Of a DNA stretch of 64,000 bases, positions 1-64,000 are shown piece after piece (within the stretch, counting starts at the first letter, position 1; each line of letters begins with the position of its first letter). A model generated the notes under the pieces. It was not told the DNA's origin. It ran no database searches and saw only the letters and a program-made list of their open reading frames with translations. The stretch is from Capsulimonadales bacterium (GTDB lineage Bacteria; Armatimonadota; Armatimonadia; Armatimonadales; Armatimonadaceae). The stretch lies in NCBI GenBank assembly GCA_033762295.1, contig JANRLW010000006.1:1-64000 (forward strand). Reading direction: 5' to 3'. The position numbers and the translations under genes were made by a program.

Positions 1-1
1 C

Positions 2-451
2 GTCCTCGGGTTCGTGGACGAGCTTCTGGCCGGCGAACGAGTGGAGATTTCGGTTGCGAACGCGACGCCGCGGTTCGCGGAGCGGATTCGAACCCTGGTG
101 CCGGGAAGTTCTCTGGTCGGCGGAGCCGGCATGATCAACGCGAAGGATGAGCCGGGTCTGGTCGCCTCGGTCATCGATATGGCCCGGGAGGAGAACACCC
201 GGATCGTTTCGATCATTCCGAAGCGTCGAACCCTTGAGGACCTGTTCGTCGAGATCGTCGGCGAGCGAATTTCCGCTGTGGAAGTCGACGCCCAGCCGTC
301 GGCGACGCTGGACAGCCCCGAAGTGGAGGCCGGACTGGCCGCCGGCGGGAACCAGATTCAGGATGACGTTTCGACCGTCGTGACGACGGAAGGCGAAGGC
401 GCGCGCAAACGCCCGGCCGCCAACAAATACAAGGAGTTGAATCGCCAATGA
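2..451 (+). CDS. ABC transporter ATP-binding protein, C-terminal part (5'-truncated by window)
   Basis: Frame open from base 2; RTLEDLFVEIV motif typical of ABC-2-type ATPase C-termini; ATGA overlap with the permease gene. Confidence 0.75.
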   Translation, partial: VLGFVDELLAGERVEISVANATPRFAERIRTLVPGSSLVGGAGMINAKDEPGLVASVIDMAREENTRIVSIIPKRRTLEDLFVEIVGERISAVEVDAQPSATLDSPEVEAGLAAGGNQIQDDVSTVVTTEGEGARKRPAANKYKELNRQ

Positions 452-1242
452 ATACCGCGCTTGTCATCGCCCGAAATACGATTAGCGAGGCACTGCGCCG
501 CAAGGTTCTGAATGCCTTCGCCATGGTCGGCGTCGCCGTTATCTGTCTGACCTTTATGTTCGGTCAGTTCACGGCTCGCCAGGAATTCACCCTTATTCGC
601 GGGATGGGTCTCGGCATCATCACCCTGGCCGGAATCTTCATCACCGTCATTCTGTCGATCAACCTGATTCCGACCGAGATCGAACGCCGCACGATCTACA
701 CGATTCTGGCGAAGCCGGTCCGTCGTCCCGACTTCCTGCTCGGAAAGTACTTCGGCGCGCTCGGAACGATCTTTATCAACATCGCATTGATGTCGGTTGT
801 GTTCGTCATCGCTCTGGCCGCCAAGCAGATGCTGACCGGTGCGGAAGGGCAACCGAGCCCGCTGGAGATGTTCAAGGGCGTCCTGATGATCTACATGCAG
901 ATGCTCCTGCTGTCGTCGGTCGCGATCTTCCTCTCGGTCTTTCTCTCTCCGCTGGTGAACTTCTTCCTGACGCTCTCGCTGTTCATCATCGGCAACATGT
1001 CGACCTTCACGCTGGACCTGGCGAAAACGGGCGGGAACATCTTCGTCCGCGGGTTCTTCACCGCCGTCCATTATATCGTTCCGAACTTCGGGAACTTCCA
1101 GTTCACCAACCCGCTGGTCAACCCGGGCGTGCAGGTGAAATCGGAAGTTCTGTTCCTTACCCAGAATGTCATCTACGCGATCGTCTATGCGGCGGTCCTG
1201 ATGATTCTGGCGATTCTGATCTTCGATCGGCGTGAAGTGTAA
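448..1242 (+). CDS. ABC-2 type transporter permease
   Basis: About 6 TM segments; EIERRTIYTILAKPV..R..FLLGK motif; ends FDRREV. Confidence 0.9.
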   Translation: MNTALVIARNTISEALRRKVLNAFAMVGVAVICLTFMFGQFTARQEFTLIRGMGLGIITLAGIFITVILSINLIPTEIERRTIYTILAKPVRRPDFLLGKYFGALGTIFINIALMSVVFVIALAAKQMLTGAEGQPSPLEMFKGVLMIYMQMLLLSSVAIFLSVFLSPLVNFFLTLSLFIIGNMSTFTLDLAKTGGNIFVRGFFTAVHYIVPNFGNFQFTNPLVNPGVQVKSEVLFLTQNVIYAIVYAAVLMILAILIFDRREV

Positions 1243-1300
1243 TTGACGGAGAGCGCATGGTGTCCGGGGGCAGCTCCGGACACCGGCGACGGAGAAACAG

Positions 1301-2974
1301 ATGCTGACTCAGCTAAGTAAATCGCAGTACAAGGGACTGGCGGCATTGCTGCCCCCCCTGCTGCTTTTGATCATATTCCTGCAGGTTCGGCTGGACGATC
1401 CCGTTACGGGGCGTCGTCAGCCGGCGATCGAACCTCCCACCCTTCAGAAGTCGCTGACGGGTCTGGGTTCGGCGTCTCTGCCGTTCGAGTATATGCTCGG
1501 TGCGGTATCCGGCTTCCGGCAGATCATCGCCGGTCTGCTCTGGGTCCGCAGCGACAGCCTCTTCCATTCGGGGAACTATGACGGTATCCTGCCGTTGATC
1601 CGTCTCATTACCTGGCTCGACCCGAACTGGCTCGACCCGTATGCGACGGGGGCATGGCACCTGACCTATAACTTTACCGACACGGATCAGCGTTCCGACC
1701 GCCGCTATCTTCCCGCGGGTGTCGCTCTGCTGAACGAAGGTATCAAGAACAACCCGGACCTGTTCGACCTGTACAAGGAAAAGGGATGGCTCTACTACGA
1801 CAAGTTTAAGAACTTCGAGGAGTCGGCCAAAGCCTATGCGGATGGGATGAACCACAATCCGGACGTCACCCAGATCGGTCACGCGCTGGCCCATGCCTAC
1901 GAGCGGAACGGCCAGCTGGACGAAGCGGAGAAGGCATGGGAGACGGCGATCGAACTGCATAAGAAGTTCGCGGCGGACCCGAAGAGCTCGGCGGACCTGA
2001 AGTCGCGTTCGGATTTCGGTGTCAAGAACGCCACCAAGAACCTTCAGATGCTTCGTTTCCGGCGCAAGAACCGGGTGGACGACATCAAGCCGCCGGTCGA
2101 TCTGCAGTTTACCTACACGGTGACCCGGGTCAAGCCGCGGGTGATCGAGGTCAAGGGAACGGCGAACATGATCGGTTCTCGGGGCTATGACGTCGATACC
2201 GGAATCATGGTGGAAGGACCGGTGGACGGTGTTCGGTGCGACGTCCAGTTGCAGGACAAAGGGTATCAGATACCGCCGCCGGGCGAATTCACCTTCGATT
2301 TGCCGACGGACGTCACTCTGATGAAGGAGCAGATCTCCATCAAGGGCGGACGTGTGGCGAAGCGGGGCGGTCTGATTAATACGTACGAGAAGTTTGCGGG
2401 CACCGTCTCTCCGGAAGCGGAGAAAGCGGGCGTCTACGCCTTCAAGCGAGATGAAGCGGTCCGTGACCTGCAGGCGATTCCGATCGGGCAGGCTCTGGCA
2501 TCGAACAAGATCAGCCCTTGGGGGCTTCGGCAGCTTGTCTCCGTCGCCTATCCCGTGCCGTATAACTCGCTGAAACCGATTCAAGAAGAGAAAGATGTTC
2601 CCGGTCTGGTCACCAAACTGAAGGGCGATTCGCTCAAAGTCGAGGAGCTGACCAAGAAGGGTTACATGATCTCCCAGAAGGACACTCAGGCTCCGAGCGA
2701 GTTCAAGCGGGAGATCGACATGAGCAAAGACCCGAAAATGTACGGCTTTGCCAAGGACGAGTACGAGTTGATTCTGTGGATCAACCCGCGCTACGCACCG
2801 GATTTCTTCAAGGACCGCGTCGGTTTCAGCGGCGAGGGCTTGAAGGAAGATCAGCGATTCCTCGACACATCGACGGTGAAGAACGCCCGGATCGTTCGGG
2901 TCGTGATTCCGCTGAAGAAGGAAGATATTCTCGGCGACGGCAAGAAGGTCATCGCCACTTCCGACGCCAAATAA
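1301..2974 (+). CDS. Membrane-anchored TPR-like protein associated with the ABC transporter
   Basis: N-terminal hydrophobic anchor; helical TPR-like repeats (ITWLDPNW, GWLYYDK, AHAYERNG); GGAG before ATG. Confidence 0.6.
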   Translation: MLTQLSKSQYKGLAALLPPLLLLIIFLQVRLDDPVTGRRQPAIEPPTLQKSLTGLGSASLPFEYMLGAVSGFRQIIAGLLWVRSDSLFHSGNYDGILPLIRLITWLDPNWLDPYATGAWHLTYNFTDTDQRSDRRYLPAGVALLNEGIKNNPDLFDLYKEKGWLYYDKFKNFEESAKAYADGMNHNPDVTQIGHALAHAYERNGQLDEAEKAWETAIELHKKFAADPKSSADLKSRSDFGVKNATKNLQMLRFRRKNRVDDIKPPVDLQFTYTVTRVKPRVIEVKGTANMIGSRGYDVDTGIMVEGPVDGVRCDVQLQDKGYQIPPPGEFTFDLPTDVTLMKEQISIKGGRVAKRGGLINTYEKFAGTVSPEAEKAGVYAFKRDEAVRDLQAIPIGQALASNKISPWGLRQLVSVAYPVPYNSLKPIQEEKDVPGLVTKLKGDSLKVEELTKKGYMISQKDTQAPSEFKREIDMSKDPKMYGFAKDEYELILWINPRYAPDFFKDRVGFSGEGLKEDQRFLDTSTVKNARIVRVVIPLKKEDILGDGKKVIATSDAK

Positions 2975-3011
2975 TCGGGCCGGGGAAACTCAGTTCGGTC
3001 ACCCTATGACG

Positions 3012-3050
3012 AACCGGGCGGGGCAGCGCAGGCTACCCCGCCCGGTTTTT
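3012..3050 (+). terminator. Intrinsic terminator between convergent genes
   Basis: aaccgggcggggcagc / gctaccccgcccggtt inverted repeat ending in a T-run. Confidence 0.75.
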
Positions 3051-3058
3051 CCGTCTGT

Positions 3059-3664
3059 TCAGGCGTCGGCGGTTCGCTTTTCCCATTTCCGTTTCGCGAT
3101 CCGGAACAGGAAGTAGGCCAGAAGGCCCCCCAGAACCACTTTGGAAATGATTCCGATGTATTGTCCGATGGCCTCGAAATTACGTCCCAGAATCTGTCCC
3201 AGAAAGGCCAGCGCGGCGGTCCAGATCAGGGTACCCGCGCCGGAGTAGAGAAGGAACTTGGTTCGCGGCATTTCATGCAGTCCGGCCGGAATGGATACCA
3301 GGGAGCGTAATCCGGGGACGAGCCGTCCGAAGAAGGCCGCCTTGTTGCCATGTTTTTCGAACCATTTTTCGCCGTTGTCGATGTCCTCCGGGGCGAGTCC
3401 GACCCATTCGCCGTGTTTCTCGGTCCACTCTTTAAGCCGATCCGCACCGATCTTTCGACCGAGATAGTACAGAACGGTCTGCCCGAGCAGGGAACCGAGG
3501 CTCCCGGCGAGGATCGCTCCCCAGAGGTTGAGTTCCCCGGAACCGGCTTTGAATCCGGCGACCGGCATGATCAGTTCCGACGGTATGGGGGGGAATATAT
3601 TCTCCAGGGCCATCAGGAAGAAGATCCCCGGGTAGTTCATCAGGCTTTGTATCCAGTTTTCCAA
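3059..3664 (-). CDS. DedA family membrane protein
   Basis: LENIFPPIPSELIMP and FFGRLVPGLRSLVSIPAG motifs. Confidence 0.93.
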   Translation of the reverse strand: MENWIQSLMNYPGIFFLMALENIFPPIPSELIMPVAGFKAGSGELNLWGAILAGSLGSLLGQTVLYYLGRKIGADRLKEWTEKHGEWVGLAPEDIDNGEKWFEKHGNKAAFFGRLVPGLRSLVSIPAGLHEMPRTKFLLYSGAGTLIWTAALAFLGQILGRNFEAIGQYIGIISKVVLGGLLAYFLFRIAKRKWEKRTADA

Positions 3665-3767
3665 CGGTGTCTCCGGTGAGTTTTTCCGTTACAGGTAGGG
3701 AAGGAGGGACGGCGGGTTCCGGGGGAAACCTCGTTTCGTTCCGCGAACTGTGGTAGTATGATTGGCT

Positions 3768-5189
3768 ATGGCGATGGTACTGCAAGAGAAACGCGCGAAA
3801 ACGTTGACCCTTCCGGTTCGCACCCACGAACCGGAGGTTGTCGCGGCGGTGGAACGACGACGACCGTTCAATACCGTCACCGGGGTGGAACCGGGGAGTC
3901 TCGGGGAGCGAGCGGGGGTTCGGGTCGGAGACCGTGTTCTGTCGGTGAACGGCCGGTCGGTGGCGGATATCGTCGATTGGAAGTTCCATACGGCCGGAGA
4001 AACGGCGACTGTCGTCTTTTTACGGGACGAGGAAACGTTCGAGGTAACGGTCACCAAGGGCTACGACGAGAATCTGGGACTCGCCTTTGCGGACGACCTG
4101 TTCGACGGGCTTCATATCTGCAAGAATAAGTGTGTCTTCTGTTTCCTGTACCAGCAACCAAAGGGGCTGCGTCCCTCCCTGTATATCAAGGACGATGACT
4201 TCCGGCTTTCTTTTCTGCACGGGAACTACGTTACCCTGACGAATCTCAAGCCCGGAGAACTGGAACGTATCTGCGAACAGCGGCTTTCTCCGATGTATGT
4301 CTCGGTCCATGCGACGGACCCGGACGCGCGCGGGCGCATTCTGGGGCGCAAGGGGCCGGAACCCATCCTGCCGATTCTGGAACGGCTGTCGGAGGCCGGG
4401 ATACAGATCCATGCTCAGGTGGTTCTCTGCCCCGGCTACAACGACGGGTCGATTCTGGATCGGACGATCGCGGAGCTTTCCACCCTGCATCCGACGAAGC
4501 GGGAGTCGTTCGGCGGTGTCGTTTCCGTGGCGGTAGTCCCGATCGGCATCACCCGGTTTCGGGAACGTCTGGCTCCCGTGACGACGATCGGACCGGAATA
4601 CGCGCGAGTGATTCTGGACGACCTGGAGTCGAAGCGGGAGGAGTTCCGCAGGACTCTCGGAACACGCTTTGTCTTTCCGTCGGACGAGTTCTATCTCAAT
4701 ACGAATCGGGAGGCGCCGCCCCGCTCCCATTATGAGGGCTTTCCGCAGCTGGAGGATGGGGTCGGTCTGGTTCGGCTGTTTCTGGATGACCTGGCAAAGG
4801 TGGCGCGCCGCCTACCGCGATCGGTGTCCGGTCCTCGGTCGGTGACGCTGGCGACCGGGGAGATCGCGGCTCCGCTTCTTCAGCGATTGGCCGACACGCT
4901 GAACCGGGTGGCGGGGTTATCGGTGAATGTCCTGCCGGTGCATAACCGCTTCTTCGAGGGCAATATCAATATCGCGGGTTTGATCGTCGGTCGGGACCTG
5001 ATCGATGCCCTGCGCGCGTTTCCGGACCTGGGGGAGCGTGTCCTGATTCCGTCCGTCATGCTCCGGGACGGTGAGAACGTTTTTCTGGATGAGATTTCCC
5101 TGGCCGACGTAAACCGTGAAGTGGGTCGCCCGGTGATTGCGGTGGAGCGAACCCCGACGGCCGCCGCCGAGGAAATTCTGCGGAATTGA
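3768..5189 (+). CDS. PDZ + radical SAM-like DUF512 protein
   Basis: N-terminal PDZ-like segment; CKNKCVFC; LYIKDDDFRLSFLHGNYVTLTN; FPQLEDGVG. Confidence 0.88.
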   Translation: MAMVLQEKRAKTLTLPVRTHEPEVVAAVERRRPFNTVTGVEPGSLGERAGVRVGDRVLSVNGRSVADIVDWKFHTAGETATVVFLRDEETFEVTVTKGYDENLGLAFADDLFDGLHICKNKCVFCFLYQQPKGLRPSLYIKDDDFRLSFLHGNYVTLTNLKPGELERICEQRLSPMYVSVHATDPDARGRILGRKGPEPILPILERLSEAGIQIHAQVVLCPGYNDGSILDRTIAELSTLHPTKRESFGGVVSVAVVPIGITRFRERLAPVTTIGPEYARVILDDLESKREEFRRTLGTRFVFPSDEFYLNTNREAPPRSHYEGFPQLEDGVGLVRLFLDDLAKVARRLPRSVSGPRSVTLATGEIAAPLLQRLADTLNRVAGLSVNVLPVHNRFFEGNINIAGLIVGRDLIDALRAFPDLGERVLIPSVMLRDGENVFLDEISLADVNREVGRPVIAVERTPTAAAEEILRN

Positions 5190-5274
5190 CGGAAAAGCCT
5201 CCGAACTTCATCCGTTCTTCATTTTGGCGGCTTACCCTGTTAGCGTAAGGTTACCTTGTAACAGGGGGAGCAAA

Positions 5275-7551
5275 ATGCGGATTCGAATTCCGGAAGCGTT
5301 ATCGATTGCCGAGAGTTGTGGTCTGGCGCTGGCGCTGGCGGTCGCTCTCGTTCTACGAACGGTCGGATTGACGGCGAACGGTTGGGGGAACGCCTATTAC
5401 GCCGCGACCGCTCGCAGTATGGCGTCTTCGTGGCACAACTTTTTCTTCGCTTCGTTTGACCCGGGCGGCTTTATTTCGGTGGACAAACCGCCTATCGCCT
5501 TTCAGTTGCAGGCGCTGTCCGTCAAATGGTTCGGGTTTTCGGGCTTGTCGCTGCTGCTGCCGCAGGTTTTCGCCGGGACGCTCTGCGTACTTATCGTGTG
5601 GTACCTGACCCGTCGTGCCTTCGGCGGGGTTGCGGGCGTCCTCGCGGCGTTCGTCCTTGCGCTGACGCCGATCAGTGTGGCGACCGACCGGAGCAATATG
5701 CCGGACCCGTGGCTGACCCTGGCATTGCTTCTGGCGGCGGGCGGTGTCCTCTTCGCTACGGAGACGCGCCGCTGGCAGCCACTGGCGTTCGCCGCGCTTC
5801 TGATCGGAATCGGATTTAATATCAAAATGCTGGCGGCCTTCGCCCTCGTACCGGTGCTGTTTGTCGTGTGGTCGGCGGGAACCGCCCGAACGGATATGCC
5901 CTGGGGGCACCGGATCGGTCAGATGGTGGCGGCGGCGATCGTTCTGGCGGTGTCTTCCGGCTGGTGGATGATGGCGGTGGACAGCACCGAACCGGCGAAA
6001 CGCCCGTTTGTCGGCGGCAGTTCGAACAATACGGTGCGCGATCTCGCGCTCGGATACAACGGACTCGCGAGGGTCGCCGGGGGCAGGGGTCCGGGAGGGC
6101 CGGGCGGACCCGGTGGACCCGGTGGACCCGGCGGACCCGGCACCATGCCCGGAGCGCCGGGGATGTCCGGAATGCCGCCCATGCCGCCGGGAGGGCCGGG
6201 GATGGGAGGGCCGGATGGGCCTCCCCGGTTGGTCGCGACGAACGGAATGCCGCCCATGCCCTTCGGAAACGGCGGGCCACCGCCGGGTCTTCCCGGCAAC
6301 GGAATGGGTCCGGGTGGTCCGGGTGGACCCGGTGGTCCGGGGCGTATGGGACGCGGCGGTGGACCGGGCGGTATCCTGTTCGGCGGGACACCGGGGTGGA
6401 ATCGGCTAATTCAGCCGCAGATGGCGGAGCAGACGCTGTTTCTCCTTCCGTTGATCTTTGTCGGGATGATTTTGCCGTGGTCGAGGCTCCGGAGCGGAGA
6501 GAACGACGAATCCGTTCGAGCCAGGGCGACCCTGGGGCTGTTTTCCGGTTGGTTCCTGCTATACGCTACGCTGTTTAGCTTCGCCCGCGGCGTATTCCAT
6601 CCGTATTACCTGACGGTGCTGGCGCCCGCCGCCGCCGTCCTGACCGGAATCGCGATGGCGACGCTATTCGATTGGATTCGTGCGGAGTCGGCGGTTCGAC
6701 GCTGGAGTGCGGTGGGAATCGGATTCGGGACCGTGTTCTGGGAAGGTCTCGTGCTGCATCAATCGGGGTCGGTCGCGACGGAGCGTCTGTTGCTCCCGTG
6801 CCTGATCGGGTCGGTCGTGACGCTCCTGGTAGCTGCGCTTTTGAACCGGTCCGGGGATGGGTCGCGTCTTCGGCCCCTCGATCCGATCTCCGGCGTGGTG
6901 ACCGCCACGCTGCTTCTGGGACCGTCGCTTTACTGGTCGTATCGAACGATGTCCCGACCGGGCCACAACGCGATCCCGTATGCGTCGGTATCGGACGTCG
7001 AGGGGGGCGGAAGCCGTGGGCCGGGGATGGGTGGGCCGGCGGGTATGTCGGGGCGGATTGCGGAATCGGACCGGCGTCTGGCGGCATTCCTCGAAAGCCA
7101 TCGTGGTTCGGCAAAGTATCTGGTGGCAGGCCCTTCGTCGATGGAGACCTCGTCCCTGATCATTCTCACGGGAAAACCGGTCATGGCGCTCGGTGGGTTC
7201 GGCGGCGGTGACTCGACCCTTTCGCTCGAAGCGTTCCGGAAAAAAGTGGCGGACGGTGAGATCCGTTATGTTTTGATCGGCGGTCGCAGGGGTCCGGGAG
7301 GTCCGGGTGGACCCGGTGGACCCGGTGGACCCGGTGGACCCGGTGGACCCGGTGGTCCCGGTGGTCCCGGTGGACCGGGGGGGCCGGGACGCGGCGGGTC
7401 GGTGGGGAAAATATTCGAATGGGTTCGTGAGAACGGGCGGGAGGTGGACCCGCAGGAGTGGGGCGGCGCTTCGGAGACGGACGAGGCGACACCGTTTCCG
7501 ATGGGCGGTTTGCAGGGGGGCCGAAAGCTGTATGCGGTGACGGCTTCCTGA
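5275..7551 (+). CDS. GT-C glycosyltransferase (ArnT/PMT, YkcB/YycA-like) with Gly-Pro-rich inserts
   Basis: NAYYAA..RSM, SFDPGGFISVDKPP, GFNIKML, RPFVGGS, FHPYY and C-terminal GGFGG motifs; ATG at 5275 after GGGGAG. Confidence 0.88.
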   Translation: MRIRIPEALSIAESCGLALALAVALVLRTVGLTANGWGNAYYAATARSMASSWHNFFFASFDPGGFISVDKPPIAFQLQALSVKWFGFSGLSLLLPQVFAGTLCVLIVWYLTRRAFGGVAGVLAAFVLALTPISVATDRSNMPDPWLTLALLLAAGGVLFATETRRWQPLAFAALLIGIGFNIKMLAAFALVPVLFVVWSAGTARTDMPWGHRIGQMVAAAIVLAVSSGWWMMAVDSTEPAKRPFVGGSSNNTVRDLALGYNGLARVAGGRGPGGPGGPGGPGGPGGPGTMPGAPGMSGMPPMPPGGPGMGGPDGPPRLVATNGMPPMPFGNGGPPPGLPGNGMGPGGPGGPGGPGRMGRGGGPGGILFGGTPGWNRLIQPQMAEQTLFLLPLIFVGMILPWSRLRSGENDESVRARATLGLFSGWFLLYATLFSFARGVFHPYYLTVLAPAAAVLTGIAMATLFDWIRAESAVRRWSAVGIGFGTVFWEGLVLHQSGSVATERLLLPCLIGSVVTLLVAALLNRSGDGSRLRPLDPISGVVTATLLLGPSLYWSYRTMSRPGHNAIPYASVSDVEGGGSRGPGMGGPAGMSGRIAESDRRLAAFLESHRGSAKYLVAGPSSMETSSLIILTGKPVMALGGFGGGDSTLSLEAFRKKVADGEIRYVLIGGRRGPGGPGGPGGPGGPGGPGGPGGPGGPGGPGGPGRGGSVGKIFEWVRENGREVDPQEWGGASETDEATPFPMGGLQGGRKLYAVTAS
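7291..7389 (+). repeat. Coding 9-bp tandem repeat encoding (GPG)x11; shorter blocks near 6088-6141 and 6307-6342
   Basis: ggacccggt-type units read directly in the sequence. Confidence 0.9.
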
Positions 7552-7597
7552 GACGCCTTTTCCCGGAGTGCGCATCCTGCAGGAGTGCCGGGAGGGT

Positions 7598-7626
7598 TTG
7601 ACACACCCTGACCCGTGGCGTACACT
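7598..7626 (+). promoter_or_regulatory. Sigma70-type promoter upstream of 7671
   Basis: TTGACA-17 bp-TACACT. Confidence 0.7.
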
Positions 7627-7670
7627 TCTGAAGCGGTGCGCCCTTCGGGAATACCGCAGGAAAGCGATTT

Positions 7671-8096
7671 ATGAGCAAGTTCAAGGAAGGCGATCGTGTG
7701 GTGGTCGTAGCCCGCACTCAGACCGCCGGCGACATCAAAAGCGGTCTCTATTTCCCGCATTATGCCCATCTACGGGGCGTCGTTCTCAAAGTTTTCGGGG
7801 AGGAGGCATCGGTTTTGATCGACCGGGATGCGCTTCCTTCCGAGATTCGAATGCGACACGAGGAGACGGAGGTGTCCGAGCGCCGACGGTACCTGGACCG
7901 GCTTTCGGAGGAGGTTCGTGGACGGGCGTCCGAGCGGGAACGAAATTTCCGTCTGAATTACGCCGTGCTCGTCTCGCTCAACGACCTCTCGACCGAGGAA
8001 ACGGCGCGCGACGAGGCATCTCGGACGACCGGCGACCGACTGGATGCCGCCGAGGAAGCGTTTCTGGCGGAACGATCGAAACGGACCGGCGGCTAA
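7671..8096 (+). CDS. Hypothetical protein, possible SH3/KOW-like N-terminus
   Basis: AGGAAAG upstream; MSKFKEGDRVVVV start; charged C-terminus. Confidence 0.65.
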   Translation: MSKFKEGDRVVVVARTQTAGDIKSGLYFPHYAHLRGVVLKVFGEEASVLIDRDALPSEIRMRHEETEVSERRRYLDRLSEEVRGRASERERNFRLNYAVLVSLNDLSTEETARDEASRTTGDRLDAAEEAFLAERSKRTGG

Positions 8097-8117
8097 GGCG
8101 GTAACGGATCGCGGAAG

Positions 8118-8903
8118 ATGACCGAGGAGGATCAAGTTCGGTTTCGTCAGGCGTTGATCGCCGCCTTGCCAGCCGTAGGCGTACCGCTTGACGAGGAGCA
8201 GATGACGCTCTGCGAGCGGTTTGCCCGTCACCTGCTGGCGGTCAACGAGCGAATGAACCTGACGCGAATTACCGGGCCGGAGGAGATGGCGATCAAACAT
8301 TTCGCCGACTCGCTGACCGTGTTAAGCGCGGTGTCGGTGCCTGCCGGGTCACAGGTTATCGATGTCGGTACCGGTGCGGGGTTTCCCGGAATGGTTCTGA
8401 AAATCGTCCGTCCGGATATTCGTCTGACGCTGCTGGATTCGCTGTCCAAGCGGCTTCGTTTTCTGGACGAGACGATCTCGCTTCTTGGCCTGACCGGCGT
8501 GGATACGGTGCATCTTCGAGCGGAGGATGCCGGGCGGGACCGACGTTTTCGGGACCGTTTCGATCTGGTAACGGCCCGGGCGGTGGCCGCCCTGCCGATG
8601 TTGCTCGAATGGTGCGGACCGCTGGTCCGGCCCGGCGGAAGCCTCCTGGCGATGAAGGGGGCGAACGCCCGGGAGGAGACCGCGGCGGCGGGAGGCTTAC
8701 CGGAGCGAATGAACCTCCGGCCGGTGGTCGAGGTACGAAAAATTCTCCCGGCGACGGACCCTTCCCTGGAACCGTCGGAACGTTTTCTCCTGGTGTACCG
8801 AAAGTCGGCTCCGACACCGGCCCGATTTCCGCGACGGCCTGCCGACGTCGCCCGAGAATCAAACCGGGCGAAAGGTGGGGAAAATCGCCCGGTGGATGTA
8901 TAA
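8118..8903 (+). CDS. rsmG: 16S rRNA m7G527 methyltransferase
   Basis: NLTRI, KHFADSL, DVGTGAGFPG, VTARAVA and MKG motifs. Confidence 0.95.
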   Translation: MTEEDQVRFRQALIAALPAVGVPLDEEQMTLCERFARHLLAVNERMNLTRITGPEEMAIKHFADSLTVLSAVSVPAGSQVIDVGTGAGFPGMVLKIVRPDIRLTLLDSLSKRLRFLDETISLLGLTGVDTVHLRAEDAGRDRRFRDRFDLVTARAVAALPMLLEWCGPLVRPGGSLLAMKGANAREETAAAGGLPERMNLRPVVEVRKILPATDPSLEPSERFLLVYRKSAPTPARFPRRPADVARESNRAKGGENRPVDV

Positions 8904-8937
8904 AATAATGTAGCGCCTTGCCGGGGACGTGTTTCGT

Positions 8938-9032
8938 GGGGGTGCAGGGGGTCTGGTGGCCCTCCCGGTCTTCAAAACCGTGCGCGGGATGGTGATGCTA
9001 TCCCGGGTGGGTTCGATTCCCACACACTCCCG
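8938..9032 (+). tRNA. selC: tRNA-Sec (UCA)
   Basis: 8-nt acceptor strands, 6-bp D stem with 4-nt loop, CT-TCA-AA anticodon loop, long variable arm, 5-bp T stem with TTCGATT, G discriminator; CCA not encoded. Confidence 0.9.
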
Positions 9033-9136
9033 TCACCTTGAATTCATCGCGCTGTCGTTTTCGCCGGAAGGAGGCGGGAACGGCGGCGCGGAATCGTTTG
9101 TCAGTACCTCGGAAATGAATGTAAAAGGACGTTTTC

Positions 9137-10603
9137 ATGCCTGACCTGGCTCCCTGTGTTTTCGTGCTTTTCGGCGCGACCGGTGACCTCACCCGTCGGA
9201 AACTGGCCGCCGCACTTTTCGCCCTGCATCGGGACGGTCTTCTTCCGGAGCACTTCGCCATTCTTGCCTATGCGCGTCGGGAAAAAGACGATGAAGCGTT
9301 TCGCGAGGATTTGAAGGCGGCGATCCATGAATTTGCACCGAAAATGCCGACCTCGGGCAAGACCTGGTCGTCATTCGCTTCGCGGGTCTTCTATCAGCGC
9401 GGCGAATTCGATGCTCCGGAAGGGTATCGCGGTCTTAAGGAACGTCTGGACCAGTTGAATCAGGAACTGGGCGCGACCTGCAACCGGTTGTATTATCTCG
9501 CGATTCCGCCGGAGCAGTATGAAACGGTCATCACGCACCTCGGTGAATCCGGCCTGAACCGGCCCGCCCCGGATTGCGGAGCATGGACCCGGATCATTGT
9601 GGAAAAGCCGTTCGGCTACGATCTGGCAACCTCCCACCATCTGAACGAGACCCTGCTGAACTACTTTTCCGAGGATCAGATTTATCGGATCGACCACTAT
9701 CTGGGCAAGGAGACCGTTCAAAACATCCTTGTGTTCCGATTTGCGAACGAGCTATTCGAGCCGCTCTGGAACCATAAGTACGTCGATCATGTGCAGATTA
9801 CGGTCGCGGAGAAGATCGGGGTCGAGGGTCGGGGCAATTTCTTCGATGAGACGGGTATGGCGCGCGATGTGCTCCAGAACCATGCGTTGCAGATTCTTTC
9901 CCTGGTCGCCATGGAGCCCCCCGTTTCGCTCGATGCCAATGCGGTTCGGGATGAAAAGGTCAAAGTTCTGCGGGCCATCCGGTCGATTGCGCGCGAGGAC
10001 GTTTCCACGTCGACGGTTCGTGGGCAGTATGCCGGTTATCGTCAGGAGAACGGGGTAAAACCCGATTCGTTGACCGAGACGTACGCGGCGATGCGCCTGT
10101 TCGTCGACAACTGGCGCTGGGGCGGAACGCCGTTCTACATTCGGGCGGGAAAGGCGATGCCGCGCCGGGTCACTGAGGTTGCGGTACAGTTCCGTTCGAT
10201 TCCTCAGGTTCTTTTCGCCCGTATGAAACGGGAGGACGTTCAGCCCAACGTCCTGGCGATCCGGATTCAGCCGGACGAGGGCATCTTCCTTTTGATCGGT
10301 GCGAAGGAACCCGGTCCGGCAATGAGCCTGAAACCGGTCGATCTGCACTTCACTTACAAAGACGCGTTTCCGAACGCGCAGATTGCCGATGCCTACGAGC
10401 GATTGATTCTGGATGCGATCCGTGGCGATGCCAGCCTTTTCGCGCGGGGCGACGAGGTCGAGGCGGCCTGGAACCTTCTTTCCCCGATTCTGGAAGTATG
10501 GAAGGAGCGTTCAGGCGACATTCAACCCTATTTTACGGGTACCTGGGGTCCGGACCGCGCGGCGGGTCTGCTGGGCGAGGGACGGGCCTGGCGCGAGCCG
10601 TAA
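9137..10603 (+). CDS. zwf: Glucose-6-phosphate 1-dehydrogenase
   Basis: GATGDL, EKPFG, RIDHYLGKE, DNWRW motifs. Confidence 0.97.
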   Translation: MPDLAPCVFVLFGATGDLTRRKLAAALFALHRDGLLPEHFAILAYARREKDDEAFREDLKAAIHEFAPKMPTSGKTWSSFASRVFYQRGEFDAPEGYRGLKERLDQLNQELGATCNRLYYLAIPPEQYETVITHLGESGLNRPAPDCGAWTRIIVEKPFGYDLATSHHLNETLLNYFSEDQIYRIDHYLGKETVQNILVFRFANELFEPLWNHKYVDHVQITVAEKIGVEGRGNFFDETGMARDVLQNHALQILSLVAMEPPVSLDANAVRDEKVKVLRAIRSIAREDVSTSTVRGQYAGYRQENGVKPDSLTETYAAMRLFVDNWRWGGTPFYIRAGKAMPRRVTEVAVQFRSIPQVLFARMKREDVQPNVLAIRIQPDEGIFLLIGAKEPGPAMSLKPVDLHFTYKDAFPNAQIADAYERLILDAIRGDASLFARGDEVEAAWNLLSPILEVWKERSGDIQPYFTGTWGPDRAAGLLGEGRAWREP

Positions 10604-10615
10604 AGGGGAGAGGTT

Positions 10616-11161
10616 ATGTCGGACCTGGGAGTGGTTCGGTTGCTGGCGCTCGATGTGGACGGCACCCTGACCGATGGCACCGTGATCTATTCGGATGCGG
10701 GCCAGGAGTTGAAAGCCTTTCATATCCAGGATGGGCTGGGAATCGTTCTCGCCGGTTTCAGCGGCCTTGGGATTGCCTGGATCACCGGGCGGGATTCGCC
10801 GGTCGTGCGGCGTCGCGCCGCCGAACTGAAGGTCGGCCTGTTGCTCCAGGGAGTGCGCGACAAGGGGACGGCGCTTTCCGAGCTGATGGTTCGGCATGGC
10901 TACGCGCCATCCGAAGTGGCTTTCATGGGCGACGACCTGAACGACCTTCCGGCGATGGGCCGTGCGGGGGTTGCGATCGCTCCGGCGAATGCGGTGTCGG
11001 AGGTCAAACGGGTCGCCCACTATGTGACACCCCGCGCGGGTGGTCAGGGGGCGGTTCGGGACGCGATCGAGATGATTCTTCGGGCGCGCGGCGATTATGA
11101 TGCGGCGCTGGGCAGTTACCTGACCTCCCTGACGGTTTCCGCCAAAAACGTTGTACATTGA
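10616..11161 (+). CDS. kdsC: KDO 8-phosphate phosphatase (HAD IIIA)
   Basis: LDVDGTLTDG, F.IQDGLG, MGDDLND, GGQGAVR. Confidence 0.88.
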   Translation: MSDLGVVRLLALDVDGTLTDGTVIYSDAGQELKAFHIQDGLGIVLAGFSGLGIAWITGRDSPVVRRRAAELKVGLLLQGVRDKGTALSELMVRHGYAPSEVAFMGDDLNDLPAMGRAGVAIAPANAVSEVKRVAHYVTPRAGGQGAVRDAIEMILRARGDYDAALGSYLTSLTVSAKNVVH

Positions 11162-11237
11162 CGTTCCGGTGTTTCCGGTTTCCATGAGCCATCGGAGTAT
11201 TCTCATCGAACAAACCATGTTTTGATGGGAATGAACG

Positions 11238-11528
11238 ATGAGCAAAACACCCAACCTCCATCGAGTCAGGCCGGCAGCGACCCTTCCCAAACCCCAATCC
11301 CTGTTGATGGAAAAGGGGGAGATCGAAGGCGTCACCGCGATTCATCCGGCACCGGAGATCGCCGACGGGCGTCCGCATCCGGACTGGGTGCGCGGCCGAT
11401 GCCCGGAGTGCGGTGATGACCTGGTTTCGAGTATGTACCATGTCCGTGGACGTGGCTACCTGCTTTGCTGGGAGTGCTGGGGCGCCCGGGGGGAGTCCGG
11501 CGCCTGTACGTACCGTCGAGTGCTGTAA
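11238..11528 (+). CDS. Small putative zinc-ribbon protein
   Basis: CPEC...CWEC...C pattern; lies directly ahead of the next gene's RBS. Confidence 0.55.
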   Translation: MSKTPNLHRVRPAATLPKPQSLLMEKGEIEGVTAIHPAPEIADGRPHPDWVRGRCPECGDDLVSSMYHVRGRGYLLCWECWGARGESGACTYRRVL

Positions 11529-11538
11529 GGAGAAACAC

Positions 11539-12135
11539 ATGGCCGTCATATCCGTTATGGACGCCGGGCGGAAAGGGAACCGGGAGGGGAGCCGGGACGC
11601 CGGGCGGGAGATTTCAAGGGTTCAGGTCTTCAAACACGTGACCAAGGACCGCTTGATCGATGTGGGCGATATGCTTCACCTGGAGTCCCGCCGCAGCAAG
11701 ATCGCCTTCACACTGGTCGCGTTCGACGAAAACTTCAAGTCCACGGTTCGAGTCCGCCACTACGCGGACGTTTCCGATATCAAACTCGTCTGCTGGGATA
11801 TCCTTCATGGGACATTTTCCGAGTGGACCGATTACAAGGGCAGTTCGACCGAGGAGGGTACGCAGGCCCGGGTCATGACCCTCCGGAAAGACCCGAAATA
11901 TCGCCAACCGTTCGTGATCAAGATCGATAACGGTCGGGGGGAAACGATGCCGGGCGGAGCGGTGAAGATGGTTCAGGCGACCGATACGCTGACGTTGCTG
12001 TTGTCGGAGTGGGATGCCCGGCGTATGGCAGCGACGATCTACGATTACATTCGGGATTGGGAGACGGTCCACTTTCGTCGTCGGCAGGAGGCGCAGACCA
12101 TCATCCTGGCCGGTTCCGACGGTCCGGCGCATTGA
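11539..12135 (+). CDS. Hypothetical protein
   Basis: AAGGAG RBS 6 nt before the ATG at 11539; globular composition. Confidence 0.7.
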   Translation: MAVISVMDAGRKGNREGSRDAGREISRVQVFKHVTKDRLIDVGDMLHLESRRSKIAFTLVAFDENFKSTVRVRHYADVSDIKLVCWDILHGTFSEWTDYKGSSTEEGTQARVMTLRKDPKYRQPFVIKIDNGRGETMPGGAVKMVQATDTLTLLLSEWDARRMAATIYDYIRDWETVHFRRRQEAQTIILAGSDGPAH

Positions 12136-12200
12136 TCGATATGGATTCGGGCGGGAATCCGACCATCGGGGAAAAGCGAGGCGATGACGCCTCGCTTTTT

Positions 12201-13109
12201 TCAGTACGGGCCGGAGATGGTTTCTCCGTCGCAGGTGAACTGAAGAGAGCCGCTCTGTGTGTCCGTCCGGTAAACCGATGCGCCGGTTGCGGTCAAGCGT
12301 TCCATGGTGTCCGGATGGGGGTAGCCGCTCCGGTTGGGGCCGACGCTGACGACCGCGATATCGGGAGAAACCAGCCGGAGAAACTCCGGCGAGGAGGATT
12401 TGCCGCTCGCGAACCGGGCCGCTCGCAACCAATCCGCTCGGAGGTCCGGTTGCCTGCCGATCAACAGGTTTTCCCCCTTGCGTTCGAGGCCGCCGGCAAA
12501 CAGGAAGCGGCATCTTCCGAAGCCGATACGGACCACGACCGAGTTGTTGGCCGCCTTCGGCGGTTCACTGACCAGGGGTTCGCCGGGCGACAGTACTTCG
12601 ACCGTCACACCGTCCATTTCAATATGGGCACCGGCTCGAATAACGGTGACCGGAATCCCTTTGCGCCGGGCTCCTTCCCGAAACTGAGTATGCCACTGAT
12701 TGATGACCGGCCCTCCCGGTTCCCAGATCCGGTCGACCGGAAAGTTTCCGAGGAGATCGGACATTCCGCCGATCGCTTCCGCATAGGGGTAAGGCACGAT
12801 TAGGAGCTCGATTCGTTTCGCCTGCGCGATCTTCAGCGACCGGCTAACGTGATCCCCCTGTCCGACGGGACCGGCGCCAATCACGATGAAACGCCCGGCG
12901 GGGGTACGAAGCCAGGCCGCCTCTCCATGGCCGACGTTCAGAACGGATACCACCAGGTGGTCTTTCGGAAGGACGGGAGGCTGACGTCGGCGAAGTTTCT
13001 GACCGACCAGCAGGGCAAATGCGGAGAGGGCCGCCATGGTAAGAACCGGCAACAGGTATCGGGGAAGAGTCCGCAGAAGGTAGGACCACCGAATACCGTC
13101 CGCTCTCAC
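12201..13109 (-). CDS. ComEC/Rec2-type metallo-beta-lactamase fold protein with degenerate metal motifs
   Basis: N-terminal TM; VGHGEA, NNSVVVRI, FLFAG, AVVSVG..N..YPHP, VYRTD match the ComEC MBL layout. Confidence 0.8.
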   Translation of the reverse strand: MRADGIRWSYLLRTLPRYLLPVLTMAALSAFALLVGQKLRRRQPPVLPKDHLVVSVLNVGHGEAAWLRTPAGRFIVIGAGPVGQGDHVSRSLKIAQAKRIELLIVPYPYAEAIGGMSDLLGNFPVDRIWEPGGPVINQWHTQFREGARRKGIPVTVIRAGAHIEMDGVTVEVLSPGEPLVSEPPKAANNSVVVRIGFGRCRFLFAGGLERKGENLLIGRQPDLRADWLRAARFASGKSSSPEFLRLVSPDIAVVSVGPNRSGYPHPDTMERLTATGASVYRTDTQSGSLQFTCDGETISGPY

Positions 13110-13140
13110 GTCACCGCTCTCCGCAGGATTCGCCCCCCGT

Positions 13141-13896
13141 TCATCGGTGTTCCGCCCGGCTGCTCTCCGTCAGGTGGTAGGAGAGGACCGCTAGTTCCTG
13201 CAGGAAGGAAACGTTTCGAACAATGACATTTCCCGGCAGGCGCAGAATAATCGGTGCAAAATTCAAAATGGCGCGAACTCCGCTTTCGATCGCATGCTCG
13301 GCGGCCGATTGAGCGGCAACAGCGGGGACGGCAAGAATGCAGATTCGCGCCCCGAGGGTCCGGTTGATTTCGTGCAATCGCCGGAAATCGTACACTTCGA
13401 TCCCCCGAAGTCGGCGGCCGACCTTGTTGATGTCGGCATCGAAGGCGGCAACGATGCGGAATTTATGCTCCTCGAGGCCCGGGTACCCTACCAGTGCGGA
13501 GCCCAGGTTTCCGGCTCCGATCAGAAGGATCGGTTGAACCCGGTTGATCTGAAGAATCTCCGCGATTCGGCCTTCCAGGTCCGTGACATTATATCCGACG
13601 CCGGGTTTTCCGAACTCCCCGAACCAGGATAGGTCCTTTCGGAATTGCGCCGCGCTGATTCCGGTCTGCTGCTCGATCTGAGAGGACGAGACCGTATCCA
13701 GTCCGGTCGCTCCCATGTCGATCAGACAGCGCAAATAGGTCGTCAATCGTTCAAGGGTCGGAATGGGAACTTCTTTTTCAGCGGGTTTTCTGTCGGGGTT
13801 TCGGTTCCCACCGAGGGGGTTTTCCGAAGGTTCGGTCGTTGTCTCGGGGGAGGGAGCGGAGTCGTTGGCGTTACCCGGCAGTTCTTCGTGCGGCAT
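13141..13896 (-). CDS. rex: Redox-sensing transcriptional repressor
   Basis: RL..YLR, QFRKDLSWFGEFGKPGVGY, IGAGNLG, ILNFAP. Confidence 0.95.
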   Translation of the reverse strand: MPHEELPGNANDSAPSPETTTEPSENPLGGNRNPDRKPAEKEVPIPTLERLTTYLRCLIDMGATGLDTVSSSQIEQQTGISAAQFRKDLSWFGEFGKPGVGYNVTDLEGRIAEILQINRVQPILLIGAGNLGSALVGYPGLEEHKFRIVAAFDADINKVGRRLRGIEVYDFRRLHEINRTLGARICILAVPAVAAQSAAEHAIESGVRAILNFAPIILRLPGNVIVRNVSFLQELAVLSYHLTESSRAEHR

Positions 13897-13957
13897 AACG
13901 GTATTATAGCATGACGCAAAGTCGCTACCTTAGAGAGTGCGATACAATACCGGCGCG

Positions 13958-14992
13958 ATGCGTTACGGAAAAATCGAAGTTTGGCCCAATGTGGTACTGG
14001 CGCCGATGGCGGGGATCACCTCCCATCCGTTCCGGGTTCTCTGTAAGCGTCACGGGCGAGTCGGTCTTGTGGTCACCGAGTTGATCTCGTCGATGGCGAT
14101 CCATTATCGAAACGCGAAAACGTTCGGCATGTTTGACTGGACGGACGAGGAGCGCCCCGTATTCTGCCAGTTGTTCGGTGGCGATCCGTCGGTGATGGCC
14201 GAGGCGGCGCGAGTCGTCGTCGACCGGGGAGCGGATGGCGTCGATATCAACATGGGGTGCTGGGTTCCGAAGGTGGCGAAAACCGGCGCCGGCGCCGCCC
14301 TTTTGAAGGACCTCTGCCAGGCGGAAGCGGTCGTGAAGGCGGTGGTCGAGGCCGTGCCCTCCGTACCGGTCACGGTCAAGGTCCGTTCCGGATGGGATTC
14401 CCGCGACGAAACCGCGCCCCGGTTCGCACGGGCCGCCGCCGCTCTCGGCGCGAAGGCCGTCACCGTGCATGCCCGTTTCGCCTCGCAGGGGTTCACCGGG
14501 ACGGCCGATTGGTCGGTGATCGCCCGTGTCCGGGAAGCCGTCGGCGGTTCGATTCCGGTGATCGGGAACGGCGATATTGAGACCCCGCAGGATGCCAAAC
14601 GCATGCTGTCCGAAACGGGCTGTGACGGGGTGATGGTAGGGCGGGCGGCGATGGGCAACCCCTGGCTTCTGGCACGGATCGGGCTTTATCTGGAGACGGG
14701 GGTGCTTGCGCCGGAACCCTCGGTGACGGAACGGATCGGCGTCGCCCGCGACCATGCCCGACTGCAGGTGGAGTGTCAGGGGGAGGACATCGCCTGCCGG
14801 GAACTGCGCGGCCTGTTGTCCCACTATTTCCGGGGGTTCAACGGAGCGTCGCACATTCGAACGGCGCTCACGCAGGTCCGGTCACTGAACGATATCGAAT
14901 CCGTTCTCGACCGGGCGCAAACCTGGTACGGAGAGGCAATCGCGGACCCCGAACCACGAACTATCGAAACGGATCCCGTCCATTCCCTGTAG
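13958..14992 (+). CDS. dusB: tRNA-dihydrouridine synthase
   Basis: LAPMAG, DINMGC, TVKVRSGW, IGNGDI, GVMVGRAAMGNPW. Confidence 0.92.
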   Translation: MRYGKIEVWPNVVLAPMAGITSHPFRVLCKRHGRVGLVVTELISSMAIHYRNAKTFGMFDWTDEERPVFCQLFGGDPSVMAEAARVVVDRGADGVDINMGCWVPKVAKTGAGAALLKDLCQAEAVVKAVVEAVPSVPVTVKVRSGWDSRDETAPRFARAAAALGAKAVTVHARFASQGFTGTADWSVIARVREAVGGSIPVIGNGDIETPQDAKRMLSETGCDGVMVGRAAMGNPWLLARIGLYLETGVLAPEPSVTERIGVARDHARLQVECQGEDIACRELRGLLSHYFRGFNGASHIRTALTQVRSLNDIESVLDRAQTWYGEAIADPEPRTIETDPVHSL

Positions 14993-15099
14993 AGCGGTCG
15001 TTCGTCGCTTCTTTTTTCGCTCATCGATTTGCATATGCTTCTCCGCTCCGGTATCGTCTTAATAAAGGTGTCGATCGCGATACCGGAAAGGAAACTGCG

Positions 15100-15495
15100 G
15101 TGAAAGACACGGTCGTAATGCGAGTCGCCCGTCCGACCGATCGGTTGGATGAAGTGGTACGCTTTTATGTGGATGCGCTGGGCTTTGAGGAGCTTTCGTC
15201 CTTCGAGGGTCATGACGGATTCGATGGCGTCATCCTGGGGCATCATGGTTCTCCGTATCACCTGGAGTTCACGCGATGGAAGGGGCATGGTGCGGGAAGC
15301 GCTCCGTCGGAGGAAAATCTTCTGGTTTTCTACCTTCCGGACGCGGAGCAGTGGCAGGCGGCGGTGGACAGTATGCTGGCGAAGGGGTACCATCCCGTTC
15401 CTTCGCACAACCCGTACTGGGACCGGAACGGCAGAACCTTCGTCGATCCCGATGGTTATCGGGTCGTTTTGCAGAACGCCTCCTGGTCGCTTTAA
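15100..15495 (+). CDS. VOC/glyoxalase family protein (YycE-like)
   Basis: RVARPT, HDGFDGV, YHLEFT, NPYW, DPDGYRVVL; GTG start after AAGGA. Confidence 0.85.
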   Translation: MKDTVVMRVARPTDRLDEVVRFYVDALGFEELSSFEGHDGFDGVILGHHGSPYHLEFTRWKGHGAGSAPSEENLLVFYLPDAEQWQAAVDSMLAKGYHPVPSHNPYWDRNGRTFVDPDGYRVVLQNASWSL

Positions 15496-15548
15496 CGCCG
15501 TCATAACCTGGGGAACTGTTCGAGGGAAAGGTTCGTTTCCATAAGGGT

Positions 15549-16718
15549 ATGCGAAATCCGCTGTCCGCCTTCAACTATTTCTCCCGGAATCCCGGCAAGG
15601 TCGCACCGATGGGCTTTGTCATCGTCCTGTCGGTCTTCCTGATCGCGACGATTGCCTGCCTGGCCAATTCGATTGACCGGACCATTCTGACGATCTACGG
15701 TTATACGAATTACTACACCTACGTCATCCCGCAACGGGTGACAGCCCGGGTTCCGGAGGATCAGAAGGCGATCATCCGTTCCGATGCGCGTATCGATCGG
15801 GTGATGGAGGCGAGCCTTTTCTTTACCAATATCAAAACCGTCATCGGTTCGCTGCCGTTTGTCGTTCTCGGCCTGGACCCGGACAACCGGGCATATATCC
15901 TGAACCGGATCGGCACAGGTTTGACGGAAGGACGGATGCCGGCGGAAGGGATGCCCGAAGCTGCCATTTCCCAGCCTCTGGCAAAAAACAAACGGATCAA
16001 GATCGGTGATATCATCGCCGGTCCGCTGGACGAAGGGGGTATTTCCGGTTCGCCGATCCCCGTCCGGTGCGTCGGGATCCTCCGTGGTCCGGTATGGATC
16101 GCGATCAGTACGAAATCGTTCTGCGACACCACCTTTCTGGCCGCTCCCCGGTCGACCATTTACACGGCGAAGACGCCTGCGGAACTGATGGCGATCAACG
16201 ATACGATGATGCCGGCCCACAACAAGGAGAGCGGCAAGCTTTCCCCCTCGCGTTGTCAGGTCCTCTCCCGCCAGAACCTGATCAAGCAGGTGCGCGACAG
16301 TCTTTCCACGATGTTCTTGATCATGGCCGTCGTCAACGGGACCGTTATCTTCGTCATCGCGTTGATGAGCGGTATGCTGTCGAACATTTACTTTACGCAG
16401 CGCATCGGAGAGTTCGCCGTTCTGGCGGCGATCGGATACCAGCGGACACAGCTGGTCGGGCGTATTCTGGCCGAAACTTTTCTGCTCAACCTGATCGGAT
16501 GGGCGATCGGAGCGACACTGACATACGTCGTGCTGTCGGTCTTCCGCGAACCGGTCTTCGAACCCCGGGGCCTTTTCATCGACCCGCTGGACCGTTTCGC
16601 TTACGCCTATACGCTCCCGATCCCGATTGTCATCACCGCCTTTGCCGTCGTTACGATCGGCATCCGCCTTTTACGGTTCGACCCGGTTACGATCATCGAA
16701 CGTCGTGAGGTAGCCTGA
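15549..16718 (+). CDS. FtsX/MacB-like ABC permease
   Basis: TM1, large extracytoplasmic loop, then three TMs; QRIGEFAVLAAIG. Confidence 0.85.
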   Translation: MRNPLSAFNYFSRNPGKVAPMGFVIVLSVFLIATIACLANSIDRTILTIYGYTNYYTYVIPQRVTARVPEDQKAIIRSDARIDRVMEASLFFTNIKTVIGSLPFVVLGLDPDNRAYILNRIGTGLTEGRMPAEGMPEAAISQPLAKNKRIKIGDIIAGPLDEGGISGSPIPVRCVGILRGPVWIAISTKSFCDTTFLAAPRSTIYTAKTPAELMAINDTMMPAHNKESGKLSPSRCQVLSRQNLIKQVRDSLSTMFLIMAVVNGTVIFVIALMSGMLSNIYFTQRIGEFAVLAAIGYQRTQLVGRILAETFLLNLIGWAIGATLTYVVLSVFREPVFEPRGLFIDPLDRFAYAYTLPIPIVITAFAVVTIGIRLLRFDPVTIIERREVA

Positions 16719-17395
16719 TGGGAAAGGGGAGCAGCGCGGAACTGGCCGCGGAAGGGGTTTCTCTGGCCTATAACGACGGAGAGCGAACAACCTTTGCGCT
16801 TCGCGAGGTAACGTTGACGTTGCCTGCGGGGCGGTTGTACGGCATTATGGGTCCGTCCGGTTCGGGGAAGTCGTCCCTTCTCTATATCCTTTCGGGATTG
16901 AAGCCGCCGACTGCGGGCGCGGCGCGTTTCGGCGATTTCGTGTACCGGGAGCGGAGCAACGCCGAGGTGACCGCTTTGCGCCGCGCCCGTTTCGGGTTTG
17001 TCTTCCAGCAACCCTTTTTGCTGCCGTACCTGACGGCTCTGGAGAATGCGGTGACCGCCGCGCCGAAGCCGGACCTGACCGCGCGGGATCGTGCCCGCGA
17101 TCTTCTTCGGGAGATGGGGCTGGGGGGGATGGAGAACAAACTGCCGTCCCAGCTTTCCGGGGGGGAGAAGCAGAGGGTATCGGTCGTTCGAGCGATGATG
17201 AACGATCCGGATGTCATTTTCGCGGACGAACCGACGGCGGCGCTGGATCACCGGAACGGCCACCGGGTCGTGGAGGCGCTGGCGACCTGGCGGGCACGTG
17301 GGACGGTCGTGATCGTCACCCATGACCCGGAAATGGTGCGCAACGCCGATGAGGTGGTGTTGTTGCGCGACGGCATGATTTCCGACGTCAAGTAG
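16718..17395 (+). CDS. ABC transporter ATP-binding protein (LolD/MacB-like)
   Basis: GPSGSGKS, LSGGEKQR, FADEPT, VTHD. Confidence 0.95.
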   Translation: MGKGSSAELAAEGVSLAYNDGERTTFALREVTLTLPAGRLYGIMGPSGSGKSSLLYILSGLKPPTAGAARFGDFVYRERSNAEVTALRRARFGFVFQQPFLLPYLTALENAVTAAPKPDLTARDRARDLLREMGLGGMENKLPSQLSGGEKQRVSVVRAMMNDPDVIFADEPTAALDHRNGHRVVEALATWRARGTVVIVTHDPEMVRNADEVVLLRDGMISDVK

Positions 17396-17471
17396 CGATG
17401 ATACTTCCCTCGGCTTTCCTGTTTGCCCGCAAAGGTACGGGTTTTCAATCGTTCTAATGGAAGGCGAAGCA

Positions 17472-17488
17472 GGGGCATGGAATTTGCT
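17472..17488 (+). promoter_or_regulatory. Candidate sigma54 (-24/-12) promoter
   Basis: ggGGCATGgaatTTGCT with exact GG-N10-GC spacing. Confidence 0.45.
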
Positions 17489-17563
17489 TTTTTACTGAGT
17501 GGAACGTTGATTTACCAACACATTGGCTAATTGGAACAGTTTTTCACGAGGGAAGGCAACTAA

Positions 17564-18259
17564 ATGCTGTTCACATCCAAACAGATCACTCCGCAAAATC
17601 CGGTCTCGACCGGATCGATGTCCCAGAACCCGGCGCGAGTGTCCGGACCGAAGAACACGTCGGAGATCAACCTGTTGCCTTTGCAGGCGATTCTGTTTCA
17701 CCTGACCCGGAACTGCGCGGAATCCCTGGGTAAGTGTGTCCGGCATTTCGAGGGGGAGGATGCCTGGGGGATCGGCGCGATGCCGAACTGCATGACTCCG
17801 GCGGATAACCTGGAAGCGGAGGCGCGCGCGCTGCTCTGTAATTCCATGTTGTCCCCCGATCAGACCATGGATGTCACTGTCTGTCTGAAGGTTGCGGCGG
17901 ACCTGCGAACGGTCGCACGCTGCGCCCGGCAGGCGTCGCAGTTGTCCTGGTTGTTCCGGCAGATGCCCAACGATTGGGAAGCGCTGGAGATCGTCCTTCC
18001 GGTGGGTCGGGCGGCCTATCAGGTGGCGATTCGGGCGGCCGAGTGCGTTGAAAAAAACGACCCGATTCTGGCTCGCGATGCCGCACTCCTTTACCGCCGC
18101 GTCGATCTGGCCTGCGCGGAAGCGGAAAGAATCCTCGACTGCGGACTGGGCGCGGGAACTCTGACCCCGGAATGCTGCCGCATGGTCCGTGCCGCCGTCT
18201 GGTTTATGGCGATCGCCGGTGAGGCGATGGCGCGTATCGCCGCCCGTGTCGCTCTGTGA
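17564..18259 (+). CDS. PhoU-like helical protein, divergent and Cys-rich
   Basis: Two helical repeats; LKVAADLRTVAR and D..LARD...VD resemble PhoU repeats. Confidence 0.55.
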   Translation: MLFTSKQITPQNPVSTGSMSQNPARVSGPKNTSEINLLPLQAILFHLTRNCAESLGKCVRHFEGEDAWGIGAMPNCMTPADNLEAEARALLCNSMLSPDQTMDVTVCLKVAADLRTVARCARQASQLSWLFRQMPNDWEALEIVLPVGRAAYQVAIRAAECVEKNDPILARDAALLYRRVDLACAEAERILDCGLGAGTLTPECCRMVRAAVWFMAIAGEAMARIAARVAL

Positions 18260-18377
18260 TCGTCGCTCCGTAACCGGCACAAACCGTTCCGCCCGGGTAA
18301 CGAATCGGGTACAATGATCCGTCAGTCGTAACGGAAAGGCACGGCGGAACGATGGTTTCCGCCGCAGGAACGAATCC

Positions 18378-18983
18378 ATGGTGGCCCGAGATACGGCCTC
18401 CGTCACGCGGAAAGTCGGTCCTTTCGATGTTTCCGCCGGGCAGGATGAACTCGTCCTTCGAATGCCGAAACAGGGTGAGTTATCCTTCCTCGGCTGCATG
18501 ATGTTTGGCTCCACAATGCTCGCCGTCCTGATCATCGGCGTAATGAGCGTCCTACAAAACCAGGGATCGACCGTTCGCGGCATAGGAGTCGAACAGCCGT
18601 CGATTCTGTTCTCCTTACGGGAAAATCATTTCGGCTTTTTGTGGCTGTTCGGTTCGGCGCTCATCCTCTTTCTCCTTCCGCTGTACGTCCTCAGGGCGTA
18701 TAATGCGGACCTCGTTTTCCGTTTTCGGCGATCGGACGATTCGTTTTTCCGGGGTAGCCGACGGGTTACCCGGCTTCGCCGAATTGAGTTCGTGACGATC
18801 CGCGAGACGAAGGACCCGGACAAACGCTACCTGTACCTGTTGAGCCTGGTCTACAACGACGGCCAGCAGATGCTGATTCACAACGGATACGATGAACGCG
18901 CGACCATGAATCTGGCGAACGAAATCAGTGTGTTTGTCGGATGCCCGGTCAAGTGGAAACAGGGGCGGGCCGGAGTGATTTGA
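18378..18983 (+). CDS. Hypothetical membrane protein (2 TM plus soluble beta-rich domain)
   Basis: AGGA RBS; two hydrophobic segments. Confidence 0.65.
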   Translation: MVARDTASVTRKVGPFDVSAGQDELVLRMPKQGELSFLGCMMFGSTMLAVLIIGVMSVLQNQGSTVRGIGVEQPSILFSLRENHFGFLWLFGSALILFLLPLYVLRAYNADLVFRFRRSDDSFFRGSRRVTRLRRIEFVTIRETKDPDKRYLYLLSLVYNDGQQMLIHNGYDERATMNLANEISVFVGCPVKWKQGRAGVI

Positions 18984-19023
18984 ACACCGACGGGGTAGGG
19001 CAAGGGGAGATGACAGGAAAGGG

Positions 19024-19311
19024 ATGCCTGTGAATCTGGTGACGATCGGCGTTTTCAATACGGAGATCGAGGCGAGCCTGTACCTCATGCGCCTGCGTGA
19101 CGCGGATATCTTCGCGACATTGAGTAATACGGCCTATCATCAGGTCTCCGGAGCGATTTTCGGAGCGGTTCCCGGCTTCCAGGGTATCTGGGTCCAGGTT
19201 CGCGAGGAGGATGCCGAACGGGCGGAAGCCATTCTGCGACTTCCGCCTCCGGCCATCGATGAGGACGCACTGGCGGCCGCGGCGGAGGCGGCGACCTCGG
19301 ACGATGTCTGA
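19024..19311 (+). CDS. DUF2007-like small protein
   Basis: EA.L...L...I pattern and VQVREEDAERAEAIL. Confidence 0.7.
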   Translation: MPVNLVTIGVFNTEIEASLYLMRLRDADIFATLSNTAYHQVSGAIFGAVPGFQGIWVQVREEDAERAEAILRLPPPAIDEDALAAAAEAATSDDV

Positions 19312-19351
19312 CACCGAGGGTCGTTCCGGCCGCAAGGTCGATTTTTAAAGG

Positions 19352-19870
19352 TCATGCTCCGGGCGGAATACGTGGGGCGTTCGGACCGGGGTGGGTAACG
19401 GTCGTGTTCGATCGCCCGGTACGGATGATGACCTGACCCATCACCATCAATAGAACGCCCGCCCCCAGAAACGCCCCGTCGGCGACCGATAAACCGAACC
19501 GCTCCACGACATGGTGGATGCCAAGAAGATGGTGGTTCAGGATTCCTTCCACCAGATTGAAAAGGCCCCATCCTTGAAGGCAGGACCCGGCGAGTATCCG
19601 GGCGGACCAGGGAACGTCCGGCAAACTTCCGGCTCTCCAGAGCAGGCAGATTCCCAGAACGGTCATTACCCAGGTAAAGGCGTGGAAAATACCGTCCCAG
19701 ACCATGTTGATTTCGACATTCGCGAGCGTGTTCGGCGGCAGTCGGGCCGACAGCATGTTATGAATTTGCAGTATCTGGTGGAAGAGTATCCCGTCCACAA
19801 ACCCGCCCATCCCGATTCCGATCAGGGTGCCGGCGGAGAGGAGCGGGCGAAAGTTCGTTCGCGCATTCAT
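19352..19870 (-). CDS. DUF2243 family His-rich membrane protein
   Basis: GFVDGILFHQILQIHNMLS, DGIFH, FNLVEGILNHHLLGIHHV. Confidence 0.85.
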   Translation of the reverse strand: MNARTNFRPLLSAGTLIGIGMGGFVDGILFHQILQIHNMLSARLPPNTLANVEINMVWDGIFHAFTWVMTVLGICLLWRAGSLPDVPWSARILAGSCLQGWGLFNLVEGILNHHLLGIHHVVERFGLSVADGAFLGAGVLLMVMGQVIIRTGRSNTTVTHPGPNAPRIPPGA

Positions 19871-20157
19871 AGCGTATCCTCGGCGGGGGTAGACTCGTTT
19901 CGACGCCGGAACGACGGCGGTCCGACATACAGGAACGCAGTGATTCCCAGAAAGATGGGAAAGGGAAGAACGGTTCGGAGGAGGTTCGGTCCGAACTCTT
20001 CGTTAAAGATTTCCCGTCGCACCTCGCGCCCCGTCGGCGAATCGCAGACAGGGCAGGCGTCGGCGTGCGGCGTCGAGGTCGCCAGCAATGCGAGAAGGAG
20101 GCAGAAGACGGGGAAACCGGGTAGTCTCCGATACCTGTGGTGGCAGTGGTGGACCAT
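19867..20157 (-). CDS. Small exported CxxC protein with C-terminal TM
   Basis: Signal peptide ending ADA-CPVC; TM; ATGA overlap with the DUF2243 gene. Confidence 0.6.
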   Translation of the reverse strand: MVHHCHHRYRRLPGFPVFCLLLALLATSTPHADACPVCDSPTGREVRREIFNEEFGPNLLRTVLPFPIFLGITAFLYVGPPSFRRRNESTPAEDTL

Positions 20158-20282
20158 CCCTGCTCGGTTCCTTTCGTTACGGACGTTGGTGGACATATAC
20201 GAACACCATAGCCACGAAACGGGACGAAGGTTCCGGTGATGAGGGCGCTTCAGGGATAATTCCGACAGGACCGCGATCGGAT

Positions 20283-20885
20283 CTACCAGTGGGCGAACGC
20301 GGGCGACGTGCCAAGGAACGCCTGAACGTCCGCGCGCGTGCGCTCCGGAGCGAGGAAGTAGGCCGTCAGTCGCAGGTGTCCCTCCAGTACGACCGGCGGC
20401 GTTCCCTCGGATCGCACCAGGATCAGTTCCGGAAATCGCTCTCCGTTTTCCAGCATCTGAGCCGCCTGCCGGAAGCCGTCATTGGAAACTCCGAATACCG
20501 TGATGCCGCGCCGGATGGTCTCGGCGGCAACACTTGCCCGGCGGGTTCCGTCCGACAGTTCGTTCCAGTAGGAATAGTCGATGTAGCGAACCTGCGCGAG
20601 GTCTTCGCCGTTCAAAACCACGTGTTCCCAACGGATCGTGCCGGGCGCGGGATAGTCCTGGAAAAGATCAAGGTTCCTTGCATAGCCTCGAAAATCGCCG
20701 AGGATCAGAGCGCGGGCGGCGTTTTCCGAGGCAGAATCGAGATCAGGGAATTCCACCAAGCGACGATCGAAACCGTATCGCCGAAGCCAATCGGAGATCG
20801 TGTCCTTCCAGCGCGGCGAGGCGATTTCAGCCCGAAGAAACGTGGCGACCATCTCCTCCTCGCCGGCGATACGCAGAACTCTCAA
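20283..20885 (-). CDS. Hypothetical protein with ParB/Srx-like motif
   Basis: PELILV...VLEGHLRLTA near the C-terminus; start codon uncertain. Confidence 0.55.
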   Translation of the reverse strand: MRVLRIAGEEEMVATFLRAEIASPRWKDTISDWLRRYGFDRRLVEFPDLDSASENAARALILGDFRGYARNLDLFQDYPAPGTIRWEHVVLNGEDLAQVRYIDYSYWNELSDGTRRASVAAETIRRGITVFGVSNDGFRQAAQMLENGERFPELILVRSEGTPPVVLEGHLRLTAYFLAPERTRADVQAFLGTSPAFAHW

Positions 20886-20992
20886 CGGGACACCATTCGT
20901 CGATCCTCCGGGAAAGGAACGGAGACATAATCGGGATTATCGGACGATGAAATTCTCCGGTTTCCGTGCGAAGGGTCGGGCGGAAAAGGCCG

Positions 20993-21235
20993 TCAGGCGT
21001 TGGTCGTCTGGCCCGCCGCCAGATCGTTGAAAAGGCCGATCTTTTCCTCGATCGAACGAACCTGTTCATGGCAGCGGTCCAGTAACTGCTGGACGCTCTC
21101 CACCTGCGGGGTCAGACTGCGGGTGCGCGTGTAAAAGACGTAGGCGACGGTAGCGGCCGACACAACGGCGGCGACGGCTCCGACAATCCAGGCGGCTTGA
21201 ATGATCTGCTTTTGCGTTTCCTCTTTGTCGCTCAT
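20993..21235 (-). CDS. Small single-TM coiled-coil protein
   Basis: One hydrophobic helix then an amphipathic helix; extended -10 just upstream. Confidence 0.65.
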   Translation of the reverse strand: MSDKEETQKQIIQAAWIVGAVAAVVSAATVAYVFYTRTRSLTPQVESVQQLLDRCHEQVRSIEEKIGLFNDLAAGQTTNA

Positions 21236-21267
21236 GCAACGCAGTATAGCACGTTCCCTGCCGCTTG

Positions 21268-21927
21268 TCAGGGTTGGAAGAAGGCGATCAGAGCGTTCGC
21301 AAACAGGTGGTGTCCTTCACGGGTCGGGTGGGAAACCCGGTTGGACATCAGGTCCGCCGGAGCCGCGCCCATCCGGATCGCCCCCTGGTAGACCGCATGG
21401 ACGTCCACCAGTCCGACATCCTGCGCCCGGCTGACCGCCCGTATCGCCCGGACGAACTCGACAAGCGTGCCGTCCTCCTGCAGGGCGTCGCCACGGGTGT
21501 TCGGTGTGATCAGCAGAAGATCGGCGGGCGTCGTCCGTATCCGGTCGACGATCTCGGTCAGGTTCGTTCGGAACGTCGGAACATACTCGCGTCCGTTCCG
21601 GGCGTCGTTCAGTCCGAGGCAGATGGTGACCAGATGCGGGGAATGACGCAGGCAGTCCCGTTCGAGCCGTGTCAGTACCCCTTCGCTGTCCTCCCCGCCG
21701 AGTCCCATGTTGAGAACATTGATCATTGCGTGGGGAAAGAGCGCGTTCAGCCGGCGGCGAAACAGGTTCGGATAGGCGGCCTCCGGATCGAGAACTCCGT
21801 GTTCGAGCCAGCCCGCCGTCACCGAGTCGCCGAGGGCGACGATCCGAACGCTCTCGGACCCCGCCATTCCGGTGGACTTGCGCAGCGCCTCCACCGTCCG
21901 CGCCACATGACGATTTCGGTCGGTCAT
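21268..21927 (-). CDS. SGNH/GDSL hydrolase
   Basis: GDSVT, G..G, GLND, SHP..GH blocks. Confidence 0.88.
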   Translation of the reverse strand: MTDRNRHVARTVEALRKSTGMAGSESVRIVALGDSVTAGWLEHGVLDPEAAYPNLFRRRLNALFPHAMINVLNMGLGGEDSEGVLTRLERDCLRHSPHLVTICLGLNDARNGREYVPTFRTNLTEIVDRIRTTPADLLLITPNTRGDALQEDGTLVEFVRAIRAVSRAQDVGLVDVHAVYQGAIRMGAAPADLMSNRVSHPTREGHHLFANALIAFFQP

Positions 21928-22700
21928 TTCGTTCCTACCAGTTCGTGCTCTCGCAGTTTCCGTCCGAACAGCAAGAGTCCCTCTTCCTCACACGGTCCGA
22001 GGTCGTAGCGGATATATTCCGTCATATACCGGTGGGCCCGTTCGACCGTCCGGTTGTGGCGCGCGGCGTTTCGCTCCGCCACCTCCGCCACATGCGCGGT
22101 CCCCCACTCCTTCGCGGTGCGAAGCAGGGCGGACAGTTCCGGCGTCAGAGATTCCGACGGTCCGAGCCAGAGCGCATAGACGAACGGAAGCCCCGTTCGT
22201 CGGGTCCAGATCTCCCCGAGGTCGTAGGAGACCGGGGCCACGGTATGCTCCGGAAACGCGTTGTCACCGATGACCAGAGCGGCGTCGGCGGTATCGAGCA
22301 TCGCTCCCAGGCGGGGCGGGTGCGGGAGGAATTCCGGCGTGATTCCGAACTCCTCCTTCAGCAAAATTCGGACCAGCATGACGGAGGTCAGGGAGGACGT
22401 ATCCAGGGCGACACGACGAATGCTCTCGACCGGCCCGCGCGTGAAAAGCCGTACCGACTCAACCGGCCCGTTCGATCCGATGGCCGCACCGGGGGCATAG
22501 GTCCACGACGGATGTTGAAACAGGGTCACCGACGAAAGCAACGCGCAGGCGACCTCGCCGCTTTCCAGCATCCCAGAAAGCCGGGACGGGACCGCTTCGA
22601 CGACCGTGATTCCGGACGCGCGTCCTTCCGGTGTGGCATGGAACCAGTCCACCAGCGGACGGGCGTTCAGGTAAGGAACCGATCCTATGACGACGGACAT
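21924..22700 (-). CDS. mqnA: Chorismate dehydratase (futalosine pathway)
   Basis: VPYLNARPL, S.GPVESV, SLTSV, LVIGD.A, DLG..W...TGLPFVYALW. Confidence 0.9.
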   Translation of the reverse strand: MSVVIGSVPYLNARPLVDWFHATPEGRASGITVVEAVPSRLSGMLESGEVACALLSSVTLFQHPSWTYAPGAAIGSNGPVESVRLFTRGPVESIRRVALDTSSLTSVMLVRILLKEEFGITPEFLPHPPRLGAMLDTADAALVIGDNAFPEHTVAPVSYDLGEIWTRRTGLPFVYALWLGPSESLTPELSALLRTAKEWGTAHVAEVAERNAARHNRTVERAHRYMTEYIRYDLGPCEEEGLLLFGRKLREHELVGTK

Positions 22701-22719
22701 TTTTTGCCCCTCTATACCT

Positions 22720-23583
22720 CTATAGCAGAAGATCCAGAAGCGTAAACAGGAACAGCCCGAAGGAGACGATACTGTTGAGCTGAAAAAACGCCATATTCAA
22801 CCGTCTCAGATCGGTCGGTGAAATGATGGCGTGCTCGGTCGCGATCAGGCTCGCCGCCAGAGCCACCCCGGTAAAATACCAGATGCCGAGGGGGACGGTG
22901 AACCCGAGCGCCAGCAGGAAACCGATCATGCCGACATGAAACCATCGCGCCAGTTTCAGGGCGACCGCCGGTCCGAACCGGGCCGGAAGCGAGTAAAGGC
23001 CGACCTTGCGGTCGAAATCAACGTCCTGCAGGGCATAGATCGTGTCGAACCCGATCAGCCAGCAAAGCACGGCGGCCCCGAGCAACAAGGGCGGCAGTGA
23101 CAGACTGCCCGCGACCGCGATCCAGGCGCCCACGGGCGCGACCGCCAGCGCAAGTCCGAGAAAGGCGTGACTCCACGCCGTGAATCGCTTGGTGAAGGAG
23201 TAGAAGAAGACGATCGCCAGGGCGACCGGCGAAAGGAGGAACGCCATCCGGTTCAGATTCCAGGCAGCCAGGATCAGCAGCAACGAGGCCAGAACGATAA
23301 AGCCGACCACAAAACGGACGGAGATCGATCCGGCGGGCAACGCGCGGGTCGCCGTTCTCGGATTGGCGGCATCGAAATGTCGGTCCACCAGTCGGTTGAA
23401 GGCCATGGCGGCCGATCGCGCACCCACCATCGCGACCAGTACCCAGAGGCAGGTCCGCAACGGCGGAATCCCTCCCTGCGCGAGAACCGCTCCCATGAAA
23501 GCGAACGGTAGCGCGAACAGGGTATGCTCGAACTTGATCATCTCCAGCACGATTCGAACGTGCGCCCACCAGCGGTCGATCAT
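22720..23583 (-). CDS. mqnP: UbiA-family polyprenyltransferase (MqnP-like)
   Basis: IKFEHTLFALPFA, NRLVD..D..NPRT..R, FD.IYALQD; ATGA overlap with ubiX. Confidence 0.88.
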   Translation of the reverse strand: MIDRWWAHVRIVLEMIKFEHTLFALPFAFMGAVLAQGGIPPLRTCLWVLVAMVGARSAAMAFNRLVDRHFDAANPRTATRALPAGSISVRFVVGFIVLASLLLILAAWNLNRMAFLLSPVALAIVFFYSFTKRFTAWSHAFLGLALAVAPVGAWIAVAGSLSLPPLLLGAAVLCWLIGFDTIYALQDVDFDRKVGLYSLPARFGPAVALKLARWFHVGMIGFLLALGFTVPLGIWYFTGVALAASLIATEHAIISPTDLRRLNMAFFQLNSIVSFGLFLFTLLDLLL

Positions 23584-24182
23584 TGGGCGGACTCCTGTCC
23601 CCACTCGGAAACAATGTTTTGCTCGACTCCGAGAGCCTGCAGCGTACGGGCGACGATCGTATCGACGAGGTCCTCAATGGTCGAAGGGCGATGGTAAAAG
23701 GCGGGAGCGGCCGGCAGAACGGTCGCCCCGGCCTCGGCAAGCGTTGTCAGATTCCGCAAATGGATCAGGTTCAGGGGCGTTTCCCGGACGACCAGCACCA
23801 GTCTGCGCCGCTCCTTCAAACAGACATCGGCGGCTCGCGTGGTCAGGTCGTTGGAGATTCCGGCCGCGATGCGGCCGGCGGTCCCCATCGAACACGGGAT
23901 GATGACCATGCCGTCATGTCGGAACGAGCCGGAGGCGGGCGCCGTGAAGTAGTCGTTGGACGCGCAGAAGCGAAGGTTCGACGCGGGGAACCCGAGCAAT
24001 TCCTCGGCGGTCGGCCTCTCCGAAAGCCGGATATCGGCCTCCGTCCGCAGAACGTCGGGGGCGTTCGCCGAGAGTGTCAGGTACACCTCATCGTAGCAGC
24101 GAACGGCCTGTCGGAGAAAGCGGACCCCGTAGATCGCGCCGCTGGCGCCGCCGAGAGCCACGATCAATCGCTTAACGGGCAT
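23580..24182 (-). CDS. ubiX: Flavin prenyltransferase
   Basis: GASGAIYG, ASGS, PCSMGT, RAADVCLKE, RETPL, PAFY. Confidence 0.95.
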   Translation of the reverse strand: MPVKRLIVALGGASGAIYGVRFLRQAVRCYDEVYLTLSANAPDVLRTEADIRLSERPTAEELLGFPASNLRFCASNDYFTAPASGSFRHDGMVIIPCSMGTAGRIAAGISNDLTTRAADVCLKERRRLVLVVRETPLNLIHLRNLTTLAEAGATVLPAAPAFYHRPSTIEDLVDTIVARTLQALGVEQNIVSEWGQESAQ

Positions 24183-24184
24183 GG

Positions 24185-24763
24185 TCAGACCGATCCTGTT
24201 CCGGGGTCATCACGAAGACGGATCGCGCCTTCGAGCACGCGCTGTTCGAGCGGTCCGAGTCGCCCCATCGCATCGGTGATACTGGTCACCAGACGATCGA
24301 TCACACCCTCCGCCGGGTCCAGGCAGGGTTCATCGGCCAGGGCATCGACCTGCCCCACCACCCAGGAGATATAGGAGGGGTGTACCCGGTAGACCCGACC
24401 CGGCACCCGGTTCAGAAACTCGATACGCGTCGCCGCCACCGGACGATACCCCGGGGCGATCGTTGCCCGGGCCTCCTCCCAGACCTCCCGGTGAAGCGCG
24501 CCGTCCAGTGTCTCGTTCCCTTCGAGTCGCCCTCCGGGAAAGGTAAAGGACCCATCGCGATTCTGAACCAGCAGAACCTGTTCCGGACTGACAAAGCCGA
24601 CCAGATGGATGGAGCGGATATGGACCGTGTCGGTCACCAGCGAAGGTAATCCGGTCACCAGCCGCACCCGTTGTGATTCTCCCCAGATGGCCTCCAGCAC
24701 ATGCCACGCTCCGGGCGGGAGCATCGTTTTTTTCGCTTTACCGCGTCGTGCTGTGGTCGCCAT
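24185..24763 (-). CDS. Nudix hydrolase
   Basis: G-x5-E-x7-REVWEE Nudix box; start at 24763 or 24772. Confidence 0.85.
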   Translation of the reverse strand: MATTARRGKAKKTMLPPGAWHVLEAIWGESQRVRLVTGLPSLVTDTVHIRSIHLVGFVSPEQVLLVQNRDGSFTFPGGRLEGNETLDGALHREVWEEARATIAPGYRPVAATRIEFLNRVPGRVYRVHPSYISWVVGQVDALADEPCLDPAEGVIDRLVTSITDAMGRLGPLEQRVLEGAIRLRDDPGTGSV

Positions 24764-24846
24764 AGCGTTCATTATAGCCTCTATGCCGAATTTAGGAAAT
24801 AGCCCCTGACCGATCGGCACGAGACGAATCCACGCCGTTCCGTCGT

Positions 24847-26307
24847 TCATGGCAATCCCAGCTCTTTCCACAGGGCGTCAACCCGCGCCTTGATCTCCGG
24901 CGACATCTCGATGACGGGCGGCCAGGGTCGGGAAAACCCCTCTTCGGGCAGTTTTTTCGTCGCGTCGATGCCCATTTTAGACCCGAATCCCGGCGCTCGG
25001 GAAGCGTGGTCGAGAACGTCCACGGGGCCCTTTACAAAGGTAATGTCGCGTTCCGGGTCGATGTTGTTCGCGGTAACCCATAGAACCTCGTTCAGGTTGT
25101 GGATATCCACCCACTCATCGGTCACGACGATAATCTTCGTAAACATCATCTGCCCGAGGCCCCACAGCGCGTTCATCACTTTCTGGGCATGACCGGGATA
25201 CCGTTTCCGGATCTTCACGATACAGAGATTGTGGAAAACGCCGTCCACGGGTAGATGGTAATCCAGCACTTCGGGGACGAAAAGGCGAACCAGCGGCAGA
25301 AAGATCCGCTCGGTGGCCTTTCCGAGCCAGCCATCCTCCATCGGCGGTCGCCCGACGATTGTCGCCGGGTAGACGGGGTTCTGACGATGCGTGATCGCGG
25401 TCACCTTGAAGACGGGATAGTCGTCCTCCAGGGTATAGAACCCCGTATGGTCGCCGAACGGCCCCTCGATCCGCCGTTCGCCGGCCGGAACATATCCTTC
25501 CAGCACGATCTCGGCATCGGCGGGCACGGCGAGGTCGACGGTTTTACAACGGACCAGTTCGACCGGTTTCTTGCGAAGGAATCCGGCGAACACCATCTCG
25601 TCGATCATGTCGGGAAGCGGCGCGGTCGCCGCGTAGGTAAAGGCCGGGTCGCCGCCCAGCACGACCGCGACCTCGATATTCCTGCCCTGTGCCTCGTATT
25701 CGGCATGGTGTCGCGAGCCGACCTTGTGCCGCTGCCAGTGCATTCCCGTCGTATGGTCATCGTAGACCTGCATCCGGTACATACCGACGTTCCGCTTGCC
25801 GGTTTTCGGTTCCCGGGTAAAGACCAGCGGCAGCGTAATGTAACGCCCTCCATCCTGCGGCCAGCAATGAAGCACCGGAAGTTCGGAGAGTCGAGCGGCC
25901 GCGCCGATCTTGATCACCTCCTGGCAGGGAGCCGGTCCGGAGATCACTTTTGGCGCGGTATCCCGCCCGATGCGGGCCAGGCCGGGAAGCAGCATCGCCT
26001 TTCCCAGCAGACCGTCGGGCATGTTCCCCGGCAGCGTCACCAGACGCTCGATCTCGGCGGCAATCTCCTCGAGATCGTCGACGCCCAGTGCCCAGCTCAT
26101 TCGTTTTCGGGAAGCGAAGACATTGATCGCCAGCGGGAAGCGACTCCCGACCGGGTTCTCGAACAGAAGCGCCGGTCCGCCCGCCTTGACGACCCGGTCG
26201 GCGATCTCCGTGATTTCCAGAACCGGGTCACACGGTCGGGTAATCCGTTTCAACTCGCCGTGGCGCTCGAGCTTCCGCAAAAAGTCCTGAAATCCGTGAA
26301 AAGCCAC
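24847..26307 (-). CDS. mqnL: UbiD-family menaquinone biosynthesis decarboxylase (MqnL-like)
   Basis: GGPALLFE, NVGMYRMQ, EGPFGDHTGFY, GRPPMED, LDHAS, KMGIDAT; mqnA/mqnP context. Confidence 0.9.
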   Translation of the reverse strand: MAFHGFQDFLRKLERHGELKRITRPCDPVLEITEIADRVVKAGGPALLFENPVGSRFPLAINVFASRKRMSWALGVDDLEEIAAEIERLVTLPGNMPDGLLGKAMLLPGLARIGRDTAPKVISGPAPCQEVIKIGAAARLSELPVLHCWPQDGGRYITLPLVFTREPKTGKRNVGMYRMQVYDDHTTGMHWQRHKVGSRHHAEYEAQGRNIEVAVVLGGDPAFTYAATAPLPDMIDEMVFAGFLRKKPVELVRCKTVDLAVPADAEIVLEGYVPAGERRIEGPFGDHTGFYTLEDDYPVFKVTAITHRQNPVYPATIVGRPPMEDGWLGKATERIFLPLVRLFVPEVLDYHLPVDGVFHNLCIVKIRKRYPGHAQKVMNALWGLGQMMFTKIIVVTDEWVDIHNLNEVLWVTANNIDPERDITFVKGPVDVLDHASRAPGFGSKMGIDATKKLPEEGFSRPWPPVIEMSPEIKARVDALWKELGLP

Positions 26308-26371
26308 CGTCGTCTCTTTCTAATGTCCAACCGTCGACCGACTTTGTGAAAATAGGTGCAATCTCAAGGTC

Positions 26372-26400
26372 AGTGTATCTCCGCCCCCGCTCGCTGTCAA
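26372..26400 (-). promoter_or_regulatory. Sigma70 promoter of the menaquinone cluster
   Basis: Minus strand TTGACA-17 bp-TACACT. Confidence 0.7.
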
Positions 26401-26494
26401 GGAGCCACCGGTTCGGAAATTCCCGGCATTTTCCCGATTTTCACTTCAAATGCCCCCCCTGCTCCCTACGGTATGGTACACTCCGTTCCGGATA

Positions 26495-26686
26495 ATGAAA
26501 CGATTGATTCTCGTTTTTGCCGTGGTCTTCGGGTGGGTTCCCCTGTCCCTGACGAGTGGCTGCGCCCGTTCGGAATCGGTTCCCGAACCGACGCTCGCGC
26601 CGCAGACACCGCAGGACCGGGAGGTTCTTCGCCACCTGGAAAACCGCGCCGCCGGGAAACGGGCGCGCGCCGCCTCGCCGCAGTAA
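26495..26686 (+). CDS. Small putative lipoprotein upstream of a DUF1559 gene
   Basis: MKRLILVFAVV...LTSGC signal/lipobox-like sequence. Confidence 0.55.
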   Translation: MKRLILVFAVVFGWVPLSLTSGCARSESVPEPTLAPQTPQDREVLRHLENRAAGKRARAASPQ

Positions 26687-26740
26687 CGGCGGGACGGCAG
26701 GACGCGCCGCGCCGGTCTCACTGGAGGATATGGATCAAAG

Positions 26741-27781
26741 ATGTTTTTTCGGACCCCGGATTCGCTGTCGCCGCGCTGCCAACGCTCTCTTCCCGGAAGG
26801 ATTTCGACCGCCTGTGGCGCAGGTTCTGCGTTCACGCTGATCGAACTGCTCGTCGTCATCGCGATAATCGCGATACTGGCCGCCATCCTGTTCCCGGTCT
26901 TCGCCCAGGCGCGCGATAAGGCGCGTCAGGCTTCGTGCCTGTCGAACGTCAAGCAGATCGCCCTCGGGCTGATTCAGTACGCGCAGGATTATGACGAACT
27001 GTTTCCGCTGGAAGCCAACGAATACGCCGACGAAAAGTACCTCTACGACTACTCCTGGGTCCGGTATACCCAACCTTATATTAAGAACCTCCAGGTATTC
27101 GTCTGCCCGAACGGCAAAATGAGCCCTTCCCTCTCCGGCGCGGACCTGGAACCGGTGTCGGGCTTCCCCTACTCCGGGGTCGATTACGAACCGTCGGCGC
27201 GCATCGAGGACACGGGACTCGTCTCGGGGGAACTTGCGGGCGGCAGTCCGGTCGGGGGGCCGCTGGTCTCTTACGGAATGCCCTCGCGGACGCTGTACTG
27301 GCTCGGGCCGCCCTATCTTTCGGATATCGCGGTCGGTCCGGCGGATTACTACCAGAACGAGTACAACGGTCGGGTAGCTCTTTACGACGGGATCGGCGGT
27401 TACGACACGTCGGACGACGCACCCCAGCAGTGCGGCGGTCCGGAATACCGTGTTCCGAGCCTGGGGTTTCCCTCGATCGCCCGACCGTCCGAGCAGATTC
27501 TGATCATGGAATCGTCGTCGTATGACAACGGCGGATGCACCGGTCTGGTCGCGTTTCCCAGAACTCGCCACAGTAACCGGGTGATTCCCAGTCCGGTTGA
27601 AACGGTCGTCACCGCCGGCGAGACCGTCCGGGTAGGCACGATCGGCCTCGGCTTTGCCACCTGCGCGTTCGTCGACGGGCACGTCAAGGCGATGGCCGGC
27701 CCCCGGATCTATGACATCATCGAGGACGGACCGGAGGGCGCCGAAGGCGACTACTACCGCCACTTCTATCCCGCGAAGTGA
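26741..27781 (+). CDS. Prepilin-type N-terminal methylation / DUF1559 protein
   Basis: [38 protein letters not shown]-terminal FVDGHVK. Confidence 0.92.
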
Positions 27782-27790
27782 TCGTCGGCT

Positions 27791-28846
27791 TTACGAATGC
27801 CCGACGCGCACGATCCAGAGCAGATAGTAATAGGCGATCGGCGCGGTAAAGAGGAGTGAGTCGAACCGGTCCAGAATTCCGCCGTGGCCGGGCAACAGCG
27901 TGCCAAAATCCTTTATTCCCAGGTCGCGCTTGATCGCCGATTCGCAGAGATCGCCGGCCTGGGCCAGGATTCCGAGGGTGACCCCGAGAAGGACGCAGTG
28001 GTACCAGGGAAGGCCGATCCATGTCCCCCAGGCGAGCGACATCAGTCCGGCGCAGAACATGCCGCCGACCGCGCCTTCCACTGTCTTTCCGGGCGACAGT
28101 CGCGGGGCGAGCTTACGTTTGCCGTATCGTAATCCGGTAAAGTAGGCGCCGGCATCGGTGGACCAGGTAACGGCGATCACATAAAGCACGGCCCAGGCCC
28201 CCCAGGCGGTACGCGGCATATGGTAGCCGAAGAGCGGAACGGAGATATCTCCGGGCAGGGACCGCAGGTAGATGAGGTAGGAGAAGAGCCAGCCGATGTA
28301 GATGACGCCGAGGAAGGTCGCGCCGATATTGGCGATCGGTTCCGAATCCTTGCGCATGACCTGCTGGATCAGGGTTGCGACCACGAGGAACGCGATCAGG
28401 GCGGGCAAAAGTCCGGCGAACTGGCCCCGGCTCTCCTTCCAGGCGGCAAACTGAAACAGAGCGATGGCGATGTAAGCGAGTCCTTCCGATGGCCGGAAGC
28501 CGCGCAGACGCAATCCCTTGAAATACTCAAACCCGCCGGCCAGGGCGCAAACCGTGGTGGCGGCCATAAAGGGCCAGGCTCCCCACCAGGGCGGCGCCTG
28601 CATAAACACCAGTAAAATGAGCAGCGGGATACCGACGATCGACGAAACGATCCGTACCAGCAGACCGGGCGGCATCGCCTCGGTCGCTCGCCGTGCGTGT
28701 TCGCTGGCTTCCTCTGCGCGTTCCCGCGCCAGCGCCAGAGCGAACTCCTGAGCATCCCGTAATATCTCCTGGGCATCCCGCGCGGCTTCGACGGCGCGCT
28801 CCTGCGCTTTCTCCTGCGCCCGCTGAAAATCCTCGATCAAAGCCAT
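27791..28846 (-). CDS. cdsA: Phosphatidate cytidylyltransferase
   Basis: DAGAYF.G, SPGKTVEG, GDL.ES.IKR..IKDFG.LLPGHGGILDRFDS. Confidence 0.95.
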   Translation of the reverse strand: MALIEDFQRAQEKAQERAVEAARDAQEILRDAQEFALALARERAEEASEHARRATEAMPPGLLVRIVSSIVGIPLLILLVFMQAPPWWGAWPFMAATTVCALAGGFEYFKGLRLRGFRPSEGLAYIAIALFQFAAWKESRGQFAGLLPALIAFLVVATLIQQVMRKDSEPIANIGATFLGVIYIGWLFSYLIYLRSLPGDISVPLFGYHMPRTAWGAWAVLYVIAVTWSTDAGAYFTGLRYGKRKLAPRLSPGKTVEGAVGGMFCAGLMSLAWGTWIGLPWYHCVLLGVTLGILAQAGDLCESAIKRDLGIKDFGTLLPGHGGILDRFDSLLFTAPIAYYYLLWIVRVGHS

Positions 28847-28905
28847 GGTCGGCTCGAACCCCTGTTGAACCCTGCGCCGACCCGGTTTCTTCGTGTCGGC
28901 GACCG

Positions 28906-29685
28906 TTACATTCCACTGAAGGATTTTACCAGATTATCATAGTCCGCCATACCGCCGATATCGGCGCAAAGTCGGGCGTCCGCGCCCATCAGCGATTTGC
29001 AGGAACTGCCGGTAAGGGTGGAGATTTTCCGTTCCACCTCCTGGGCGGTCAGCATCCCCAGAAAATACTTCACCACGAAAAGAAACCCGAGGGCGCTCGC
29101 CGCGCCTGTCGGATTGTTTCGAGATTCGATCATTTTACGGAAGAGGGCCTGGTTCCGCTCCAGTACGGACGGGCGAACCAGCAACAGGCTGGCGGGCACG
29201 ACCTCCCCCCCGGAAAGTTTGGCATACGTTCCCGGTTTGCGGGGACAGAGGTTTTCCAGATCGGCACGGTTTCCCACCGGCAAAAGAATGTCCGCCGGGT
29301 CCGGCTTCACGCTGTCGAGGAAAGCGCGGACGGCCTGGGCTGTGAGGAACGGAAGATCGGCAGCGACCAGAAGAACCCGGTCGGTATTGGATTGCGACCG
29401 AAGCAGGGTGAGGCCGACATCGATATTCCGCGCGGCGTTTCCCGCTTCCTCCAGCACATCGTCGGCTCCGACCTGACGCGCCTCGTTTTCGATCGCTCCC
29501 TTCGGGCCGACCACCACGATTTTGTGGACCCGACCGGACTCCCGCAGCGAGGAGACCGTTCTTGCCAGGAGGGACCGCCCCCCGAGGGCGACGGCGGCGG
29601 CCAGATCGGTTCCGGCCTTCGCGGCGGTTGCGCTATCCAACTTTCCGCCCGCCAGCACGACGGCGGGAAGCCATTCGGCATTCAT
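28906..29685 (-). CDS. MobA-like NTP transferase family protein
   Basis: AVVLAGG, ADLPFL, ADIG. Confidence 0.75.
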   Translation of the reverse strand: MNAEWLPAVVLAGGKLDSATAAKAGTDLAAAVALGGRSLLARTVSSLRESGRVHKIVVVGPKGAIENEARQVGADDVLEEAGNAARNIDVGLTLLRSQSNTDRVLLVAADLPFLTAQAVRAFLDSVKPDPADILLPVGNRADLENLCPRKPGTYAKLSGGEVVPASLLLVRPSVLERNQALFRKMIESRNNPTGAASALGFLFVVKYFLGMLTAQEVERKISTLTGSSCKSLMGADARLCADIGGMADYDNLVKSFSGM

Positions 29686-29736
29686 CGTATCGCATACTCC
29701 TTGGTTAAATGCTGCCGTTCTCGGCAGGACGACCTT

Positions 29737-30621
29737 TTAGCGAACCAGCACCTTCAGGGCGCGAGGTAGCGTTGTGATGTCCGCAGGCGTGAGGCCCGTC
29801 ACATCCCCGTCGATGTTCAGCGGCTGGGTCGGCACGGTTTTGACGGAAAATCCCCGGGCCTTCAGGACACGAACCGCCTTATGATTCATATGTTGGCCGC
29901 TACGCACTTTTCCGATCAGGGGGAGCAGTTGAATTTTGGGGACCGCCTTGATAATCATGAGGTCGAGGTTGCCATCGTCCATTTCGGCGAAGGGAGCGGC
30001 GAGCATTCCTCCACCGTACATTCTTCCGTTTAAAACCGAAACCATGTAGGCCCGTTCCTCTATCTTTTCACCATCGACAGTGGTCAAGTTCAAGCGGAAC
30101 GGTTTGTACGTCGGAAGCGTCTTGAGGATCGCCAGCAGGAAGGCCGAATAACCACGGGCGAAACGGATGGAGGTGTTCATCGTTTTCATGACCGCCGCGT
30201 CAAACCCGGTTCCGGCGTTATTGATGAACGGAGTATCGTTGATCATCCCGACGTCGATATGCCGTACGACCCCGCTGAGCACGGTCGAAACCGCCTCATC
30301 CAGTTCCAGTTTCAGATTCAGGTTTCGGGCGAAATCGTTCCCGGTCCCGGCAGGAAGGACGCCCAGAGCCGCATTCGTGCCCAGAAGACCACGGGCAACA
30401 TCGCCGACGGTTCCGTCGCCGCCCATGGCCACGACCACTTCGTGGGTGGCCCCTGCCTCTCGCGCCAGTTGAATGGCGTGTCCGGCCTTCTGTGTCGGCC
30501 GCCACTCATATTTCGGGCCCAGAAGTTCCTTCGCCTTGAGGGCCATCACCACGCCCTGTCCGCGTCCCGCGGTCGGATTGTAGATAACGACTCCGCCTTC
30601 GCTGACAATCTGCTCGGTCAT
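29737..30621 (-). CDS. Diacylglycerol/lipid kinase family (YegS/DgkB-like)
   Basis: NPTAG, GGDGT, PAGTGNDFA, GFDA, NIDGD. Confidence 0.92.
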   Translation of the reverse strand: MTEQIVSEGGVVIYNPTAGRGQGVVMALKAKELLGPKYEWRPTQKAGHAIQLAREAGATHEVVVAMGGDGTVGDVARGLLGTNAALGVLPAGTGNDFARNLNLKLELDEAVSTVLSGVVRHIDVGMINDTPFINNAGTGFDAAVMKTMNTSIRFARGYSAFLLAILKTLPTYKPFRLNLTTVDGEKIEERAYMVSVLNGRMYGGGMLAAPFAEMDDGNLDLMIIKAVPKIQLLPLIGKVRSGQHMNHKAVRVLKARGFSVKTVPTQPLNIDGDVTGLTPADITTLPRALKVLVR

Positions 30622-30754
30622 GTACCGCCTGTCCTCTCGCCGTATCGTGGAATCGCCGGCGTCTTCGGCAAGTATACCGAGGCAGCCAGACCCCGTCAAT
30701 GGGTTCACCCGCAACCGAACCGCTCCATCGCACCGGGTCAGAGGACGGTTGGGG

Positions 30755-32494
30755 TCATGGCTCCTCGGTGATCGTAATATAGCGGTTCCGTTCCGACGGC
30801 CGGAGAACGGTCGTTTTGCCGGAAGGCCATCGTACCTCGATCTCCTTGAAGCCGCCTGCCGGAATGCCGAAGAGCAGGCGGGAATCGTTGCAGGAAAGGT
30901 AACTGCGGACGGTGGTCACACAGCGCGTCTGCCGAGCGCCCCGGTTGCCGATCAGCGTTACCAGTGCGCCCGTCGCATCTCGCGGACCTTTCTTCCCCAC
31001 CAGTTTCAGTCCGAGCCAGTTGGAATTCGTGACCGTCTCGTTCCGGAAAAGGTGGGGCGCACCCTCGTTGGTGAGCAACAACACATCCGCTTTGCCGTCG
31101 TTATCATAGTCGCCGACCGCCAGGCCGCGCCCGATAGTCTTCGTTGTCAGGCCGGCTCCGGCCCCGATTTCCTCAAAAGTCCCGTTTCCCCGGTTTAAGA
31201 AGAGCTGTGCGGGTTGTTCGTAGGAGATCGGCTTTCCACCGACGGTGAGGGCCTGGTCATCGTCGATATGTCCGTTGGCAATAAGAACATCGGGATGGGA
31301 ATCGTTATTGACGTCGGCATAGGCGAGACCGAAGGTCGTCATGGTCGCGGTGGGCATCGCGACTCCGGCATCCTGTTTGCGGTTGTCGAAAAGCGGTACG
31401 TCTCCGGCGGTCTCCCCCACGACGAACAGGCTCATCTGCTGACCGGCAAAGACTCCGATCGCGACCGTCGACCGGCCGTCGCCGAACGGAGTATCCACAT
31501 CCACGCCCATGCTGCCGGTCGGCGTGCCATCCGCCCCGACCGCAATTCCCGCTTCGAGGGCCGCATCGCGGAAGGTTCCGTCCTTCCGGTTGAGAAGGAG
31601 GACATCGGGTTCCGTGTCGTTGGCGAGAAAGAAATCGAGCCATCCATCACCGTTGAAATCGAACGGCGCAATCGCCAGCGTCTTGGACGGATGTCCCAGA
31701 ACCCCTGAGGCTTTCGAGGCTTCCGTGAACGTGCCGTTGCCGTTATTTCGGAAAAACACCGGGGGGGCACCGGTGTACTGGTGCGGAGCGCAGTACTGTC
31801 GCGCGTTGACCGGCCCGCAGGGCAGGTCCGTTGCGGGAGTCCATTCCACATAGCGCGACACCAGCAGGTCAAGGTCACCGTCCCGGTCGGTATCTCCCCA
31901 GGCCGCCGCGGTCGTAAAGCCGTCCACGGCAACCTTCGCGCGGGCCGTCACATCGGTAAAATGTCCCTTTTCGTTCCGGAACAGGCGGGTTTTCCCGACA
32001 ACGGTCAGGTAAATGTCCGGCCATCCGTCGTTGTCATAGTCGCCGACCGCCGCCCCCATGCCATAGTCGCTGGTGGTCAGGCCCGCCTTTTCGGTGACGT
32101 CGCGGAACGTACCGTCGCCTTTATTTTCGTACAGGGCGTGACGTGGAAGCGGGCCGGTGGGCTTTCCGCCATCGAGCGGTCTTCCATTGATCAGGAGTAT
32201 GTCCAAGAGGCCGTCGTTGTTGTAGTCCAGGAAGCCGCCGCCGCCGCCGACGGTCTCCGGCAGATACTTTCTTCCGGTCCGGCAGGGATCGTACTTCCAA
32301 CGAATCCCCGCCTTTTCGGTGACATCCGTGAAACGCGGTGGAGCGACTTCCGGGGTAACTGCCTGACCGGAAGGTACGGGAACGGAGGGTACGGGAACGG
32401 AGGTTTCGCTCTTCGGGGAGGAGAGACACCCGGCGAGGAGTAGCGGGGCCATCGGCCAGAGGAAACGGCGTTCGGAGCGGGACAGGCGGAACAT
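30755..32494 (-). CDS. CRTAC1-like lipoprotein (FG-GAP repeats + ASPIC/UnbV)
   Basis: LAGC lipobox; repeated DYDNDG..D and N.GDGTF.D; SYLS...RLLFG...VRWPSG. Confidence 0.88.
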   Translation of the reverse strand: MFRLSRSERRFLWPMAPLLLAGCLSSPKSETSVPVPSVPVPSGQAVTPEVAPPRFTDVTEKAGIRWKYDPCRTGRKYLPETVGGGGGFLDYNNDGLLDILLINGRPLDGGKPTGPLPRHALYENKGDGTFRDVTEKAGLTTSDYGMGAAVGDYDNDGWPDIYLTVVGKTRLFRNEKGHFTDVTARAKVAVDGFTTAAAWGDTDRDGDLDLLVSRYVEWTPATDLPCGPVNARQYCAPHQYTGAPPVFFRNNGNGTFTEASKASGVLGHPSKTLAIAPFDFNGDGWLDFFLANDTEPDVLLLNRKDGTFRDAALEAGIAVGADGTPTGSMGVDVDTPFGDGRSTVAIGVFAGQQMSLFVVGETAGDVPLFDNRKQDAGVAMPTATMTTFGLAYADVNNDSHPDVLIANGHIDDDQALTVGGKPISYEQPAQLFLNRGNGTFEEIGAGAGLTTKTIGRGLAVGDYDNDGKADVLLLTNEGAPHLFRNETVTNSNWLGLKLVGKKGPRDATGALVTLIGNRGARQTRCVTTVRSYLSCNDSRLLFGIPAGGFKEIEVRWPSGKTTVLRPSERNRYITITEEP

Positions 32495-32498
32495 GGTG

Positions 32499-34451
32499 CT
32501 ACGCTTTCGAGTTCGCCTTCGGGGTGAGTCGGTGCGCTTTGCGCATGGTTTCCAGGGCGAGCAGGAAGTACCCCTCCCGCTTATAGACCGCCGCCAGCGA
32601 ACGCCACACCGCCGGGTCCTTCGGGGCGAGTTCGGTGGCGCGGCGGAAGGCGCAAAGGGCGATCCAGTTTTCCCGGCGGCGCAACGCCATTTCGCCCAGT
32701 TCCTTCCATTCGGCCAGTGGACGGTCCTGACGCAGCGCCTTCAGCAATACGGGCCAGCGTTGTTTGCGCTCGCGTATCTCCTGGTATCGTTTCGCATGAA
32801 AACTCGCCTCCGCCGGTTTCTTTTCCTTCCCGTAGATTTTCACCAGCGTGGCATGCGGTGTGCCCTCCTGGACATCCGGCGAGAGCGAGAGAGCACGGAG
32901 CAAAGCCTCCTTTGCCTTTTCCGGTTCCTTCAGTTCGAAACGCAGCAGTCCGATATGGGATTGCGCCTCGGCGTTGTCGGGTTCGCGCTCTGCCGCCGCC
33001 TCATAGAGCGCGAGGGTTTTCTTCAGGTTTTCCGGGTCGCTTCCCTGTTGCGCCTGCCATTCCGCCCGATAGAGGAACGGGAAAGCGGAGGTGGGCTGCA
33101 CCGTTTCATACTGACGGCTCGCCCGTTCCAGCAGGTCGGGCTTGCCACCGTCCACGGCGATCCGGCAAAGCAGGTTGGCGACCTCCCCCGATTCATCGTT
33201 CGGCGTGACCTTTTCCAGCGCGAGGGCCGATTGCTCCGCTTCGACGAGTTTGTTCTGGCTGAGCAGAACTTCGGCGTTCCGCTTCAGGAAAAACGGGTCG
33301 CGGGGAAACTTTCGCACTGCCTCTTGCGCATAACGCAACGCCGGTTCCGGTTCCTGTCGGCGATAGGCGCTGTTGTGCAGGGCGGCATAGAGTTCCTCCG
33401 TATCTTTGCCGGTGGTTTTCGGCAGGGCCGCCTTCCAGACCGCCTCGGCCTCACGCGGCTTTCCGCCGTAGTACAGAGCGTAGCCACGGGAGATCGCGGC
33501 ATCGACCGGCTTTCGACGCAGAGTCTCCGCCCGTTCGATCAGTTCCCAGTAATCGGCGCGGCGGGTTTCCGCCGGGTTGACATTTTGCAGCAGGGACATG
33601 GCTCGATCCACCTGCTTCGTTTCCAGGAGAGTCCGCCCCAGCCCGATTTTCGCCTCGGTCGGGGGGTTTTGCAGGTTCACCGATTTCAGGTAGATGTCGA
33701 TCGCCTGCGTTCGTTTCCCGGCTCTTTCGAGTGCCAGGCCGAGAAGAAAAGTCGTAAACGCATCGTTCGGGGTCGTTTCGATCGCCTTCGTAAAGAAGGG
33801 CACGGCCGCCTCCGGCCGATCCCGCAATAGTTCGTAGAATCCCTGCAATCCCAGTTGCTCCGGATCGTCGCTTTTCGCGGCGAGCAGCGGGGCGGCCCTT
33901 CCCGTCTCGTCCGCCAGCAGGAGGGTGCGGGTCAGCGTAACACGGTCTTCGGCGGCCAGCGAGGCGGCTTCCGGGATCAAAGGGATCAGCGCCTCGGCGG
34001 CGCGCCGGAAGTCCCCCAGTTTGAAGTGGAGACGGGAAAGAGCGAGGCGCAGATCGGGCGTGTCCTTTTTCGGAAGATTCGCTTCGAGTTCGGCCGTTGC
34101 CTCTTCAAAAAGCCCCACACGGGCGTAAAGATCGGCAAGGGCGCGGGTATCGGATTCCGAGCAGATTTCGCTCCGGCAGAGGAGTGTCCGTTGTTCGATC
34201 GCCCCGAAGGTTAAGCCGTTGTTTTGGTACTGTTCGGCGAGATCACGGCGAGGGATGCCTGTCGCCGTCGCAACGGGGGGAGTTGCGGAAACCGGGGCCT
34301 TTGCGTTCGGGGTAAAGGCGCATCCGCCCGAGAGCAAGGCGGGAAACAGAACGAGGAAAGCCAATTTTCGGCTGGTGACCGCCATCCGTTTTGATTGTAT
34401 CAGGGCCTTCCCTGCCCGTCCATTCGGGCGAGCAGGGGTTGCAGCTACCAC
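32499..34451 (-). CDS. Tetratricopeptide repeat protein, probably lipoprotein
   Basis: Many TPR-like helical repeats; LSGGC; start may be further downstream. Confidence 0.8.
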   Translation of the reverse strand: MVAATPARPNGRAGKALIQSKRMAVTSRKLAFLVLFPALLSGGCAFTPNAKAPVSATPPVATATGIPRRDLAEQYQNNGLTFGAIEQRTLLCRSEICSESDTRALADLYARVGLFEEATAELEANLPKKDTPDLRLALSRLHFKLGDFRRAAEALIPLIPEAASLAAEDRVTLTRTLLLADETGRAAPLLAAKSDDPEQLGLQGFYELLRDRPEAAVPFFTKAIETTPNDAFTTFLLGLALERAGKRTQAIDIYLKSVNLQNPPTEAKIGLGRTLLETKQVDRAMSLLQNVNPAETRRADYWELIERAETLRRKPVDAAISRGYALYYGGKPREAEAVWKAALPKTTGKDTEELYAALHNSAYRRQEPEPALRYAQEAVRKFPRDPFFLKRNAEVLLSQNKLVEAEQSALALEKVTPNDESGEVANLLCRIAVDGGKPDLLERASRQYETVQPTSAFPFLYRAEWQAQQGSDPENLKKTLALYEAAAEREPDNAEAQSHIGLLRFELKEPEKAKEALLRALSLSPDVQEGTPHATLVKIYGKEKKPAEASFHAKRYQEIRERKQRWPVLLKALRQDRPLAEWKELGEMALRRRENWIALCAFRRATELAPKDPAVWRSLAAVYKREGYFLLALETMRKAHRLTPKANSKA

Positions 34452-34457
34452 CGGGAC

Positions 34458-34691
34458 TCAGTCGGTTTTGATCTGGTCCGGAGGAACGCCGGCGGCCTGC
34501 TGCTGTTGAATTTTCTTGTAGATTTCGGCATCTTTCGAACGTCGTTCGATGTACTTTCGTTGACCTTCCGCTCCCTGCAGGGGAGTGTAATTCGGATCAG
34601 TGAAGAAGGTCTTAAAAGCGAAGAATCCGACGACACCCAGAATGACGACAATCGCCCCGATAATTACACCGGGATGGATTTCTTTCTTCAT
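34458..34691 (-). CDS. Small single-TM protein downstream of a DUF1559 gene
   Basis: GGAG RBS; N-terminal TM; low-GC3 style similar to neighbour. Confidence 0.7.
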   Translation of the reverse strand: MKKEIHPGVIIGAIVVILGVVGFFAFKTFFTDPNYTPLQGAEGQRKYIERRSKDAEIYKKIQQQQAAGVPPDQIKTD

Positions 34692-34710
34692 GAGAATGCT
34701 CCGGAAGAGA

Positions 34711-34743
34711 CCTCCCCGGTTTTCACGGGTGAAACCGGGGAGG
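34711..34743. terminator. Strong intergenic hairpin inside the DUF1559 operon
   Basis: cctccccggttttcac / gtgaaaccggggagg inverted repeat; no strong T-run. Confidence 0.55.
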
Positions 34744-34754
34744 CGATGCTCTGC

Positions 34755-35633
34755 CTACGGGCAGCGGTCGAGACCGCCGAAGTCGCTGGCCAGCGCTTCG
34801 GGGTCGGTCACGAACTTGTAGTTCCAGATGCCCGGCTGCGGCGGGTTGGCGCAGATGTTGCCATGCGGCAGACCGAGGATCGCACGACCGCCACGATCGT
34901 CATCGTTCCCCGGGCCAAGGCCACGGTCGTTGTACCACTTGGCATGACCGTCGGCGAAGGCGATGTTGGTCCCCTGGTTGTGCGGGCGATAGAAGTCGTT
35001 CCACTTGGAGGATCGAGCGTTCGAACCACGACCGGCGTTCAGGTCATAACCGGCGCGGATACGACCGGATTCGCCGATCACGCCGCTGTTGGCCGGGAAT
35101 TCGATGGAGGCCAGGGACGACATGCTGGCTTCGACGTTATACCAGTAGGAGATCGGCCGCTGTCCCGGATTGGTGACGGTATTGGCCGGTCCGGGAACGT
35201 CCCAGGTCGGGCCGTTGGTAGCGGAGTTGTTGGCGGACGGGCAGGCCCAGACCGCGTAGTTTTTGATGTAGGGCATCAGGCGGGCGGCGAAGGTCGCTTC
35301 CCCGTTCGGGCCGATACAGGGCCAGCCCATGCATCCGGCGTACGGATTGTTGGACATATAGCTGGCGCCGTTGTCGTACTGGCCGTTGGCGTTCCGCCAG
35401 GAGAAAAATAAGGCTACACCACCGGGCACGAACAGTTCGTCGTAGTCCTGGTTGTACATGTACAGCGCAAGACCGATCTGCTTGACGTTGGAAAGGCAGG
35501 TGGTCTGGCGAGCCTTTTCGCGGGCCTGGGCGAAGACCGGGAAAAGGATGGCGGCGAGGATCGCGATGATGGCGATGACGACGAGCAGTTCAATCAGCGT
35601 GAACGCACGGCGGGAGTGTCGGGTACGAGACAT
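34755..35633 (-). CDS. Prepilin-type / DUF1559 protein with H-X9-DG motif
   Basis: [12 protein letters not shown]...; [21 protein letters not shown]. Confidence 0.93.
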
Positions 35634-36047
35634 AAAAGACTCCTTGATTCAAAGAAATCGACGATGAGACGCTGGGTATGATCTACTTTCCGCCAGTGAA
35701 GGGCACGTCGCGTCCGGCCTTCTTATTTTTTGAGATTGATTTTGACGATCTGCGGCGTGGTTCGTCCCCCCTATTCCGTCAGGCGAGGGGGTATGGCAGG
35801 GATTCCGGAAGAGGAAGGTCGCCCTTCCGACGGTAACGACAGGGGTGGCGATGAAAAGGTTGAAGCTTCCCTCTGTTTTCACCTGGTCCTCCGTCGTACG
35901 GGCTTTTCGAAACCCGCGTTATCAATGTAATGATGGCAAAGATGTCAAGGTCCGAAACGCCGGTGACTTCGGACGAGCCGGTTCGAAATAATCACAGAAA
36001 ACCAACCGAACTGATGGTTCGTTCCGGTTGGTTTCGAACCCGCGGAA

Positions 36048-36077
36048 ATTGTAACACGGTGGCTTTAAGCCTGTCAA
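36048..36077 (-). promoter_or_regulatory. Sigma70 promoter toward the DUF1559 operon
   Basis: Minus strand TTGACA-18 bp-TACAAT with a TG extension. Confidence 0.55.
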
Positions 36078-36672
36078 TAGGCCCGTAACCGAAATGGTCC
36101 TCGGTATTTTTGGTATGAAATGGTTCGCCGACTGTAAGTTTCGGTTTAACGCGAAAAACGGCATTTCCATTACGGTTCGCGAACGGATTTCGTGATAGTA
36201 TGAAGACGAATTGGACGGTACTCCTCAGGAGGAAAGGCGACCTCGCTCCTCACGGTTGGTCTTTTGCTTCGGTTTGTGAATTTCAGGAAACCGAAATTGT
36301 CGGTTTCTCCGTACCTTTAGTATTCCATCCTCTGCCGGGGTCGCTCCGGCAGGAACGCAAAGCGTTCCGTGAACAGATGGAGAAGCGATGCATGGCGGCA
36401 TCCTTCCGATCGGACGTCGGTGGCACGGTTCGGGGCGGCCCCAGAAGATGGCAGCCGTTCTCCGCAGCGAATCTCGGGGTTCGCGTGGGGACGGAGGCGC
36501 ATTTTCCGGGGCCGTTCGTGTCCCGGAAGTCCGCATGCGGACCGAAGGCAACCTGCGGTGGTCCGTACGTGGAACCGTGGTGTCCTGCTACGGGCGAACG
36601 ACGAGGGGAGAAGGCCTGGCAGACCTTCGTCGGATCCCATGTTCTGCCGGGAAAGGGTTTCAGGAAGAGCCT

Positions 36673-38601
36673 ATGGCACTGTTCGATGTCCTCAAAGCCG
36701 CTAATGAATTGCGCCAGCAGGAGGACAAACTCCGCTGGGACGGTACTTTCGCCGACTACCTGGAGATCGTCAAACGTAATCCCAAAGTCGCCGACCTCGC
36801 GCACGCCCGTGTCTACGACATGCTTCTTTCGGCGGGCGTCGAGGAGCAAGTCGACGGTCGGCGGACCTATCGATTCTTTGAGGGCGAAATCTTCGGCCTG
36901 GAAAAGACGCTGACGCAACTGGTCGAGGAGTACTTCTCCCCCGCTTCGCGCCGTCTCGATATCCGCAAACGGATTCTAATGCTCGTCGGACCGGTGGGCG
37001 GCGGCAAGTCAACCCTGGTCACCCTGATCAAAAAGGGAATGGAAAAGTATTCGCGTTCCGAGGACGGCGCGATTTACGCGATCAAGGGATGCCCGATGCA
37101 CGAAGAACCGCTCCACCTGATCCCCGAGGAGATTCGCGAGGACTTCCGCAAGGAGTATGGCGTCTACATCGAGGGCGATCTGTGTCCGGTCTGCCGCTAC
37201 CGCATGGAAAACGAGTGGAAAAGCGACATTTCCCGGGTACCGGTCACCCGAATGATCCTCTCCGAGCGAGATCGCAAGGGAATCGGCACCTTCAAGCCCG
37301 CCGATCCGAAATCCCAGGATGTCGCCGAACTCACCGGCAGCGTCAACATCCAGGCCCTGGCCGAACTCGGGAACGAATCCGATCCGCGTGTCTACAATTT
37401 CGACGGAGAACTCAACATCGCCAACCGTGGCGTCATGGAGTTTATCGAAATGCTCAAAGCGGAGAAACGGTTCCTCTACGAACTGAATACCGTGGCGGGA
37501 GAACAACGGATCAAGGCGTCCCGATTTGCCCTGATTTATGCCGACCTCTGCGTTCTCGCCCATACCAACGAGTTCGAATACAACTCCTACTTCGGGAACA
37601 AAGAGAACGAGGCGATGATCGACCGGATCTTCGTCGTCAAGGTCCCCTACAACCTGCGCCTTTCCCAGGAGATTCGAATCTACGAAAAACTGATCGGGCA
37701 GTCCCAGTTATCGGAGGATCGAATCGATCTCAACCAGGTACATATCGCGCCCTATACCCTGCGAGTCGCCGCCATGTTCGCCATTCTTTCGCGACTGAAG
37801 CCGTCAAAGAAGGCGGGGGTGACGCTGATGACCAAACTCAAACTTTACGATGGCGAAAAGCAGGTCGGCGACTGGGACCAGAAGCATGTCCGTGAGTTGT
37901 CGGAGGAGTTTCAGGACGAGGGAATGAACGGGGTCTCCCCCCGATTCGTCATGAACCGACTGTCCGCCGCCCTGGTTCGGGGCAACAAGAGCGTCATCAC
38001 GCCGATCGATGTTCTGCGGTCGGTGCGCGACGGACTGCAGGAGATCGCGTCGAGCGAGGAGGAGTATCGCCGTCTCCTGGGATTCATCGATGAAACTCGC
38101 AAGGACTACGACGAAATCGCCAAAAAGGAGGTCCAGCGAGCGTTCGTCTACTCCTACGAACAGTCGGCCAAAACGCTTCTTGACAACTATCTCGACAATG
38201 TCGACGCCTATGCCAACAAAACCAAAATCAAGGACCCGATTACCGGCGAGGATGTTGAGCATGATGAGCGGTTGATGCGTTCGATCGAGGAACAGATCGG
38301 AATCTCCGAGAACGCCAAGCGGGAGTTCCGCGAAGGCATCATGCGCTCGGTCGCATCGGTCGCGCGGCGCGGCGGAACGTTCGGCGTCGGTTCCGACGAA
38401 CGCCTGAAGGAAGCGCTGGAGAAAAAACTGTTTGCCGACCTGAAGGACATCGTGAAGATCACGACGTCGACCAAAACGCCGGATGCCGACCAGCTAAAGC
38501 GGATCAATGAGGTGGTCGAGCGGCTCTGTACGAACCACGGCTACAATCCGATCTCGGCGAACGAACTTCTGCGCTACGTCGGCACGTTGCTCAACCGTTA
38601 A
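36673..38601 (+). CDS. prkA: PrkA/YeaG AAA+ serine kinase
   Basis: GPVGGGKST, CPMHEEPL, ANRGVMEFIEM, AHTN, G.SPRF; ATG at 36673 after AGGAAG. Confidence 0.95.
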   Translation: MALFDVLKAANELRQQEDKLRWDGTFADYLEIVKRNPKVADLAHARVYDMLLSAGVEEQVDGRRTYRFFEGEIFGLEKTLTQLVEEYFSPASRRLDIRKRILMLVGPVGGGKSTLVTLIKKGMEKYSRSEDGAIYAIKGCPMHEEPLHLIPEEIREDFRKEYGVYIEGDLCPVCRYRMENEWKSDISRVPVTRMILSERDRKGIGTFKPADPKSQDVAELTGSVNIQALAELGNESDPRVYNFDGELNIANRGVMEFIEMLKAEKRFLYELNTVAGEQRIKASRFALIYADLCVLAHTNEFEYNSYFGNKENEAMIDRIFVVKVPYNLRLSQEIRIYEKLIGQSQLSEDRIDLNQVHIAPYTLRVAAMFAILSRLKPSKKAGVTLMTKLKLYDGEKQVGDWDQKHVRELSEEFQDEGMNGVSPRFVMNRLSAALVRGNKSVITPIDVLRSVRDGLQEIASSEEEYRRLLGFIDETRKDYDEIAKKEVQRAFVYSYEQSAKTLLDNYLDNVDAYANKTKIKDPITGEDVEHDERLMRSIEEQIGISENAKREFREGIMRSVASVARRGGTFGVGSDERLKEALEKKLFADLKDIVKITTSTKTPDADQLKRINEVVERLCTNHGYNPISANELLRYVGTLLNR

Positions 38602-38714
38602 GGCGAGCGTGGGTCCGGTCCCGTCGGCTCTTCCCCGCGTCGCGGGCGCATTGGCGGGAACCCGGAGACCGCTCCGATCGAACCATCTTCGGACAGGGAA
38701 CCGTCAGGAGCGTC

Positions 38715-39365
38715 GTGAACGAGTTCGGTTTCCCTTCCGGGGGAAGTATGGAGTTTTTTCCGAGCCCGGCGGAGTGGGCGAAAATTTTTCTACCCGAATC
38801 CGGCATCGGTGAACGGATTCTCCGACCGACCGTCGTTTATCTCGTCCTGCTCCTGGCCTTACGGATGTCCGGCAAGCGGGAGATCGGGCAGCTCAGTCCG
38901 TTCGATTTTCTGATTGTGGTGCTGATTGCCGACGCCGTGCAGAACGGAATGGTCGGCGACGATACCTCGTTGCTCGGGAACCTGATTCCCGCACTGACGC
39001 TGATCGGCCTGTCGGTGATCTTCGACCGGATCACGTTCCGATCGGAAAAGGCGGCGCGGGTGGTCGAAGGGCAGCCCTCGCTTTTGATTTATGAAGGTCG
39101 GTTGATCGAGGAGAACTGCCGCCGGGAAACGGTGGCGCGTGAGGAATTGATGGCAACCCTGCGAAAGCACGGAATCGCCAGTTTGCGGGAGGTCCGATTT
39201 GCCGTTTTGGAAACCGCCGGGAATGTCAGTGTGATCCGTTCCGACGCACCGATTCCGGGTTCGGAGGACGATACGGTTTCCGAGATGATTTACGAACAGG
39301 TCCGGAAGGCGGACCTTCGCGACCGGTATGATCCCCCGAGGGGAAGCGACAAACAGAATGACTGA
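38715..39365 (+). CDS. DUF421/YetF family membrane protein
   Basis: R.SGKREIGQLSPFDF, G.P.LLI..G, AVLE..G..SV. Confidence 0.88.
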   Translation: MNEFGFPSGGSMEFFPSPAEWAKIFLPESGIGERILRPTVVYLVLLLALRMSGKREIGQLSPFDFLIVVLIADAVQNGMVGDDTSLLGNLIPALTLIGLSVIFDRITFRSEKAARVVEGQPSLLIYEGRLIEENCRRETVAREELMATLRKHGIASLREVRFAVLETAGNVSVIRSDAPIPGSEDDTVSEMIYEQVRKADLRDRYDPPRGSDKQND

Positions 39366-40566
39366 TCCATATTCGTTATCGACCGATACCTGGGACCTCC
39401 ATCGCCGCGCGGAGCGCGACCGCTCCCGTCACAACGAAAAGGTCCGTGAGGTCATTAAAAAGAGCCTGAGTGATGTGATCGCGAACGAAGACATCATTAC
39501 GGCCGATAAAAACAAGATCGTCAAAATCCCCGTCCGGGGTCTGGAACTGCCGCACATCCGTTTCGATCCGAACGATCGGGAGCGGGTCGGCCAGGGCCAG
39601 GGCGACACGAAACCCGGCGATGTCATCGCTCGCGCCCCGGCTCAGAAAGGCCCCGGCAAGGGCAAGGAGGCAGGACAGGAACCCGGCCAGGATTTTTACG
39701 AGGCCGAGTTCACCGTGGACGAACTCGCCCGAATGGTCTTTGAAGACCTGCACCTGCCGAATCTGGAGGACCGGGGCGCAAAACAGATTCCGTCCGATAT
39801 CCTCGATTTCAATTCCGTGGCGCGGCGCGGACTGGTCGCCAATCTGGACCGGAAACGCACGATTCTTGAAGCGATGCGACGGAACGCTCGTGAAGCCGGC
39901 CGGAGTTCCGAACTTTCCGAGTCCTCGGGTGATGTAAACAGCCGCCCGAAACTGATCATTCGGGAAGAGGACAAACGGTTCAAAACCTGGGAGATCGTCA
40001 CCGAACCGCAGCGGAACGCCGTGATCTTCGCCATGCGCGACGTCTCCGGATCGATGGGTGAGTTCGAGGCGTACATCTGCCGTTCGTTCTACTTCTGGAT
40101 GCTCCGATTCCTGCGAACGAAATATACGAACTGCGAGATCGTCTTTATCACCTGCCATACCGAGGCGAAGGAGGTCGATGAGGCCCGCTTCTTCTCCCTG
40201 GGCGATTCCGGCGGCACCCGCATGTCCTCCGCCTATTCGCTATGTATCGATATCATCAACAAGCGATACAATCCCCGTGAGTGGAACATCTACCCGTTCC
40301 TCTTCTCGGACGGGTACAACTGGGGCGACCAGGAGTGCGTCCAACTGGTCCGACGACTGCTCGGGATCGTAAATCTGATCGGTTACGGCGAAATCGGCAG
40401 CGAAGGCTGGCAATCGTCGTTCGGTTTCGCCCCGCTCGGTCAGGCGTACGAGGATGCGTTCGCGAATGATCGCCGGGTCGTGCTCGTCAAGATCAACGAT
40501 AAGGACGACGTCTGGCCGGCGCTCCAGAAATTCTTCTCGGGTAAACCGGCTTCGGTAACACGTTAA
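39358..40566 (+). CDS. yeaH: YeaH/YhbH (DUF444) vWA-like protein
   Basis: DVSGSM, SGGT..SS, WNIYPFLFSDGYN; prkA/spoVR context. Confidence 0.9.
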   Translation: MTDPYSLSTDTWDLHRRAERDRSRHNEKVREVIKKSLSDVIANEDIITADKNKIVKIPVRGLELPHIRFDPNDRERVGQGQGDTKPGDVIARAPAQKGPGKGKEAGQEPGQDFYEAEFTVDELARMVFEDLHLPNLEDRGAKQIPSDILDFNSVARRGLVANLDRKRTILEAMRRNAREAGRSSELSESSGDVNSRPKLIIREEDKRFKTWEIVTEPQRNAVIFAMRDVSGSMGEFEAYICRSFYFWMLRFLRTKYTNCEIVFITCHTEAKEVDEARFFSLGDSGGTRMSSAYSLCIDIINKRYNPREWNIYPFLFSDGYNWGDQECVQLVRRLLGIVNLIGYGEIGSEGWQSSFGFAPLGQAYEDAFANDRRVVLVKINDKDDVWPALQKFFSGKPASVTR

Positions 40567-40576
40567 GGAGGCAAGT

Positions 40577-40825
40577 ATGGCAGCCAGAGTTAAAATATTT
40601 CAAACAAACCCCTACCAAACCGGTGGGCCGATCGCCACGGAACTGGAACAAAGTATCAATGAATGGCTGGAAGCCAACCCCGCCCTTCGAATCGTTCACG
40701 CCCAGACCTGCGCCCTTCCGCCGTCGACGACGGAAAGCCAGCCTGCCGGTACCGTTCTATGCATGGTCTTTTATGTGGATTCCCGAACGGATGGCGATCG
40801 AAGGGCCGGGTTCCTGCGCGATTAG
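40577..40825 (+). CDS. Small hypothetical protein
   Basis: TAAGGAGG RBS; VKIF..LEQSINEWL...MVFY small alpha/beta pattern. Confidence 0.7.
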   Translation: MAARVKIFQTNPYQTGGPIATELEQSINEWLEANPALRIVHAQTCALPPSTTESQPAGTVLCMVFYVDSRTDGDRRAGFLRD

Positions 40826-40847
40826 GACGCCGTTCTCGCCCGATTCG

Positions 40848-41909
40848 GTGCCATCTCCGACGTCATCAAGCCCGGAGCGACCGAACCGCCGTTCGCTTCG
40901 GGTCGCCATGGCCGTTCCCTGGCCGGAACGGGGAAACTGGGTCTGGGAGTATCTGCCTTCCGATGCGGACTGCGCGGGCACCATTTTGCCCGCCGTATCG
41001 GCGGTCCGATCGGTCGCTCACCGGACCCTCCCCCCGTATTTGCGGGAGTTCGCGGCGTTGTGGCCGCAACGGCATCGTCTGCAGGACGTTGATGTCCTGT
41101 TCGCCTGGGAACTGCGCACGACCCTGGCGCTGGCGGTCCTGCGACGCCGGTACGGAAAAGGCGGCCCGAAACTGGTCTCGGTCGCGCCCATTTTCAAAGG
41201 CCCCGTCCTGACCGCATTGCCCGCGATTCGCCCCCTGCTCAGTGAAATCGACCGGTTTCTGTGCGCGGCGTCCGCCGAGTGCGACCATTATTCGTCCCTG
41301 CTTCGGCTGCCGCGGACGCGTTTCGCCTTCGAACCGCTCGCCTGGTTGCCGAACGAGGAACCGGTCTTCGAGCATCGCGGGTTCGCCCTGGCTCTGGGGC
41401 GGTCCAACCGGGATTATTCGCTCCTGTTGAAGGCGGTCGAGGGAACCGGGATTCCGCTGACCATCGTCTCCGGGAACGACCGATTCATAAGGAACCGACC
41501 TCTTCCGAACGGGGTCACGGTTCGCTGTAATACAGGGCACGAGGAGACGGCTTCCCTGGTGGCCGACGCCATGTTTCATATCATTCCGCTGGTCGCTCAG
41601 TCGTATTCCTCGGGGACGACCGTCCTGCTCCGCGCCATGGCACGGGGGAAAGCCGTGATTCTGACCGACACCACCGGTTCACGCGACTACGTCCGTTCCG
41701 GGGAGAACGGGATTCTGGTTCCTCCCGGCGATGTCGACGCCCTGCGGCAGGAGATGGTCCGGTTGGCCACCGACACGGATTTGAGACGACGTCTCGGTGA
41801 GGCGGCCGCCCGGACCGTTCGGGAGAGATTTCACTTTCACGGGTTCGCGTCCGCTCTGTTGCGGGTCGCCCGGGAATTGACCAACGATGCGCCGCACACG
41901 GCGCGGTAA
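40848..41909 (+). CDS. GT4 (GT-B) glycosyltransferase
   Basis: GRSNRDY, G.TVLLRAMARGKAVI, ENGILVPPGD; start uncertain (40848 GTG or 40908 ATG). Confidence 0.82.
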   Translation: MPSPTSSSPERPNRRSLRVAMAVPWPERGNWVWEYLPSDADCAGTILPAVSAVRSVAHRTLPPYLREFAALWPQRHRLQDVDVLFAWELRTTLALAVLRRRYGKGGPKLVSVAPIFKGPVLTALPAIRPLLSEIDRFLCAASAECDHYSSLLRLPRTRFAFEPLAWLPNEEPVFEHRGFALALGRSNRDYSLLLKAVEGTGIPLTIVSGNDRFIRNRPLPNGVTVRCNTGHEETASLVADAMFHIIPLVAQSYSSGTTVLLRAMARGKAVILTDTTGSRDYVRSGENGILVPPGDVDALRQEMVRLATDTDLRRRLGEAAARTVRERFHFHGFASALLRVARELTNDAPHTAR

Positions 41910-41927
41910 GGAAGCAGGCTATTCAAT

Positions 41928-43373
41928 ATGCTGTCGTATGCGGAGCGAGAGGAGCTCGAGCGGTCGATCGACGAGATCTGGCAGATCGCCCTCGATATGG
42001 GGTACGACCCCTACCCGATTCATTTTGAAGTGGTGCCGGTTCACGTCATTTACGAACTTGGCGCGTACGCCTTGCCGGCGCGCTTCTCCCACTGGACCTT
42101 CGGGCGGGACTACCATCGGCAGAAAACGTCCTATGAATACGGGTACAGCAAGATCTACGAGATCGTCTTTAACACCGATCCGTGTCAGGCGTTTCTGATG
42201 GATTCCAACTCGATGCTCAGCCACAAACTGGTGGTCGCCCATGTCATCGGGCACTGTCACTTTTTCAAGCACAACACCTATTTCGGACATACCGACCGGC
42301 GGATGGTGGAAAAGGTCCGGCTCCATCGGGATCGCATCGCGCAGTATGAAGAGGAGTTCGGATGGCGGGAGGTCGAGAATTTCCTGGATGCCGTGCTCTG
42401 CATCGATGAACATTTCGATCCGACCGCTCCGCTTCTGCGAAGTTTACCTCCGGGTTCGGTCGCCGGCAGAACGGACGGGCGCACCAGCGAATACGACGAT
42501 CTCTGGTCCCTGTTAACGCCGACCGAAAAACCCAAACCGCGGCAGCGGCGTTTCCCCGAAGAACCGGAAAAGGACCTGCTGCAGTTCCTTGCCCGATACG
42601 GGCGAGAACTCGAGGAGTGGCAGCGGGATATCGTTTCCATGGTCCGGGAGGAGATGCTTTACTTCCTGCCACAGATGCGGACGAAAATTATGAATGAAGG
42701 GTTTGCCTCGCTCGCTCACGAACGAATCCTGGAGAACTACCTCATCAAGCCGGAGGATATCTGGGAGTTTCGCCGTCTGCACTCCGGGGTGCTTTCCCCG
42801 TCGCCGTCGCCGGGGAGCATCAATCCGTACTATGTCGGCTTCCAGATCCTGAAGAATATCGAACGCCGGTGGGACGGCGTTCGGGACGAGGACGACGAAC
42901 CGGAGACCGACTGGCTCGGGAACGTAAAGAAACGTCCGCAGGGTGAGGGATGGAAAAAGGTGTTCGAGGTCTGCGAAGAGGAGAACGACGTGACGTTTCT
43001 ACGCAAGTACCTCACGCCCGAACTGGTCAAACGGCTCGATCTGTATACGTACAAGCGGGAGGAACGGGACGGAGAGGAGTTCTGGGTCGTTCAAACCACC
43101 GACTGGGAGAAGGTTCGCGACACGATGGTCGATGGCATGACCAACATGGGCGTTCCGATCATTCGTGTGGAGGATGCGGATTATCGCCGACACGGGGACC
43201 TGTTGCTGGTCCATGCTCATGATGGCAAGGACCTGGACATCGACTACACCGAAAAGACGATGCGTGCCATCCATCGCCTCTGGGGCCGACCGGTGCATCT
43301 GCAGACCCGACTCGATAACGGTGACGTTCGACTGACGTTCGACGGTGAGAAACATACCCAGGAACCGGTCTGA
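41928..43373 (+). CDS. spoVR: SpoVR/YcgB family protein
   Basis: HWTFG, IYEIVFN, AHV.GH.HFFK, TKIMNEG.AS, NPYYVG, LWGRPV. Confidence 0.95.
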   Translation: MLSYAEREELERSIDEIWQIALDMGYDPYPIHFEVVPVHVIYELGAYALPARFSHWTFGRDYHRQKTSYEYGYSKIYEIVFNTDPCQAFLMDSNSMLSHKLVVAHVIGHCHFFKHNTYFGHTDRRMVEKVRLHRDRIAQYEEEFGWREVENFLDAVLCIDEHFDPTAPLLRSLPPGSVAGRTDGRTSEYDDLWSLLTPTEKPKPRQRRFPEEPEKDLLQFLARYGRELEEWQRDIVSMVREEMLYFLPQMRTKIMNEGFASLAHERILENYLIKPEDIWEFRRLHSGVLSPSPSPGSINPYYVGFQILKNIERRWDGVRDEDDEPETDWLGNVKKRPQGEGWKKVFEVCEEENDVTFLRKYLTPELVKRLDLYTYKREERDGEEFWVVQTTDWEKVRDTMVDGMTNMGVPIIRVEDADYRRHGDLLLVHAHDGKDLDIDYTEKTMRAIHRLWGRPVHLQTRLDNGDVRLTFDGEKHTQEPV

Positions 43374-43387
43374 GAGTCTCCGAGCGT

Positions 43388-43411
43388 CGTCCGCCCGTTG
43401 TCGGGCGGACG
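43388..43411. terminator. Hairpin between convergent genes
   Basis: cgtccgcccg-ttgt-cgggcggacg perfect 10-bp stem. Confidence 0.55.
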
Positions 43412-43418
43412 TTCCGGC

Positions 43419-43520
43419 TCAGTGCAGGCCGGGAATCGGCACGGCGAAAAGTACCATCGCCAGCAGCACGGCGCACAGGACGATCAGAAAATGAAAGTCG
43501 CTTCTGCGAGGATGGACCAT
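43419..43520 (-). CDS. 33-aa single-TM peptide (below ORF-track cutoff)
   Basis: AGGAG RBS; MVHPRRSDFHFLIVLCAVLLAMVLFAVPIPGLH*. Confidence 0.55.
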   Translation of the reverse strand: MVHPRRSDFHFLIVLCAVLLAMVLFAVPIPGLH

Positions 43521-43620
43521 TGCGTATTCTCCTGTTCTCGTTGAGTGTGTGTTACGATTCGGACGGAACCGGTTCCGTTCGGGTTCCCATTGACCGGAAA
43601 GGATCGGACCGGAAAATCTT

Positions 43621-44844
43621 ATGCACTGTTCGCCCTGGGACGTGGCGCGCCGTTACGCGGAGGCATCGGAACGTCGGGTTATTGGCCTGATGTCAGGAAC
43701 GTCGGTGGATGGCGTCGATGCCGTTCTGATCAGCATCTCCGGTTGCGGTCGGGCGACGACGTTCCGTCAGGTCGCGTTTCATACCGAACCGTTTCCGCCT
43801 CGCCTGCGTTCGGAGATTCTGGGCCTGTCTCACGGCGACGGCAACGCCGAAACCGTCGCCCAGGCAAATGTCGCCCTGGCTCACCTTTTCGGGCAGGCGA
43901 TCGCCAGTTTGCTGCGGTCGATACCGGAGGAGGAACGCCATTTCGATCTGATCGCCAGCCACGGGCAGACCGTTTCGCACCGTCCTCCCGTTCCGACCTC
44001 CCAGCCCCTCACGTTCGGACGACATGGTGCCACGCTGCAGATCGGGGATGCGTCGTACCTGGCGCAACGCTGGGGGGTTCCCGTGATCGCCGATTTCCGC
44101 ATGGCCGATATGGCCGTGGGCGGTCAGGGGGCGCCGCTGGTTCCGTTCGCTGACTGGTGCCTGCTCACCCATCCCGAACGGTACCGGGCGGTTCAGAATA
44201 TCGGCGGAATCGCCAATGTCACTTACCTCCGCGCCGACGCCGCCCCGGAACAGTTGATCGGTTTCGACACCGGGCCGGGCAATATGCTGATCGATCGAGC
44301 GGTCGTCCACTTTACCCGGGGAGCCGCGACGTTCGACCGGAACGCCGCCTTCGCCCGAAAAGGGCGCATCCGGCATGACCTCCTGGAATACCTGCTGAAC
44401 GACCCCTTCCTTTTTCGATCGCCCCCAAAATCCGCCGGCCGGGAGGAGTTCGGTGACGGGTATTTCCGCCGACTGTTGCAGGCGTTGCCGCAGAGCGACA
44501 CATGGTTTCGGCCGGAATCGTTTCACGACGCGATCGCCACTCTGACCGCGTTCACCGCGTTCTCCATTATCGACGCCTACGAACGGTTTCTGCCACGGAT
44601 GCCCGACGAGGTGATTGTCGGGGGCGGCGGGTCCAGGAACCCGTTTCTCATGGATCTCCTGCGCGAACGGCTGGCTCCGGCGAGCGTCCTGACCCATGAG
44701 GAGGTAGGGATCGATAGCGATGCCAAGGAGGCGATCGCCTTCGCGCTTCTGGCGAACGAGACCATGCTTGGAAATCCGTCGAACCTTCCCTCGGTCACCG
44801 GTGCCTCCCGTTCGGTGTGCCTCGGGAAGATCGCCCTGCCCTGA
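43621..44844 (+). CDS. anmK: Anhydro-N-acetylmuramic acid kinase
   Basis: GLMSGTSVDG, SHGQT, DFR..D...GGQGAPLVP, NIGGIAN, FDTGPGN, KEAIAFA. Confidence 0.96.
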   Translation: MHCSPWDVARRYAEASERRVIGLMSGTSVDGVDAVLISISGCGRATTFRQVAFHTEPFPPRLRSEILGLSHGDGNAETVAQANVALAHLFGQAIASLLRSIPEEERHFDLIASHGQTVSHRPPVPTSQPLTFGRHGATLQIGDASYLAQRWGVPVIADFRMADMAVGGQGAPLVPFADWCLLTHPERYRAVQNIGGIANVTYLRADAAPEQLIGFDTGPGNMLIDRAVVHFTRGAATFDRNAAFARKGRIRHDLLEYLLNDPFLFRSPPKSAGREEFGDGYFRRLLQALPQSDTWFRPESFHDAIATLTAFTAFSIIDAYERFLPRMPDEVIVGGGGSRNPFLMDLLRERLAPASVLTHEEVGIDSDAKEAIAFALLANETMLGNPSNLPSVTGASRSVCLGKIALP

Positions 44845-44995
44845 TTTCGCTGCCGTTCGAAGGGTCCGCAGATATTGGCTCCGAAAAGCCCGGTAGGAAT
44901 CGCGGCGTATCCTTTTTCCTCTCCGCGTGTCGGATTTTCATCGGTAGTTACCGAACACAAACGGTTCGATGTACGCGCCACAGGAGGACTAGGTA

Positions 44996-46507
44996 TTGAA
45001 CTTTTTCGACGGGTCCATCCCGCCCGGAACGCTCGCGTTACTCGGGATCTGCCTGGCCATTGCCCTCGGCTTTGAGTTTGTCAACGGCTTTCACGACACC
45101 GCCAATGCCGTTGCGACGGTCATCTACACCAAATCCCTTCGACCGGGCGTCGCCGTCGTCTGGTCCGGCATCATGAATCTGATCGGCGTGTTGACCGGGG
45201 GAACGGCGGTCGCTTTCGGTATCGTTCACCTTCTCCCGGTCGATCTTCTTCTCAACATCGGTCAGACCGCCGGTCTGCTGATGGTTCTTTCCCTCCTTTT
45301 GTCCGCCATTCTCTGGAATATCGGGACCTGGTACTTCGGGTTACCGGCCTCCTCCTCTCACGCGCTGATCGGTTCGATCCTCGGCGTCGGGTTCGCCAGT
45401 TCCCTTCTCTCGGGCAATCCCGGGGCGGGAGTGAACTGGGACAAGGCGCAGCAAACCGGTCTGTCGCTTTTGATCTCTCCCCTGCTGGGGTTTGTGGCTG
45501 CGGGTCTCCTGCTTCTGCTGATGAAGGCGATCGTTCGTAATCCGAAACTGTATCAGGAGCCGGACGGGGATACGCCGCCGCCCTGGTGGATACGGGGGAT
45601 TCTTTTCCTGACCTGTACCGGCGTCAGTCTGTCGCATGGGTCAAACGACGGTCAGAAAGGGATCGGACTGATCATGCTGATCCTGATCGGTCTGTTGCCC
45701 GCGCAGTATGCCGTCAATCCGGCGCTCACGCCCGAACGAACGATCGCCGTTCTGTCGGCGGTTCGTGATGCCCGCACCGTTCTGGCGAGCTTTCCCGATG
45801 CCTCCGAGACGGACGCCAGGCTTGCCGAGGCGGAGGAGCGCCTAAAGGCGGGACCACCGATCCTTTCCCGTTCGGCGGAGGAGCGCAAGGCCGTCCGCGC
45901 CTCAGTTCTGACAGCCGATGATGCGCTTTCCCGGTACGTCAAGAAGCATGGCGCAACCCTCACCGAATCCCAGCGTACCGTGCTGAAAACCGCGAACAAA
46001 GCGATGCAGGGCGTCGTCGATTTCGTCGCGAACTGGGTCGTTTACGCCGTGGCGCTGGCGCTCGGGATCGGGACCACGGTTGGCTGGAAGCGGATCGTCG
46101 TCACCGTCGGCGAGAAAATCGGCAAAACGCACCTGACCTACGCCCAGGGGGCGGCGGCGGAACTCGTCGCGATGTGCACGATCCTGGCCGCCGACAAGCT
46201 GGGACTGCCGGTCAGCACCACTCATGTCCTGTCGTCCGGCGTCGCCGGGACGATGGCCGCGAACCGTTCCGGGCTTCAAACGTCCACCGTCCGCAATATC
46301 GCCCTCGCCTGGGTTCTGACCCTTCCGGTGACGATGCTGGTCTCCGGAACCCTGTTCGCGCTGACGGCCGGACCGATGATTCGCCAGTCCCCCCCGCCGC
46401 CCCCGGTGAAGCGGACGCGACAGGCGCCGCTCGCCACTCAAAAGGCCCCTTCCCCGGTTCCGCCGGGGAGGGAGATCGTTCAGAACGACTGGCCGAGAGA
46501 GACGTAG
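44996..46507 (+). CDS. pitA: Inorganic phosphate transporter (PiT family)
   Basis: NGFHDTANAVAT, SSSH, HGSNDGQK, PVSTTH. Confidence 0.92.
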   Translation: MNFFDGSIPPGTLALLGICLAIALGFEFVNGFHDTANAVATVIYTKSLRPGVAVVWSGIMNLIGVLTGGTAVAFGIVHLLPVDLLLNIGQTAGLLMVLSLLLSAILWNIGTWYFGLPASSSHALIGSILGVGFASSLLSGNPGAGVNWDKAQQTGLSLLISPLLGFVAAGLLLLLMKAIVRNPKLYQEPDGDTPPPWWIRGILFLTCTGVSLSHGSNDGQKGIGLIMLILIGLLPAQYAVNPALTPERTIAVLSAVRDARTVLASFPDASETDARLAEAEERLKAGPPILSRSAEERKAVRASVLTADDALSRYVKKHGATLTESQRTVLKTANKAMQGVVDFVANWVVYAVALALGIGTTVGWKRIVVTVGEKIGKTHLTYAQGAAAELVAMCTILAADKLGLPVSTTHVLSSGVAGTMAANRSGLQTSTVRNIALAWVLTLPVTMLVSGTLFALTAGPMIRQSPPPPPVKRTRQAPLATQKAPSPVPPGREIVQNDWPRET

Positions 46508-48258
46508 GTTTGCAGGCGGGAACCGTAAGCGGCATCCAGTCGGATCGGACCGAATGGCGAGAAGAACCGGAGACCGAGTCCGACGGACCCTTTCAGGTCG
46601 TTGAACCCGACCGACTGCCCCGGTTCCCATGCCTGCCCCAGGTCGCTGAAGGCGACTGCCTGCAGCCCGGAACCGATAGGGATACGCAGTTCGGCGGTGG
46701 AAAGGGCGAACCGATCCCCACGAATCGAGAAAAGGTCGTATCCGCGCAGGAGGTCGAATCCTCCGAGAAAGAACTGTTCGGAAAGCGGAACATCCCCCTG
46801 AGAGTATCCGCCGAGGAGGCGAAGGGCGAACACCGGACCTGGCACGGTTCCCGAGCCGGATCTGCGTGGGGGCGGCGACAGGACGGGCGTGTACTGACGA
46901 AGATCCAGGGTCAGCTGGGTGAACGCCCGATTGCCACCGAAAACGGCTCCGGCGCGCTCCGCGATCAGTTCATGCCGGTAGCCACGACTGGGGGTTTCGG
47001 CGGAGTCACGTCCGTCGGCGATCAGGTCGATACCGACCGCGCCGACCGTCCCGGCGGACGTCCGCAGCGCCTCGATCGGCGGGTTGAGGTCGGTCGGAAC
47101 CGCGTCGTAACCGACGAGATCACGCCGCGCGGTGACGAACCCTTCCCAGTTTCCGGCAAACCGTCGGCCCAGGCGTCCACGAACCCCGCTTCGGCGTTCA
47201 TAACTGCGTACCGTTTCCCGGCCGCCGGCAAAAAACGGCAAAAAGACGGTATTCCGATTATAGAATTGGATTCCGACCCCGAGGCTGTTCTGGCCGAGAG
47301 TCGGAATTTCATAGGAGAAGCCGGCGGCGAACCGGCTGTTCGTCGCCCGTAGCGTTCCGTCGGAGGCGATCTGGGTCTGGGCCGTACGCTGCCATTCGAC
47401 GCCGATCCGATGGCCTGTGCCCAGCAGGTTGTTCTCGGAGAGATCGAGGAACCCGACGGCCCCGATATTGTCGGTGTAGCCGACGGTGGCCGCGACGTTC
47501 ACGGTCGGTTGGTCCCTGACGCGCACCACCAGATCGATTTCCCCGACATCCGCCGACGGCACCAGCGGGCCGGCGGGGACCGGCGCGGCAGCGGATTCGG
47601 TCGGTTCCGCCGACGGCGGAACGACGGGCGGATCGGCGGGAGACGACGTCGGGTTGGCGGGAGGAGACGTCGGGTCGGCGTCCGGATCGTTCGGGTTCTC
47701 TTCCGTCGGTCCTCCCGGCACCCTCGGGGCGATACTGATATCGGCGAAGATCCCGAGGCGGCTCAGGCGTAAACGCTCGTTCCGTATGGCGGTTTCATTG
47801 TAGACGTCCCCTTCTCCGATCGCGATCGCCCGGCGGATCGTCTGTGTACGGGTTCGGGTGTTTCCGCGAATGATTACCTTACGGATATTTCCTTCGGCGA
47901 TCGTCAGGCGCAGCGTTCCATCGGGTTCCGTCTCGGCATCGGTCACCTGGGCCATCACGTATCCCTTCGCGCGATACACCCCACGGACGGCTTCGACGAT
48001 GGCGCGCACCCCGGCGTCGCTTTTCGGATCGGACAGGGTTTCTCGTATCGCCCGGATCAGGTCGTCGGTGGAAAGCACCCGGTTTCCGGTAAATCGGACC
48101 TCGGTCACTCGAAGGAGCGGCGGAGCGGGTTCCTGAAAACCGGGAGCGATCGTGCGTGCGCCCGCTCCGTTGGCGATCCCTCCGATCACGGGCAGGAGCA
48201 GCAAGCGGAGCACGGAGCGCCGGGCCGAATTTGCGGCCGGAGCGAATGAAAGCGGCAT
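46480..48258 (-). CDS. Omp85/BamA-TamA family outer membrane protein
   Basis: POTRA-like GN..T motifs, NNLLGTG, LGG..LRGY, G.GLRF.SPFGPIRLD, C-terminal GQSF. Confidence 0.88.
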   Translation of the reverse strand: MPLSFAPAANSARRSVLRLLLLPVIGGIANGAGARTIAPGFQEPAPPLLRVTEVRFTGNRVLSTDDLIRAIRETLSDPKSDAGVRAIVEAVRGVYRAKGYVMAQVTDAETEPDGTLRLTIAEGNIRKVIIRGNTRTRTQTIRRAIAIGEGDVYNETAIRNERLRLSRLGIFADISIAPRVPGGPTEENPNDPDADPTSPPANPTSSPADPPVVPPSAEPTESAAAPVPAGPLVPSADVGEIDLVVRVRDQPTVNVAATVGYTDNIGAVGFLDLSENNLLGTGHRIGVEWQRTAQTQIASDGTLRATNSRFAAGFSYEIPTLGQNSLGVGIQFYNRNTVFLPFFAGGRETVRSYERRSGVRGRLGRRFAGNWEGFVTARRDLVGYDAVPTDLNPPIEALRTSAGTVGAVGIDLIADGRDSAETPSRGYRHELIAERAGAVFGGNRAFTQLTLDLRQYTPVLSPPPRRSGSGTVPGPVFALRLLGGYSQGDVPLSEQFFLGGFDLLRGYDLFSIRGDRFALSTAELRIPIGSGLQAVAFSDLGQAWEPGQSVGFNDLKGSVGLGLRFFSPFGPIRLDAAYGSRLQTYVSLGQSF

Positions 48259-48274
48259 AACAACCCTTTCCGAG

Positions 48275-48703
48275 TTACGGATCGGAGCGTGCCTCGGACC
48301 CTTCCGGGGTCGGTTCCGGAATCTCGGACAGGATCGTATCGAGATGGGTATAGGCGGGCGCGCAACAGCAAAGGAAAACCAGGTCGACGGTTCCGATGTT
48401 TTGAATCGTGTGGACGGCGCCGGGTGGAATAGCGATGGCGTCCGAGGGACCGACATCCAACCTTTCCGTTCCGATTCTCATCTCTCCTTCTCCCTGCAGA
48501 ATATAGTATATCTCCTCGGAGACGGGATGGAAATGCGGTTCGGTCGCGCGTCCGGGAGGCAGGGTCGCCTCGGCGAGCGATTGCCGTCGAATGGCCCCCG
48601 GGTTCCGGCCGGGCGCGAGAATCTCTCGAATCAGGCTTCCGTCCCTGGTAACGAAGGGTTCGCACCGATCGCGGTTTCTCATAATGTCTGCTTGCTTAAG
48701 CAT
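48275..48703 (-). CDS. Cupin domain protein
   Basis: HFH...EEIYYILQG.G and IPPG..H.I.N. Confidence 0.88.
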   Translation of the reverse strand: MLKQADIMRNRDRCEPFVTRDGSLIREILAPGRNPGAIRRQSLAEATLPPGRATEPHFHPVSEEIYYILQGEGEMRIGTERLDVGPSDAIAIPPGAVHTIQNIGTVDLVFLCCCAPAYTHLDTILSEIPEPTPEGSEARSDP

Positions 48704-48839
48704 ACGAACTTCCCCTTGTTTTTTTCATTTAAATCAAATAAAATAGCTATCAACCATACAAAATTGGGTATATTTATGTATGGAAAAGCAGTATCATTTT
48801 AAGCGATACAAATTTACTGGAAAATATCTTTTAAAGGGG

Positions 48840-48868
48840 TTGCTAGTCTGTTAGCTTTGACCTATAAT
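48840..48868 (+). promoter_or_regulatory. Sigma70 promoter of the lexA-like gene
   Basis: TTGCTA-17 bp-TATAAT in an AT-rich spacer. Confidence 0.65.
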
Positions 48869-48974
48869 TTTAGCAATTCGGAAGACAACGTTGGGATATT
48901 TTACCCTCAAACACGGTTCAGCATGGAAATAGTGATCACTCGCAAATCCACAGAATTAGCCAAGGAAATTAGTT

Positions 48975-49595
48975 ATGGCAAAGGGACTGACGGAGAAGCA
49001 GCGTAAGATCCTTGAATTCATCATAGACTTCCAGCAGAACAACGGCTTCCCGCCGACCATCCGCGAACTCGGCGATGCGTTTCAGATCGGCAGCCTTCGG
49101 GGTGTGACGGTCCATCTCGATGCGCTGGTCCGCAAGGGATACATGACGCGGGAACGCACTTCCCGTTCCATTCGGGTGATCGGTCCGGACCCGCGCGATC
49201 CCGGTAACGCCCGCCGGTCGGACGCCACGATCCGGCTTCCGCTGGTGCGCTCCCTCGCCTCCATGCACGGACGCGAGATCGTTCCCGATAAGATCGCCGC
49301 CGACGGACAGGTGGAGGGGTACGTGACGGTGCCCGAAGAGGTCGCGGGAAGCGGTCTCGAGGGTGGTTTCGTGATACGGGTCGGCGCGACCGGGATCAAA
49401 AACGAACCGGTCCTTCCCGGCGACCTCCTGGTCGTTCGCCCGCAACGGTCCGCTCATATCGGCGAACTGGTCGTCACGTTCTCCCACGGTGACATGACCG
49501 TCCTTCGGGCGACCGAACAGGATATCCAGGAGAGCGGAATCGGCGGCGAACACGAAATCATCGGGCGCGTGGTGGCCCTGGTTCGGCGTTACTAA
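48975..49595 (+). CDS. LexA-like repressor with degenerate peptidase domain
   Basis: LexA wHTH (LTEKQ..IL.FI, GFPPTIRE, HL.AL..KGY, RSIRV); S24-like C-domain without catalytic residues. Confidence 0.85.
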   Translation: MAKGLTEKQRKILEFIIDFQQNNGFPPTIRELGDAFQIGSLRGVTVHLDALVRKGYMTRERTSRSIRVIGPDPRDPGNARRSDATIRLPLVRSLASMHGREIVPDKIAADGQVEGYVTVPEEVAGSGLEGGFVIRVGATGIKNEPVLPGDLLVVRPQRSAHIGELVVTFSHGDMTVLRATEQDIQESGIGGEHEIIGRVVALVRRY

Positions 49596-49691
49596 CCCAT
49601 TGACGCGGTCCATCAAGGCCGATAAAACGTCGAAAGCCGCTGTCCGGTGACGGACAGCGGTGCTACGCCTGCGAACCGTCGACCGCCGGGA

Positions 49692-49943
49692 TTATCCGCG
49701 GCGAGAAATCTCCCCCAAAACCGCCAGCACAAAGGCGGAAGCGAACCAGCCGATCGCAATATAGCGAGTATACTGGGACAGCATCTCGTCGAACCCGGCT
49801 TTACCCCGGAAACTTCCCCCCTGAGCGTTGGACACGCCGCCGGTGAACCCCTCGCTTTTTGGGGTCTGCATCATGACGACCGCGATCAACGCGATCGACA
49901 GCAAAAACAGTAACCCCGTCAGGATGCCGCTGAGAATGGCCAC
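49692..49943 (-). CDS. secG: Preprotein translocase subunit SecG
   Basis: Two TMs around Q.PKSEG..GG...G.D..L; GTG after AAGGAG; next to tRNA-Leu. Confidence 0.85.
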   Translation of the reverse strand: MAILSGILTGLLFLLSIALIAVVMMQTPKSEGFTGGVSNAQGGSFRGKAGFDEMLSQYTRYIAIGWFASAFVLAVLGEISRRG

Positions 49944-49948
49944 CTTCG

Positions 49949-50122
49949 TTATTTCTCCTTGGCGTCCGTCGCCGGTTCGGTGGTCGGTTCGTCGTTCACC
50001 GACTTCTTGAACTCGCGAATACCCTCGCCGAGGCTCTTGGCGAGTTTCGGAATATTGCTCGCGCCAAACAGCAAAACGCCGATCAGCACGACCCACAGCC
50101 ATTCATTGTTCATTCCGAACAT
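49949..50122 (-). CDS. tatA: Twin-arginine translocase TatA (57 aa, not in ORF track)
   Basis: Translated by hand: MFGMNNEWLWVVLIGVLLFGASNIPKLAKSLGEGIREFKKSVNDEPTTEPATDAKEK*. Confidence 0.9.
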   Translation of the reverse strand: MFGMNNEWLWVVLIGVLLFGASNIPKLAKSLGEGIREFKKSVNDEPTTEPATDAKEK

Positions 50123-50135
50123 AATTTCCGTCCCT

Positions 50136-50621
50136 TTACGTTGTTTGTGCGATTGCGGACGTTTCCGCCACGGCTTCCCCGGAGTATTTTGCCCGAGGGC
50201 GATCTTCCACGTCGGTTGATTCCGGCACGAAATCCCCCTCCGCCTCCTCGGTCCCGGACGGACCGGAGCGCAGGGCCGGCGGGCCGGGTGGCGCCGGCAA
50301 CGCCGGTTCCGCCAGATACGCCATATGCGCCTCCTCGTCCGAATCGGAGAGGTCGGTTCCCGATCCCAGCGCGGGCGGCGAATAGGTATAGGTCGGCGCG
50401 ACCGGTGTCGTCAGGTCCGGCAGGTCAAAGCGCGTATACTCGTCAATTTCCCCCAGAGCCCGGTTGACATCCCCGCGCAGGCGGTTCAACTCCCGGTAGG
50501 CCATCCCTATCTGTTTTCCGATTTCCGGCAGCTTTTCCGGACCGAAAATGATGAGGGCGAGGATGGCAATTACCGCGAGTTCCCCGGGGCCCACATTGAG
50601 AAATCCCAAAATCATGTGCAT
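50136..50621 (-). CDS. tatB: TatB/TatA-family subunit
   Basis: GPGELAVIAILALIIFGPEKLPE.GK..G; long acidic tail. Confidence 0.8.
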   Translation of the reverse strand: MHMILGFLNVGPGELAVIAILALIIFGPEKLPEIGKQIGMAYRELNRLRGDVNRALGEIDEYTRFDLPDLTTPVAPTYTYSPPALGSGTDLSDSDEEAHMAYLAEPALPAPPGPPALRSGPSGTEEAEGDFVPESTDVEDRPRAKYSGEAVAETSAIAQTT

Positions 50622-50681
50622 ACCGTTCCCCGATTATATCGCGAAAGGATCGTGCACACAATCGGACGCCACGCTTCCCTC

Positions 50682-50710
50682 TTGACATACGGGCGAATGT
50701 GACGTAAAAT
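50682..50710 (+). promoter_or_regulatory. Sigma70 promoter of tRNA-Leu
   Basis: TTGACA-17 bp-TAAAAT. Confidence 0.75.
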
Positions 50711-50746
50711 CACCCTGTTCGGCCACTTTGCCACAAAATCATCCTC

Positions 50747-50828
50747 GCCGAGATGGTGAAATCGGTAGACACGCCAGTTTCAGGAGCTGGTGCCGCAAGG
50801 CATAGGGGTTCGAGTCCCCTTCTCGGCA
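50747..50828 (+). tRNA. tRNA-Leu (CAG)
   Basis: GCCGAGA/TCTCGGC acceptor, CCAGT-TTCAGGA-GCTGG anticodon arm, variable arm, GGTTCGAGTCC; CCA not encoded. Confidence 0.95.
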
Positions 50829-50831
50829 TAC

Positions 50832-50865
50832 ACCGCCGCGCAAATCGCGCGGCGGTTTCGTTTTT
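50832..50865 (+). terminator. Intrinsic terminator after tRNA-Leu
   Basis: accgccgcgc / gcgcggcggt stem followed by a T-rich tail. Confidence 0.7.
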
Positions 50866-52714
50866 AACGCCGCCGACGTCCGCTCCCCGGACGGGGCGCG
50901 TTCGCCTGCGCCTCCATCGCGGAAACGCTTCCGACCGCATCGTCCGCCTTTGACAGGTGTTCCACCGTCGCCGCGTCCGTCGGCGGTTCGGTCGCCCCCT
51001 CGACCACGATCGCGTGCGGAACCGCGCGCGAGGGCAGGTGCCGCGCGGTATGGCCGGTGACGATGATCTTTCCGTCGTAAACGATCGAGGTGGAGAAACC
51101 CGAATCCATCAGGACCGCCTCCTTGATGCCCGCCGCCGCCGCCGCGCGCGCCAGTTGCTCGGTCGTGATTACCTCCAGCGACCCGACCAGCATCACATCG
51201 CCGCTGTCGGTAACGCCGAAACAGGCGCGACGCCGGGGATCGTTAAAGTCACGCGCCGAATACGCCTGCATCTCCTCCTTCGTCCGGGGTTCGCCATTGT
51301 GGACGATCCACGCGCCGGCCAGAAAGACGTCGGTCAGGTCCGGAAGGACCGAACGAAGCGTCGGTTCATCGTTCATCGTGTCCGGGTTGAAGGGCAGGAT
51401 CACCATCGCGGTCGGACCGATCAAAACCAGGGGACGATTGCGCAGTTTCGGCAAACGGGTGGGATCGGTTTCCGGGTAGAAGACGGCGTCCTCCCGCGTC
51501 AGGCAGGGACCGATCATCGTATTATCGGTTCCACGCAGCGCCGCGTCGGCGAAAAAGGTCCCGTTCATGCCGCCGACCGGAGTTTCCGACAGCTTGCCGC
51601 TGGCCGCCGCCCGTCGGAGAAATTCGCCGACGGAGAAACGCCCCTGCGGCGAACGCCAGGTGGAGGGTCGGCCGCCCCGCACGATACCCAGCTTGATGCC
51701 GTCGAACTCCTCGACCTGAAGCACAATCGACGCGGACAGAAGCTCCTTGCGTACGATATCGGCCGGGGCGTTCCGGGTCGCCTCCTGACTGTCCTTCCAT
51801 GCCTTCTCCAGACGGGTGTGGATGTAACGGCAGACGCGCAGGATTCCCGGCGACTCCTCCGCCGGTCCGTTGACGATCGTAAACGCCATCGTATAACCGA
51901 CACGTTCCGCCGCGGCAAACGTCTCCTTGTCCCCCGTTCCGTTCGGATAGGCAAAATAGGGCACAGGATGGCCGAGTTGCGATTCAAGGATCGCCCTGGA
52001 CTCGGTCATCTCGCGCTCCTGCTCCTCGATCGGCAGTTTGGCCATGTCCTCGGGGTGGCTGAGCGTGTGCGATCCGATCGTCACCAGGCCGGACGCATCC
52101 AGTTCCCGGAGGGTTTCCCAGTCCATCTTCGGATGCGCGCCTTTTTTATCGCCGACGAAATTCGTGTGGACGAAAACGGCGGACGGAATCCCTTTCTCTT
52201 TCAGGAGGGGATAGGCATTGTCGTAGAACCCCTGGTAGTTATCGTCGAAGGTCAGTACGACGCTGTTCGGCGGGATCTCTTCCCCCTGCGTCAGGTGGCG
52301 ATGAAGTTGATCGAGCGAAAGGAACGTTGCGCCTTCCTGTTCCAGAAAGGCGATCTGCTCCTCGAACTCCTTGCGGGAGCAGTCGAACCAGACGCTGTCC
52401 CGCCCTTTCTCCGCCACGATGTCATGGTACATGATGACCGGCACACGACGGTTCTGCGCCAGCGGACTCATCGGTTGAAGCGTGTTCGGGTCGAACGGGG
52501 TCGCCGTCGGGGACGGGGACGGTGTCGGGGAGGCCGATAAAGCGCCGACGGGTGCGGAGGCCGGGGTCGCGGAGGCCGTCGGATTGCCCGGCAAATACTG
52601 GCAACCCGTCGACAGAACGGCGACGAGAAACCCGAGGCATGCCCGCGCTCCCCGGTGGAATCGAGTTCGCGAAATCAAGAATTTCTCCGTATCTCGGATA
52701 GGGTTTGAGGACAC
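50864..52714 (-). CDS. Polysaccharide deacetylase (CE4) fused to a phosphodiester glycosidase-like domain; probable lipoprotein
   Basis: IMYH, LTFDD, SHTLSH, FAYPNG; then NGTFF, R.R..FG, MDSGFST. Confidence 0.82.
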   Translation of the reverse strand: MSSNPIRDTEKFLISRTRFHRGARACLGFLVAVLSTGCQYLPGNPTASATPASAPVGALSASPTPSPSPTATPFDPNTLQPMSPLAQNRRVPVIMYHDIVAEKGRDSVWFDCSRKEFEEQIAFLEQEGATFLSLDQLHRHLTQGEEIPPNSVVLTFDDNYQGFYDNAYPLLKEKGIPSAVFVHTNFVGDKKGAHPKMDWETLRELDASGLVTIGSHTLSHPEDMAKLPIEEQEREMTESRAILESQLGHPVPYFAYPNGTGDKETFAAAERVGYTMAFTIVNGPAEESPGILRVCRYIHTRLEKAWKDSQEATRNAPADIVRKELLSASIVLQVEEFDGIKLGIVRGGRPSTWRSPQGRFSVGEFLRRAAASGKLSETPVGGMNGTFFADAALRGTDNTMIGPCLTREDAVFYPETDPTRLPKLRNRPLVLIGPTAMVILPFNPDTMNDEPTLRSVLPDLTDVFLAGAWIVHNGEPRTKEEMQAYSARDFNDPRRRACFGVTDSGDVMLVGSLEVITTEQLARAAAAAGIKEAVLMDSGFSTSIVYDGKIIVTGHTARHLPSRAVPHAIVVEGATEPPTDAATVEHLSKADDAVGSVSAMEAQANAPRPGSGRRRR

Positions 52715-52719
52715 CCGGA

Positions 52720-53421
52720 TTATAACATATCCCCCGAAGCACCGTCCCCATCAGCGACCCGTGCCGAACCCTCCGTTCGGGGGGGCCAGTGCAGCATCAA
52801 TAACAGAGGTCCCGAGGTGACGGACAGGGACACGGTCTCCTCGGTCACCAGATTGAGCGTTCCATCCCGAACCCCCGGTTCCAGGCTTTCCCCGGTCAGT
52901 GGCCAGCGCACCCCGGTGAGAGTGATTCCCTCCACCCGCCCCATTGCCAGAAGGGACAGCGTTCTGCCCGGCAGCGTCCGGTCGGAGATCGTGACCGAGC
53001 GTCGGACCAGCCAGGTCTCCCCGTCCTCGTCCACCAGGCGCAGATCCGCACGGTCCCCGTATTTGATGATGGTGGACAGAACGGAGAATACATGGTCCAG
53101 GCGTCCCTGCGTCGCCGCAAAGACGCGAATCTTCGTCGCGCCAAACTCCGCGAGCGATGCCGCGATCGCCTTGTCCAGATCGGTGTAATCCTGATCAGGG
53201 GTAGGAAACACCCGGACTCCCTGTTCGGCCAGACGTCGGCGGTCCGTTTCCGCGAGCGAGTCGAAATCGCCGGTAACGGCGTGCGGAAGCAGTCCCAGAC
53301 GCAGCAGATGATAGGTTCCGCCGTCCACCCCGACAAGAAGGTCCGCGTCCGCCGCCGCGACCCGCAAACGAAGCGCCGCTTCGTCGGTCAGAACGCCGTT
53401 CGCCACCAGTACGGCCAACAT
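52720..53421 (-). CDS. thiN: Thiamine pyrophosphokinase
   Basis: VDGG, GDFDS, DQDYTDLDKA, GRLDH, G.RWPL. Confidence 0.92.
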   Translation of the reverse strand: MLAVLVANGVLTDEAALRLRVAAADADLLVGVDGGTYHLLRLGLLPHAVTGDFDSLAETDRRRLAEQGVRVFPTPDQDYTDLDKAIAASLAEFGATKIRVFAATQGRLDHVFSVLSTIIKYGDRADLRLVDEDGETWLVRRSVTISDRTLPGRTLSLLAMGRVEGITLTGVRWPLTGESLEPGVRDGTLNLVTEETVSLSVTSGPLLLMLHWPPRTEGSARVADGDGASGDML

Positions 53422-53445
53422 AATCCTTTTCCTTCCGCGGTCGCG

Positions 53446-54246
53446 TCAGTCGAACCGCCAGCCCGAATTTTCGAAATTGCCGGTCCCGTCCGGCGTGGCA
53501 AAAAGTCGGTCGAACGCGCCGGCGGACGTGATAAATTTCGCGTGACCGTCGGCGAACACGAAACTTCCGCCGCGCGGGTGCCACTGGCGGTAGTAGGCCG
53601 GGAAGTACCCGTACTTCGCGCCGTTTGCGTCCTGATCGCCACCGAACCACGGGAGCATCTCATCACGCAGGATGCGGGTTTCGGCCGGCCTTTGGAAAGC
53701 GGCGTCGGCGATCGGTCCGCTCGGCGGACAGTAGGGATTGTCGGCATTACAGACGACATTATTCTGGAACGATACCCCGTCGATCGTGCTGAACGTCCCC
53801 CGGGTGAATCGATAGGACGAACCGTAACAATCGCGGTAGGAGCCTGACTTCGTCGGGTAGTCCCGGCATCCGCCGTACTCGACGGTACTGACCGTCCCGG
53901 ATGGAACCGGCCCACCCTGATCATTCGGGCAACGGAAGGCGTCCCGCGCTTTGACATACGGCCAAAGGGCGACCTCCACCCCTTTGTGCCCGTCAACGTC
54001 CGCCGGGGGCTGAGTATTGTAAGCGTGGAAGATGGGCCAGATCTCATCGTAATCCTGCACGTACATCCGTACGGCAAGCCCGATCTGGCGCATATTCGAG
54101 AGGCAGGTTACCTCGCGGGCCTTTTCGCGGGCCTGAGCGAAGACGGGAAAAAGAATCGCGGCCAGAATCGCGATGATGGCGATGACGACGAGCAGTTCGA
54201 TCAGCGTGAAGCCGTGATCGGGCGACGGGTGTCGGTCTGTTTTCAT
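53446..54246 (-). CDS. Prepilin-type / DUF1559 protein with H-X9-DG motif, downstream of a TPP riboswitch
   Basis: [50 protein letters not shown] upstream of ATG 54246. Confidence 0.93.
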
Positions 54247-54328
54247 CAGGGACCTTTCCTCCCGATTTCCGGTTCCCGGCGCGGGCCGAAAGCGGTCGCC
54301 CCTTCGAAAAGGTTTGTTGCCGGGCAAC

Positions 54329-54358
54329 AAAAAACACCTTCCCGAAGCGGTGAAGGTG
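54329..54358 (-). terminator. Riboswitch-controlled intrinsic terminator
   Basis: Minus strand CACCTTC-accgcttcgg-GAAGGTG followed by TTTTTT. Confidence 0.8.
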
Positions 54359-54393
54359 GCAGACGACACGGACCATGGCCCGTCCCGGTCCCC

Positions 54394-54498
54394 ATCCGCT
54401 TCCCTCCGCCGGTACGAACCGGATCAGGTTCCGGGGTCGGCCCAAAGCCCTCTCAGCCGCATGGCGCATTTTACGCGCGGAACGGCCCCCCCAGCGAA
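54394..54498 (-). promoter_or_regulatory. TPP riboswitch aptamer (THI element)
   Basis: Minus strand GGGG..CC...GGCTGAGA...GACCC..AACCTGATCCGGTTCGTACCGGCGGAGGGA with P1 ttcgct/agcgga; thiN lies in the downstream operon. Confidence 0.93.
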
Positions 54499-54521
54499 CG
54501 AAAAACCAATTATGTTTCTCC

Positions 54522-54550
54522 ATCATATCGATGCGGGAGGCATCTGTCAA
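54522..54550 (-). promoter_or_regulatory. Sigma70 promoter driving the TPP riboswitch transcript
   Basis: Minus strand TTGACA-17 bp-TATGAT just upstream of the aptamer. Confidence 0.8.
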
Positions 54551-54598
54551 CGGGGTAAAATATCGGAAATTGGAGCGGAAGGACGGCCTGGCGATCCG

Positions 54599-55894
54599 AT
54601 GCCGGAAACATTGCGCCAAAAGTTATTGCCATTCATCGTGGAAACCGTCCGTCGGTCGGAAACGTTCGCCGGAAGAACGGTCCTCCTTGCCTTGCTTCTG
54701 GCGGCCACCTGGTGGCAGGTACGCATGGCGGTTTCCGGTGACTGGTTTCGCTCCGGCAACGACATGCTCTATATTCTCCCGCCGCTGCGAAGCGCGACCG
54801 ACGAGGCCCTCGTCGGCTGGCTGCGCGGCCCGTGGATCGGCGTGGAACTGTTCGCTTACTACCGGCCGGTCACCAGTGTTTTCTGGTTTACGGAGTACCG
54901 GGTTTTCGGGGAGCAGGTCGCCTCCTGGCAACAGGTATCGGTCGCTTCGCACCTTGGCTCCACCCTATTGCTGGCGCTACTGCTGACCCGGATGGTCGGC
55001 TCGCCTCTGGCCGGAACGATCGGCGCGTTCGTCTGGGCTACCCGCGAAAAGATCGTCGAAACCCTGGAGTGGACACCGGCACAGACGGACCATTTTGCCG
55101 CCTTCTTCGGCATCCTGGGATTGTTTCTCTGGCAGACCTTTCTGGATGCCCGCGGACGACGCCCGTCTCGGTTTCTTCTGGGAGGCGCATCGCTCGTTTC
55201 CGTGCTTCTTGCCCTGGGTTCCAAGGAGATCGCCTACCCGGTGCCGCTCCTCGCGGCGCTTTTGACCCTGCGAACCGTTCGTCTGCCGTTTCGGACGCGA
55301 ATCGCTCTGTGCGGGGTCTGGTTCGCCCTCCTGACCGGCTTTGTCGGATGGCGGATTCTGGCAATGCAGGGAATCGGGTTTCTACCCGGACAGGCGACGC
55401 CCGGACGGTCGCAGGCCAGTCCCCTCACCCCGCAAAAATGGCTCGTCCGAATGAGCGGTTTTTTGCTTCCGCAAGTCCTCCGGCCGACCGCGCTTCTTCC
55501 CTTCCCCGCCGTTCTCTCGGTGTTCGCCGGAATCGCGGCCTACCGTCGGTGGACTTCCGTCAGAACCCGGGGGGTGGTTGCTCTGATCGCCGGCGTGCTG
55601 TTTTTCGTGTTCATGGGCGGCCCGGAATGCCTTTTGTTGTCCGATACGTACACGGAACTTGCGCTCGGGCTCTGGACGCTGACGGTGGTGGCCTTCGCCC
55701 TCCGGCGGGAGCCGCGCGAGATGGCGTTTGCTCTGATCTGGGGACTGGTCGCCCATCTGCCCCTGTACCATGTCGTCTACAATGCCGCCGGTAACGTGAC
55801 CTACCTTCCGGGCATCTACTGGGGGCTGGTCTGGTCGATCCTGGTCGTTGCCCTCCTCCGGTTCGTGGGAACCCGCAGCGAATCGGAGGTATAG
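54599..55894 (+). CDS. Polytopic membrane protein, GT-C-like
   Basis: YYRPV, H..S..L, E...W, L.SKE motifs seen in TMTC/GT-C-like proteins; more than 10 TMs. Confidence 0.6.
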   Translation: MPETLRQKLLPFIVETVRRSETFAGRTVLLALLLAATWWQVRMAVSGDWFRSGNDMLYILPPLRSATDEALVGWLRGPWIGVELFAYYRPVTSVFWFTEYRVFGEQVASWQQVSVASHLGSTLLLALLLTRMVGSPLAGTIGAFVWATREKIVETLEWTPAQTDHFAAFFGILGLFLWQTFLDARGRRPSRFLLGGASLVSVLLALGSKEIAYPVPLLAALLTLRTVRLPFRTRIALCGVWFALLTGFVGWRILAMQGIGFLPGQATPGRSQASPLTPQKWLVRMSGFLLPQVLRPTALLPFPAVLSVFAGIAAYRRWTSVRTRGVVALIAGVLFFVFMGGPECLLLSDTYTELALGLWTLTVVAFALRREPREMAFALIWGLVAHLPLYHVVYNAAGNVTYLPGIYWGLVWSILVVALLRFVGTRSESEV

Positions 55895-55963
55895 TAGTGT
55901 ATAAGAAACACGTTTGCCGTTACGTTCCCGTCGAGGCCGGCAGACGATCGGAGGAAGACAGGA

Positions 55964-57010
55964 ATGCGGACTCTCACGCTGGCACGCGATTTATCCCGGG
56001 ATTATCCGTCGGTCGATAACGATCTCTCACGACGCGTGGAGGCGATCGATCCGGGTCTTTCTTTGGAGGAGGAGATCCGTCGCCTGAAAGCCGAGAAGAA
56101 CGCCGTAATACTTGCTCATTACTATCAGGAAGACGAAATTCAGGAACTGGCCGATTTCGTCGGCGACTCTCTGGCCCTTTCGCAGCAGGCGGCCAAAACC
56201 GATGCGGCGCGGATCGTCTTCTGCGGCGTTCATTTCATGGCGGAAACGGCCAAGATTCTCAATCCCGAAAAGCCCGTCCTTCTGCCGGACCTCGATGCGG
56301 GTTGTTCCCTGGCGGACCGGTGCCCGGCGGACCTGTATGCGGAATGGCTGAAGCAGTATCCCGGTCACACCGTCATCAACTACATTAACTCGTCCGCCGC
56401 GGTCAAGGCGATGTCGGATATCATCGTCACCTCGTCGAACGCCGTCGACATCGTTCGCCAGCTCCCGGAGGACGAACCGATCGTTTTCGGACCGGATCGG
56501 CATCTGGGGCGCTGGGTGGAACGTCAAACCGGACGCCGGATGGTTCTATGGCCCGGTTTCTGCATCGTCCACGAGCAGTTCAATCTGCGTCGCCTGCAAA
56601 AAGTGATCGACGCGTATCCGAAGGCGACCGTAATCGCCCATCCGGAGTGCGAGGAAGCGGTGCTCGATCGGGCGCACTTTATCGGTTCCACCCTCGCCCT
56701 GCTGACCTATGTCCGTTCCCATCCGGAACAGACGCAGTTTATTGTCGCTACCGAACAGGGGATTCTTCACCAGATGCGAAAATCCCGTCCGGAGGCGGAA
56801 TTCATCTGCTCTCCGCCGAATTCCGGGTGCGATTGCGCGCTGTGCCCGTATATGCGATTGAATACGCTGGAAAAACTGTATCTCTGCTTACGGGATGAGA
56901 CGCCGGAGATTCGTATGGACGAGGATATCCGAGTCCGGGCGCTCAAACCGGTTCAACGGATGCTGGAGATGAGTCGCCATCTGGCTCCGGTGCAGCAAAA
57001 AGGCGATTGA
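55964..57010 (+). CDS. nadA: Quinolinate synthase
   Basis: [43 protein letters not shown]. Confidence 0.96.
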
Positions 57011-57026
57011 TTCGGAGATAATACGA

Positions 57027-57052
57027 GGGGAACGGTTTTTATCCGTTCCCCC
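57027..57052. terminator. Hairpin between convergent nadA and small ORF
   Basis: ggggaacgg / ccgttcccc inverted repeat. Confidence 0.6.
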
Positions 57053-57057
57053 GATCG

Positions 57058-57249
57058 TTATTGCTTTTTCTGATGGTCCCAGGCGAGACTGAGCGCTTCG
57101 CTGTTGCGCTTCTGCCGGCGATCCTGCATGTTCGCCGTTCCTTTGGTTCCCCCGACCGCCTCGCTGACCTGCTCACACCCGACCAGGAAGACGCTGAGAA
57201 GCACCAGAACGACAGGAAGACACATCTTGTTCCGGAATCGACCTTTCAT
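57058..57249 (-). CDS. Small lipoprotein
   Basis: AGGAGAAAGG upstream; basic N-region, hydrophobic core, LVGC lipobox. Confidence 0.65.
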   Translation of the reverse strand: MKGRFRNKMCLPVVLVLLSVFLVGCEQVSEAVGGTKGTANMQDRRQKRNSEALSLAWDHQKKQ

Positions 57250-57462
57250 ATTGCCTTTCTCCTGAAACGAAATCGATATGTGAACCCTGCGGACAAACTC
57301 CTCGGATAATGTATTTGACTGGTTTTCGGTTCGTCCCTGGTTCTTCGTCTGCAAAATCGATGCCAACCGTATTGATACGAGCAGATATATTTCTGGTTTT
57401 TTCCCGTTTATTTTATCCTGGAGGAGTTATTCGGTGAATTACCGAAGGTCGAAGGGAAACCT

Positions 57463-58146
57463 ATGTGCGGACGTTTTACGCAACGACATACGGTCGAAGA
57501 GTTAACGGAGCGTTTCCGTGTCGACCACACGCTTTTTGAGCCGGAAACAAGTTTCAATATCGCTCCGACCCGGAACATAGCGGTGGTTGTCGCCGATGCC
57601 AAACGGTCAAGGTATCTGGAAGGGTTTCGCTGGGGTCTGGTTCCGGAATGGGCCAGGGACGCTACCCACGGCGCACGGATGATTAACGCGCGATCGGAAA
57701 CCGTCTTTGAAAAACCGGCCTTTCGGGAGGCGATCCGTAGGAAACGGTGTCTGGTTCCGGCCGACGGTTTCTACGAGTGGCAGCCAACCGAAAACGGCCG
57801 CCAGCCGTTTCACTTTCGGAGGCGCGATCAGGCCTTGTTCGCCTTTGCCGGAATCTGGGCGACCTTTAGGATGCCCGACGGCGGCGATCTGTTGACCTGT
57901 TCCATCCTGACGACCGAGGCCAACGCCGTCGTCGCGCCGGTCCACGACCGGATGCCGGTAATCCTGCGCTCCGCGGACGAGGAAGGGCTCTGGCTCGACG
58001 ATTCGGTCCGAGATCGTAGCGTGCTTGAACCACTGCTTCGGCCTTTTCCGGACGAGGAGACCGATCGTGTGCGGGCGGACCGACGGGTCGGTTCTCCGGC
58101 GAACGACTTCGCGGCGCTGCTGACACCGCCGGAGGAAAATGACTAA
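57463..58146 (+). CDS. SOS response-associated peptidase (SRAP/YedK/HMCES)
   Basis: MCGRF, NIAPT, WGLVP, INARSET, RCLVPADGFYEW, HDRMP. Confidence 0.95.
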   Translation: MCGRFTQRHTVEELTERFRVDHTLFEPETSFNIAPTRNIAVVVADAKRSRYLEGFRWGLVPEWARDATHGARMINARSETVFEKPAFREAIRRKRCLVPADGFYEWQPTENGRQPFHFRRRDQALFAFAGIWATFRMPDGGDLLTCSILTTEANAVVAPVHDRMPVILRSADEEGLWLDDSVRDRSVLEPLLRPFPDEETDRVRADRRVGSPANDFAALLTPPEEND

Positions 58147-58568
58147 CGGCGGTTCCGCGAAGCTTCCCCGGAGGAACGAATCCCGAAAAGCCGAAGGACG
58201 CGTGACTCGATTCCCGGGACCATCAGATAGAGAATGATCAGTGCCGCAAGCACCAGCAAAAGAAGTTCCGGGCGAAGATACTTTTCGGTAAATCCGGTCG
58301 GTATGGCCAGGCGTGCGTTTCGGATCGTTACGCTGACAAATTGTCTGATCGTTCCTCCGCCAACGAGGTAGACAACAATAAGGAATACCACCAGAAGGAG
58401 TAATATCAATCGAAATTTTTGCTGTGGCGAGTCTGCAACCAGTGCCCGCCGACTATGACGTGCCTTATGCCGCCCCTTGCGTTTCCTGACAACGTAATAC
58501 TCGGTCGGTTGGTCGGAACCGTCCTCCTGTCGGAGAACGATTTCCCTGTCCTCGGTTTCATTCCCCAT
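58143..58568 (-). CDS. Hypothetical 2-TM membrane protein
   Basis: Basic N-terminus and two hydrophobic helices. Confidence 0.65.
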   Translation of the reverse strand: MGNETEDREIVLRQEDGSDQPTEYYVVRKRKGRHKARHSRRALVADSPQQKFRLILLLLVVFLIVVYLVGGGTIRQFVSVTIRNARLAIPTGFTEKYLRPELLLLVLAALIILYLMVPGIESRVLRLFGIRSSGEASRNRR

Positions 58569-58623
58569 ATCTCATCGTCCCCGGCGCTAACTTACGGTAC
58601 CGAATCGGAATAATACCCGTATT

Positions 58624-60093
58624 TTAGCACAATTCGAAAGATTCGGCGTTCGATATGTCTTCCTTCTCTTCAGCGATACGGTCGGCTGTCAGGAGCACCA
58701 GACTTTGTGCGTTCGGCGCGATCCTCGTTCGCTCGGATCGAATAATTCCTACCACCCACACAATCGCCCCGGTATCCGACTGAGCGACGACGGGATAGTT
58801 CTCTCGATTCTCCGCCGGCACGCCTTTTTCCGCCAGGCAGTCACGAACCGGGCGGGACCGCCCGCCCATTCCGAAGGGTTCGATGCGTTCTCCGACACGC
58901 AAAGAACGTACTTCGAGCGGCGCAATTCCCGCACCCTCCGGGTCGGAGGGAAGAGGAGACATCTCCGGTGTGTGAAAAATTACCGCCCTGTGGTCAACAG
59001 GCCGTATTTCCGCCCGAACACAAAGGCCGACCGAATCGATCCTTGCCTGACCCGGAACGGGCAACGGTTGTGAAAATGGTTCCGGCGGACGAAGGACGAT
59101 CGGACTCCGGAAAATCAACGTGTTCCCGGCGGAGCGGGCTTGAATTCTCCCCGGCAACGTCACCGTTCCCTCCTCGACAAGGAGACGCTCCAGACGGACG
59201 ATCCATTCCGTGGTTGCGGCTTCCTCCATCTGCGATCCGGCGAAACGACGAATCTGCGACAGAAGGACACGACGGCGAAGAGCGGGATGGGCGTCGTTCA
59301 GGCGCACTCGATCCAGCGTGGTCGCCTCCGCCGTTCGGCTCAAAATCACCGTCCGCTGCAACTCCTCGGCGAGCGCGCGCAACAGGTCGGCATCGGCGGC
59401 GGCGGAGTCCGCCAGGCGATTCAGAGCGGCAAAGACTTGCGGATTGAATCGTTCGACCAGTTCCGGAAGAAGGGTTCGAATCCGGGTTCGCAGGTACCGA
59501 TCCTTCAAGTTGGAGGGGTCCTGTCGCGGAGTAACGCCCTTCTCGCGACAGTAGGCTTCGATCTCCGAACGTCGAACACCCAGAAGCGGCCGGATCACGG
59601 TCAATCGGTCGCTGAGCGCCCGCTTCGAAGGGATTCCGGCCAGGCCGTCGATGCCCGTTCCGCGAAGGATTCTCCCCAGAACGGTTTCCGCCTGATCGTC
59701 GGCGGTATGCGCGGTAGCCAGCACGTTCGCCGTCAGGTCCTCCGCCGCTTCGCGAAGAAAGCCGTACCGGAGATCCCTCGCGACGGCGTTGCCGTAAACC
59801 GCGTTGCGGGTGGGAACCGCCCCCAGTCCGATGACACAGGGCCAACCCAGCCGGGCGCAGAGGGCGGCGCAGAAGGCGGCATCCTCATCGGCATCCCGGC
59901 CACGGACGCCGTGGTGGAAGTGGGCGGCGCCGACCGGTTCGGGCAGCAGTCCCTCGCGGGACGCTTCTCGAAACGCCAGCAAAAGGGCGCACGAATCCGG
60001 GCCGCCCGAAAGAGCGATCAGAATCCGTGCGCCCTCCGTTAGAAGACGACGCTCACGCACATAGGAGACGACGCGGACGACCAGCGGGTTCAC
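58624..60093 (-). CDS. tilS: tRNA(Ile)-lysidine synthetase
   Basis: SGGPDS, HHGVR, AR..RY, TAHTADDQAET, IRPLL, DPSN. Confidence 0.95.
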   Translation of the reverse strand: MNPLVVRVVSYVRERRLLTEGARILIALSGGPDSCALLLAFREASREGLLPEPVGAAHFHHGVRGRDADEDAAFCAALCARLGWPCVIGLGAVPTRNAVYGNAVARDLRYGFLREAAEDLTANVLATAHTADDQAETVLGRILRGTGIDGLAGIPSKRALSDRLTVIRPLLGVRRSEIEAYCREKGVTPRQDPSNLKDRYLRTRIRTLLPELVERFNPQVFAALNRLADSAAADADLLRALAEELQRTVILSRTAEATTLDRVRLNDAHPALRRRVLLSQIRRFAGSQMEEAATTEWIVRLERLLVEEGTVTLPGRIQARSAGNTLIFRSPIVLRPPEPFSQPLPVPGQARIDSVGLCVRAEIRPVDHRAVIFHTPEMSPLPSDPEGAGIAPLEVRSLRVGERIEPFGMGGRSRPVRDCLAEKGVPAENRENYPVVAQSDTGAIVWVVGIIRSERTRIAPNAQSLVLLTADRIAEEKEDISNAESFELC

Positions 60094-61067
60094 GGTTTGT
60101 CGGCGGTACGGCCTCCGGAGCTTTCCACCACCAGCCCGTCCGAGGTCATTTCGACGGTCAGTCCCATCGGCGTCATCTGCCGCCGAAGCGTGTCCTCGGC
60201 CGACTCATCCTTCGCCGTCAGGCGAACGACCTGATCCTGCGCAACATCGTCGAGAATAATGGGTTGACCGTACCGAAGGGCGATTTCCCGTGCCGAATCG
60301 ACCAGAGTCGCTTCCGGGAGTCCGAACGATTGTCGCGCATCCGGCATCGGCTGTCCCTCGTTGACGACCGGAAGGAACAGCGTCCGCGTATGCATCACCC
60401 CGTCGGCGGTCCAGTTCGCACGAAGTTCGAGCAGTTTTTTATCTGCGAGTACGGCGGGAGAGATACGGAGCGTTTGCGGAAGCGCGCCGTTCATCCGGAA
60501 CGGATATTCCTGGTCAACGGACCCCACCTTGAAGCGAACGGAACCGCTTTCGGCATTCGCCAGATGGAACGAGAAATCCCACGCGGCGCCTTCGCCCGGC
60601 AACACCGTCGTGATCCGGGTGATTTTCAGTTCGGGGGCGCGTCGTATCGGTTCCGGTGAGGGCGCCAGTTCGGGCGCTGTGATTCCCGCCGCCTGTCGCA
60701 CGTCGGAGGAGCCGCCCCCACGAGGCAGCCAGACCGCCAGACCGATCACCACGGCGAAAGCCGCCGTCAAGGGACCGCTGACGGTGGGTCGACGGTAGTT
60801 GTCCAGCAGCCATTGCCAGGGATTGGAGGCGGAGCGCACGCCCTGCCGCTCAATCGCCGCCATGACGTTCTCCCGAAAAAACAGGGGCGGATCCGTTTCC
60901 GGAAGCACATTCAGTTCACGGGCGATCGACCGAAGGGCGACCTCATCCTGTCGGCAACGCGCGCAACCGGCAAGATGCGCGGACAGGGTGTCCCGCATCT
61001 CCGCAGGCAGCGTTCCTTCGATATAATCCGACGCCAGTTCACGCCACTTCTTACAATCGATATTCAT
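60090..61067 (-). CDS. zf-HC2 anti-sigma factor
   Basis: HLAGCARC, TM, extracytoplasmic domain; follows ECF sigma gene. Confidence 0.85.
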   Translation of the reverse strand: MNIDCKKWRELASDYIEGTLPAEMRDTLSAHLAGCARCRQDEVALRSIARELNVLPETDPPLFFRENVMAAIERQGVRSASNPWQWLLDNYRRPTVSGPLTAAFAVVIGLAVWLPRGGGSSDVRQAAGITAPELAPSPEPIRRAPELKITRITTVLPGEGAAWDFSFHLANAESGSVRFKVGSVDQEYPFRMNGALPQTLRISPAVLADKKLLELRANWTADGVMHTRTLFLPVVNEGQPMPDARQSFGLPEATLVDSAREIALRYGQPIILDDVAQDQVVRLTAKDESAEDTLRRQMTPMGLTVEMTSDGLVVESSGGRTADKP

Positions 61068-61191
61068 TTGGATGCCGTTCGTTTCGGTGTCTCCGCAAAA
61101 AATCCGTAAAAATCCATTACCGGTTCGGGTCCGGATTCATTTCATCCCCACCAACCGGGAATGAAAGAGTTCGGTTTCCGACAAATTCCTT

Positions 61192-61818
61192 TTATGGACT
61201 CTCGGGAACCACGAAAAGTTCCGCGACCGCCGCCAGTTTGTCACGCAAGGCGAGCCGGGCGCGATTCAGCCGTGACTTGACGGTTCCCATCGGCAGACCG
61301 GTGATTTCGGCGATCTCCTCGTAGGCCAGACCCTGCGTATGGTAGAGGACTACCATCACCCGCTGCGCCTCGGGGAGCGACGCGATCGCCCGTTCGAGCA
61401 GACGCCGCCGCTCGTCCCCCTCCGCCATCTCCTCCGGACCGGGCGCCGGGTCCTCGAACTGCCGCACCACACTGGACTCGTCGAGTTCCATCTCCTCCTC
61501 CAGCGACCGGGACGGTCGGGCGCGTTTACGCTTTCGATCATCGAGGAACACATTGGTGACGATGCGATAGATCCAGGTGGAGAAAGCCGAGTCGCCGCGG
61601 AACGATTTGAGGTTGTTCCAGGCTCGGACAAAGGCCTCCTGGGCGATATCGGAGGCATCGTCGTACGACCCGGTCAGTCGATAAGCGGTATTGAAAACGC
61701 TTCGCTCGTACCGATGGACGAGTTGGTTAAAGGCTTCCCGCTCGCCGCGCCGACTCCGTTCGATCAGCGCACGGTCGTCCGCGGTCGCGACACTCCGGTT
61801 CCGTTTAGGGCCGAACAC
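61192..61818 (-). CDS. ECF sigma-70 factor (RpoE/SigW-like)
   Basis: D..QEAF, FSTWIYRI..N, YEEIA....GTVKSRLNRAR. Confidence 0.95.
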   Translation of the reverse strand: MFGPKRNRSVATADDRALIERSRRGEREAFNQLVHRYERSVFNTAYRLTGSYDDASDIAQEAFVRAWNNLKSFRGDSAFSTWIYRIVTNVFLDDRKRKRARPSRSLEEEMELDESSVVRQFEDPAPGPEEMAEGDERRRLLERAIASLPEAQRVMVVLYHTQGLAYEEIAEITGLPMGTVKSRLNRARLALRDKLAAVAELFVVPESP

Positions 61819-61821
61819 CGT

Positions 61822-62403
61822 TTACCGTCGCCCTCCTGCCGAACCGCGGACACTGTTGCGAACGGCTTGCTGAGTGATCGGACCGCCGGTATTGGCGCCG
61901 CCGATGGCCTTCTGTTCCTCCGAGGTCAGCGACATGGGGGAACCACCGGCGACCACCGGCTTCGCATAGACCCGCATATCGTTCCGCGAGTAAAGCCCCG
62001 AAATCACCAGGCCGTTGTTGGCCTCATCCAGAAGCGCCAGCGAAAAACTCTGTTCGCCACCGACATCGGCGAACGCGTCGAATCGCACCAGTCCGACCTT
62101 TTGCAGACAGCGGCGAATCGCCTCGGAATTTTCGGCCCCCGTGCGATACGCCTCGGAGATCCGTTCCTTCACTTCCCGCGTTCCGTCCGCATGGTCCAGG
62201 AGCATGCGCTCCAGACTCCCGCCCTCCGCGCCACGGAGAAGCCGGGCCTGTTTTCGTGTAAGGATGGTCAGCCGGATTGCCAGAACGATCAGGCCGACGA
62301 GCAGGAATCCGTAGGCGGCCAGAGCGGTAGCCAGCGCCATCGCCGGCTCCCGTCGGACCCAATCGACCAGTATCGAAAAAATCTGTTCCATGCGCATGGG
62401 CAT
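61822..62403 (-). CDS. DUF4446 family protein
   Basis: QKVGLVRFDAF.DVGG.QSFSLALLD..NG, YAKPV..G.S..L..EE. Confidence 0.85.
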   Translation of the reverse strand: MPMRMEQIFSILVDWVRREPAMALATALAAYGFLLVGLIVLAIRLTILTRKQARLLRGAEGGSLERMLLDHADGTREVKERISEAYRTGAENSEAIRRCLQKVGLVRFDAFADVGGEQSFSLALLDEANNGLVISGLYSRNDMRVYAKPVVAGGSPMSLTSEEQKAIGGANTGGPITQQAVRNSVRGSAGGRR

Positions 62404-62591
62404 CGTTCCCTATGATAACATTTTCCCGCCGTTTCCGCCGTCGGCCCGCAGCCATTCGTCCCATTTCGGTACGTTGCCGCAACGTCAGGTCGCCATAGTG
62501 AAACATTTCTCAGGACGGTAAATACCCCTGTACTTTACCTAGACAGAAACCATAATGGAAATGACAAAGTCGGAGGAGAAATGCAACCGAT

Positions 62592-63776
62592 ATGGCGCAA
62601 CAGGAAAGTGTTCCGCTGGACAAGATACGAACTAATATAAATCAGCCACGCAAAACCTTCTACAATGAGACGCTTGAGGAACTGGCGGCGTCGATCAAGG
62701 AGCGTGGTGTCCTGCAACCGATCACGGTTCGCCCCATGTCCGGACCCGACGCCGGTTTCTATGAAATCGTCATGGGCGAGCGGCGCTATCGCGCGGCCCG
62801 GATGGCCGGCCTGACCCAAATTCCCTGCGTCATCAAGACGATGAGCGATGAGGAAGCCGCCGCCGACGCTCTGCTCGAAAACTTTCAGCGGGAGGACATG
62901 AACCCGATCGAGAAAGGCCGCGCCATCCAGGGCCTTCTCCAGTTCATGAGTTATGAAAAGGTCGCCAAAACCCTCGGAGTTTCCGAAACGACGGTCCGAC
63001 GACTACTCGAACTGCTCGAGTTGCCGATCCAGATTCAGCAGGAACTGATCCAGCGCCCCGGCGCGGGCGAAGGCCCGTTCAATGAAGGACATGCGCGCCT
63101 CCTCATTCCGTTAAACGATGATCCGAATACTCAGTCCCGCCTCGCGCAAAAGGTCAAATCCGAAAAGCTGAACGTTTCCGACCTCGATCGCCTGGTAAAT
63201 GCCATTCGGCAGTTCCCCGCCAAGAAGGAAGCCTTTCTGCGGGTGCCGATCGCGGTCACCGACCAGATGATCCGCTCCCTCGGCGCGCGCGAGGAACGCA
63301 AAAAACCGTACCGCGCCCAGACCGCCGATCAGCACCTCAAAGTGATCGACAAGCAGGCGCAGACGCTCTCCGACCTGCTCGACGACCGGATCGGCGAGTA
63401 CCTGACGGCGGAGCAGATGAACCAGTTGCTCGCTTCGACCGCCGAACTCGGTCGCGAACTGGAGACGTTCAACAACAAACTTCGCGATGCGCTGGCGAAC
63501 AAGGATTTCGGCTTCCGCGAGGTTTATATCCACTGCCCGCTCTGCGGACGCGTCGAACTGATCGGTTCGCTCCGTTGCTCGGTGTGCTGGACCATCCTTC
63601 GCCGGTGTTACGATTGCGGAAACTACGATCGTACCTACGAAAAATGCGGAGTGACCGGCGCGAAGGTCTACCTCTCGGAAGCGGAGAATCCGAAGGACTT
63701 TTCCAAATCGTACAAGTGTCCCATGTACAAACCGAAATTTGAGGCTCAGGCCATCAAGCTGAAAATGGTAGCTTAG
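62592..63776 (+). CDS. ParB/Spo0J family protein with Cys-rich C-terminal domain
   Basis: QPRK.F, GVLQPI, GERRYRA, EN.QRED.NPIE, HTH, GHAR.L; C-terminal CPLC/CSVC/CYDC. Confidence 0.88.
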   Translation: MAQQESVPLDKIRTNINQPRKTFYNETLEELAASIKERGVLQPITVRPMSGPDAGFYEIVMGERRYRAARMAGLTQIPCVIKTMSDEEAAADALLENFQREDMNPIEKGRAIQGLLQFMSYEKVAKTLGVSETTVRRLLELLELPIQIQQELIQRPGAGEGPFNEGHARLLIPLNDDPNTQSRLAQKVKSEKLNVSDLDRLVNAIRQFPAKKEAFLRVPIAVTDQMIRSLGAREERKKPYRAQTADQHLKVIDKQAQTLSDLLDDRIGEYLTAEQMNQLLASTAELGRELETFNNKLRDALANKDFGFREVYIHCPLCGRVELIGSLRCSVCWTILRRCYDCGNYDRTYEKCGVTGAKVYLSEAENPKDFSKSYKCPMYKPKFEAQAIKLKMVA

Positions 63777-63816
63777 CCGAAGCGGAGCCATCGAACTCCG
63801 ACCACTTTGTTATTTT

Positions 63817-63848
63817 GGCGGACCCCTACCGGGGTTCGCCTTTTTGTT
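63817..63848 (+). terminator. Intrinsic terminator after the parB-like gene
   Basis: ggcggacccc-tacc-ggggttcgcc followed by tttttgtt. Confidence 0.75.
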
Positions 63849-63999
63849 GGGTACGATCCTGCGCCTCGGAATACAGGCGGAGCATCTCCGTCGTCATTTG
63901 TTCGGGCGTCAGGCGAAGGGGGGTGTTTCGCGCGGCTTCGGAGAATCGCGCCCGGAGAGGAAGATCGACCAGAATTTCCGTCAGGGCGGCGGCGAAGGG
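63826..63999 (-). CDS. C-terminal end of a probable GT4 glycosyltransferase (gene starts beyond window)
   Basis: Hand translation PFAAALTEILVDLPLRARFSEAARNTPLRLTPEQMTTEMLRLYSEA...* resembles GT-B terminal helices. Confidence 0.6.
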   Translation of the reverse strand, partial: PFAAALTEILVDLPLRARFSEAARNTPLRLTPEQMTTEMLRLYSEAQDRTQQKGEPR

Positions 64000-64000
64000 T

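Follow-up and report, generated by a model that had tools for sequence, protein, structure and literature searches.

A TPP riboswitch precedes a pilin-like DUF1559/H-X9-DG gene in a candidate thiamine-salvage operon of Armatimonadota

The window analyzed here is a 64,000-nucleotide stretch of a Capsulimonadales genome (contig JANRLW010000006.1). Its minus strand carries an operon in which a riboswitch leader is followed by a gene for a type IV pilin-like protein and by thiN. In the direction of transcription, its elements are:

54550..54522, minus strand: sigma-70-type promoter-like site, TTGACA-17 nt-TATGAT, matching 11 of 12 consensus positions
54502..54384, minus strand: TPP riboswitch aptamer (THI element, RF00059), found with the covariance model at 63.3 bits
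54358..54335 (hairpin) and 54334..54329 (U6), minus strand: intrinsic terminator, ViennaRNA fold, -13.8 kcal/mol
54263..54253, minus strand: Shine-Dalgarno-like GGGAGGAAAGG, read from the sequence, 6 nt before the ATG
54246..53446, minus strand: pilin-like gene of the TPP1 clade (defined below), 266 aa, with N_methyl, DUF1559 N-terminus and H-X9-DG
53421..52720, minus strand: thiN, thiamine diphosphokinase, 233 aa (TIGR01378, PF04263, PF04265)

A preliminary description had placed the promoter, THI aptamer, terminator, pilin-like gene and thiN in this order, with thiN 24 bp behind the pilin-like gene; all five are present and the gap measures 24 nt. On the reverse strand, the RF00059 model scored above its gathering score (54.3 bits) and was matched over its full length (positions 1 to 105 of 105; E value of 4.4e-10). 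Elsewhere in the genome RF00059 had no match, and no FMN riboswitch was found in it. The region holds two promoter-like sites of this kind; shuffled sequences gave an expectation of 0.3. The terminator lies 26 nt beyond the aptamer and consists of a 7-bp outer stem and a 3-bp inner stem followed by UUUUUU in a local fold. A simple terminator scan did not list it, presumably because its outer loop exceeds the 3 to 8 nt allowed by the scan, but local folding did find the hairpin. By eye, 7 nt of the terminator are complementary to the 3' strand of P1. When the entire leader was folded, the minimum-free-energy structure (z of -2.0) showed neither an antiterminator nor the aptamer itself.

The product of thiN scored 136.8 bits against TIGR01378 (cut-off of 76.4) and has both thiamine pyrophosphokinase (TPK) domains (PF04263, 88.3 bits; PF04265, 36.2 bits). 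A polysaccharide deacetylase gene (50864-52714) adjoins thiN only here and at one related locus, and for this reason it was left out of the system.

The pilin-like protein has the layout of a prepilin, with a class III signal peptide (a canonical G|FTLIE site, Glu+5 and a hydrophobic alpha-1N), a long alpha-1 helix, a variable head and the H-X9-DG motif (TIGR04294, 20.9 bits, cut-off of 19); it contains six cysteines. The N terminus matched N_methyl (PF07963, 37.8 bits; TIGR02532, 36.5 bits). DUF1559 (PF07596) was matched well above its cut-off (40.9 versus 23.3 bits), yet over profile positions 2 to 32 of 268 only; judged by its sequence, the head is too divergent for this Pfam profile. No match to ThiT, ThiB/TbpA, YkoE, PnuT, ThiV or Thiamine_BP, nor to any enzyme family, was obtained in Pfam or NCBIfam.

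Structural comparison pointed, weakly, to pilins as well. With the AlphaFold2 model (pLDDT of 78.6), the 22 best VIA-align matches comprised 21 pilins or pseudopilins and one pilus-like fiber subunit, aligned over residues 12 to 249 with Z scores of only 2.6 to 4.8. Foldseek gave no PDB match at an E value of 0.001 or lower, its pilin alignment being confined to the N-terminal helix, and a profile search of the PDB likewise matched this helix only (Geopilin, PilA, and others). Among the matches listed by the two structural tools there was no ligand-binding fold and no two-lobed PBP-type chain, although absence from such a list does not exclude the latter fold. The head modeled by itself gave a poor structure (pLDDT of 53.4), and its search of the ESM Atlas recovered unnamed clusters only.

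The association of aptamer and pilin-like gene is conserved in relatives, a point on which the preliminary description had made its reading depend. Of the 40 related loci scanned, 27 have a TPP aptamer upstream of the gene and on its strand: all of the 20 closest and 7 of the 20 that follow. The more distant paralogs have none. We then sampled 151 genomes of Armatimonadota and counted as orthologs the matches scoring 290 bits or more (below these, the best reached 194 bits). The ortholog is present in 52 of them and has a TPP aptamer directly upstream in every one (positions compared by hand), a pairing far beyond chance. Across the 27 loci, the constant partner of the riboswitch is the pilin-like gene, always the first after the aptamer. 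This is not so for thiN, which follows in 13 loci and is missing among the downstream ORFs scanned in 12; in 12 of the 27 the pilin-like gene is alone, the ORFs scanned including no gene for transport or for a kinase. As a control from another phylum we took 151 genomes of 0.7 to 3 Mb from the phylum of a Planctomycetia genome. TPP aptamers occurred in 30 of these; a pilin-like gene was downstream in 0 of the 30 loci, and all eight first genes scanned coded for Thi4 or TMP synthase. Hence, the pairing is not universal. We found no publication describing a TPP riboswitch paired with a pilin-like gene.

The distribution of the ortholog is complementary to that of ThiC. Three of the 151 genomes have both, 49 only the ortholog, 84 only ThiC and 15 neither, a two-by-two table that overstates independence because the sampled genomes are related to one another. 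The exchange is also seen within genera: in one (g9), a single genome has ThiC and no ortholog and its four sisters show the reverse, and in another (g60) one genome is likewise the reverse of its five sisters. In one of the three genomes with both, ThiC is broken. ThiC is absent from 64 genomes, and 56 of these have a riboswitch-pilin pair. The other eight carry neither of the two TPP-controlled pilin-like clades described below, and so the pilin-like protein cannot be the only route.

The genome of the window (94.5% complete) is itself among those in need of the vitamin. No convincing match to ThiC or ThiE was found in it, and ThiD, ThiG and Thi4 gave short partial matches only (20 to 32 bits); judged by this gene content, the bacterium must import intact thiamine. 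A PnuC-family carrier is encoded elsewhere in the genome, outside any thiamine context and without a riboswitch, and passes the cut-off of the PnuC (nicotinamide riboside) equivalog. The SSF permease found in the operons of relatives has no ortholog here (the best match has 23% identity).

This permease bears on the proposal of the preliminary description that the pilin-like protein takes the place of a transporter, which does not hold in this simple form. An SSF permease belongs to the same riboswitch operon at eight related loci and a PF09819 (YkoE-like) permease at one, each together with the pilin-like gene. The SSF partners are PanF/PutP-like proteins of the ThiV type, their genes following either thiN or the pilin-like gene, and share an invariant F-H-Q motif. 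This is in line, as compared by description and not in a joint alignment, with a report of a phenylalanine-histidine mark in HMP/thiamin symporters (PMC11452348). Since relatives have a permease as well, the pilin-like protein would be an added envelope component rather than a substitute, and an outer-envelope receptor or binding protein is probably the better analogy.

The family to which this protein belongs is large, with about 137 paralogs in the genome of the window. In the phylogenetic tree, the TPP-controlled proteins formed one clade, TPP1 (27 of 27 sequences, SH-aLRT of 100), and a second one, TPP2 (7 of 7, SH-aLRT of 99); 45 riboswitch-free paralogs from the genome of the window lay outside both. 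TPP2 members are found behind TPP aptamers in seven genomes, all ThiC negative. A third pilin-like clade is located behind the cobalamin riboswitch in 35 of 51 cobalamin-riboswitch loci of Armatimonadota, and the sole cobalamin riboswitch in the genome of the window also precedes one of its members. Among all paralogs the N-terminal helix (residues 13 to 37) is 87 to 97% identical, with Glu+5 invariant in the four groups compared, while the heads differ: head identity is 52% within TPP1 and 21 to 24% to the other groups. Eight head residues are invariant in TPP1 (Y76, H87, G89, E91, S144, F147, F201 and W222) and reach at most 14% in each other group. The existence of a separate cobalamin-riboswitch clade favors the suggestion, made in the preliminary description, that DUF1559 paralogs may be ligand specific.

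We consider it probable, with some reserve, that the operon serves thiamine salvage, that TPP represses it by means of a riboswitch that terminates transcription, and that the head of the pilin-like protein captures a vitamer for an inner-membrane carrier. At low TPP, transcription would read through the terminator, and both ThiN and the pilin-like protein would be made. ThiN, with a function assigned by family membership, would turn the imported thiamine into TPP, acting as a trap. The pilin-like protein, a member of what appears to be a thiamine-dedicated clade, is probably processed like a prepilin, and the shared N-terminal helix may anchor it in the cytoplasmic membrane or, alternatively, make it part of a short (pseudo)pilus. 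Its clade-specific head would then face the periplasm or the cell surface, where it could capture thiamine or a close vitamer and pass it on to the carrier, which would be the ThiV-type SSF symporter or YkoE-like permease in relatives and here, possibly, the PnuC-family protein. An extracytoplasmic location agrees with the canonical signal, the six cysteines, the prepilin peptidase encoded in the genome and the recovery of DUF1559/N_methyl proteins of a planctomycete in membrane fractions (PMC8567305). Two ideas of the preliminary description are borne out to this extent by the sequence data: joint control of the pilin-like gene and thiN by the riboswitch is supported by the features of the leader and their conservation, and a link to thiamine acquisition is strongly supported by this conservation, the complementary distribution of ThiC and the head residues specific to the clade.

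A more elaborate version of capture, which seems to us rather unlikely, is a retractile pilus that fishes for the vitamin: as a minor or tip pilin of a shared machine, either a type IV pilus or one resembling type II secretion, the protein would bind thiamine outside the outer membrane and, when retracted, carry it through a secretin, as competence pili do with DNA. The near identity of helix 13-37 and the invariance of Glu+5 may be read as going beyond the constraint on a plain membrane anchor. The genome also encodes a prepilin peptidase (PF01478 match) and nine T2SSE-family ATPase matches, four of them full length and five shorter (taken as PilT-like), and only one match to a TonB-dependent receptor was found in it; the equivalent TPP-controlled gene of Bacteroides codes for a TonB-dependent outer-membrane transporter (PMC5613172). 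However, no pilus machinery genes are located beside the operon within the 64-kb window, and a TPP-controlled homolog in two genomes of the sample is devoid of the G|F cleavage motif and carries additional N-terminal hydrophobic segments (hhalign probability of 98%). A filament may thus not be required, and a head on a fixed anchor could suffice.

Adhesion and motility are common roles of type IV pilin-like proteins, and the gene could belong to a response to thiamine starvation that involves no uptake at all, i.e., altered adhesion, motility or contact with vitamin-producing neighbors. The 12 loci where it stands alone would agree with such a role. However, where it has operon partners they are thiamine specific (TPK, the ThiV-type SSF and the YkoE-like permease), and it is a different clade that follows cobalamin riboswitches, although generic behavior would need no heads matched to the ligand; we regard this explanation as improbable.

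We give still less credit to an extracytoplasmic enzyme, the head of which would dephosphorylate or convert TPP, TMP or damaged thiamine into a transportable form. Conserved His, Asp and Glu residues that we judge able to hold a metal (H87, E91 and D109 in TPP1; H223, D233 and H235 throughout the family) and weak structural matches of the inositol-monophosphatase type (Z of 2.1 to 2.6) would be compatible with it. However, H223, D233 and H235 are kept in all paralogs whatever the riboswitch linked to them and hence look like scaffold rather than thiamine chemistry; the phosphatase-type matches rank below at least 20 pilin matches, within the noise range of the tool, and the family searches, as mentioned above, returned no enzyme. 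Finally, that the riboswitch serves thiN, which alone in the operon of the window has a known role in thiamine metabolism, and that the pilin-like gene is a mere passenger between the two can be rejected as highly improbable, contradicted as it is by the loci where this gene stands alone, by its constant first place after the aptamer, with thiN missing among the ORFs scanned in 12 of 27, and by the aptamer upstream of all 52 orthologs.

Capture of a thiamine vitamer by an anchored head, the reading we prefer, can be extended to the family, for which it is conceivable, although we propose it tentatively, that the DUF1559/H-X9-DG proteins form a modular nutrient-capture system with a shared handle, about 137 ligand-tuned heads per genome, genes switched by sensors of the ligand and pilin-based crossing of the envelope. 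In such a system the heads would be interchangeable and the near-invariant N-terminal handle would be served by shared pilus-type machinery. Two of its clades would be switched by TPP riboswitches and one by cobalamin riboswitches, and it might stand in for TonB-dependent receptors in Armatimonadota and probably also in the PVC phyla. To our knowledge, no DUF1559/H-X9-DG member has a known function, even though the family is among the largest paralog families of Planctomycetota and Armatimonadota. Riboswitches name their own ligand, and so the TPP- and cobalamin-linked clades offer the first specific and cheap experiments on it, giving a huge protein family a testable role in vitamin capture. 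If the heads bind vitamins, there would be a pilin-type acquisition route where other diderms rely on TonB-dependent receptors or on binding proteins of the classical kind; if they bind thiamine, this would explain the B1 supply of widespread auxotrophs in soil and freshwater phyla.

Among known systems, type IV pilins and type II secretion pseudopilins (Thermus PilA4, 6xxd; PulG, 5wda; EpsG, 4lw9) share with the protein described here the signal peptide, Glu+5, the long helix and, apparently, the overall pilin-like arrangement, the structural matches being weak (Z of at most 4.8). Unlike in typical pilins, the head is about twice the size and there are about 137 paralogs in one genome; we know of no pilin under the control of a vitamin riboswitch. 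A TonB-dependent barrel, BtuB, is the type of outer-membrane B12 receptor under cobalamin-riboswitch control. The Armatimonadota cobalamin loci resemble it in that an envelope protein, presumably one for the same vitamin, is under the direct control of a vitamin riboswitch, but the gene in that position, in the 35 loci of 51 mentioned above, is pilin-like.

The closest parallel in gene order is found in Bacteroides thetaiotaomicron, whose TPP-riboswitch uptake operons comprise OMthi (a TonB-dependent outer-membrane transporter), pnuT and tnr3; in most gut Bacteroidetes the three are reported in one operon, which serves growth at low thiamine (PMC5613172). Both systems have a TPP riboswitch, and in both an envelope component comes first, before a carrier of the inner membrane and a thiamine pyrophosphokinase. 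They differ in that the first gene here is of the prepilin-type DUF1559/H-X9-DG family, with a putative role, and not a TonB-dependent barrel, and in that the operon carrier of Armatimonadota relatives, where present, is SSF or YkoE-like and not PnuT. ThiV-type sodium:solute symporters have been described behind TPP riboswitches, for example in SAR11 (PMC11452348), and the PanF/PutP-like SSF behind a TPP aptamer at eight related loci is a similar case; however, these operons add a pilin-like partner, none being described in the available portion of that work. Planctomycetes have a DUF1559/SBP_bac_10 family combined with N_methyl; Tuwongella has 91 such genes and Planctopirus has 68 (PMC8567305, PMC10632474). 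Proteins of this kind from one planctomycete have been recovered in detergent-soluble membrane fractions (PMC8567305). The domain pair and the massive expansion of paralogs are common to both phyla, but while the available parts of these two reports assign neither ligand nor regulator to the planctomycete proteins, the clades of Armatimonadota are tied to TPP and cobalamin riboswitches.

The preliminary description had read, in order on the minus strand, a promoter, a full THI aptamer, a terminator, a gene with prepilin, DUF1559 and H-X9-DG signatures and, 24 bp further on, thiN. All of these elements are present at the positions claimed, and the Rfam search of the reverse strand that it had proposed placed the aptamer above the gathering score:

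54550..54522, minus strand: promoter-like TTGACA-17-TATGAT (11/12 matches)
54502..54384, minus strand: full-length TPP aptamer (RF00059, 63.3 bits vs gathering score 54.3)
54358..54335, minus strand: hairpin (-13.8 kcal/mol), then U6
between hairpin/U6 and the 266-aa gene, minus strand: Shine-Dalgarno-like GGGAGGAAAGG, read from the sequence
54246..53446, minus strand: pilin-like gene, 266 aa (PF07963, TIGR02532, PF07596, TIGR04294)
53421..52720, minus strand: thiN, thiamine diphosphokinase, 233 aa (TIGR01378, 136.8 bits vs 76.4)

The two genes are 24 nt apart. In the 266-aa protein, the prepilin N-methylation motif is matched by PF07963 and TIGR02532 and the H-X9-DG motif by TIGR04294 (20.9 bits vs a cut-off of 19); the DUF1559 match (PF07596) covers the N-terminal part only (profile positions 2-32). 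The longest ORF of this gene (53446-54369, minus strand) begins with GTG, encodes 307 aa and extends 5' across the terminator as far as the aptamer edge, and the open frame in the genome search reaches 567 aa; in automatic gene calls, an overlong ORF could hide the riboswitch. A 616-aa polysaccharide deacetylase gene with a NAGPA domain (50864-52714, minus strand) starts a few bases past the stop codon of thiN, and no terminator was found at the junction; this neighbor also follows thiN in one related locus (L020) but does not do so in the others. On the other side, a divergent gene (54599-55894, plus strand) begins some 50 nt past the riboswitch promoter; its product, a hydrophobic protein of 431 aa, matches nothing in Pfam or NCBIfam. 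The window also holds a selenocysteine tRNA (8938-9032, plus strand; RF01852, 69.9 bits; ARAGORN anticodon tca), found too in related locus L035.

The association of aptamer and pilin-like gene noticed in the window is kept in relatives, being present in 27 of the 40 loci scanned with Rfam out of 79 related loci, mostly from Armatimonadota. An upstream TPP aptamer on the same strand accompanies all of the closest 20 (50-80% identity) and 7 of the next 20, where the aptamer-free loci are 34-40% identical over most of the protein or match its N-terminal part only. The aptamer usually lies 54-157 nt from the gene. Downstream of the gene the 27 riboswitch loci vary: thiN follows in 13, with an SSF permease after it in 4; 1 has a PF09819 (YkoE-like) permease after the pilin-like gene, and 2 have a tandem pilin-like pair. 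Since thiN is missing from 12 of the 27 among the same-strand ORFs scanned, the constant target of the switch is the pilin-like gene and not thiN.

In the window's own genome (a 5.16-Mb Armatimonadota assembly, 94.5% complete), a whole-genome RF00059 search found this aptamer as the sole TPP riboswitch. ThiC and ThiE have no match in this assembly, and ThiD, ThiG and Thi4 have short partial matches only (20-32 bits), which resemble generic stretches of kinases, barrels or Rossmann folds. Because of this gene content, the organism very probably needs intact thiamine, with ThiN as its path to TPP. The known carriers ThiT, YkoE and ThiB were not found in the genome, nor was an orthologue of the relatives' SSF permease (best match, 23% identity). 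A single PnuC-family gene, on contig C62, adjoins SIS and HAD genes, has no riboswitch, and its product scores above the cut-off of the PnuC nicotinamide-riboside equivalog.

In the survey of Armatimonadota for riboswitches before DUF1559 genes, also suggested in the preliminary description, a TPP aptamer is present in 104 of 151 sampled genomes (127 matches in total). A profile of 27 orthologues of the window's gene matched 52 genomes at 291-415 bits (next best, 194 bits), and positions compared by hand place an aptamer directly 5' of the orthologue, on the same strand, in 52/52. ThiC occurs in 87 genomes; both genes are found in 3, the orthologue only in 49, ThiC only in 84 and neither in 15, counts whose independence is overstated by the kinship of the genomes. 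Within genus g9, ThiC lies behind the riboswitch of one genome that lacks the orthologue (G121), and in four sisters the situation is reversed; in genus g60, G072 likewise contrasts with five sisters. An orthologue-bearing genome (G109) has, behind its own TPP aptamer, a ThiC split into three parts and interrupted by a TGA stop (C10:72979-74218), which may be ongoing loss of synthesis or an assembly error.

We fetched the 43 sample aptamers adjoining neither the orthologue nor ThiC and scanned the ORFs downstream. Behind most of them are genes for thiazole or coupling (Thi4; ThiG-ThiE-ThiO) or for salvage (ThiM-ThiE-ThiD, a CytX-like permease, ThiD, a YkoF-like thiamine-binding protein). In seven cases the aptamer lies before a second, divergent pilin-like DUF1559 gene (L089, L093, L096, L100, L106, L107 and L123), all in ThiC-negative genomes; an SSF permease is in the operon of four of them, two of which also have TPK. 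Thus a TPP aptamer before a pilin-like gene of either clade is found in 59 of 151 genomes and in 56 of the 64 that are ThiC-negative, the other 8 having neither clade. At one further locus (L091:1764-2594, minus strand), a TPP aptamer controls Thi4, and directly after it comes a very divergent DUF1559/N_methyl gene, whose protein forms a long tree branch; its genome (G083) has ThiC. As a control of the method, the TPP-locus test was repeated in a different phylum, the one to which the L061 genome belongs, where 0 of 30 loci had a pilin-like gene and the first gene was Thi4 or TMP synthase in 8/8 scanned.

Pilin-like genes also follow cobalamin riboswitches. The own genome's sole cobalamin riboswitch lies outside the window (C7:6506-6617, 36.7 bits vs 31.5), and 150 nt past it is a pilin-like paralogue of 264 aa with N_methyl and DUF1559 (pair at C7:5562-6617; L126, L157). 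The first same-strand gene was a family member in 35 of 51 such Armatimonadota loci (the 30 best-scoring, 20 picked from weaker-scoring families and the own genome's). The profile has 141 matches in the own genome among ORFs of at least 100 aa, 126 of them at 100-250 bits; we estimate this at some 3% of its genes, a low base rate.

A tree of 114 proteins combined 27 orthologues (TPP1), 7 of the second TPP-linked group (TPP2), 34 B12-linked proteins, the one adjoining Thi4 and 45 own-genome paralogues drawn at random from those above 100 bits once the two riboswitch-linked ones had been set aside. TPP1 is one clade (SH-aLRT 100) and TPP2 a separate one (99); a third (97) unites 33 of the 34 B12-linked proteins, and none of the 45 unlinked paralogues, all from one genome, is inside them. 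Riboswitch labels require 5 changes on the tree vs a shuffled mean of 56.8. Identity over residues 13-37 is 87-97% both inside each group and from group to group, with Glu+5 invariant in all those compared; over the head (residues 69-215) it is 52% among TPP1 members and 21-24% between TPP1 and the other groups. Fifteen positions are conserved family-wide (E17, C48, N51, Q54, Y62, D65, D67, Y97, C106, P107, Y141, H223, D233, G234 and H235) and eight are invariant in TPP1 only (Y76, H87, G89, E91, S144, F147, F201 and W222), an aromatic and carboxylate set that might fit the surroundings of the thiamine ring system.

The full-length AlphaFold2 model (pLDDT 78.6, pTM 0.74) combines an N-terminal helix of 50 residues with a mixed head; a head-only model was poor (pLDDT 53.4). 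Foldseek gave no match to the full-length model at E 0.001 or better. The top VIA-align ranks are pilins and pseudopilins, all weak: Thermus PilA4 (Z 4.8, 122 residues aligned), PulG and EpsG. Despite the Pfam identifier SBP_bac_10, no PBP-type fold is among the structural matches listed. In two genomes (G111 and G039), a further TPP aptamer precedes a protein of about 220 aa (L104:281-931, plus strand; L105:2858-3523, minus strand) that can be aligned with both helix and head of the family (hhalign probability 98%) and keeps an H-x9-DG or H-x9-DD end. It has no G|F cleavage motif and has additional N-terminal hydrophobic segments, as in a putative non-pilin-anchored version of the head.

The observation of riboswitch, pilin-like gene and thiN is real, and the regulatory and comparative link of the pilin-like gene to thiamine acquisition is strong; a biochemical role in thiamine capture is what we infer. 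At low TPP, transcription would run past the terminator, and the pilin-like protein and ThiN would be made. The former would be processed by prepilin peptidase, which the genome encodes, and anchored or assembled through the shared N-terminal helix; its head would capture thiamine outside the cytoplasm and hand it to a carrier, and ThiN would trap it as TPP. The own genome has nine T2SSE-family ATPase matches and one TonB-dependent receptor match only. The protein may act from a filament or from a fixed anchor: these ATPases and the extreme helix conservation favor shared machinery, and the TPP-controlled homologue that lacks the prepilin motif favors an anchor. Alternatively, the pilin-like protein could be an extracytoplasmic enzyme, or belong to a starvation behavior unconnected with uptake. 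That it is a passenger before thiN is contradicted by the stand-alone loci, those with no thiN among the scanned ORFs.

In a search of openly accessible papers, we found no literature on the pairing of a TPP riboswitch with a DUF1559/pilin-like gene, and it appears to be undescribed in print. Two papers present the DUF1559/SBP_bac_10 family as hugely expanded, of unknown function and found in membrane fractions (PMC8567305; PMC10632474). The closest described system is the OMthi-pnuT-tnr3 arrangement of Bacteroides (PMC5613172), and the SSF partners in the relatives' operons resemble ThiV (PMC11452348).
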